Assembly: GCA_964188305.1 (NCBI GenBank)
Contig: OZ076895.1
Origin: Podarcis bocagei
Lineage: Eukaryota
DNA: 64,000 nt
Reading direction: 5' to 3' (one strand)
The notes below the pieces were generated by a model. That model saw only the letters and a list, made by a program, of their open reading frames with translations. It had not been told where the DNA came from and made no database searches. How positions within the stretch are numbered: the stretch's first letter is position 1; each line of letters opens with the position of its first letter. A program made the position numbers and the translations under genes. Shown piece by piece: positions 1 to 64,000 of this stretch.

Positions 1-521
1 TTAATTACTTGAGGGATATCTTGAGTGATTTCTTGAGTGATATTCTGAGTACCACTTAGGAGGGTCATTAGGTGTGGATTAGTTGCTAAAGCTTTCGTGT
101 CTTGACCTCTTGAGTTTGTGAAGAGGTTTTTCTGAGAAGATGGCTGTACTGCACTTAGTTGTGCTCTGGCTTGGCTTCGTGTATAGGGGCGAGCTGTGGT
201 TTTGTGCCCTGTGCCAGCCAGATCTGTGTAGGGATTGCAGGGGGGTGCAGCATCCGGAGGTGCCACTATGGTTTGGCTACTGGATGGTGTCTGTAATTTA
301 TCTGTGGAGAGGGTCTGGGTTTGGGTCTGGTGTGGTTGATTGGAGATGGCGTTCTGTGTGCCTCTGGTTCTGGTGTCGGTTTTTGTGGGGAGGGCTATTT
401 TCCAGATGTCTGGCAGGCGGGACGTATCGTCACGCTTGTTCATGTTGTGAGGGTGTTTCTCTATCTCGATGGCTTCCATGATTATTCTCTTGTGGTGATG
501 TTCCATGTTGAAGAGCAATTT
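1..521 (-). mobile_element. Penelope-like element (Poseidon-type), 5'-truncated 3' part, minus-strand copy; continues off the window start
   Basis: Reverse complement of 522-1020. Read on the minus strand from 521 it encodes KLLFNMEHHHKRIIMEAIEIEKHPHNMNKRDD, matching the C-terminal R..EAIEI...N.NR motif of PLE GIY-YIG endonucleases. Confidence 0.85.
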
Positions 522-1020
522 ATCACCACAAGAGAATAATCATGGAAGCCATCGAGATAGAGAAACACCCTCACAACATGAACAAGCGTGACGATACGTC
601 CCGCCTGCCAGACATCTGGAAAATAGCCCTCCCCACAAAAACCGACACCAGAACCAGAGGCACACAGAACGCCATCTCCAATCAACCACACCAGACCCAA
701 ACCCAGACCCTCTCCACAGATAAATTACAGACACCATCCAGTAGCCAAACCATAGTGGCACCTCCGGATGCTGCACCCCCCTGCAATCCCTACACAGATC
801 TGGCTGGCACAGGGCACAAAACCACAGCTCGCCCCTATACACGAAGCCAAGCCAGAGCACAACTAAGTGCAGTACAGCCATCTTCTCAGAAAAACCTCTT
901 CACAAACTCAAGAGGTCAAGACACGAAAGCTTTAGCAACTAATCCACACCTAATGACCCTCCTAAGTGGTACTCAGAATATCACTCAAGAAATCACTCAA
1001 GATATCCCTCAAGTAATTAA
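1..1020. repeat. Long inverted repeat (palindrome): arms 1-499 and 522-1020, 22-nt spacer
   Basis: Position i pairs with 1021-i (ttaattactt at 1-10, aagtaattaa at 1011-1020). The ORF track shows identical mirror ORFs 140-481(+) and 540-881(-). Confidence 0.97.
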
Positions 1021-1262
1021 TGAACAAAAGAAGAAAAGGCACACTAACCTGGGAACTTCCTCTCTGCCCAGAACGTTGGAGGCTATACACCACACCCCCT
1101 CAACAGTATTTATAGGAACTCAAACACTGAGATCCTGCTCTGTTCCAGTAACAAGAAGCCGAAAGCACCAGCCTGAAGATGACGAGTGAGACCTCGTCGA
1201 AACGTCGCCTAGACACCCCAACTCTTACACGGGAAGACACCCGAAGACACCAAAACCTGCAT
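522..1262 (+). mobile_element. Penelope-like element, 5'-truncated plus-strand copy (GIY-YIG C-terminus plus pseudo-LTR with ribozyme motif)
   Basis: Frame of ORF 542-1189 reads (HHKRII)MEAIEIEKHPHNMNKRDDTSRLPDIWK, followed by a CTGAAGA...GAAACGTC motif typical of PLE pseudo-LTRs. Confidence 0.87.
1173..1206 (+). ncRNA. Minimal hammerhead-ribozyme-like motif, copy 1
   Basis: CTGAAGA (1173-1179), T, stem GACGAG / loop TGAGAC / CTCGTC, GAAAC, GTC (NUH triplet 1204-1206). Helix III is essentially absent and helix I is weak. Confidence 0.75.
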
Positions 1263-1270
1263 ATATATAT

Positions 1271-1396
1271 ATGCAGGTTTTGGTGTCTTCGGGTGTCTTC
1301 CCGTGTAAGAGTTGGGGTGTCTAGGCAACGTTTCGACGAGGTCTCACTCGTCATCTTCAGGCTGGTGCTTTCGGCTTCTTGTTACTGGAACAGAGC
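1271..1396 (-). mobile_element. Inverted Penelope pseudo-LTR copy 2
   Basis: Reverse complement of 1137-1262, with one mismatch seen (1206 C vs 1327 A). Confidence 0.9.
1327..1360 (-). ncRNA. Minimal hammerhead-ribozyme-like motif, copy 2 (GTT triplet variant)
   Basis: Minus strand reads CTGAAGATGACGAGTGAGACCTCGTCGAAACGTT. Confidence 0.72.
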
Positions 1397-1539
1397 CAGT
1401 AACAAGAAGCCGAAAGCACCAGCCTGAAGATGACGAGTGAGACCTCGTCGAAACGTCGCCTAGACACCCCAACTCTTACACGGGAAGACACCCGAAGACA
1501 CCAAAACCTGCATTCCTGTACCCGTGAAAATCTACGAAA

Positions 1540-1541
<2 letters not shown>
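1396..1541 (+). mobile_element. Penelope pseudo-LTR copy 3 with the longer 3' end
   Basis: Repeats 1145-1262, then continues tcctgtacccgtgaaaatctacgaaagc before the (TA)n tract. CACGGG...CCCGTG could pair. Confidence 0.88.
1424..1457 (+). ncRNA. Minimal hammerhead-ribozyme-like motif, copy 3
   Basis: Identical to 1173-1206, 251 nt downstream. Confidence 0.75.
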
Positions 1542-1598
<57 letters not shown>

Positions 1599-1605
1599 TA
1601 TATAT
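1542..1605. repeat. (TA)n microsatellite
   Basis: Direct reading; abuts the PLE 3' end. Confidence 0.98.
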
Positions 1606-3679
1606 GACTTCCCAATAGACCTGGAGACTCCAATAGAGAGCATTCCATGTCAAGAAGGAGGACAAGTGGTCACCCTATCAAATGACAAGGCAGGAGCTAC
1701 ATGGAGCAGGGCCTTTTCACTGGTGGTGCCCATTGTATGCATCACTCTTCCCAGACCTGTTCTCTTTTGGCCTGTATTTTTAAGCTTTATAATTTAAGAA
1801 GACTTTGGAATAACTGGTTGACAAGTCTTATCAGTTGCTGATATATGAGCAGATTTTATTTGCTGCTATTCTGGGCTTCTGGTGCACCAGGATTTACACC
1901 AGCGTAATAGAACTGGCCAGGATGCCAGAAGGGATACAATTTACAAGCTTTCTCCATTATCTGCACAGCAGGGGGTGTTCAGTCAGCAGTGCAAAGGCTG
2001 AGCTGAAGCGCTCCCTGCTGGTTCCCTGCTTTTAGCAATAGGGGTCACTGTTTGGTTGTACCCAGTTGGTTAGCTGTCAGATTCTAGAGCTCTCTGTTAG
2101 TGACTCTTAGGTAATTCACAAAATACAGAGTCCATTCATAAAACACAGTGTTAATTCAAAAAGCAGTAACATAAATCTCCATTGCTACATATTGGGTGTC
2201 TATTTCAGCAGTTGAACATACAGGTTTATGGCTGTGCTGTAGTGTAGTGCTTATGCGACTGTGAATAAAAGGTGGCTGGGCTCATTGTCTCGTGGTTTTT
2301 TGGGGTGGGAGGTGACAAAACTGATTTCCAATAAGTGCCCCCCTTTATTTCCATAACAAGTCCTTGAGTCTGTACTCTGAATAGTGTCACCAGGGACAAA
2401 GAATGTGCAAGGCTTGTCAGTCCAAGCCCTGCACAGTCTCATCAGGGCTGACCTTGAGGCAATTGGAACAATTGAGCCAAATTGGGCCCCGCGTGCTGCT
2501 CCTAAGGGGACCCCCACACCAGGGCAATCTAGATGGATTTTATTTATATCTATAAGATTTTGCAGATTTTGGCTGTGAACTGCCCCTCCCCCCAAAAAAA
2601 TTCAAGTTGTGCCCCACTGCTTTAAATTGGGCCCCACTGGCTAGCCCTGAGTCTCATAGTTGCTCGGCCTGAGTTGCCCTGCCCTTGCATGAAGTCTTGA
2701 GTTTGCAATTTTGGGAGAGGGGAGACTGCCCGCTGGGGAGTGAGTGGGCTGGCGAGGCCCCTTAGATTTAGAGGCCCTAGGTTTCAGCCTACTTAGCTTA
2801 TATATAAATCTGGCACTGATTTGATCAAAGTTTTCAGTACCATTTTGCAGCCAAAATATGGTTTGCACAAACCACCATTTGCCTAGCTCAGTGTAACAGA
2901 AAACTATGGTTTGTTAAGGAAGAGGGATTTGGGACAATGTGTGGGGAGGAAGAAAGAGGGAAGCATACAAATTGAGGTTTGCTCACGTAACAAAAGCAAA
3001 TCATGTTTTGGCATTGCATCTCAGCCGTGAGCTACACATGCAGAAGTACCTTAAATACTTTTACTAACATTTGGTTTCATTAATGAGAATGATTTATTTG
3101 AAGGATAAAATCAGGCTCTTAGAAGTTGGTGAACAAATGAGATCATAATCCGTGATATTGTAGTCCCTAGTTCAGAAAGCATTACTCGTTGCTCCAGGGA
3201 TATACATGAGAAGTGACTTCCTTGAAGTGCTTGGCAGAACTGCTTGAGATTTTGCCCACCTTCTGTCAAGTACTGAAGTGTATGCCCATGTCCACCACTG
3301 GAGAGACACACTTGATTTCTCATTACTGCCTGCACAAAGACAGAATTTGCCCATGGGCTAAGTAGCATATCCTAATGTCTACCTGAGACTTAATGGATTA
3401 ATGAAATGTTGCTTTCGAAAAGGAAAAGGAAATGTAAGTCATTTGGAACTGAAATCTCATTCATGAATATTACCTGACATATCATAAAGGATTATGAAAT
3501 TGCTGCCTCTGTAGGAAGACTTAAGTGAAATTTGTGATTAAAAGGACAAATAAATAGTAACTCCTTAAGAAACAGAGACCTTTAATCTTCAAATGGGAAG
3601 TCTTAGACTCTTGCCAAAGCCCATCTGGAAAGAATAAAGTGACAGTATTTAATTACTAGAAAAAGCCATCTCGGGCCTA

Positions 3680-4150
3680 CTCTGCTGAAAACAGCAAGAT
3701 GAGATTAAATGATTTTATTCACCAGACATAGAAAGCAAGAGGTTTTTTATGGCTGCTTTGCAAAAAATGACATTCAGAAGACAATTTGTGTAGTTGTTTT
3801 CAACACAACTTTCAGGATTTCTCATGGATACAGACAACCAGGGTTTTTCTGAAAATATTTTCCAATGAAGGGAGTGATGGCACTGAGGAAAAGAGAGTGG
3901 GGAGGCTTCTGATTTATGCTCAACAAAGAATTTAACAATGTTTTATTATGCCCTCCCCCCTCAACCAAGGTTGAATGGACTTTATCTAAAATTATATTTG
4001 GACTGGACCAGGAGTGTAACGGAGCAAAGAAGAAAATGGTTGCAAATTAAATCTGGCAAGAAGCTGCATTCGTGAAAGAGGATCTGTTTTTAGCTATGTG
4101 CCAAGGAAGAACCCCAAAGTGGAATTTTAATGGCAGAGAGTGGACATGTT
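3680..4150 (+). mobile_element. Highly decayed L1-type ORF1 remnant (tentative)
   Basis: Frameshifted segments LYLDWTRSVTEQRRKWLQIK / RERGSVFSY / FNGREW resemble the L1 ORF1p C-terminal domain; many stops. Confidence 0.35.
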
Positions 4151-4679
4151 ATCTGAGAGTTATTCATAGCAGCAGCCTGCATGTAAGTTGGTGAAAGATA
4201 GCAATTAACCCTCCCAGCACACTAGGTCTGAGAACAACATTTATGAAGGACTACACAAGTGACATGGAATTTGTATTTATGAGAAACAACAAAGGTGCTG
4301 TATGTAAGGAAACAATAAAGGTCATCTGCGAGAATGGACTGACATCAAAAGATAAATTAAAGAGGAGATGAAAGAAGGATGAAGTGGCTACATGAGGAAG
4401 TAATGGACATATGTTTGCAACAGGAGTGGGAAACCTGATTTTTAAGAAATTGTGTTAAATTAAAGTAATCGCGACCTATGAAGTGATGGTTACTGTATGC
4501 ATTAGGATATGTGCTGTGAAATGGAAGTACCTAACATGGAAATGGTGCTGTAACATTAAAATTCTCACAGCCATCTGACAGCAACAAAAGATCAATAATG
4601 CTGCAAAGGGTAAACTACCAGCAGAGGGAGCTCCAACAATGGCTATTGACTGGTGCTCAATAGCACCAGTCCATGGGTT

Positions 4680-5238
4680 TCCATGGGTCCTGGCATGGCC
4701 CTAGCCCCTCCCTGGGCTTCAGCTGAGATCCAGACCCCCCGGATTCCTTTAATGGAATACCCTATCAAATGGAGGGGCAGGTGATGGCCGTACCTCCCCG
4801 CCCCACATTCCCCTAAACCAATGCCTAACTGCTAAACCTTACAAAGTTGTGATGATTGCTAAGAGGTAGGCAAAAACCAAGTGGCCACTGCCAATCTGCC
4901 ACATTGGAAAAAATTCCTACCCGGCCCCGTTCCAAAACAGGTTGGGTGTGTGTGTGTTTGGCAGCGCGAAGCAAGAGGGGTTCCCCACGTTGCGCTGCCG
5001 TTTAAATAATAAAGCCCCGATCATCCTGCCATGACAGTTGGCTAAGAGCCAGTGGCATGATTGTGGCACCACTGTCCCAGAGCGGGGCAAAGCCCCATCT
5101 CCAGGCCAGTTGGGGGAAGTCCCGGGGTTGCGCGCAACATGGACCCTCGGTTATGAGGATCCAACTTGTCACATTCAAAGGCTCCATGGTGTGCCATTTA
5201 CTCCGCAATGTCATAACTTTCAAAGTTAGGACCACACA
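4680..5238 (-). mobile_element. Partial solo-LTR-like repeat (same family as 20642-21410)
   Basis: Shares long blocks with 20880-21320 (cctggcatggccctagcccc, ggattccttta, aaaccttacaaagttgtga, gctaagaggtaggcaaaaacc). Ends CCACACA, complementary to the TGTGTGG start of the other copy. Confidence 0.6.
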
Positions 5239-5562
5239 AACATCTAGGTAGTCTCCCCACCTTTCATTCTAGCTTCGAATCTGTTGGTAAAAGCCAGCTC
5301 AGATGATGTTTCTAAACACTGAGCACAATTTTCAGGTCCTTCACTGTAACACCAAGTGGGGAGTGTATAATGTTTCTTAGCAGCTACAGTGAATATCATC
5401 ATCATCTCAAGGCCTCATTCTCCAGACCAAAGTGGATGTTGCACACATTTGTTTGGTAACATTCAACTTTTTCTTCTTTTAAATGAAAACAGTTTTGCGG
5501 AGAAGATGCTGTTAACAACAAAGAGCAGGTATACATGAATCTCCTTAACCTCTTTTCTACTT

Positions 5563-5815
5563 AGAGAGCCAGTGTGGTGTAGTGGTTAAGAGCGGTAGTC
5601 TCGTAATCTGGGGAACCGGGTTCGCGTCTCCGCTCCCCCACATGCAGCTGCTGGGTGACCTTGGGCCAGTCACACTTCTGTGAAGTCTCTCAGCCCCACT
5701 CACTTCACAGAGTGTTTGTTGTGGGGGAGGAAGGGAAAGGAGAATGTTAGCCGCTTTGAGACTCCTTAAAGGGAGTGAAAGGCGGGATATCAAATCCAAA
5801 CTCTTCTTCTTCTTA
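5563..5815 (+). mobile_element. tRNA-derived SINE (Squam3-like), full length
   Basis: A-box-like TGGTGTAGTGG, B-box-like GGTTCGCGTCT, body gctgggtgaccttgggccagtcac, (CTT)n tail; CpGs retained. Confidence 0.8.
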
Positions 5816-6064
5816 GCCATTTTACTGCGGAAAACTGCATCCCCCCTCTAGATGCCTTTTCTTCCACAGGAATATATTGCTTGCATCTGTATGTGATGGA
5901 CACAGCAAGGGGACAATAAAACAAAGAATTGAGGGCCACCTTAGAGCTGAAAGAAGTAAGGTTCTGGGAATGAAGTAACTGAAGACCAATGCCCTCTTGC
6001 CATGGGAACTCTCTCTTTCAACCCATGCCCTGGATGTTCTGTGGGAAGCATGAGAGGGGCAGAG

Positions 6065-6380
6065 TTCTGGTGACCTTTAAAGCCCTAAATAGCCTCAGAC
6101 CTGTATACCTGAAGGAGCATCTCCACCTCCATCGTTCAGCCCGGACACTGAAGTCCAGCTCTGAGGGCCTTCTGGTGGTTCCCTCCCTGTGAGATGTGAA
6201 ACTACAGGGAACCAAGCAGAACGCCTTCTCAGTAGTGGCACCCGCCCTGTGGAATGCCCTCCCATCAGATGTCAAACAGATAGACAACTATTTGACTTTA
6301 AGAACACATCAGGGAAGATTTTATTAGTTGGTGCTGTATTGTGTTTTTAATATTTTGTTGGGAGCTGCCCAGAGTGGCAC
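6065..6380 (+). mobile_element. L2-clade LINE 3' fragment
   Basis: LVTFKALNSL.PVYLKE...RTLKSS and RAFSVVAPALWNALP motifs; same family as 10405-11310. Confidence 0.85.
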
Positions 6381-7606
6381 TAAATCAAAACAGATAGCAA
6401 TCTGCAGAAAACCCAATTGCCATTTGTTCCAATTCAGCGCTAAACTGTGGGTTTTCCCCAGGGGAAGCAGTGGGGCAAGTGGAGGAATGCATAACCCCTT
6501 AGCATAAGATATATTCTTGTGTTCCTAATTGTCTACAGTAAACTGAAAGGGCATCACATTTGTGGGCGATGCATATTCCCTTGACTACAGCATTTTCTAT
6601 TGAAATAATAAATGTTTGAGATAAAGGTTTATATATTAACTTGGTTATGTTTTAAATGCCATAACATGCCATAAAAAGATATGTTATTTCTGTGAATAAC
6701 AATTCTCATATAGAACGGTTATTAGAAACATTCAAAGAACCCAAATTTTATGTTAGCAAGCTGAGGGGCTCCTTTTTATCACAAATTGTTCCTTACATAT
6801 AATTTGATTTCCATCTGAGAAAATGAAATTCTTAACAAGGAAGTATTGCAGTCATTTATCTAGCGTAATTAAAAACTGATTTCCCATAAAAGCTACTGTG
6901 TGGTTTAAGATTACTTACATAATTTGAAATGAACACACATATTTTTAACTTTTGCATTAAGGTACAATTAACTTTGCCTGGAGAAAATGCTCAGAACTGA
7001 TAATTCTGAACAAATCTAGCACTAGCCACATTAACCAATTTATAGGTTGGTTCCTTTTTTAAAAAAACAACAATTCTTTCATTAGAATGATCACACACTA
7101 TAATGACCATGAATAGGAAGTGTATGCTTATGGTATACATCTAATAGGCTGCAGAATTATATTCTTTACTTTAAAATGGACTCAAGTGTGCCTCTGTTTT
7201 CCTTCATCTAATATACCATTCCCACTAATTTAGACTTATACATTCCTTTGTGTAACAGTAAGGAAGCAGTAAAAGTCTCAGATGGGCAGCAATAAAAAAA
7301 AAGCTTTAAACAATTTTTTTAAATCTAGCATGTGACTTCCTAAGCAACTTTCCTAATACCTTGTATTAGGAGCTGCCACATGTTTTGAGCAGCAACAACA
7401 GTAAGGGGTTGGGGTTGGCCATTGGTAAACAGCCATATATGATTGCTGAAACGTATTTGATTCAATGGCTTAGCAGCTGCCAGGGACAAAAATAGGGAAG
7501 CGCAAAGCATCTGCTTTGAATGCAAAAGGTCTTGGGTTCCATCCTCAGCATTGCCAAGTAGGGCTGGACATGTCCCCTGTCTGAACCTCTGGAGAGTCAC
7601 TGAGTA

Positions 7607-7959
7607 AAGTAAGGTAGAGGTCAAGGACCCCTGGACGGTTAAGTCCAGTCAAAGGCTACTGTGGAGTTGCGGTGCTCATCTCGCTTTCAGGCCGAGGGAG
7701 CCACCGTTTGGCCACAGACAGCTTTCCGGGTCATGTGGCCAGCATGACTAAACGGGACACCGTGACAGAAACCAGAGCGCACAGAAACACTATTTACCTT
7801 CCTGCTACAATGGTACCTATTTATCTACTTGCACTGGCATGCTTTCGAAATGCTAGGTTGGCAGGAGCTAGGACAGAGCAACAGGAGCTCACCCCATTGT
7901 GGGGATTTGAACTGTCGACCTTCCGATAGGCTTTAGACCACAGCGTCACCCGCGTTCTC
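7607..7959 (-). mobile_element. Sauria SINE
   Basis: Contains gacccctggacggttaagtccagtcaaagg, gggtcatgtggccagcatgacta and ggtacctatttatctacttgcac; homologous to 8955-9281 in opposite orientation. Confidence 0.9.
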
Positions 7960-8954
7960 ACTGGGTAAAGTAGACTAAGAATAGACTCAGTGGAATAGAA
8001 GACAGCTTCCGGCATTCCTATTTAGGGGTAGGCAAACCAGGCCAATAGATATTCATCAGACTTCAGTGAAGTGGCAGACTTTGGGGTCTCAAATTTCAGC
8101 AGCACCCTGTGTGATGCCAAAATTCAGGACCCCCCGACTCTTGCGCTCTATTCTAGGTAATAGTTGTGACACCCCTGGGGTCACCCCTGAGATTCAGCAC
8201 CAAGTGCAACTGAACTGGTTGCACTCACCTAAATCTGTCACTGTGCAGGGACTCCTTCAACTTCTGCTGATTTTTTTATTTTTATTTAAGTGGCTATGTT
8301 AAAGCATGAATATGCTTGTTTTGGGGGGTGAGGGTTTATTTCAATAACCTTTTATTTAACATTGGAAGTGTTATGGATATTGTATCTTGAGGTTTTATGG
8401 CACGGTTTTTGAGATTGCACATCTACTTTTATGCATGCTGGAAACTGGCTTGGGCCTATGGGAATGTCGGTATAAAAATCCAAATGAATAAGAAGAAATA
8501 AAACAAAATGCTGGCTTTGAACCTGCAAGCCATCTGGGAGTCCTAAGATTTGGGGGGGGGGAATTATTGACCAGATAAAGCCCCTGATTTCCCATGAATA
8601 ATATTTAAAACCAAAGTTCCTATACAACTAAAATGGGTGAAAATAAAAAAGTGTGTGTTGGGGGGGGGGAGACTTGGGCACCATTAGTCTCAAGCTGCAT
8701 TTTGAATTAATTTTGTATTTTCTGCAGGAACTTTATGTAATGGGAACATTTCGCCATTTTATGGATCAACAATTCAGATTCCTTGCATGCAGAAAGAAAT
8801 AGTGAAGAAAAATATAAGCACCAAGCTAATTTTACTTTAAAGTGTCAGCTTCTATTTTAAAAGTGTACATGAAATAAACAGAAATTGTACTGATCACATT
8901 ATAAGCCACCAGCACTATAAAGAGATGCATTTCTAAGTATGCCCAGTGCTTCAG

Positions 8955-9281
8955 TAAAGTTGGCGGTTCAAATCCCCACGACGGGGTGAGCTCCCATTGC
9001 TCTGTCCCAGCTCTTGCCAACTTAGCAGTTTGAAAGCACACCAGTGCAAGTAGATAAATAGGTACCGCTGCGGCGGGAAGGTAAACAGCGTTTCTGTGCG
9101 CTCTGGTTTCCGTCACAGTGTCCCATTGTGCCAGAAGCGGTTTAGTCATGCTGGCCACATGACCTGGAAAGCTGTCTGTAGACAAACACCGGCTCCCTTG
9201 GCCTGAAAACGAGGTGAGCGCCGCAACCCCATAGTCGCCTTTGACTGGACTTAACCGTCCAGGGGTCCTTTACCTTTACCT
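8955..9281 (+). mobile_element. Sauria SINE (5'-truncated)
   Basis: ggttcaaatccccacgacggggtgagctccc ... ggggtcctttacctttacct tail. Confidence 0.9.
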
Positions 9282-9714
9282 ATTAGCCATTGTTTTAACT
9301 ATAAAATGAAAATGATTTTTAAAAATAATAATAAAGGAATGCATTGCCTGCTGCTGTTGCCATGTTCCAGCGAACAGCTGCAGTATGTTCCTTGGATGCC
9401 AGATCTGCCAGCTCCCCAGCAGCCCTGACAGTGCCACCACTGGTCTACTTCTACCCTGGTTCCCGATGTAGTTATTTATTCTGCCCTCCGTCCCACCCCC
9501 CGTTCCTGATGTATCTTCACTCAGCACTTCCAGACCCTTCAAGTGTTCCAGGAGCAGTCCTTGATTTACAGAAGCCACCCTGCTTTCTGCTTTGATCCTG
9601 GAATGTCCAGTTGTTTCCTTAGGATGTCCCTATTTTCATCGGAGAAATCTTGGAGGGTATGGAATGATGAGACGCCCGAGCCAAGGAGATAAGTAACTAT
9701 ACAACCTTTAGGAA

Positions 9715-9838
9715 ATATCTGCAGCCCTGTATAGGAGAGTTTTTCAACGTTTAATGTTTTGTTATTTTTTTTATATGTTGGAAGCTGCCCAAAGTGGCTG
9801 GGGCAATGCAGTCAGATGGGCAGAGTATAAATAATAAA
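9715..9838 (+). mobile_element. L2 3' tail fragment
   Basis: gttggaagctgcccaaagtggctggggcaa...cagatggg...ataaataataaa. Confidence 0.7.
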
Positions 9839-9926
9839 GTTGTTGTTGCTGTTGAATACGATGTCCATATTTTCATTGGAGAAACGTTGGGGTGTGTGTG
9901 CTTCTTTCCTGGTGGGAGGGGAGGGG

Positions 9927-10016
9927 CATAGCTGTCAACGTTTCCCCTTTTTTAAGGGAAATTCCCGTATTCCGAATAGGATTACTCGCAAGAAAATGGA
10001 AAAGTTGACAGCAATG
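9927..10016. mobile_element. 90-bp hAT-type MITE
   Basis: TIRs CATAGCTGTCAAC / GTTGACAGCAATG, flanked by a perfect 8-bp TSD GGGAGGGG (9919-9926, 10017-10024). Confidence 0.88.
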
Positions 10017-10341
10017 GGGAGGGGACACAATTTTGCAGTTTGCATCAGGTACCAAAATGTATTGGGCTAGCCCTGTTTTAGGAATCATACTATAATTTCT
10101 GTAGCCCTGGGCTGCAGCAAAAGTCCTGTTTTGGCCACCAGGAGGGAACTGTGCCAGCAGAAAGAAAACTCCACAAATGGAACTCCTCAGTTTGCAGATG
10201 CTTCAAGTAGCAGGAAGACTCACCTATTCAAGATAGGCCTGCAAGAACAAATCTATTTTACCCAGCCAGCAATAACAGCAAAGGGCTGAGAATTCTGTAG
10301 CTTCTCCCCTGTCCTTTTCCAGATAATGTTTCAAGGTTGTA

Positions 10342-10345
<4 letters not shown>

Positions 10346-10405
<60 letters not shown>

Positions 10406-11310
10406 TTATTATTTGTACCCTGCCCATCTGGCTGGGTTTCCCCAGCCACTCTAGGCGGCTTCCATAGAAACCAAAAATACATTAAAATATCACAGATTAA
10501 AAACTTCCCTGAACAGGGCTGCCTTAAGATGTCTTCTGAATGTCAGGTAGTTATTTATCGCTTTGACATCTGATGGGAGGGCATTCCACAGGGCGGGCGC
10601 CACTACCGAGAAGGCCCTCTGCCTGGTTCCCTTCTTGCAATGAGGGAACCACTAGAAGGCCCTCGGCGCTGGACCTCAGCGTCCGGGCAGAACGATGGGG
10701 GTGGAGACGCTCCTTCAGGTATACAGGACCGAGGCTGTTTAGGGCTTTAAAGGTCAACACCAGCACTTTGAATTGTGCTCAGAAACGTACTGGGAGCCAA
10801 TGTAGGTCTTTCAAGACCGGTGTTATGTGGTCTCAGCGGCCGCCAACAGTCACCAGTCTAGCTGCCGCATTCTGGATTAGTTGTAGTTTCCGAGTCACCT
10901 TCAATGGTAGCCCCACGTAGAGCGCATTGCAGTAGTCCAAGCGGGAGATAACTAGAGCATGCACCACTCTGGCGAGACAGTCCGCGGGCAGGTAGGGTCT
11001 CAGCCTGCGTACCAGGTGGAGTTGGTAGACAGCTGCCCTGGATACAGAATTGACCTGCGCCTCCATGGACAGCTGTGAGTCCAAAATGACTCCCAGGCTG
11101 CGCACCTGGTCCTTCAGGGGCACAGTTACCCTATTCAGGACCAGGGAGTCCTCCACACCAGGCCGCCCCCTGTCCCCCCAAAACAGTACTTCTGTCTTGT
11201 CAGGATTCAACTTCAATCCATTAGCCTCCATCCATCCTCCAACTGCCTCCAGGCACTCACACAGGACCTTCACCGCCTTCACTGGTTCTGATTTGAAAGA
11301 GAGGTAGAGC
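10346..11310 (-). mobile_element. L2-clade LINE, 5'-truncated, young, with (ATT)n tail
   Basis: ORF 10833-11531 contains KLNPDKTE, RSLGVILDSQLSM, VHALVISRLDYCNALYVGLP and KLQLIQNAAARLV; (AAT)n at about 10346-10404 is the tail. Confidence 0.93.
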
Positions 11311-12005
11311 TTTGTACTTTCAGTATTCTTTATAAAGGCACCTGTCCAGACTCGTACAATGAGATACATTTTAGTCAGCTGCAAATATTGTACATACACC
11401 CCAGAAAGATTAGTGAATGAAATTCGTGTTGGTGCAAAAATGATCCATGTGGTACATTTTACCCTATCAATATATTTGCCACATTCCTCCACAGGAAAAG
11501 TTTGTGCTTTTAAAAGAAACCAGCGATGCAATGAATCAAGGCGTGGCAGATGAAACTGCTTTGTAATAGTGAGTCTTCTAATAAGAATGTATTTTATTTT
11601 GAAGCGATAACAAATGACAAACCAATTACAGCTAGCCTCAGCTATTGTTCGTAAATTATACGCAGCTGATTTTATTAGTTCTAATCTTATGGCTGTTCTC
11701 GTCCTGCCCTTTTATTACCTAATGTCTGCTGACCCAGCATTATTCAGCTGATTAACAACTTCCAACATTCGGACAGCTATAATAGGAATTTTAGCAGTCA
11801 TAGGATCAACTCTATTGCAACCTCAAATCTCATGCTCAAATATCCATTATTCCTCACATTTTTTCAGGAAAGATAAGAGGCATTCATGACCAAAGTCCAG
11901 AAAGTGGATTGAATGGCGCCATGCAAACCCTGTAGAAACACCAAGCTGCTTAAAGCAGTATCCTGAGACAGAAAAGTGTCCATCTCAGGCCTTATTGATA
12001 TCATA

Positions 12006-12236
12006 CAGTGGTACCTCGGGTTAAAGACGCTTCAGGTTACAGATGCTTCAGGTTACAGACTCCGCTAACCCAGAAATAGAACCTCAGGTTAAGAACTTTA
12101 CTCCAGGATGAGAACAGAAATCGCATGGCGGCAGGAGGAGGCCCGATTAGCTAAAGTGGTACCTCAGGATAAGAACAGTTTCAGGTTAAGAACGGATCTC
12201 CAGAATAAATTAAGTTCTTAATCCGAGGTACCACTG
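12006..12236. mobile_element. Tc1/mariner (Tigger-like) MITE
   Basis: TIRs CAGTGGTACCTCGG / CCGAGGTACCACTG, TA target duplication. Confidence 0.92.
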
Positions 12237-12277
12237 TAAAGTTAAAGTACTTTGATACCACTTTAAATAGTCATGGT

Positions 12278-12278
<1 letters not shown>

Positions 12279-12328
<50 letters not shown>

Positions 12329-12380
12329 TACTTGTACACAACCCATCTGACTTGGTTGCCCCAGCCACTCTGGGGAGCTC
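12279..12380 (-). mobile_element. Short L2 tail with (AAT)n microsatellite
   Basis: (AAT)n followed by cccatctgacttggttgccccagccactctgg. Confidence 0.75.
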
Positions 12381-12529
12381 TATTTTGTTGATTCTGGGAG
12401 TTGTAGTTTGTCAAGGGTGTTGAGAGATGTTCGGAAACTTGTGTTCCCCTTACAGAACTACGTTTCCCAGGGTTCACTGTGAGGAAGGATTTCTTGTAAA
12501 ACCATACTGGGAACTGTAGCTCTGGGAGG

Positions 12530-12692
12530 CAGAGGTGCCAACAAATAAAATATTGGGGGGGGGCAGGTGAGCCCCGCCCCGCATAACCAATCACATGACA
12601 TGGTGCACCCACATCATTTGAATGGCAATGCTCATCAACTTTGGGGCCCAAATTTTAGGGGGGGCTGAAGCCCCTAGGAGTTGGCTCCTATG
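12530..12692. mobile_element. hAT-type MITE nested in an older palindromic MITE (~12250-12790)
   Basis: TIRs CAGAGGTGCCAAC / GTTGGCTCCTATG; 8-bp TSD CTGGGAGG / CTGGGAGA. Confidence 0.8.
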
Positions 12693-13258
12693 CTGGGAGA
12701 GGAATAGGGGTGTCCTATCAACTCTCACCACTCTTAACTATAGCTCCCAGAATTCTTTGGAGGAGAGCCATGACTGTTAAATTGCTTTAAGTGTAGGATG
12801 TAAATGTGCAACACACAAGGAGTAAACACATTGAATCCAGTGGGACTTCCTTCTGAGTACATATGTATATGTTTGCACTATTCATAAGGTGAATGCCAAT
12901 TGTGATCCAAGTTACAGTCTTGGAATCTTTCATGGACAGTTGAGAATCTTTTATTTCCATTCGGTTTCAATGTCCCTTGAGACATCTATGTCTCCTGCAA
13001 GGCAGGAGCTGACCTAATTGTTGAGCATTAAGTTGCCTGTTCATCAGTGTACTTGGACTGACCTGAAAAAGGGTGACGAAACAAAAGTTTTACCTGGCTG
13101 TCTCATTGTCAGAGTCCTTCCCATACACAGTTTCTCAGCTACAAGATTTAACACAGAGAATCTGCACTCTTGAACTCGGGGACATTGAATAGTAATGCGT
13201 AAGATTGTATATATCTCTTCAAGACTGATCTGAGACTGTATATTCATATTCTTTAAGA

Positions 13259-13756
13259 CAGTGTTTCCCAACCGGTGTTCCGCGGCACACTACTGTGCCG
13301 TGGGAGGGAGGCGGGCGAGTCGGGCGGCGAGAGGCGGCGGCGGCGAGGATCCGCGTCGAGCCGGGGGCGGCTCCGCGGTGGTGGTGCCGAGCGGCGGGGT
13401 AGCGCACGCAAAAGGGAGGAGCGCGAGAGAGCGGAGGAGGAGGAGGCCGGCATGTCCGGGCAGCAGCAGCAACAGCACCAGCAGCAACTCCCGCCGCCGC
13501 CCCCTCCTCCGCCCGCTATCGCCGCCACCACCACAACAGCCGCCGCCGCCTCAGCTGCCGCCGTCCCTCAGTCCCTCGCTCTGCTGCCTCCTCCCACCCC
13601 GGCAAGGGGGAGGGAAAAAACTTTCACTTTTGTGCGTCCCTCCCGGCGTGACGCTGCGCGCTGACGTCACGGGGCGGGGCTTTAATGGTGGTGTGCCGCG
13701 AGATTTTTTTCCGGTAAACAGGTGTGCCGTTGCCCAAAAACGTTTGGGAAACACTG
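13259..13756. mobile_element. Non-autonomous hAT (Charlie-like) element with very GC/CpG-rich interior
   Basis: TIRs CAGTGTTTCCCAA / TTGGGAAACACTG; perfect 8-bp TSD CTTTAAGA (13251-13258, 13757-13764). Confidence 0.93.
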
Positions 13757-15774
13757 CTTTAAGATCACATTATTCTGAGTTATAGTATGTGTTGCATTGA
13801 GATATTTAGTGTACAGTATACTCTTATTCTGTATACCAGAGTTGTACTTGATGAACTTGATGACCAAGCATTCATTTTTACAAGAGCATTTTGTGCATAT
13901 GTCCAAAACGAAGAGGGAGCTTGCTTTCCATGGATCCTGACATAGTGGATGCCAAAATAAAAATGAACTGAAGCACAAAACTGGTTGAATGCTTTTGGTG
14001 CTAAATCTGCTAAATTACAACATAAAAAGATATCACGCTTGCTTTCAGTGGTAAAAAGGTTTAATGTAATTCTGTTAACCTACTGTAGTTCAGGATAACA
14101 AAATTAGAAGTTCATTTGCATGTCTAATATATATGTTTGGATGCTGCTTTTGTCAGATTGAAAATTAATATGATGAATTAAGCTGAAAAAGAGCCTACAA
14201 ACCTTGCTTATTGTGTATTTGTCTTTCATACACTTCATTAACACTGTGTTGCTTATGCTTATTGGACCAAAGGAAGTTTGTTAGCTAACATTATGCCATG
14301 TGAGTTTCAACGACTGTGAGTGATGTTGTTGTTGTGCTGTGTTTTTCCATTACAATGCACTGAGAAATATCCAAATTAGCTGGAGCAAAAGAGGCACAAA
14401 AAGTCTATGGCTGCAACACATTGCTGGGGGTTTTTGTATGAGCTTGGTGATCCTTGCTTGAGTATTTAACATGGTAATTTTCAGACCACATTCTGAAGCA
14501 TAATGTTGCGCAGTTCAGGGGGCGAAAATCACTTCTAAGCATATGAAAGAATAGGTGGTCTAATACAAATGAGAAGATTATTTTTATTAGACCAACTATT
14601 TTATATGTTTAGAATTCTTTTCTTTTTATGGCACATTATTATGCTTCAGGATTTCATTTTTTTTTTTGTGGGATCGGCTCCTCTAGTAATGCTTATATGT
14701 GAAGGGTAACAAATATCATCCTCCAAAAAGAGAATGCAATAGGAAGAAGATGCTCAGATGAGAATCTAATTGAGAGAAGACTGAGTAGGCAGGGCAGGGC
14801 ATCAAAACAAAACACTTCAAAGAAGACACAGTGAAGTGCTGCTGCTGTGACTCAGGCCACAGAAGGAGGTTTGTGTTGAAAGGCTAAATCTTGCAGCCTT
14901 TTTTTTTTTTAAGGCATCAATTCCATAGGACTCTAACTGTGGAGTTGAGGAGAGACCCTTTCACAACCCAAGGGCAACATTACATTCTGAACAACCCTCA
15001 AAGAACTTCAGTTCGACAGTGGAATTGATGTTTCTCATCCATGCAAGGTTTTTTCAACACATGTCATTCTCATCAAAATGCCAGCCTGTGTTTTCAACAA
15101 CAGAGCATGTGCTTCTCCAGTACCTATATTATAGAGACATTTGTATTAGCCTTATCTCCCCACTACTCGATAAGTACCCAAGGCACACAGGACACCTCTA
15201 TACCTCCCTGCTGCTTTCAGATACCAACCCTGCTACAACATACGTTGACAGGTTCTGCAAAGCAGTGTTCAAAATTCGTCAGATGATGACCTGTGCCACA
15301 AACTAGATTTAACGAACACTCATATCAGAGTTCTCTGTAAACTGATATCCATAGCCTTTTATATACAGTAGTTCCACTTTCTCATTAGACAGCAAAGAGA
15401 AAAGGGGGTGAAGGGGAGAGGCACACTGTGGGCACAGACCCTGATTGGGAGAGAGCAGAGGCTACATCTTCCGTGTTGCAGGGCAGTCCTCTTCTGGCCC
15501 CTTCTACCCCACCCCGCTTTCTCAGAGTGAGAAAGGAGAGCTGAAAAACGGAAAGAGAAGGTAAGAAAGGCTGAATCATGCCGGAAGAATGCGCAGAGAG
15601 AAATGCTTAAATAAGGGAAGGAGGGGAGGGCTTTCCAGCTTCTGCAACTTTCATAACCTGAGAACGTCGGTGTTGGGTTGCCCTGGTTGTGAAGCAATAA
15701 AGTTATTTGCCTTCAAATCGCGTTCCGGTTCCTGATTTACACCCCAGTTGGCAAGGCTATTCTGGCAGCCCGAC

Positions 15775-16331
15775 ACATAGTTGCTAATGTGTTTGACATC
15801 TGCTGGGAGGATGTTCCACACAGCAGGCACGACTACCAAAAAGGCCCTCTGTCTGATTCCCTGTAACCTCACCTCTCACAATGAGGGAACCACCAGAAGG
15901 CCCCTAGAGTTGGATCTCTGTGTCCAGGCTGGACGATGGGTGTAGACAGTGGTGGAGGAACCCTCTCCATCACCTGGGGCGGTACGCCGAGGGACAGGGC
16001 AAACTGCCTGGCAGCCCAATCAGACTGTGCACGTGCGACAGCCTGTACGGACGTCTGTATGGATGCCATGCGAGTGGCAGCCCGTATGGATGCCATGAGT
16101 GGCGCCCATACTGACTGCATGTGCGTCCTTCACCGCTCCACAGCTGGGGGGAGGCCGCGGCCCATCTTGTCACCCCCCCCCAAGGTGGCACCCGGGGCGG
16201 ACCGCCCCCTCTGTCCCTGCTTCATACGCCACTGGGAGTGGAGATGCTCCTTCAGGTATACAGAGCCGAAGCCGTTTAGGGCTTTAAAGGTCAGCACCAA
16301 CACTCTGAAGTGTGCTCGGAAACGTACTGGA
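15775..16331 (-). mobile_element. L2 fragment interrupted by a hAT MITE
   Basis: L2 sequence homologous to 10550-10795 on both sides of 15947-16234. Confidence 0.85.
15947..16234. mobile_element. hAT-type MITE with internal short tandem repeats
   Basis: Ends CAGTGG / CCACTG; degenerate 8-bp TSD GGTGTAGA / GGAGTGGA; internal repeats of gtatggatgccatg. Confidence 0.78.
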
Positions 16332-17332
16332 AAACATACATTTAGAGATACATGACTGAACTATACAAATCCTATGTACCATCCATGTGCAAGAGGGAGG
16401 AAATGCCACGTTTTGGGGCAGAGCCCTAAGGCGCACACATAGGATAATGAGGATAGGACATGCTAAGTGGTCCTGGAATGCTGACTGACTGTGGAGTGGG
16501 GGAACAGTCTGTACTGCAACACTGTGTGGTGACCTTTGTTGTTTTTGCGTCTGGCAATAAGATATCAGGGAAGAGGAAGCCTCGCCTGCTCCATGTTTAT
16601 GAATTTAGACAAGTTTACACAGTGACAAGCATTGGAATAAATTAGTCAGAGCCCTTACTAAGTCTCCAACAAAGAAGTGAAATAAACAAGACAGGCTATA
16701 ATCAAGCTAGTGAATTACGAAGACACCCCCCCCCCCCCGCTGTGCACAAGGTTTGTGTGACTAAGAATTCTTAATCTTACTAATCTGTTACTGTTTCCCT
16801 GATAAACCTGAAGTTGCACTGACAGTTTCAAGATCCTTGTCTTATTTATAAGCATAAAAAGAGCAGAAGCAAAAAACATTGGGCTGGATGGGCTATTGTG
16901 CTATTGTTTCTGAGGTTAAATTATCACAGTCAGGTCTAGTCTCTAAATTAAATGCCCTAATATGTTTGCTGTGGTGTAACCCGATCCATAGTTCTACTGA
17001 CTTCTCACTAAATTTATAGGAATCACATGAACAGAAATTCACCAGTTATCAAATGGAATATTGTCACAGAATATCGTACAATATTTTAATGGATCAGGTA
17101 CACAACTGATTCTATGCACAGGTGTTGATTATTTTAAAAAAATCAGTATTTAAAATGTATTTCATGACATATCATCAGACAAAGATCTCGTCACATAAAC
17201 ATGTGCTCCCAGAACATACTCCTTTGTCAGGTAACAAGATGGTAATAATTTTCTAAATGCAAGATTAAAACAAAAGTTGTGATCACTAAATGCAATAAAA
17301 AATGGCATCAACTACAAATTATTGTACTTGGA

Positions 17333-17470
17333 ATCCTAGAATTGTAGAGTTGGAAGGGACCACAAGGATCATCTGGTCCAATGCCCTGCAATGCAGGAAT
17401 CTTTTGCCCAAGGTGGGGCTTGAACTCACAGCCATGAGATTAGGAGTCTCATGCTCTACTGACTGAGCTA
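17333..17470 (-). mobile_element. tRNA(Lys-like)-head SINE with CR1-type tail (Squam2-like)
   Basis: Minus strand: tagctcagtcagtagagcatgagactcctaatctca...gagttcaagcccc, then ...ccttccaactctacaattcta. Confidence 0.8.
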
Positions 17471-17494
17471 TTCTAAATCAATGAGGGGAGGAGC

Positions 17495-17645
17495 TTATGC
17501 AACCTAAGAAGAGCACTGCTGGATCAATCAAGGACCCATCTAGTCCAGCATTCTGTTCTCACAGTGGCCAGCCAGATGCCCAGGAGAAGCCTGCAAAGGG
17601 AACTCTCTCTACTTGTGATTTCCAGCAACTGGTATTCAGAGACAT
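17495..17645 (-). mobile_element. CR1-type 3' UTR repeat fragment
   Basis: aagaagagc...ctggatca...cccatctagtccagcattctgttctcacagtggcc; homologous to 22470-22730 and 34730-35432. Confidence 0.65.
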
Positions 17646-17924
17646 TGGCAAACAAGACTTGGGACCTCATTAAACTCCACTCCTACATATTAAACTTCTA
17701 GAATCATTATGGATGCCGCAGGTACCTAAACTGTCTACTGAGAGATAGACGATAATAACAGTGGCAACAGGTTGTTTTTATTTCGGGCTGGCTTTTTTTA
17801 GCATTTAAATAATTAGTAGGAGAGAAGAACATGGGAAGCTGCCTTGCATTTGGTTCATTTCACCCAGTGGCCTCTGCTTCAATGGGCAGTAGCCCTTCAA
17901 GTCTTAGGCAGAATGCCTTTTATG

Positions 17925-18085
17925 GCTCCGATACCCAGAATGCTCCTGCATTGGCTCTGATACCCAGAATGCTCCTGCATCAGAAGCCGTGCCTTGGTTT
18001 CCAAACGTTTTGGAAGTTGAACGGACTTCCGGAATGGAACGGACTTCCGGAATGGATTCCGTTCGACTTCTGAGGTACCACTGTA
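17925..18085. mobile_element. Partial Tc1/mariner MITE with internal tandem duplications
   Basis: Ends GAGGTACCACTG-TA; tandem copies of gatacccagaatgctcctgcat and gaacggacttccggaatg. Confidence 0.7.
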
Positions 18086-20444
18086 TCTCCTACCAGTTCC
18101 TGAAACAGGTTGTCAAGAGGCAGTGTGGAAGTATAAGCCAGGAGTGTTAACCTTGGCTTGGGTGGTAACTGTAGCTCTCCAGGCCCTCAGCACTCTTCTT
18201 CATCCACACTCACCTCAGGCCACATTCCTCACTTTAGTGCTTTTGCTAGTCTGGAATGTATCCTTGAACTCCCTACTTGAGTAGATGGAGGATAGAGAAG
18301 GGTGTATGAATGTGTGTAAGACTAGCCAGTTTCATGCACTCCAACATACCTCAGATAAAAATCATATCATTGTCCCTGCCCCCTCACCCCCTCAACCTCT
18401 GAGGCTGGGATGCAGTGGCTGAGTGAAGCAAGCCAGAGCCAAAACTTTCTTAGGGGTATTCATGTGACTTGGATCTTGTTTTCATAAAAAACGATAGGAA
18501 GTGACATTTATTGAGTGGGGGTACTGGAAGGGAGTGGGAGGCACAGCTCTAAGAAAATTGTTGGAGGGATGCACAGGTGGGAACTCTCAGTAACACACTG
18601 AAATGCTGTGCTGAAGGGAAGCTGCTTCAAAATCAAGACTCTCCGTGGCACTGTGAAAAGTTGTGATGGCTTGAGGGTTTAGGGGACATTCCTGGGATTT
18701 TTGGGGCAATTGCACAGTATGCAGTGTACAAAGGTATAATTTGTATTTGCATTTGTTCCTTTGCCCATGGTAGTGACTTTACCGTGTCGACAAGGATAAA
18801 GAGAATTGGGCAAGAGTTGCATTGTCAACATAAGCAAAAACCCATAGAAGTGAAGCTGAAAAAGTTGTCCACAAAATAAATAGGTGTCAAATTAGTATTT
18901 ATATTTTTAACGTAACATGGGTTAAAAACAAAACAAAATGGGAACTAGCTTCCTTATTAAGGATAACTGTTATTCCGTTTCAACTATCCATTATTTCGTG
19001 CACCGCGAGAGCAGCACTTCCTGAAACATAGCGAGCTGAATTCAAGAGCTTGTGAATGTCACCACGTAAGGGCACTGTACAAGTTAAAGATGGATATATG
19101 ATAGATGAGCTAATGGAAATGTGTTTTATTGCCTGTCAAATAGGTCAGAAAAGATCTTAAAATGTCTTCCATGCCCATTTTCAGGCATCTGCTGTTAACT
19201 TGGATTTTGCAAGGCGTTAGATCCCTTTTAAATGCACGATTGCTCCCATAACCTCTTTTTCCTACTACTATTTTATTCAGTTCGCTCTACGGACCACAAT
19301 GCCATATTCACTTTTGTTCATAAAGGCAAAGGATGGTTTTTTGGGTGGTGGGGTGCCCTCTACCAAGTGGTCCAAGTGGCGGAGGCAAGCTTTAAATATC
19401 TTGCAACTGAATTAATACTGGGCAAGTAAGGAGAAGAATTTTTATGAGCTTGGTTTAAGAGCTTCATTTTTTTCTTTTATAAATCTCTCTCTGTGTGTCC
19501 TGATTCTTAGATAAGAGAAACACTTATCTGAAGAAGGCAGCTGGACTGAGAAAGTAATACATTTTAGTAAAATGAAGTCTACGAGTTCAAAGTACAAGAA
19601 TGTAAATCATGCAATGCTCAGACACGGCTTATTCTGAAGTAGCATCCTAGCCATGCAACTGATCCAGTGTTGTTGGGCAAGTCTCACTGTCTTAGATCGA
19701 CATATGTCACAAGGTTGTTGTGAGGATAAAGTGGAAGTCTGGAAGTTACGCAATGCCCTGAATTCCTTGAAAGAATGGCAAAAAAGAAACATATTTTTTT
19801 AAAGAAAACAAAACTTCTGCAATGACACTGGACTTGCGTAGTTGTATCTGGGTGGAAACAGGTGTTTTCTGATCCTGTTCTATTCTTGATCGAGAGAGAC
19901 AATAAAGTTATTGCCTAGTTCTCAACTGGCGTGTTCTCTTAAGTCTTCCATAACATTAGTGCACAAATATTTCATGTGATTTTGGGAAGTCGTTTGTTGA
20001 AGAGGTCAAATTTCATAGCAACGGAACAAATCTTCTCAATGTTATAAGGAACATTCTTGCGTGTGTGATTTGAGCAGACCATTAGCACACCTTGAACACA
20101 GAGCTGCTCTCACAACTCTATAATTAGAAAGAAACTCATTTATATAATTTAATGTTGGCATTAAGTGGTGCTTCATTACTCTCCACAACTTTTTTGTGTC
20201 ACACTTGAATAGAGACTTCACACATTGCCATAATTCTTTCCTCCTGCCTGTCTGGAGTTCCTCTAAACTGGAGGATAAAAGGAGGGAAATGGAGATTTTC
20301 TCACTGGATGGAAAGTTTAACAGTGGGTTTCTTCACTATCCCAAATCAGATTGAGAAGAAGGCCTGCCCATGGTTCAGTTGTAAAGCACATGCTTTCCAT
20401 ACAAAAGATATCTCTGATTAAAAGCATTCTGGGTAACTCCTGCA

Positions 20445-20596
20445 ATAGAACCCTCCAAACTCCTGCAGCCAATCGGAAGCCACAGGAGTCGCATCGGATG
20501 TTCGGGTTCCAAAGAGCGTTCACAAACCGAAACACTTGGCATTCAGGAGCCAAAATGTTCAACTCACAAGGTGTTTGGGATCCAAGGTACAACTGT
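20445..20596. mobile_element. Partial Tc1/mariner MITE
   Basis: ctcctgcagccaatcggaagcc...gggatccaaggtacaactg-TA; related to 58065-58301. Confidence 0.6.
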
Positions 20597-20641
20597 ACAC
20601 TTTAGCTGCTCCATTTCCCCATAGTCACAGCTGCTACTGAT

Positions 20642-21410
20642 TGTGTGGCAAGACCCTCAAGCCAACCCCCCATTAGCATAAAGAAATTCACACAGACACA
20701 TAATTTTTGTTTGAGGTTATTGGGCAAATTTTTGGGCCACAACTTTATTGATTACAGGAAATGAGAGCGGTATTGGCTTAGGCATCCTGTCCCCTTTGCA
20801 GGAAGTCTGTAAGGGTAAACCACCCAAAGGGAAACTGCTTTGGGGGAACACGCCTGCATGTCCCCCGGTGTTCCCAGAGGCCTGGCATGGCCCTAGCCCC
20901 TCAAGCGGACTTTGGACAAGATCCAGGCCCCGGATTCCTTTAACGGAATACCGTTGAACAATGGAGGGGCAGGCGATGGCCGACCTCTCCTCCCCCACTC
21001 AACAATAAGCCAATGTCTAACCGCCAAACCTTACAAAGTTGTGACGATTGCTAAGAGGTAGGCAAAAACCAAGCGGCCCGTGCCAATTTGCCAAATGGAA
21101 AAATTCATACCCAGTCCCCGACCCAAGACGGGCAACCAACCAAAGTCCAAAGCAAGGCCAAAGGACACTTAAATTAAAGGGAGGGTGGGTGGGTGTTCGG
21201 CAGTGTGAAGCAGGTGCTTGGCACACGTCGCGCTGCCGCTTTTATACATTCCCCCACGATCACCCATTCAAACTGATTGGGCAATAGCCCTGGGTAATCA
21301 TGGTGCCACCCTGGCATGAGGGTGATGGCTCCACCCACACCAGGGTGGGGTGGGGACCGGGTTGAGGGCCTGCCCACGACCAGGACCATCTATTAAGATG
21401 ATCCCACTTA
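20642..21410 (-). mobile_element. Solo-LTR-like repeat
   Basis: Starts TGTGTGG; TTTATT (minus-strand polyA signal) near 20743; homologous to 4680-5238. Right boundary is approximate. Confidence 0.6.
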
Positions 21411-22469
21411 ACAGAGACACTGCTGCTTGAAATGTGATTGAATTATTTTTTTTTAAGAAACATTTGGAGGGCTCTATTGCCATTTAATTCTTGCTCAGCG
21501 CTCCCTGTTGGGCACTCTGGAATCTGAGCTCTTGGTCCCTTGGCACCCCACTGCATGAAAGATGCACACTAGATGAAAGGCCATTCAACGCAAGCCATTG
21601 TATTAATGAAATTAATGAACATGAGGGTTGCCAGGCACAGCAGCTCTTTTGAAGAGCAATGTAAAACACCGCCAAGTCTAGCTACGAAAGATTTTTTAAA
21701 AAGCACTTCTAAAGTAAGACTATGAATTTTGGATCCATTACAAGTTGAATAAATTTAAAGCATTTTTAAACACACGCACACCCTCGGCTAGCAACAATTC
21801 TTCCTTTTTAGTTATCTATAAAAACCAGTCTCTCTTAAGTAGGAAGCCTTACTGGGCATCTGCCTCAAATCTCAATAAAACAGATGCAACTTTTAAAATG
21901 CAGGTCATGTTGCTAGGTGCACTAACAAGGACCTGCCAAAGGAGGCCAAAGGAAAAGAAAAACATCTTGAAGTGTAGAATTGGCAGAACTCTGAGGGATG
22001 TCACAACTGGCCTGGAGAACGACGTTTATTGTTTAAACCAAACACCGTCACACACCCACACACCCTTGGAAAGGGCAATGCAAAAGATGTCACATAGTAT
22101 GAATGGATTTTCTCCTTTTGTATTAATTGTGAGAGCAGAGGAGAGCCTCTATCACGTTTCTATGCCCTCCAAAAGCCTAACTGGTTGAATAGCTGCCTTT
22201 TCCTGCAGCTCCTTTAAGACCTTTCAGGACTTATAGGCAAAGGAGTTCAGCTGAGGGATGGAGATGGTAAGAATAGGTGAGAGCTAGATATATTCATTCG
22301 GTTAGTCTTCTTTGCCATGAAGGCTAACCAAGCATCTTGCCCCTCTACCCTGATGGTGGATCAGCTTCAGATGACAAGACTGCCATGTGAGATTCATCCC
22401 AACATGCAATGCTCATTCTGTGGATTCTGTAGCCACTTAGTTAAACTGCAAGGGTCTCTTCAGTGATGG

Positions 22470-22730
22470 CCTCCAACTTGGATGGCTTTTGAAGAGGATT
22501 AGACAAATTCATGGAAGATGAGGCTATCAGTGGCTATCTATCCATGATGGCTATGTTCTGTCTCCGCAGTCTGAGGCCGTCTGCATCTGAATAACAGTTA
22601 CTAGAAATCGCAGGAGATGAGGATGCTCTCATGCTTGGGATACTGCTTTTGAGCTTCTCATGGGTTTCTTGTTGGCCACTATGAGAACAAGATGCTGGAC
22701 TTAGGTGGGTCACTGGCCTCATGCAGCAGG
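22470..22730 (+). mobile_element. CR1-type 3' end fragment
   Basis: gatggcttt..aagaggattagacaaattcatgga..gaggctatcagtggcta...gagaacaagatgctggact. Confidence 0.75.
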
Positions 22731-23019
22731 CACTTCAAATACATAAAGGGGAAAGAAAAGGACCATTTCCCTTGTGCTCATAGTGGTGGAAGCCAGGTGG
22801 GCTGGTGGGTACCAGTGGGAAGTAGAAGTTCTTTTCCTGAAAAAAAGTTTTCTTTCCTGGCTTGGATTAAAATCCAAACTAGGAAAGCACACAGAGGCTT
22901 TAAAGGGAAATAGTCAAATTGCAAAGATTCAGACTTAGCTCAGCCCCTGCTTCCATATGGCTCAGTTTCACACAGATGGCTACTATTTGCTAAACTTATG
23001 TATTTTATGCAAAATCTTT

Positions 23020-23442
23020 ACAGACAGGAAAAGCATGTCTGGAGTTTGCTACATGTACAATCAGGGTCTATTTGATTGGTCATGCAAGAAGCAAACAACA
23101 GTTAGCTTAAGTACTTGTGAAGCTGAACTGAAAGCACTGTCTTATTCACTTAAAGATTGTGAATGGTTGTTACAATTGTGCAAAGACACGAAAATTCCTG
23201 TCAAATGTCCAATCCAGGTTTACCAGGACAACAAAGCATGTTTGGCTTTGCTGAATTCTGAAGGTTGTAAGCAAAGCACGAAGCACTTGCAATTGAAGTT
23301 GCAACATGCTAGGGAACGTGTTCAGAAGGGACTCGTAACGGTGTCCTATATGCCAGGTAATGAAATTCCTGCTGATGTATTGTCAAAGGTTGTACCAAAG
23401 GATCAACACTGTGCCTATGTACGGAAGTTGGGTTTGTACTGA
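23020..23442 (+). mobile_element. Ty1/copia LTR retrotransposon pol C-terminus (RNase H)
   Basis: DRKSMSG...DWSCKKQTTVSLSTCEAELKALS...YQDNKAC...TKH...ADVLSK, the canonical copia RNase H motifs; frame is open. Confidence 0.92.
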
Positions 23443-23459
23443 TATTGTACAATTATTGT

Positions 23460-23820
23460 GGGATGGGGAGGATGTTGGTTTCTATTTCCCTCACTGAGCA
23501 GCAACTGCAGTCACAAGACATTGTTTTGCATTCCACAGTCCAAGTTACTCTTGGATTCCCACGGGAATGGGAGACTGGATGTGACGTTCACTGGTTTCCT
23601 GTTTTTCAGTGTTCTCTCGGTTTCTTTGTTAGAGAGACGGTTGCTTCTCTGCTCTCACAGAGGCAAGATGCATGTTTGTATTCTCTCAGCATAGAGTGGA
23701 AATAAAGTAAAGAATGTGGCACATACTGTTTATCCTTCTGCTGTGTGGACTACTCTGCTTGGGCTCAAGATAAGACGAGCCTGAATCAGCTTCAGATGGG
23801 CCGAAGCTGGTCAAAATCAT
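23460..23820 (+). mobile_element. Polypurine tract and 3' LTR of the copia remnant
   Basis: PPT GGGATGGGGAGGA (23460-23472) is directly followed by a TGTT LTR start at 23473; AATAAA at 23701. LTR end is approximate. Confidence 0.75.
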
Positions 23821-24974
23821 TTATGCATTGATGAATTTAGTTCAAGTCTTCTCTATAAAAAAGCCTATAAAAAGGGAGGTGCACTTAAGTATGTAGGGTG
23901 AGGATTCTCACTCTTCTACCATCAACCTCATGCTTTACAAAAATCATAGGTAGCTATTAATCTTTCTCCTTTGGAGGGCTGTGATACAGAGTGGATTTCC
24001 TGCTGAGCATTGTGGATTTTCTTTAAAGGTTTTCAGCCCTACAAGGCTAGATAAGCACTATAAGCAGCAGCTGTATTTTTCCCCATCTAGCTTTGCTAAA
24101 ATAAAATCAAAAAGTTACCAAGGACACCTTCTTGCCATTTGTCCCAACATCTACTACAGTGTAAATTAATCCATAAGCACCTCAAATTTAGTTGACAGCT
24201 TAGCACACTTTAAAAATTGGTTTTAAACATGATCTGAAAATGTTAGAGTCTGTATTTGATACATCTGATGGTACTTCCACTCCAAACAGAAATGGAGTGA
24301 GACACAAAAAAGGCTGGCGAGAAATCAATGTGAGCAATAATTATCCTATGAAATGTATTTTATAATTAATGTTATTAATAACTCAATCTTTTCTGTCTAG
24401 AGGAGGTGACACAACCCTAGCCACACCTTTTTTTTCTTTTAGTCTAGGAAGGCTGAAAGGGGAACAAAACAAACAAGAGAAAAAAATGATATCAGTGGGA
24501 TATGAGAATTTATTTGAATAGATTTCCCCCCCACCAGTGCCTTCTGAAGAAAGGCGAGAAAACAAATAAACAAGGCCCCAAAATGGTGCAGTTTCCTTCA
24601 GTTTGCCAGTGATTTCTGGAAGCTTATGGGTAGCTACTGAATCTTAAGGAAAAAGAAAAAGAAAACCCAAAACTGTTTTATCAGTTTCTACCCAGCCTCT
24701 GGTTCTTACCAGAGAGCATGGGCACTGAAGCAATGAGCAACTGCAGCCAATCAGCGAGAACACAAGAAGCTGTCGTACTGAGTCGATTCATACGTTCATC
24801 TACAGTATCTCAGCATTGCTTACACTGACCCGGCAGTGGCTCTTGGGAATTTCAGGGAGGGCACACTCCCAGTCCCAGCCCTAACTGGAGATGCTGTGGG
24901 TTGAGTCTGTGACCTTCTTCCCACAAAGCAGTTGCTACAACCCTTTGCTTCCCCGTATTTTTCTCCATGCACTA

Positions 24975-25664
24975 GTGTTTGAGGACCGGTACATTTGCAG
25001 GGAAACCAAAATGCTTGTTTACAAAGCTGTTGTACTACCAACCTTACTGTATGCTTGTGAAACATGGACCACTTATAAACGCCATCTCCAACTCCTCAAA
25101 AGATTCCATCAACGGTGTCTCCAAAAATTTTTACACATCAGTTGGGAAGACAGATGAACTAATACCAGTGTACTGGAAGAAGCAAAGATCACCAGTGTTG
25201 AAGCAATGATTCTTCAACATCAACTTCATTGGACTGGTCATGTTGTGCAGATGTCAGATTATCGCCTTCCAAAGCAACTACTCTATTCCAAACTTAAAAA
25301 TGGAAAGCGTAATGCTGGTGGTCAACGCAAGAGGTTTAAAGACTGTCTCAAGGCAATTTTTAAAAAAATGTAGTATAAACACCAACAATTGGGAAACACT
25401 TGGAGAATAGCCTTTACCAAAGGTGTGATGGGCTTTGAAGACACTCGAACTCAGGATGCAAGGTAGAAACGTGCTAAGAGGAAGGCATGCTTGGCAAATC
25501 CACACAGTGATCAACTCTCGCCTGGAAACCAATGTCCCCACTGTGGAAGGACGTGAATTGGCCTCCACAGAATTGGCCTCCACAGTCACTTACGGACTCA
25601 TTGTTAAAACCGTGTTTATGGAAGACAATCTTACTCGGCTACGAGTGATCGCCAGAGAAGAAGA
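24975..25664 (+). mobile_element. RTE-clade LINE 3' fragment
   Basis: ETKMLVYKAVVLPTLLYACETWT...LKRFHQRCL and HWTGHVV motifs; (GAA)n tail. Confidence 0.9.
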
Positions 25665-28439
25665 TTGGTCAACAGCTGCCATTTGGCCAAGAGGACTGTG
25701 AACTTGGCAGCTGCCCTCTATGTAAACGTTCCCACTGGATTTTATTATTAATCATGGTGAAAACCATGCGTCCTAAAATGGTTGAAGATGTAAATAAAAG
25801 ACGAATCCCAAACCCAACATGGCTGATATCCAAACGAGACACCGCTTATGTCCAGTGATTTCAACAGGTCTGCTCTGAGTAGGGCTTTCATTAGATATCA
25901 CCTGGAAAAAACACCCCTTTCATAACAACACTAAAAGACTAACAACTAGCACAGAGATACCCTAACGCATAATAGCAGTTAATAATATAGAATTAGTAAC
26001 AGCAGGGAGGCAGCTATTGTGCGTCCTTGGCAGGAAGGGAGGAAGTGGCTGTCAGGTGTTCAGTGGGGGAGGGGGTGGCAGGTGAGGAGTGCCTGTTGAA
26101 TTCAAATTCAAAAGAACATACTTTAAAAAAAATACCTTCCAGCTACAGTATGCACCGTTAATCAAATCTCAGCAATGAGCATATCCAAACTTACTGTCTC
26201 TCCCTAGCACACATGTCAGCTGAAATACATGCATGCAGTCTGCCTTCCTGCAATCTGGATGCTCTGCGTTCTCGCTAAACTGTCACAAAGAAAGTAATGC
26301 ATAGAAATAGTTATGCTGTGTGTAGCAACAGCATCAGTATGGGTTGCCTAAAAAGGAGTTTCAAAAGTGTGAAGTGTCCCTTTAAGCACAATCTCTTTAT
26401 CTTCATTATAGATAGGTGGGTATTAATAAAATATGTGGGGGGAAATGTTATGCAACAGAAAATAGGTTTCTGAGAAGAGAACATTCTGCATAGATACTTT
26501 TATGAGATACTCCGCATTCCAATAACTCTCATACAGAGTGGAGCTCAAGCATGGCAGAAGTCAGATAAGTTCTCACATATGAATAGCTAATTTTTAAGCA
26601 AGCATCATTTGTATTACTTTTGCAATATATCCAGTTATTATCAGCCGAGTGTGATGATTTGAGGCATTTCGTATCTCATTTTCCACTTTTTTTTCACTTT
26701 CATATGCGTGTAAACAGATAAAACTATGTCACTGACTGACTGGACTCTTACGCAGTGATGACTGACAGTCGCCCATGACCCTCAACGGGGGCCATCTTAA
26801 TGACACTATTAGAGAAGGGCAGGGGGCTATTAAAGGTGTAGTGGGGATAATGCTTTCAGCTTACATCTAAACTATTTTAAAGTTTCCTTTGAGAATATGT
26901 GCAATAAACTCTAGTATAAAGCATGCACTCCTTTCCTCTTGACAATGCTGTATACAATTCTAAATCTGTATCCATCTCTACTTGCCCCCACATTCAACTC
27001 CAGATTTAAACAGATAAATCTAGTAAGGTACTACATCTGGGGTATGAGACGTCAATCCTATTAGCTTTAAGTTGCCTGGGTGCTAATGATCATGGTATAA
27101 ATAGGAATTTGGGTCACCCATTATCTATATTCAATATTTTTCTTCACCAAACCATGCAGAAAAGTTCTTCCTTGAAGAGCCGTTGGCAATTAACAGAACT
27201 CATTTGCAATAAAGGTGCTTATCAGAATCAGTAAGCAGCTTCTTTTAAGATGCTTAGTTGCAAATTATTCCTTAACACCAAATGAATGCATTAGCCACAT
27301 CAAAATTCCCTGTTTCAGAGATTTTCTTGTCAGCAACACTGAATTAATGTGAAGGTAGTTTTCTCAAGTCTTTCTGCATTTTTTTTTAAAAAAGAAAGGT
27401 TTATCTTCCTAGCCCCAACCTATCACTGCTCTTTGCAGTTAAAGTTATTCCAATGTATGTTTGCAAGGGCAATCTCTAAAGGCACATAAAATAAAATGGG
27501 AAAAGGGTGTCATTAGAAAAGAAACAAATATTTCAGACATCAGAAATACTACTGAAAATGAGGCACAAATGGGTATTCTTTAGGGGATGGTAGTAATTTG
27601 AGTTGTCAACGCCTCAAATATACGATGACAAAAAATACAGGAGTCAGACCGGATCAGAGCAATAGATATAACTAAAGAAAGTCTTGAACGTGAAAATAAT
27701 TCCCACAAAAATGAATTTGCTTTTTTTGTTGCTTTGGAATGAAGTACAAAAGATCAGAAATGCACAGTTACGGAGCATATAGAAATTTTTACAGGAACAT
27801 TGGTATGACTAACATTAACAAGAAATAAGATGCTATTTCAATGCAGTTTTGGACTTTAAACATTATAAGTCACTATTTTCTTTCTTTCTTTTTTTTAAAA
27901 AAAATATATATTTGAACAGGAGAATCTGAAGGCAAGTACTTTGAATCTGTTCCACTTAGGGTTGTATGGTGGCACCATTTCCTGTTGTACTTTGTATTCA
28001 TCGCAAGCAGTACATTTTCCTCAGGAGTTTGTCTTTTGCCTAAAAGCACATTATTCATCTCACCGTTCACTGTGGCAAAAGTATTTCACTTACAAGTTGC
28101 AAACTGCACTAAATCACAATTTATATTCACTAACTATCAGTACAGGGTACTGGGCATCATTTTCTGGTGGCGGGATGCCATCTTGCCCTTAGGATTGTGG
28201 GTGCCTGTTGCCTGCACTACTTGCCAGTGTGCGTGTGTGTGTGACGTTGCACATCCAAGTTGTGGCGACCAGTGGCAACTCCTCTTCCTCCTCCTCTCTG
28301 CAGCCAGTGAGGTACCCTTTGCCTCATGGAGGGGCTCACACTCAGAGGCAGAGAGACTCCACCTCCATGTCCAAGCCCCACCCCCCAAAAGGGTGTCTCG
28401 CTGGCTGGCTGCAGAGGGCAGAGCTAAACTGCTTTTCTC

Positions 28440-28650
28440 TCGTAGATCGGGGAACGCTGTGGACATAGTGTATCTTGATTTCAGTAAGGTTTCCATAACC
28501 TGGTTTCAAGTTACAAGAAACGTGATTCTGACTGAACATCAGGAAGAACATTTGGGCAGTAAGAGCTGCTTGACAGTGGAATGGAATCTCTTGGAAGGTG
28601 GTTGACTGGAGGTTGTTAAGCAGATGTTGGATGGCCATCTGCCATGGAAG
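28440..28650 (+). mobile_element. Internally deleted CR1 fragment
   Basis: GNAVDIVYLDFSK RT motif fused to 3'-end sequence (ggtttcaagttacaagaaa...). Confidence 0.8.
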
Positions 28651-30534
28651 CTTTCACAGCGGCCTGCCGGCTTTTCTCATTGACTTTGTGGGTGCCTGGA
28701 GTTGGCTCCTATGCCTGGTGGAGACAAAGTTGCAAAGACAAATCCATTTTGAATGTTCTTCATGTAAAGGTCACATCCCAACTAGGGATGTCAAAGAAGA
28801 ACTCTGACAGAAATGAATCATAGAATCATAGAGTTGGGAGAGACCACAAGGGCCATCGAGTCCAACCCCCTGCCAAGCAGGAAATGGGAGCAGAAATTGC
28901 TGAGGTTCAATTATCTGTCCCACGTCCAGAACAGAAATCTCCTACAGTATTCCCTGTGGCTGTTGCTTTCAATCTGCAAATGATCCGTAACTGATCACAC
29001 ACACACCCTTTGCATTGAAATGAATGCAGCGGAATAACATCACAACAATGTAATTTACACAATTTGCATAATTCATTATGTATATTAGGGAAGGTACCTA
29101 TTTTTTTCCAGCGTGGACATTGAGACAAATGGTATAGTTTTGAACAAAATGCAACCTCGAGTCCAGAGGAAACAGGGCTGCATGTGACAAATACAGGCTG
29201 CAACAGAAAACAATGCCTTCTTATATCCCTAACCACAAACTGCATGCCTTCAGAGTCTCTAGTTCAAAAAGTCAATGTATTTTGCAAACCACGTCTGCAG
29301 TGTTCACATATTTCTGCATTCCAAGCAAAGATGCCCAACTGCTTAACATTTCACATTTACGGAACAGTTGAAATGCTGTCAAAGAACCTAGTAGTTAAAG
29401 CACATGCAAATGCAATAATTGTCCACCCTTCTTTACCTATTGATTATTGCTTGGTGTTAATAATTATGGGTTGTATCCAGCACTGTCATTCTGCCTGTGC
29501 AACGTACTTTCTCTTGCACCAGAGAACATGCCCTTCCTCTTCTTTCTCCTACATCCCCACTCTCAACATCTGTTCCAGATTGTTGCTTTTCTAGAGATGT
29601 CTTTGGGGTTGCACAGGAAAAATCTGTGGAATTTCTGTGAAAGTCTGCACTGCAACGTTGGATTCGGTCCTACTTTTCACTGTGTATAGAAGACTGAATC
29701 AAAATATTTGTTTTAAAATTATATTAAACAAAAAAAAAGGGTGAAAAGGAAGTTTGAGATATAGTGCCATTGGCTTTTACCATTCGGGCATATGTGATAC
29801 CCAGTTTAAAGTTGTTTTCACAAGTACAGTATCTGTATGGCCTAAGCATGCATCAAAATATGACTTTTATAGTGTACTGAATATGGGACCTACTCCATGC
29901 AAAGCATGAATAAAAACCCTGTCTCATAGCTATAGTTTCTTTTCTCCCCCCCCCCCCAGCCTTTTTTTGATGGTATGGATACTTATGGAACATAATGTAG
30001 AAGGAGTTGTGTTTATTTTCATAGAATTTCATTCATTTCCAATTTGTCTTCTTACTGAGCTTTCTAGGTGGTGACTTACATACACAGCTACAAAGTGAAA
30101 ATGTCAGACAGATGCAAGTTTTAGCTCTGCAGACCCTTCGAATGCAGCCCATTATTTTCACCTCTCAAGCTGTTGTTTAACATGCATAACCTCCAGCAGC
30201 CAGCGACACTGGATGCAGATTTAGTGCCGTTTATAGCCTCCTATTTATCCATCCCTACTCGTGACTAGTTCTTCCCCAGCAAGTCCAAAAAGAGAGAGAA
30301 AGAAGCTTAGTGCTGCAGAATTCTTGTGAAATATTACTGTTAACAGAAATGTTGTGAGCTGGTGATATTCTGTCCTTTGCATTTGCTAGAAGTCCTGTAC
30401 CCATCATGGTTGCATGCTGTGCTGTATGTTGCAAAATGTGTTTAATATTTCCATAGTCCACCTGCAAATGTGCCTGATTTGGACCTTCATGTTCTCTTGG
30501 AGTAGTGATCATGCCATAAAATTGCTTTGGGATA

Positions 30535-30776
30535 CAGTGGTACGCCGGGTTAAGAACTTAATTCGTTCTGGAGGTCCGTTCTTAACCTGAAACTGTTCTT
30601 AACCTGAGGTACCACTTTAGCTAATGGGGCCTCCCCCTGCCGCCGTGCCCCCACTGCGTGATTTCTGTCCTCATCCTGAAGCAAAGTTCTTAACCTGAGG
30701 TACTATTTCTGGGTTAGCGGAGTCTGTAACCTGAAGTGTCTGTAACCTGAAGCGTCTGTAACCCGAGGTACCACTG
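30535..30776. mobile_element. Tc1/mariner (Tigger-like) MITE
   Basis: TA-CAGTGGTAC...GTACCACTG-TA; same family as 12006-12236. Confidence 0.92.
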
Positions 30777-31331
30777 TACTTCATTGGAAGTGATCAATAA
30801 ATGAAATGGTGATGATGATAATGATAACTATTTTTATTTTCATGTATGCTGGAACCCACACTAGGTGTCATGGCATCCAAAGTTCTGCCTAGAGGGAACT
30901 TGCCATCTTTCTTTATACTGTGTAGCAGGGTACAGTAATGATGGTGATAATGAGCACAGATCATAATCAAAGTTCTTGGGTTATTTCTGTAAGTCAATGT
31001 TTAATGAGAGACGTGTCAGCATTCTCTGGTTCATAAGGCATATATCAATATGATGGGGTAGTCTATCAACAACAATATTTTTCTTCTGTGTCCTCAGTGC
31101 TTCGTCTTGTCCCCATTTCAGCACAGGTGACGTTTTTGAGTGATTTACCTGTTAGTTAGTTCTGCATACTCCTGCCAATCTACTCAGCTGGCACAAGGTG
31201 AATACAAACGAAATTGCTATGCCATTGAATACATTGCATAAACTGGAGAAAGAAAAAATAATGTGGATGGAATAGATAATGAAATGCTCAGCATTTCAGT
31301 ACCTTCTTCATATCTTTTAAAATCTCTTGAC

Positions 31332-31860
31332 ATCATAGAATGGTACAGTTGGAAGGGACCCTGAAGGTCATCTGATTCAACCGGATGCAATGCAAGAATC
31401 TCAACTAAAGCTTCCATGACAGATGGCCATCCAACATCTGCTTAACAACCACCTTCTATTCCACTGTCAAGCAGCTCTTACTGCCCAAATGTTCTTCCTG
31501 ATGTTTAGTCAGAATCTCATTTCTTGTAACTTGAAACCAAGTTATGGAAGCCTCACTGAAATCAAGATACACTATGCTCACAGCGTTCCCCTGATCTACC
31601 AAGCTTGCAACTCTAACAAAAGGAAAAAAAGAAATGAGATTTGTCTGGCATGACTTGAGAAATCCATGCCGGGTCTTAGTAATCACAGCGTCCTTTTCTA
31701 AGTGCTCCCAGACCAACTGTTGAATTATCTTTTCTAGGGCCTTTCCTGGTATCGATGTCAAGCTGACCAGTTGGTAGTTACCTGGATTTTTATTTTCCCC
31801 ACATTTTGAAGATGGGGCAACATTTGCCTGCAGTGACCTCACCTGTTCTCCAAGAATAAT
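31332..31860 (-). mobile_element. Internally deleted CR1 element
   Basis: NPGNYQLVSLTSIPGKALEKII...HGFLKSCQTNLISF...VYLDFS, then CR1 3' end ccttccaact...ttctatgat. Confidence 0.88.
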
Positions 31861-33639
31861 GTGTTTTGAATTTACTTGCTTCTGAAAAGGAGTTTCACTT
31901 AATTGTGCAAGTCCTCTTGGGGTGGTGGGTAGGGAGCAGACACAACATTTAACTTCATTACGGCTATGTAATAATATTTATTCTGTGCCAAGGTCCTCTC
32001 TCTGTTCACCACCTGCTTAACTTAAATGTGTGTGGGGTGGGGAGACATGCAGAAGATGGAGATGTAGTTGATGATCCCCACCCCACTCCATCCCCAGGTT
32101 ACGACACAAGCTGATATTTATCAGGGTTGGCTCTACCATTAGACAGAGTGAATGTCAGGGTTCAGTCCTGCCTAGTCCTGAGGTATCAATGGGCAGGTGC
32201 AAGGGGATCAGATCCAGCAGGTTGCCACACTGCCAATCACACTGAAGAGTCAATGAACCCAGATATCCCTGCTCCAGAACTGGATGTGCTCCACATCAGC
32301 TGCCTGGGTCAGTGATCAGCCTCCTCTCCTATCTCCTTCAGGGCCTTAAGAAGAGAAGAGATAGACAAACAAACAGACATGAGCTCCAGAACTGCTGCTG
32401 AAGTGTACTTGGAACAGGGGAATTGTATGGAAGCACCTGCCTGGATGCAAGCATGGATGATTGCCAGGAAGGGTGGAGCACCTATATTAGCTTCCAGAGT
32501 GAGCTCCTTTCTGCTGAATCAACAAATCTTCCCATCTTCCTGACCAAGGAAAACAGACCGTGAGGCTGCTGCCCCAGATGGCAAATGTGTTTGTGGGTTG
32601 TTTAATGACAGAGCTATGTAACCTGTCCTGCATTCGCCTAAGTGACCCAGGTGTGCTATAGAATGCTGTCCTATCACCAAATTGGAAATGCATTTTGATC
32701 GCCAGTCTGGTTGGTTTTGGTAAACATAATGAGGAGGGTGATATTTTCCCTTTTGGTTCGGACCGCAAAATGTGGCCTTGCCCTGCTCATTATTAACATA
32801 TCCCCCAATTATTAGTACTACCCTGGCTTTTTTTTACTGGCCACTGATGTATTTAGAATTCAGCTAAACAAAGCAAGAAGTAAGAACAGAATAAATTTAG
32901 TAGGTTCTAAATAGGTGTTATTAAAATATGTGATTCAGGAATTATCCCAGTATATTGCATCAGCTCTCATTGGGGTTTATGAAGAACAGCACAGCTCCAG
33001 TAGGACTCTAATATTACTTTTCAAAATATTACTTGCGTTATAGCATGCTTCTCTTTGGGATGTATCAACTTCTCTACAAAATCATGGAGGAGCTTGTGAG
33101 CAGTTCTGCTTCCTGCAGTACGTGAAATGATTCTGGTGGATTAGACGTGATTAGGAAGCACAGCAACTAAGTCTGCTCAATCTTTCCTCCATTATGAAAT
33201 TTCTTACTAGGAGAGTTGCAAAAATGAGGGGGGGGAGAGAGTGTATAATAACAGTTTTGACGCATGAGATCAGTGCTTAGGCACAGTTTGCCTTATGGAT
33301 GTATGATTATGTCAGGATCATTTAACACACTCCCGGATATTTGGCCCTTGGCACTAGGTGGAATCTCTGCCTTGTATATTGGTAGTTAATAAAATATGTG
33401 CTGCAGGAATGTTCAAATATAGAGCATCAGCTGCATTTTACCAAGTCACATGTTTGGTCCATCCAATTCTATACTGGCAGGCAGCAGCCAGGGTTTCAGA
33501 TAGTGTGGATTAAAAATTTCTCATTTCCCCCCTGACGTTTGGGAAATTTCCCTGAGTGATTTGAAATTTACCACGTGTTATTCTCTGAAAGAGAACTATT
33601 TGAAAATGATTCATAGATGGTATTTAACTGTGAGTAGGT

Positions 33640-34275
33640 TGCCTAAGATGTATATACAGAATCAGATACGTGTTGGAAATGGGAGGAAGCTTTTTTCCTA
33701 TGTGGTGGACATGTAGAAAGGTAAAAGAATATTGGGAAATGATTTATAATGAATTGAAAAAAATGTTTAAATTTACCTTCCCCTAAAAAACTTTTTGTTG
33801 GGAATAACCCAGAAAGAAATCCCCAGATGCCAGAAAAGTTCATTTATGTATGCAGCAACAGCGGCCCGTGTTCTGTTAGTCCCAAAATGAAAAGTGAGTG
33901 AGGTCCCATGTAAAGAGGACTGACAATTTAAGATGTTAGAATGTGCACAACTTGCAGGCTTAACATACAGAATAAGAGAGCAAGAAGAACATATATTTAA
34001 AGAAGAGTGGAAAATATTTATTGAATATATGGAAAATAATTGTACACAGCTGAAAATGCTGGCAAATATTAAGATAAATTCAAAATGGTAAACAATATCT
34101 GATTGATGCAAAATTGGAAAAGTGATTTGAATGGTTACAGTAAAATATGTAGAAATGTATGATATGTAACATGAACCATGGAAGGAGAAGAAGGTATTTT
34201 AAAGTTTGGGTATTTTAAAGTTTGTAAAATGTTTATTTTGAAATGTAAAAAAACTGAAAACTCAATAAAAAAAGT
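33640..34275 (+). mobile_element. Decayed L1-clade LINE 3' end
   Basis: CWK...MWWTCRKVKEYWE zinc-knuckle remnant, A-rich strand, ends AATAAAAAAA. Confidence 0.75.
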
Positions 34276-34729
34276 TTTTTAAAAATCTCATTTTTTCCTC
34301 TTCTGAATTCACAAAATTTGCTCAAAATACATATTTGTAATGGCCAACATTTTGCCTCTGCCATACCATAAAATGAAACTAGGTCTGGAGCATAGTGGAG
34401 GAAGCAAATAGGTGGCTGGCTTTCCCAACATGCCTGATGCAAAAGAGTAGGAGGAGGAAACCACCCTTGGGGGGGGGGGGATAAATGAGCTGTGTTTCTG
34501 CCACTGCTAATGGTGATCCCCACCCCTGAGAAGACATTTGACCATTTCTCCTCCCTCTATAGGAATCTGGTGAAAGAGTTTCTCCGTTTCTCTGCTCACA
34601 GATGATAAGGCCGTTTGTGTCCAGTTCTCCTTTCAATCAGGAACCTTCCTATGTCTACCTGAAGGTGCCAGGAATTAAACCTGCATGTAAAGGAGATACT
34701 GTGCTGTCACAAAGCTAAATTTGCTCCCA

Positions 34730-35308
34730 GAAGAGGTAGAGGTGGCCACAAACTTGGGTAGATTTAAAAGAGAATTAGACAAATTCATGGAGGAGAGCCT
34801 TATGTTCTGCAGTGGAGGTAGAACATGGTTACCATGAATAGTTCTCACTGATTGCCTTACGTTCTACTTCCACTGTCAAAGGCTACTGCCTCTCAATAGC
34901 AGGTGCTGGGAATCACTGGTTGGAAGTGTGCTATTGCACTTGGTTTCTGCTTTTGAGCTTCCCATATGCCTCAGTCCAGTATACCTGAAGGAGTGTCTCC
35001 ACCCCCATCGTTCTGCACGGACGCTGAGATCCAGCGCCGAGGGCCTTCTGGTGGTTCCCTCACGGCGAGAAGCAAAGCTACAGGGAACCAGGCAGAGGGC
35101 CTTCTCGGTAGTGGCACCCGCCCTGTGGAATGCCCTCCCACCAGATGTCAAAGAGAAGAACAACTACCTGACATTTAGAAGACATCTGAAGGCAGCCCTG
35201 TTCAGGGAAGTTTTTAATGTGTGACATTTTAAAGTATTTTTAATCTTTGTTGGAAGCCGCCCAGAGTGGCTGGGGAGACCCAGCCAGATGGTGGGGTACA
35301 AATAATAA

Positions 35309-35361
<53 letters not shown>

Positions 35362-35432
35362 CTTATTGGCCGCTGTGAGAACAAGATGCTGGGCTTGACG
35401 GACCCATGGCCTGATCCAGCTCTTCTTACATT
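34730..35432 (+). mobile_element. CR1-type 3' fragment split by a younger L2 insertion (34969-35360)
   Basis: CR1-type sequence stops at gagcttcccat and resumes ttggccgctgtgagaacaagatgctggg after the L2 tail. Confidence 0.7.
34969..35360 (+). mobile_element. L2 3' end with (ATT)n tail
   Basis: PVYLKE...RAFSVVAPALWNALP...FRRHLKAALF; highly similar to 10405-10740. Confidence 0.92.
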
Positions 35433-36229
35433 CCCATGCAAAGCTCTTCCCTTGTTTTGGTTTTCATATTTTTTAAAAAATAGTTTGAATACTTATGGGA
35501 ACTATGGCTACTTTACAGAACTCCATTCATTTTTAATTTGTCTTATCACAGAGCTTTCTAGGTGGTGACTGCATATACGGACACATACGGAGTGAAAATG
35601 TCAGACAGATGCAGGTTTAAGCTCTAGAGAGCCTTAAAGCTTGGCCCCTCATTCTCATCTCTCAAGCTGTCATTTAACATGTATAACCTCCAGCAGCTAG
35701 GGACATTGGAGGTAGATGTACTGCCATTTAGAGCCACCCATTTCTCCATCCCTGAACCAATAAATAACATGCACGGAAATGTTACCTAAATGTCTGACAT
35801 TCAGAATCTGAATAACATTTTGGTTATAATGAAATGTTCATGTTATCTGAAAGTTTTGCATTGTGTGCGTGCTTGTGTGTGTGTTTCTGGTTAGCAAAAT
35901 CTAACTATTTCAGAAGTGAGGAACAAATTAACTTTGCAATCCTGTCCTTGAGTTAAACTGCATCTATAAGGGTATATTGCTCTTTCCAGTGCAATTCTCC
36001 AGATGCTGGTGGCCTGCACTACATATTCACTCCCACAAGAGAAAAATGTCTAACTGATTACATCTCGCCCCACCCACCCTGAGGGGCTATAGTGGTACTC
36101 AAGACCAGTGTCCTGGCCCTACGAAGATTTTAATTCCACAGCCATAGGCCTTAGGCAGGAAGTTAGCTCTGTGGTCAATGAAATGGAAAATTGTGGAGTG
36201 TTCCAGAAAAGAAGAATAGGGGCACAGCT

Positions 36230-37050
36230 AGCTTAGACACTGTCATTCTGCAGTGACAATGCTTCAGGAGTTCCTCTACCAGGAGACCAGTGGCCCCAGA
36301 TATTTTGCATCAGAATCTACAAGATTTGCCATCAGTGGCAAAAAGTCAAAAAGCACATGAAGACTTAGATCCTTGATCTGGGGATCCTGGAGCAGTTCCT
36401 GACCACACTGCTTCCAGAAATGAAGAGCTAGGCTAGAGTAAATAAGCTAGAGACCAGTGTGTGGTTGGTTTTCCTGGCAGAAGACTTCCTACTGAGCCAG
36501 AGAAAACACAAGAAGCAGGAAGAACATGTGAAGGGAATAGTATGCAAAATGGCCAGTGAGTACCCTTAAGCAGAGAAGACTTCACTGGATAAGAAGATTC
36601 TGTCCATGTAGATCGTTTAGGAGGGCAATGGAGGTGCCACCTCACTGGAGAAGTGGGAAAAGTTGCTGTATGCTTAGTTGTGTACACTTAGATCAGGGTC
36701 TGTTGACCTTCAAGGATGTGGCTGAGTATTTTACCAAAGAGGAATGAGCTCTGTTGGATCCAGGCAGAGCGCTCAGCACACGGAAAATCATGGTGGAGAA
36801 TTTGGGTGTCTGGTCCCCATGACTGAACTCGTATCACTCCTAAAGCAAGGGAACAGCTGCAGCTGCCTAATCTGCAGGCATCTGACAGAATGGAGGTTGT
36901 ACATGAGACACAATGTCCCAGGCATTATTCAACGAGAGTCATATGGACATCATTCAGGTTAGGAGTTGGCAATCTGAACAGAAATGAAAGGAAGACATTT
37001 GCCTATTTCCAGTTAAAACCTCAGTGAAAAATCAGCATTCTATGCTCATC
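36230..37050 (+). pseudogene. Processed pseudogene of a SCAN-KRAB zinc-finger gene (ZKSCAN-type)
   Basis: SCAN-like Q*QCFR..FLYQETSGPR...ILDLGILEQFLTTLLPEMKS* (~36250-36500), KRAB-A GLLTFKDVAEYFTKEE*ALLDPG (36697-36810) and KRAB-B-like PMTELVSLLKQG, with stops and frameshifts and no intron between KRAB-A and KRAB-B. Confidence 0.82.
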
Positions 37051-37063
37051 TCAACTTCCTATA

Positions 37064-37305
37064 CAATGGTACCTCGAGTTACATACGCTTCAGGTTAAAG
37101 ACGCTTCAGGTTACAGACTCCGCTAACCCAGAAATAGTACCTCGGGTTAAGAACTTTGCTTCAGGATGAGAACAGAAATCATGCTCTGGCAGCAGCACAG
37201 CAGCAGGAGGCCCCATTAGCTAAAGTAGTGCTTCAGGTTAAGAACAGTTTCAGGTTAAGAACGGACCTCCGGAACAAATTCAGTATGTAACCAGAGGTAC
37301 CACTG
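37064..37305. mobile_element. Tc1/mariner (Tigger-like) MITE
   Basis: TA-CAATGGTACCTCG...GAGGTACCACTG-TA. Confidence 0.92.
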
Positions 37306-37984
37306 TATCTTTGTCCGTCCTGACCAGTAATTTTTACTGGTTTTCTCAACAGCCCAGTCTTGGGACTTTAGGTTAATTCCCTCTTTGCTGCTGATGGTTT
37401 TAATGTTGCTTATTGGGGTTGAGAATTTTTTAAAAATATCTAGTTTTGATTAATGGAGGTATTGGATTTCTTTTAAAAAAAAACCCAACAACTTTGCATT
37501 GTGAATTCATTTATATATCTTGTTAGTTGTCTAGAGGCCTTGGTGTAACTGATGAACACATTTGAATAATTAGGGCGAGCGCAGGATCCAAGCTACGCGT
37601 TGGTCGATGGAACCGCTGGGCTGAGCTGGCTCACACATTTGAATAATTAGGGGTTACTGCCCCTGCCTTTGCTAACCCCACCAATTCCCCACTCCATTTC
37701 CAACCTCCACCCTCTACACTTCAATTGACCGTCCCCAGCCATAAGAACATGGGAAAGCTCACCTGGGACATCCACCTGTCTGCCTGCCTACTCGCTTGCT
37801 CTGCCCACTTACACTGCCAGCCTTCCTGCTTTGCTTGCTCACTGCACCAGCTACTGTCATGTGGCTGCTTTCTGGTGGCCATGCAAGCAGCATGACTTTT
37901 CCCCTTACCAAAATGTTATACAGTAAAACAACAGTAAATTTGCTTGGTGGCAGATGAAACAGTTTACAGGTGTGTATGTATGTG

Positions 37985-38196
37985 TCAAAGTGCAAACAGA
38001 TAAATAGGTACCGCTCCGGCGGGAAGGTAAACGGCGTTTCCGTGTGCTGCTGTGGTTCGCCAGAAGTGGCTTAGTCATGCTGGCCACATGACCTGGAAGC
38101 TGTACGCCAGCTCCCTCGGCCAATAAAGCAAGATGAGCGCCACAACCCCAGAGTCGGTCACGACTGGACCTAATGGTCAGGGGTCCCTTTACCTTT
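37985..38196 (+). mobile_element. Sauria SINE 3' part
   Basis: gataaataggtaccgctccggcgggaaggtaaacggcg...ggggtccctttaccttt. Confidence 0.88.
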
Positions 38197-39045
38197 TATG
38201 TATGTGTATGTATGGGGTGCATTCTCCTTGTAAACTAAGTATTCCAGAAAGCTTTTCCATTCTGTTGACTACTGTAAATGTTCATAGCATCCCTAGACAC
38301 ACATACAGGAATAATCTAGCATTTCAATACATGCACATTACTAAGGAGAGATTTCATTGTAAATGGGGTGTGGGGGTGTCATCCAAATCAAACATTTGTT
38401 TACTCGCTTAGGTGACATTACCAATGTTATTTGCAATAAAAAGTCAAACAGTGCTGTGGCACCTTAGAGACTACTGATTTATTGTAATAGGACACTAACA
38501 AATGTGAAATAACAATGCCTATAAATTGTATAAATTACTTTAAAATGCAAATGTAAAACTTTGTTGAGAAGTGATAGGCACAGTGGGGAGTTACCTTTTG
38601 GGTGAGGAAACTATTTTCCTCAATGTGAAGTAGGCTGCTATGTGACAGGCACACCCCAAAAAAGTATTCCCCCCTCCCTATTAATAATGCTGAGGAATAA
38701 GAGCAAAATATAATATTAGCTCAGCTGCATTCATACAATTGAAATTGCACTATAGTGACTTATAATCTGGGTGAAATAAATTACGGTGTTTGCATTATAT
38801 CTTTGCAAATTCTTCACATTAATGGTGTGTGTGTGTGTGTGCTAATTAGAAGACTAGAGTTTGGTATAGCTATAAATGCAAGGATTTGCTTTGTACTAGC
38901 TGCAATGATTTGCATCATTAGTGAAACACCTACCAATGACTGTATACTCCCAGAGAATTAACACATCCTAGGGAGAAAACAAGCAGCAGCTAGTCAGAAT
39001 CCAGAATCACTTAATTGATGTTATTAATTATGCAACTCCTTCCAT

Positions 39046-39459
39046 CAGGGCCGGCCCACACATGAGGCATGGTGAAGCAGTTGCCTCAGGCGGCAGGCTG
39101 GGGGCAGCTGGGAGGGGCAGTAGGTCTGGCCCCAAGCAGGATGCCACACGTCACCACCACTACCTCCTCCTCCTCCTCCGCCTCCTCCTCCTCCTTTGCT
39201 GTCCCACACAAGGACTGTTTCTTTATGGCCTCTTTTTCCACAACTCCTCTGTGCTTCTTCCATGGTAGTGGGGGTGCCCCACCTGCTCCCACTGCTACAC
39301 CACAGCCACTAGAGAAGTGAGGAGAAGTGGTTGGACTTCAGCAAGATGCCATAGGAACCCAGAAGCTACAGCTATGTGACCCCAGTAAGCAAGGCTTTGG
39401 CAGTGGCTGTGACGGGAGATGGCACCTTTCTGTTTCGCCTCAGGGACAGGCTGTCCCTG
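39046..39459. mobile_element. Old hAT-type MITE
   Basis: Ends CAGGGCCGGC / GCTGTCCCTG with subterminal tgaggc..gcctcag motifs; TSD degenerate. Confidence 0.6.
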
Positions 39460-39805
39460 ATTCCCAATCTCAGTGCTAAGCAGAGGAGGCAGAAGGGTTT
39501 TATCTCCTGATCTCAGGCATATGCGGATCATCTAAAGATCTTGATCAGATTGGGAGAAGGGCCACTTCTGGATTCAGCGGGATTCAGCCTGTGGCCTATG
39601 GGCCACTAGGGAGTCATAAGGTACGAAAAACAAAACCTTCAGACTCAAATGGCACCAAGAGTCACAAAAACTAAGCATTAAGCTGAATTGACAGGAATGC
39701 ATGTGTGGGCATGTGGCACAGGGCAGAATAAATTGAAAGTCTCACATTTCAACGTAAGCGCCACTAGTGGAGATAGCAAACAGTACAGACCAAGAACAAG
39801 GTAGT

Positions 39806-40378
39806 CTTCTTCTTCTTTGGCAATCAGATCACTTGTAGCCAAGTAAAATTGTCTTCCATAAACACGGTTTTAAAAATGAGTCCATAAGTGACTGTGGAGG
39901 CCAATTCTGGATCCACATATCCTTCCACAGTGGGGACATTGGTTTCCAGGCAGGAGTTGATCATGGTGTGGATTTGCCAAGTGTGCCTTCCTCTTAGCAC
40001 ATTTCTCCCTTGCGTCCTGAGTTCGAGTGTCTTCAAAGCCCATGACACCTTTGGTAAAGGCTGTTCTCCAACTGGAGCACTCACAGACAAGTGTTTCCCA
40101 ATTGTTGGTGTTTATACTACATTTTTTAAAAAAATTGCCTTGAGACAGTCTTTAAAACGCTTTTGTTGACCACCAGCATCATACTTTCCATTTTTAAGTT
40201 TAGAATAGAGTAGTTGCTTTGGAAGACGATCATCAGGCATCCACACAACATGACCAGTCCAACGAAGTTGATGTTGAAGAATCATTGCTACGACACTGGT
40301 GAACTTTGCTTCTTCCAGTACACTGGTATTAGTTTGCCTGTCTTCCCAAGTGATGTGTAAAAAATTTCGGAGACATCC
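39806..40378 (-). mobile_element. RTE-clade LINE 3' fragment
   Basis: Inverted homolog of 25110-25664; (TTC)n at the left end is the tail. Confidence 0.88.
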
Positions 40379-41709
40379 TTTCCCCAGTTCACTGTGATTG
40401 GGAGAGCCCTGGTAAAACCATTCCCTCTGATTGGAAGCTAGTTCTGCCTGTCATGAAAAAGCTCTTCCTCCCCTTGCATTTTCATTTTGTGGCAATCTTG
40501 GGAAGAAACGTTTCAATTTTCACAGGCATACCACACAGGTGGTGGTGGTTGTTTTTAAATACTTAGATCTCCAAACTGCTCTGATTTATTTTGGGGGTGC
40601 CTAGTTCAGTTTGGGGCAGTTCAGGGAGATCCTGCAATGGCTCAAATGTGCCCTAAATCTCTCCAAAGTGGTTGCCTGCTTTGGGTCAGGATTTATCCAA
40701 GTCCTGATACATTTCCTTTTCCCTCCACCCTACCCAGTAGATAGTCTTAAGAGCAAAATAAGTCCTACCACAGAATAAAATGTCATATTGAAAAGGAACC
40801 TGGAATCTTTATCTTTTACCTCAAGGCAAACATGAGTGAACACTAAACAGACATAATCTTGCATGAGCATATGACAGTGAACTGAGACTTTTGCCAAACA
40901 CAAGAGATACAGAAAAGCAGCAACATACTAAAAGGATCCCCTCCCTCCAACTGGTTGAATGTAATTTCCTTCAATGTTATGTAGCCTAAATGAATTTGGC
41001 TTTCATTAAGCCTTGTAGCAAGCAAACAAAAAAAGCGGGGGCAATGATTAAAAAATAGAGTGTTACATAATCTTTTAAAAAAGCAATCCAATTATTATTA
41101 TTCCATTAAAGCTTTCAGTATTATACTTCCATTGATTTTTTTCTAGCCTTTAGAATTAAAGGTATTAAAAACTGATATATTATTGTAATTATTATGTTTC
41201 AACATGCACTTATGTCAATGTTTGAAAATCTTATAAAGACTACTAAGTAACCAACAACTAAAGAGTGTTTTACTACAATTTTCCACTATAAAACCCATAA
41301 GGAGTCTTTGCTCTGCTTTTCTTTCTTTCTTTTTTTAGTTCATTGATGGAAGAAATGCTAGTTCACTTCATAATACTTAGGGTTATATGAGCCTTATACA
41401 AACTAATCTTTAAAGTTTCTTTATTTATAAATGTGAATAATTTCTAGTAGCAATTTGATTATAACTGCTCTGAAAGATTTGAAACCTAATTATGATTGTT
41501 TAAAAATGTGTTACTTTTTCTCACAGTTACAGGGGGCCATTTCCTTCTGAAACTGGAATTTTTCAAAAAAAGGATTTTTAGGTGTTTATTGCATATTTTC
41601 CATCTTTCAGAATTCACACATCTTTCTCATATTGGGCATCTGATTTTCTCAGATCAGGACCTGCTGATCCCAGCTCGCAGTGATGGGTTTGATTTTGTAT
41701 TAGTATGTA

Positions 41710-41935
41710 CAGTGGTACCTCGGGTTAAGTACTTAATTCGTTCCGGAGGTCCGTACTTAACCTGAAACTGTTCTTAACCTGAAGCACCACTTTAGCTAAT
41801 GGGGCCTTCTGCTGTCGCCGCGCCGCCAGAGCACAATTTCTGTTCTCATCCTGAAGCAAAGTTCTTAACCTGAAGCACTATTTCTGGGTTAGCGGAGTCT
41901 GTAACCTGAAGCATATGTAACCTGAGGTACCACTG
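41710..41935. mobile_element. Tc1/mariner (Tigger-like) MITE
   Basis: TA-CAGTGGTACCTCGGG...GAGGTACCACTG-TA. Confidence 0.92.
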
Positions 41936-43032
41936 TATTAGTATCATATACAGTATGATTTTGAATTAGAATGTCTATCTATAGTAAAAAATAAAGACTT
42001 TCGGAGCTTAGAGGCAAGCAAATTTATTATGCCATAAGCTTTGCCGTAATCGACTTATACAAATTGACGGCAACAGTCTTACAACTATCTTAAAAATAAA
42101 TGTTTGAAAATTAAGCAATGAGAGTCTAAATGCATGTTGGGGTTAAAAGTGGGCCATGGGTTGGAAAAGTTTGAAGTCTACTGCTCTAGCATGTAGGCTA
42201 AATAGAAAATTAACATGTAACACTAGCTCCACACATTCAGTGTGGGCATGTACGGTTATTTCACATTCGAAAATATATTTGACCACTTAAAAAACAAACA
42301 ACCCTTCCAGTCAGTCATTTCTGCACGTTAATTTATTTGCTTGATTTAGTTGCATTAAGTAGAGAAATGGATCGCGTTCTCTTTCTTTAGTCTGAGACCC
42401 TGCTGGTGATTAATGCTTTCCCCATAATTCTAAGAGAAGAAAATCATTACAAAAACAATTATCGCTCAATTCTCAAATCAGTCAAAATATCACAGATAAG
42501 GCACTTACTTGCCAGTGACAGTTTTTGCCTTCTGCAAGCATAATTAATCTAAGCAGCTGAATAGATTTTTTAAAGTGGAATAAGGTTCATGCATAACTGA
42601 CAAGATTTCTATCAAATCATCACAGGATGGCTGATAGGCACATCACAGATCATCAAGTTGCATCTGGTATGGTGCTAACTAAGAGATACTGGAGCTGACA
42701 TTTCCAGGGTGACAGTGTACAAGACAAAAAGTGGATATGGTGACTCGCAGCTTCCTTTGCACTAGCATTTAAAAAACAAACAAACAAAGAAGACTGTTTC
42801 TATTTTCTTCTTCTTTTTCTTCTTCTTCTTTAAAAACCCCCACTACATTTCAGCTACAGCAAGTATCTTTTAAAATATATAAGTTTAAAATTGCATGCAG
42901 ATATGACAAAGTCTAGAGTTATTTCTCAGTCTGTGGCTTTCTATCAAGTACACCAGATGATGTTGGACTACAACTGCAATCATCCTTGACCATTGGCCAT
43001 GCTGCTGGGGCTTTGAACATAGCCAAATAAAC

Positions 43033-43074
<42 letters not shown>
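43033..43074. repeat. (ATT)n microsatellite
   Basis: Direct reading. Confidence 0.95.
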
Positions 43075-43075
<1 letters not shown>

Positions 43076-43477
43076 CCTCTCTTGCAAGCCCAAGCTCATT
43101 CTGGGTTTGGGACCACCTGACCTGCCTGCAACTGTTGGCTACTCATGCATGCTCTTCCTTCATGATTTCCCCTTCCTTCCATTTCTTATACAAGAAACCA
43201 AGCATGGGGCAGGCATGCCACACAGCTTCCAGCAGTGGCTGGGGGGTGGGCCACCTCAGTTGACCTGTGTCTTGAAATGGGCCATATCCCAGGCACAGCC
43301 CTGCTCAAATAATGGATATACACCCAATACCTGAGCCAAACCATACCTACATCTGTAAATCAAAAAAGTTGTGGCCAAGACAACTTGTTGAGTTTGTTCC
43401 ACCTGCCATTGCTATTGTCTTCACACACTGGGGAAGGGGGCACTGTGAGTGGGTCCATAGCTCTTATTCCCCACCAT

Positions 43478-43511
43478 GAGGGAGAGGGAGAGGGAGAGGG
43501 AGAGGGGGGGG

Positions 43512-43539
<28 letters not shown>
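43478..43539. repeat. (GAGGGA)n/(GA)n purine tract
   Basis: Direct reading. Confidence 0.95.
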
Positions 43540-43543
<4 letters not shown>

Positions 43544-44472
43544 TCCATGCATGTATCTTTGCCACTGGGCATCCCAAAGAGAATTTTCCCTCCAATTGTG
43601 AGGAGATAGCTACCTTTCTGCCAGTGTCTCCATATTTTCCATAATAACTGATGAATACACTATAGAGCAATGGACATGAATGTGTGACTTACACGTGTGA
43701 CTTATGCCATACATCGTTTTTCAAACTGCTGAAAGAATTCACAAGAAACCATTGCATCAGATTGCGAAGTCCATGCAGATAGGAATATTCTGCAAGCATT
43801 ACATTAGATTTCCTGGATATTTAAGGGAGGGAGAGAGAGTTTCCTCATGTGTTACACTTTACATTTGTCCTTGCTGAATTTCATTCTGCTGCTCTCTTTC
43901 CAATTGGCACAGGTCACATAATACAGTATTTCATTTATGGTCTCTCGGAGGCATTGGGGTAGGTGTTTTCTCGATAGTGAGAAAATGAACCTGACTATTT
44001 CAGGGTGTTTTCACACCAGTGCCCTTTAGAGTGTTCCACCTCAGGCTGCAACCACCTGACACTATCACTTCAGTGCCAGGGATTCATAGGCAGATAACTG
44101 TTGACATACACGCTGATACGTTTGAGGCACTTTAATGGCAACCCTCTCGCACTGCCTCAGACGTGTCGGAAGGCTATCAAGGGAGATGCCAACACTTCGC
44201 CTTCCTACTTTTACACAGGTTATAGATTTTCAGCACTGATGTTAACATGCCCCAGTGCTTGAGGCAGACAAGGCCCTTGCAATTCATGCTATCCTGATTA
44301 AGAAGATTGCAACATTTTATATGAAGGACTCTTGGGAATTGGGAAGAAAGGGAGAGAGAATGCACAGATGTGCATAGTTTGGAAAGGCCACTGGCCAACT
44401 GTCAATTGGCAGTGCAGGCTCTGGATGTCTGTGCCTCAGTTGTAAGAGTCATCCAATGGATTCTTTGACAGA

Positions 44473-44964
44473 TGTCAGGCAGCAGAGGAAGCAACTCTCT
44501 AGCAGGTTGCTAGGAATGTATAAGACCAGGACAAGTTATTACCACCTGCTTTTTATTCAATATTTACAAAGAGAGGCTTGGCACAAAACCTCTTGGAATA
44601 ATGGCATTGTCCCGAGTGACTCTCCACCCACTTTTTCTCCCACTTCCTCATATGGTGGTGCTGAAGGCCCTTTGCTTCTGAGCCCTTTGCTCTCCTGCTT
44701 TCAAGGCTCGCTGGGTTCTGGAAGAGGGGGCATCTGGAATGCTTTCTAAAGACACTGTGTCCATCAGCTGTTGCCCTCCTGATGCTTCCTCTTCCTCCTT
44801 CTCCTCCTCTCCTGTTATTTCCCAACTTTCCCCCTCATCTGCCTCTGAGCTGTGACCACCCTCAATTCCCTATTGTAATTCTGAATTATTATTATTATTC
44901 TTTTCTGGAAGGGTCAGGCCAGGAAGGCAGTCTCCACCATACTTCCTCTGCCCAGTCCCTAACA
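44473..44964 (-). mobile_element. Solo-LTR-like repeat (family of 60283-60744)
   Basis: TGTCAGG...CCTAACA ends; ccccctcatctgcctctgagctg is the reverse complement of cagctcagaggcagatgagggg at ~60400. Confidence 0.7.
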
Positions 44965-47604
44965 GGAGATGGCATTCCAATGAGGAAACTGTAATACAGA
45001 GGCTACTAGAAAAGGAGGAGCTGTTTCAACACCCCTGTGTCATCATCTATGCTAGAAAATTACTGACAACTCAATGCATTGACCATAGCTGAAAAGTGAT
45101 AAAATGAGATGAAGCAATATCATAGCCCAACCCCAACCTTCTGTTAAAGCCCCTCTTGCTAATTACCCAGATATGTCAGGTGGCAAGTCTTCTCCTTCTG
45201 AATAAATCTGACATCAACAGATTTCTCTTCTTAATTTTTATTTTAATAAATAAGCCATAAAGCAGCTGTGAAGTTACTGATAAATGAACTGCTAGGGAAT
45301 AGGCTTACTCAAGTGAGCTAAATCCTTCTGCCCTTTCATTATAAGCAATATAATACTGTGAACACATGTTCCGAATAACCTGAGAACAAGTGTGTGAGAT
45401 ACGTATTTGGTCCTTGTGCCTTTGGCTAAAGAATCAAACAGTGGACATACAGTTGTGCTTCCTATAGGTCATAAGGGGGGGGGAACAGTAGGAGAAATGA
45501 GAATCAAGTGCTTTCTAACAGAGAGAAGCTCCTTAGCTTCCCAATTTCCTTGTTGAATAAAGATGTAAAACCTGAACTATTAGCAGCTAAGCACCAGGCT
45601 AATGAAGGAGCTGAATGGTTAGAGGGGGGAAAGTGTAGTGAGATGTTTCAAATGCAAAGTAAATGGAAATTCAATACACACACACACCCCGACTGGGCAC
45701 AAACTACAGCCTTATAGGGGTGCTAATATATCTCACATACATCAACACAGGAGCAAAGGGTGGGTTGTGATGTATAGCCCCACCACCAACACTGCACATT
45801 CTCTCTAGACTCGTCCCTGACATCTGCATGTAGATTGTGAATACCTGTAGGCAAGGGGCCTTCATATAGATATACACTTGAAGTATTCCATGGAATATGG
45901 AACACTGATCATTTAGAGTTCCAGATCTTGTGCACATGCACACCTACAGAGATTCAAGATGTACATGCATATCTAGATGGAATGTGCAACATCAGGGGTG
46001 TGGCTAATCAGTGCAGTTCCACCCCTTGCTCATAGATTATCCTTGGGGTCCTTTCCAACTCTACAATTCTATGATTCTATGATGTCCATAGGCATGAGCA
46101 GTATATGCTTAGGGCTTCTGGGTCATGTAAAAAAAGACATGAAATTGTGGGCATAATAAGAGCACAAGATGACCAGAAGGAGGGTCCTGAGCAGTTATCC
46201 CTTGAAAGGTGTGCTTTTCATTTCTGCAAGATGGATCAATAATAGCCTAAGACTGCAAACCTATGAGTATGTCAAAGTGAACTCAATGCAACTTACATCT
46301 TATTAGGCATATACTGAAGCACATTTTAAATTTGCATGGGTTAGTCCATTAGAAGTAGGGCGCAATATTTTCAGCAAATTATCAAAAGACAAAAAGAGGG
46401 AAAGCAATGAAAGAGGAGGCACCAGCCTAGACAAGTAATATGCTTTGCATTTCCTCCCCCCAAATCAAATTTATTGTAACTATTTATAATGGCTTCCTGT
46501 TTGTGGATTGCTTATTTACACAGCAAAATGACAGATTTGGAGCTTTTAATAAAACAGCATCCTCTCCCCTCTTCTTTTAAAAAAGTTTTTCTTTCTGTAG
46601 TTTATCGAGCTCAGTTTCACTACACATGAACAATTAATCAAGCACTCCTTTGAGTATGATGCTGTTCTCTTTAAATATCAGTAACAGAGAAGATACTGCA
46701 AGCAATGAAACTGCAACATTTACCATCATTCACATCCTCCTTCCTGGTTGCTTGCCCCATATATATTTTTTGCAATGGCTGTGGAACATATAAGTAGACA
46801 AGTGAGGCTTTATGAAATCACATAGCACAGAGTGGAGATTATGGATTAAATTGTAATTGTAGCATTTAAAATCTATACACTGCAGACCAGAGATCTGCTG
46901 CCAGCGCTTCGTCTCTGGCATCCTCGGAGCAACCAGGTGTAAACACAGGCAGACCAGAAGTAATGTCATACAGCTGGGGTCAGCCACCTAGGATGCTCCC
47001 ATGTCCATTGTGGTGCATAAGGGACAGAGCATATTTTCCAGCAGAGAAGCAATCTGGGAGGCAAAGGGCGCCAGGAGGAAAAAATTGTTTGAGTCCTTTA
47101 ACCCAGTGGCTGGTCAGGATGATAGGAACACAGAGGGTTCATCCACAGTGTCGCTTGTTCCATGTTTTCTAGGCACTTTCCCGGGGAAAACCTGCTGTTT
47201 ACTGCTGAATCAGAACAAACATCAATCCACAGAAAGCCCAAATGATGTTTGCTCTGATTTGGTGGTGCCTCCTTTGCAGTAATAGTGAGACTGGGGTTCT
47301 GAGTGGATTGCACAGATTTCCCAACTCCTTATCTCTGGAGGAGTCTGGCAGGCTCCCTTGCACAGATGGAGCTTTCCTAACAGTGGGTTCCCATTTATTT
47401 TCACTGTAGGGGACACTCCGCTTGCACTGCCTTTAATTGCAGAGAGAGGCCTTTTACATTGTTATAGATTTGTGGGGTGACCCCCCCAAACCCTAGACTT
47501 TAATAAATGGTAGGATTCTTGAGTACTGAAGGGAAGCGTGTAGGCTAGTGGGGAAATAAAGGCTAAGCTTCCTTTCCAAACCACCTGGGATAGAGGCATT
47601 AACA

Positions 47605-47740
47605 CGGGCATCCCCAAACTCAGCCCTCCAGATGTTTTGGGACTACAACTCCCATCATCCCTAGCTAACTGGACCAGTGATCAGGGATGATAGTAATTGT
47701 AGTCCCAAAACATCTGGAGGGCTGAGTTTGGGAATGCCTG
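47605..47740. mobile_element. Palindromic hAT-type MITE
   Basis: Whole element is an imperfect hairpin; perfect 8-bp TSD CATTAACA (47597-47604, 47741-47748). Confidence 0.9.
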
Positions 47741-60744: not shown

Positions 60745-63471
60745 GCTACATAACCACTTTGCAAGTCCCCTTGCCCAAAAAGGGGTTGCTAGTACAGTAC
60801 CATCAAGCTACACTGAAAATATGGGAACATATGAAGTTCCCTTATACCAAGTCAAACTGTTGATGCTCCTTGCTCACTCTGCTCTGATGCTCCCCAGGGT
60901 TTCAGACTGGGGACATTCCCATCTCTACCTGGAGTTACCTGGGGATTGAACCTGGGCCCATCTACAAGAAGATGCTCCAACGCAAGACATGTCAGTCTCT
61001 CTACTGATCATATTTGTGACCTTCCTTTGTGACCCTGGCACAACAGTATCTTGGTTTGAACCACAAGCCACCCTATTTGCATGGATTCCATATTCAGGGT
61101 CTTGCAGATCTCACTGCAGAAGAACGATAAAGGGACACCACCTGCACGTAGCCTTTTAAAATGCATTCCAAGTCCCAGGCAATACTCCACAGGAATATTT
61201 TATACTTCCTTATTGATTTTTAGACAGAAGTATATGTCAACAAACAAATCTCTTGCATCGGTTCACCTCTTTATTCAGATACAACCCTTATTTAGTTCAA
61301 TTGCATTTATTACTCCAACTCCCCATCCCCTAAGGGGTTGGAACGCCAAACAAACTAATAAATTACTAAAAGTATTTCCATATTTCACAGACAATTGTTT
61401 TGCAGGCTGATTCCTTAATAAGGTGTAAAGTGTTTGGGTGTGATTAATTGTCACTGTATAAGAGGCGATTGCTGCTGTTCAGAACACCACTCATGGCTTC
61501 CATCAAAATAAATATTGTCAGCAAACGACCTGAGAGGATAAAGATTCCTCCTTGGAGAATGACAGCCCATATTTCTGCCCATTTGGAGGGAAGTTCTGAA
61601 TGGTATCTGTGCACTTGCGGAAGTCTGCCAATTGGTATAAATAATATACCAGAGCCTTGGTCATGGGCCATCCCCTGACAGCTGCGGCAGAGCTGGTAGG
61701 CAGTGTGAGCCATTTCAACACAGGTTGTAGATGCCACCGAGTGCCTAGAAGCCGTGCCAAGGCAGGTTGGAAAGTGATAAGATTCTTGCATCACACTGGG
61801 ATAAATATACACCCTGCATGTAATTATATGGAAAGGAAGAGCTGTGCTGTGTGTCAGAAGAAAGTGAATTGATGGGTTAGGGGAGTCAGCGTGGGTGATT
61901 AATACAAAACTCATGTATTTTCCTTCCCTTTGTAATTTTTCTGTGTAGATCATGCCCCAAGGCTCTGTGACTGAGTCGGGACTCTTTAAATACTGAGGTT
62001 GGTATGTAGCTGGATTTGGGTGGGTGGCAATCAAAGTTGCTTTCCTCTTGCTGCCATATTCAGAACATGGTGCTGGTATCAGTGCACCGAACATTGTAGC
62101 TGCAATCCTAAATTGCACATTTAGGCTGCAATCCTATGCCTACTTCCCTGAGAGTAAGCCCCATTAAACTCCATGGGACTCACAACTGAATAGGTATGTA
62201 TAGAAGAATTGTGCTGTGTGTCGGCTATTGCTTGCTGTTGAACCATCATGGCAAAACCTTTCATGTGCTACTGAAGGTCAGTGGAGAGAAGGAATAATGA
62301 GGCTAAGCCGCCTGCTTTAATGTTTTCACTTGGTCCCCTTGTCTCACAGGAGAGCTAACACTAATGTACATTACTGTCAGAGCCAGAGGGTACTTATAAG
62401 TCCAGGCTGAGTAACTCATCTTTCCAACAGCAATGAGTTATTGCTTGCACTCATCATCCAAGGGATCAATAAATTTAGTAGACACCGTCACCCAACCTAG
62501 CATAAGAAAAAACTTCCAAAGCTTTTGATTCGCCTCTGAGCCTTGTTATTTTTCTTAGCTATATGCAACCTTGAGTGCCACAGGAAAACCCCATTGCAGT
62601 GAAATTTTATTTTAACTAACAGAAAATTAAGGAATACTGAAACTAGTGGAACCAAACCAAACCAAACCAAAGCAGGTTTTTATGAACATTGCTGTGCCTC
62701 TTGAAAGTGTCATTCATTTAGGGATTTTTTTCTTGGAGCACATATTAGAACACAGGTTCCCAAACTGTGGTCTCTGTACTTCGTTCAGGTAGTCTGTGAG
62801 ATGCCTGTGTCTTTGTGATTCAAGACAGGAGATGGCACATCCATCACAATATATAATATTTAATACTGGTTTTTGGTTGCATTTAGGTTGTGTAGAACCT
62901 GCCACATCATCAAGAAGCCTGTCAAATCAGGGTTGCTAACCATGTGCAGGATTTTACATGTGTTCAGCCACATGCACAAAGTTTACATCCAGGCCAGAGG
63001 ATGGTTCTGCCTGCCAACTTACTCTCAGGGTGCACTTGTAGGGAAACAGATGGGAGGCAAAACTAGAACTGGTTTGCTCTGCTTGTCATTGGCTCCGGGT
63101 GTGCCTGTCATTCACTTCTGTTGCAACTACTATTGGCCTGTCTGCCTCCTGCTGCACCAGTCCAGCTGGAATGCAGACTATTTTAAAAGTGTCTTAGCTG
63201 TGTTTCAAAAATAAGAAGTGGCTGCTGGAATGCTCAAATCAATTAATTCTGTTATATTATTCAGCTGTGACAACCTTTTTCCTAATTGTAATATTAGGAC
63301 TGTCACCAAACTACAAAAAATGTTGGTTGATTAATTTCATGATTAATTGATTGGTTAGTCAATTAAATGTGTGCCTAAACTTGGATGTGAATTTAAAAAA
63401 CAGTTCTAAAATAAAAAGCATTTCTTTTCCTGTTTTTAGGCGATACATGTTCAGCACCCAAGAGGCAATTG

Positions 63472-64000
63472 TGTCATGGACTTGTTGACCGCAGATGAAT
63501 GGTGGGAGGAACCAGGTGGTTAACCATCAAGGAAAGAAGGCTGTGAGCCCAGAAAGTGGTTCTGGGACAACAATGAGTGGTTAGAGGGAGAAGAGGGAGA
63601 AGACTGGAAAGAGGAGATGTTGGAAGCTGAAGAGGTAACAAGGCTTTGTGAGCTGGGAAAGTCTGGGGCATGGAGAAGTCCAGAATCAGAGGCAGAAGCC
63701 AAAGCTGGCAAGTGGAAGGAGGAAGGCCAAGAGGCAGACATGAGTCAGGCTGCTGAAGAGTCATGAGTGTCTCCCCATCTCCCAGAACCAGAAGAGGGCT
63801 GAAATGGGTGGAGCAGCCTAGACTGCATGTAGGGGCAGTCTCCAATTGCTTGGGGGGAAACCCAGGAGAGAAGGAGACTTACACGGCTGTGGGGAAACAG
63901 GGACTTTCAGTCTTGGCAACTGATTCATGGGGTAAGACTTACCAGGGAGCAGCTAATATTCTCATTAGGCCTGGCACTCAGCCAAGTCTGTGAAGATCAT
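63472..64000 (+). mobile_element. Solo-LTR-like purine-rich repeat, truncated by the window end
   Basis: Starts TGTCATGG; layout resembles 60283-60744 (purine-rich block, then ctcccagaaccagaagag). Confidence 0.5.

Follow-up and report, generated by a model that had tools for sequence, protein, structure and literature searches.

A run of three hammerhead motifs in a lizard genome as a probable insertion scar of a Penelope-type retrotransposon

Three near-identical copies of a hammerhead-like motif, in +/−/+ order, lie near the start of the stretch of Podarcis bocagei DNA analysed here (64,000 nucleotides, hereafter the window). A preliminary description of this DNA, made from its letters, read the triplet as a possible self-processing RNA switch, or as a retrozyme-like unit from which two sense ribozymes would release a 251-nt RNA able to circularise. 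The locus thus raises the question of whether closely packed ribozymes on both strands constitute a dedicated RNA device, or whether they are what a transposable element leaves behind when it inserts. We believe that the cassette is likely to be the insertion scar of a Poseidon/Penelope-type retrotransposon in an (AT)n microsatellite, and not a dedicated RNA device. The sections below set out the repeat structure, the class of the ribozyme and of the element that carries it, the positions at which the element copies end, and the behaviour predicted for a transcript.

Layout of the locus

Repeat computation and a string scan bore out the three copies, their order and their coordinates, as the preliminary description had them. 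Copies 1 and 2 do form a spacerless 260-bp palindrome at 1137–1396, whose arms (1137–1266 and 1267–1396) are each 130 nt long and 99% complementary, with one mismatch and a spacer of 0, and whose centre is an (AT)6 run at 1261–1272. The second palindrome that had been described, formed by copies 2 and 3 at 1271–1513, was recovered as well; its 118-nt arms (1271–1388 and 1396–1513, again 99% complementary with one mismatch) enclose a 7-nt loop, AACAGAG, at 1389–1395. Read as direct repeats, 1145–1262 and 1396–1513 are 100% identical at an offset of 251 nt, and copy 3 extends 28 nt (1514–1541) beyond the extent of copies 1 and 2. The single arm mismatch, a CpG-to-CpA transition at 1327, is the sole difference among the three copies. 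Here hammerhead 2, on the minus copy, has GTT (GUU in RNA) where copies 1 and 3 have GTC (GUC), and the H17 rule is still satisfied.

The 34-nt ribozyme string occurs at 1173–1206 (+), 1327–1360 (−) and 1424–1457 (+) and nowhere else in the 64 kb, compared with an expectation of 0 from 100 shuffles; three ribozyme-bearing copies are far above chance. A looser pattern, CTGANGA...GAAAC, searched for on both strands of the 64-kb window, returned no sites beyond these three, and Tandem Repeats Finder reported no array at the locus other than (AT)n.

The triplet belongs to a larger structure, in that the first 1.5 kb of the window contain three palindromes, all of them perfect or nearly so. The simplest reading of positions 1–1605 would be two separate head-to-head insertion units adjacent in one microsatellite, unit X (1–499, a 22-nt spacer, 522–1262) and unit Y (1271–1388, AACAGAG, 1396–1541); one complex event would be another way to obtain them. 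Copy 1 would then be the plus arm of X, and copies 2 and 3 the minus and plus arms of Y, respectively, with a remnant (AT)6 between the units and (AT)32 to the right. The features, named according to this reading, in which PLE stands for Penelope-like element and PAc for the Poseidon element of Anolis carolinensis, are as follows.

1–499, minus strand: minus-oriented arm of insertion unit X, an inverted 3′ part of the PLE ORF, 100% complementary to 522–1020
500–521, minus strand: 22-nt spacer at the head-to-head junction of unit X, element sequence; the reverse complement of 1–521 reads in frame, KLLFNMEHHHKRIIMEAIEI...
522–1262, plus strand: plus arm of unit X, a 5′-truncated PLE comprising the GIY-YIG end, the ORF C-terminal tail, the hammerhead and the first 82–84 nt of the next ORF (assigned from ORF 542–1189, relatives P0003–P0005 and the PAc motif)
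1173–1206, plus strand: minimal hammerhead 1, composed of CUGAAGA, U, GACGAG, loop UGAGAC, CUCGUC, GAAAC and GUC, with a predicted cut after 1206 (minimal hammerhead features of PMC4209133)
1261–1272, no strand: (AT)6 at the centre of the tail-to-tail junction, taken to be what is left, between units X and Y, of the target (TA)n microsatellite; other family copies pass from the same point into longer (AT)n
1271–1396, minus strand: minus arm of unit Y (copy 2), its element 3′ end at the first reverse transcription (RT) start site (+82–84) and adjoining (AT)6, its 5′ end at the equivalent of base 1137 (repeat computation)
1327–1360, minus strand: minimal hammerhead 2, with GUU for GUC via the CpG-to-CpA change at 1327 (string and regex scans)
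1389–1395, minus strand: 7-nt loop AACAGAG at the head-to-head junction of unit Y, element sequence equal to the reverse complement of 1138–1144
1396–1513, plus strand: plus arm of unit Y (copy 3), identical to 1145–1262 (direct repeat, 100%)
1424–1457, plus strand: minimal hammerhead 3, predicted cut after 1457 (string match)
1514–1541, plus strand: 28-nt ‘tail’, the stretch of the element from one RT start site to the other, found on this side alone and ending at +112 from the ATG at 1430 (PAc start sites, family ends)
1542–1605, no strand: (AT)32, the target microsatellite on the right flank

Three details of the junctions bear on how these boundaries are drawn. The outer AT on each side of (AT)6 could equally belong to the element, and a single C at 1396 is common to both arms of unit Y. 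Both head-to-head spacers (22 nt at 500–521 and 7 nt at 1389–1395) are element sequence in minus orientation, so that in both units the minus arm reaches slightly further 5′ than the plus arm. At the left edge, the right complementary arm of unit X stops at 1020 because the left arm begins at base 1 of the window; the left arm, cut by the window edge, probably continues leftward into a fourth, minus-strand hammerhead outside the window.

The hammerhead motif and the element that carries it

The minimal hammerhead ribozymes (min-HHRs) of metazoan PLEs have an extra nucleotide after A9, a conserved G10.1–C11.1 pair, a long helix II, a palindromic 15.2–16.2 stretch without a loop 3, and a short helix I (Cervera & de la Pena 2014, PMC4209133). 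In the three copies considered here, the catalytic boxes read CUGAAGA...GAAAC followed by GUC in copies 1 and 3 and by GUU in copy 2, which conforms to C3-U-G-A-N-G-A9, G12-A-A14 and A15.1...U16.1-H17. As in the PLE motif, an unpaired U after CUGAAGA precedes a 6-bp helix II (GACGAG/CUCGUC) that is closed by G10.1–C11.1 and carries a 6-nt loop, and this helix is present in every minimum free energy fold of a single copy. The motif originally written for the locus, CTGAAGA-[6-bp stem, 6-nt loop]-GAAAC-GTH, was right in its boxes, stem and loop and lacked the one unpaired U between CTGAAGA and the stem. Helix III is absent, ACGU being palindromic with no loop 3, again as in PLE min-HHRs. Helix I comprises at most 2–3 bp, since only a G–C and a C–G pair are contiguous and a third pair needs one bulged base; in PLE min-HHRs it is ∼4–5 bp long, and 2 bp in a D. 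virilis variant (PMC4209133). Judged from their letters, the ribozymes of this locus belong with the PLE min-HHRs in all features but one, a clear helix I.

No match to the Rfam hammerhead models (types I, II, III, HH9 and HH10) was obtained in the whole window at the gathering score, nor in positions 1000–1700 at E ≤ 10. We attribute this to the lack of helix III and to the short helix I, and the covariance-model search that the preliminary description had put forward as a check is consequently uninformative for such a motif. Sub-threshold Rfam matches to miRNA hairpins, which fell on the palindromes, were set aside as artefacts to which perfect stems give rise. When two ribozyme segments were cofolded with nearest-neighbour energies, no intermolecular ACGU helix was predicted, an outcome that is uninformative for a fold dependent on tertiary contacts. 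When the family variants of two species were compared, the 34-nt core had 0 variant sites against ∼1.7 expected, which is not a significant difference.

The ribozyme sits at the junction between the end of one ORF and the start of the next. The upstream ORF, open from 542, stops at a TGA at 1187–1189, within loop II, while the ATG of the next ORF lies at 1179–1181 in copy 1 and at 1430–1432 in copy 3, within the ribozyme at the start of helix II; the predicted cut site is 25 nt past this ATG. The PAc ORF likewise opens at stem II, with a cut site 26 bp beyond its start codon (PMC11167929). The repeated unit is, as in PAc, the end of a PLE ORF, a hammerhead and the first 82–112 nt of the next ORF. 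What had been termed a ∼120-nt PLE pseudo-LTR is indeed a hammerhead-bearing PLE repeat; it is not a non-coding LTR, for it is coding at both ends.

The identity of the element was approached through the upstream ORF. Pfam returned nothing meaningful for the 225-aa ORF fragment, and a phmmer search against 1.84 billion proteins gave only 17 matches, all of them short fragments, with no full-length RT-EN protein found. In the relatives P0003–P0005, which have a GIY-YIG domain (21.9–22.1 bits for P0004 and P0005 against a cut-off of 22.6, and 16.9 bits for P0003), this domain ends exactly where the match to residues 5–35 of the translation begins. A motif, EAIEIxKHxxNxN...IW, is common to the upstream ORF and the PAc C-terminus, and within it MEAIEIEKHPHNMNKRDD...DIW of the upstream ORF parallels REAIEIHKHVDNFNRKEE...KIW at the PAc C-terminus (PMC11167929 supplement). 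By these similarities the upstream ORF encodes the C-terminal tail of a GIY-YIG protein, of which only the domain end has been kept as a result of 5′ truncation; the RT domain is missing as well, and there is no further copy of the element elsewhere in the window. The layout, the GIY-YIG relatives and the PAc C-terminal motif therefore identify it as a 5′-truncated EN+ PLE of the Penelope/Poseidon type, which we take to be a young element of a lacertid lizard.

Origin of the arrangement and fate of a transcript

The positions at which the copies end are informative about how they arose. In copies 1 and 2 the last element letters are ctgc(at), at +82–84 from the ATG, and the two copies face each other across (AT)6; copy 3 extends to +112, where (AT)32 takes over. 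Each of the three element 3′ ends thus adjoins (AT)n, and the 28-nt tail is present on one side only. In vitro, PAc nicks AT-rich DNA on both strands and extends both; it has two internal start sites for reverse transcription on the RNA, of which the principal one lies 111–118 nt into the ORF, and the optional 30–40-bp ‘tail’ of genomic PAc copies is the stretch between these two sites (PMC11167929). In a by-eye alignment, +112 at the present locus aligns with PAc +115, and it falls within the 111–118 interval. More generally, PLE insertions are recognised by 5′ truncation, partial tandems, an adjacent inverted 5′-truncated copy, a tail that is often at one end and a preference for (TA)n (Craig et al. 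2021, PMC8557442). The locus displays 5′ truncation, inverted partial copies, a tail at one end (here 28 nt) and a (TA)n target.

We also looked at how other copies of the family end, using DNA contigs from two lizard species together with RNA reads from one of the two. Some leave the element at the equivalent of 1272 into longer (AT)n (X1, 12 contigs; X23, 6 reads), and others end at 1541–1543, where AT-rich sequence follows, mostly (AT)n or (GTATAT)n. Because other copies end at the same two points, both ends are canonical for the family. The DNA runs consist of ∼60-nt contigs of a hugely multicopy family, and their reads fit several copies and not one locus. In the read comparison, the letters of the window agreed better with ‘organism A’.

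By analogy with the in vitro work on the anole element, we propose the following series of events. The element endonuclease would nick AT-rich DNA, in this case a (TA)n microsatellite, on both strands. Reverse transcription would begin inside the RNA at either of two fixed sites, +82–84 or +112 nt into the ORF, and two converging 5′-truncated cDNAs would be joined head to head, by template switch or snap-back. As the ribozyme lies ∼80–110 nt upstream of the RT start sites, even very short insertions would include it, which accounts for its presence in each arm; the packing of two head-to-head units into one microsatellite would then give the +/−/+ run. In unit Y, the plus arm has the tail and the minus arm is without it, and for this reason we favour joining of two cDNAs by template switch and rate a simple snap-back of one cDNA below it. 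Snap-back is still possible for unit X. The 100% identity of copies 1 and 3 also fits a single insertion event.

The preliminary description placed weight on the two hairpins being mutually exclusive. This is true by topology, and it follows from any +/−/+ arrangement. In a plus-strand transcript, hairpin A (copies 1:2) has a predicted folding energy of −267.0 kcal/mol and hairpin B (copies 2:3) of −249.7 kcal/mol, compared with −20 to −25 kcal/mol for a single copy alone. Folding had been suggested as a check, and it recovers the two exclusive hairpins; it speaks against a state in which both sense ribozymes are free, since keeping the antisense copy unpaired carries a predicted cost of 240.9 kcal/mol. 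Exposing the two catalytic cores alone as single strands is predicted to cost at least 40.7 kcal/mol, and exposing the core of copy 3 alone 4.0 kcal/mol.

These energies matter in view of the ribozyme class, as PLE min-HHRs that lack helix III are expected to be active only when two sense copies dimerise (PMC4209133; Lunse et al. 2017 as cited in PMC6765202). A dimer of the sense ribozymes cannot form in cis at this locus because the antisense copy holds one sense copy in every conformer. The order of transcription favours hairpin A, since copy 2 is available to copy 1 before copy 3 has been transcribed. In a transcript of the locus, should there be one, copy 1 would pair with copy 2 once the latter is made, giving ∼130 bp of dsRNA, and copy 3 would be left as a lone, dimer-dependent and therefore inactive ribozyme. 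A transcript of the minus strand would contain a single ribozyme flanked by two complements.

Two raw RNA runs of a related lizard contain family transcripts from both strands, mainly sense. At the family level, and at a depth of 10–40 at which weak cleavage would escape notice, these reads had no pile-up of molecule ends at any position, those equivalent to 1206/1207 and 1457/1458 included, and no joints or end pile-ups that would mark circular or linear monomer junctions. The family variant of that species differs from the window at many sites, and its reads are uninformative on this locus itself.

The proposal that the sense hammerheads cut at 1206 and 1457 under gating by the antisense copy, and that the resulting 251-nt RNA circularises into a viroid-like rod, seems to us highly improbable. 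Its arithmetic is correct, as the two sense GTC sites are 251 nt apart, the cores are intact in all three copies, and the hypothetical product is predicted to fold as a nearly perfect double hairpin (−247.0 kcal/mol linear, −243.9 kcal/mol circular). PLE pLTRs are now put forward as the source of animal retrozymes (bioRxiv 10.64898/2026.07.22.740005; PMC7229834), and the PAc hammerhead does cleave with its protein present; that same hammerhead needs the protein, however, is dispensable for insertion, as mutants still insert, and no RNA-seq ends map to its site (PMC11167929). A ribozyme without helix III needs two free sense copies, whereas the antisense copy leaves one, and both the cost of exposing the two cores and the early formation of hairpin A during transcription weigh against a switch; PLE min-HHRs, moreover, cleave poorly even as designed dimers (PMC4209133). 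The switch thus found no support. Neither did the retrozyme-like circle: animal retrozymes are head-to-tail tandem repeats, with a unit of 150–450 bp each bearing a hammerhead, that are expressed as circRNAs (PMC7229834; bioRxiv 10.64898/2026.07.22.740005), whereas here the two sense copies are separated by an inverted one, and no family-level read ends at the predicted sites. Known insertion behaviour of PLEs explains the arrangement with no function needed. To a combined version, in which the triplet is transcribed and cuts assisted by the PLE protein at both sense sites yield a 251-nt, almost fully double-stranded rod, linear or circular, that serves as a small-RNA precursor against the element, we give very little credence; if true, such a rod would be a ribozyme-trimmed hpRNA arising from the insertion errors of the transposon itself.

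The other two alternatives concern the reality of the palindromes and their possible effect. That read-through from a neighbouring promoter makes the locus a source of hairpin RNA, its 118–130-bp duplex being diced to small RNAs directed against the start of the PLE ORF and the ribozyme, we regard as unlikely. A duplex of −250 to −267 kcal/mol is predicted, family transcripts of both polarities exist in the related lizard, and in flies transformed with Penelope the inverted regions of rearranged copies are precisely where siRNAs map (PMC3681739); this precedent comes from insects, however, and a single locus would contribute little in a family with so many copies. Such RNA would be a by-product that has a silencing effect, and this would fit an origin as an insertion scar. 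If the locus is transcribed, processing of dsRNA would, by analogy with the flies, be a likelier fate than the 251-nt product. An assembly artefact, in which fold-back or chimeric long reads or mis-joined repeats of an (AT)n-rich region made one or more of the palindromes and the true locus is a single PLE 3′ end, appears to us quite improbable. The crowding of the three palindromes at the start of the window invites the suspicion, Craig et al. 2021 (PMC8557442) caution that PLE structures cause assembly problems, and the ∼60-nt contigs of this multicopy family provide no read or contig assignable across the locus. Yet every junction falls at a meaningful point, with RT start sites adjoining (AT)n and spacers made of element sequence, whereas a fold-back would break at random; the CpG-to-CpA change at 1327 is private to one arm; and the tail on the plus arm of unit Y, with none on the minus arm, is something that simple fold-back duplication cannot give. 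We therefore retain insertion of a PLE into an (AT)n microsatellite as the preferred explanation of the cassette.

Significance and relation to known systems

Taken alone, the locus matters little, being one more rearranged Penelope-like insertion. Its value is modest and lies in illustrating in vivo, in a second lizard lineage, what was predicted from in vitro work on the anole PAc: both RT start sites, the tail on one side, the AT-microsatellite target and the head-to-head joining can all be read within 400 bp. For this genome it suggests a working rule, namely that a palindrome flanked by (AT)n is a PLE insertion product when both its strands bear a hammerhead core. DNA instability is likely, too, at a 260-bp palindrome that has an AT centre and no spacer, and if transcribed such a palindrome is a likely source of dsRNA.

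The likeness to Avsunviroidae such as ASBVd, which the preliminary description had evoked in pointing to ambisense viroid-like RNAs, consists of a hammerhead motif in each polarity, of the helix-III-poor double-hammerhead type, and of a competing rod-like fold. The motif is indeed encoded on both strands. Viroid rods, however, are imperfect, and each of their ribozymes is built from both sides of the rod, whereas here each ribozyme faces its own complement; the locus is, moreover, a DNA-encoded transposon fragment with no replication implied. The viroid likeness is superficial only.

With animal non-LTR retrozymes the locus has in common two sense type-I-like hammerheads 251 nt apart, PLE-related sequence and a hypothetical product that is highly self-paired. 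It differs from them in having an antisense copy of the ribozyme unit between the sense ribozymes and in forming no tandem array. Retrozymes also mostly use canonical hammerheads with loop–loop contacts, unlike the motif found here. The locus is not a retrozyme.

The ribozyme itself does not differ in kind from PLE min-HHRs (PMC4209133; Lunse et al. 2017 as cited in PMC6765202): the core boxes, the extra nucleotide after A9, G10.1–C11.1, the 6-bp helix II, the ACGU in place of helix III, the implied need for a dimer and the opposite-strand pairs are all common to both. Pairs of min-HHRs on opposite strands, 100–700 bp apart, are known in PLEs (Cervera & de la Pena 2014, PMC4209133). The motif at the locus, known here from its sequence, is a species-specific sequence variant of this class.

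The closest known counterpart is a PAc-type PLE insertion with a complex inverted and tandem structure. Like PAc and other Penelope/Poseidon PLEs (PMC11167929, PMC8557442), the element has an ORF that starts at helix II and ends at the next hammerhead, a C-terminal GIY-YIG, two internal RT starts, a one-sided tail of 28–40 nt, an AT-rich or (TA)n target, 5′ truncation and an adjacent inverted copy. Unlike PAc, it is a lacertid member, its helix I is weaker at 2–3 bp, and two head-to-head units would share one microsatellite with a tail-to-tail (AT)6 junction. What the locus adds to the description of PAc is correspondingly small: the two units in one microsatellite, and the agreement in RT start sites and tail between the anole element in vitro and lacertid genomic copies.

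Palindrome at the start of the window

Positions 1–1020 of the window form a palindrome of the 3' part of the open reading frame (ORF) of the Penelope-like element (PLE), with perfect arms of 499 nt. Its spacer of 22 nt is element sequence in frame, in minus orientation. The right arm ends at 1020 because the window start cuts the left arm; the palindrome therefore probably continues leftward beyond the window, and this extension may include a fourth hammerhead, on the minus strand.

Two features lie elsewhere in the window:

17413–17470, minus strand: incomplete tRNA match covering model positions 8–63 (41.8 bits)
51009–51154: 146 consecutive N, either a gap or masked sequence

The acceptor stem is missing from the tRNA match, which probably represents a fragment of a tRNA-derived SINE rather than a tRNA gene.

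The PLE family and a Translin fusion model

The PLE family is common to several related species, with species-specific variants. Over 900–1545, the letters of the window agree with DNA contigs of one lizard species, organism A, and comparison with DNA and RNA of another, organism D, revealed about 10 fixed sites that differ. Copy number is very high in both.

The public protein model P0001 (268 aa), matched in a phmmer search with the translated ORF fragment, has a Translin-family domain (residues 52–165) fused to a PLE-like stretch with 91% identity to the final 105 residues of the PLE ORF (window 872–1186). P0001 is probably either a gene model that took in part of a PLE or the product of an exonised insertion.

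Sequences joined at the hammerhead border

In RNA reads from a related lizard, two distinct upstream sequences adjoin the element exactly at the hammerhead's 5' border, at 1421–1423 (equivalent to window 1170–1172). The joins lie before 1421 in 7 reads and before 1423 in 6 + 12 reads. These differing sequences could reflect a PLE subfamily with another upstream part. Alternatively, the joins could represent a splice junction, as in the Penelope intron of D. virilis, which ends at helix I.
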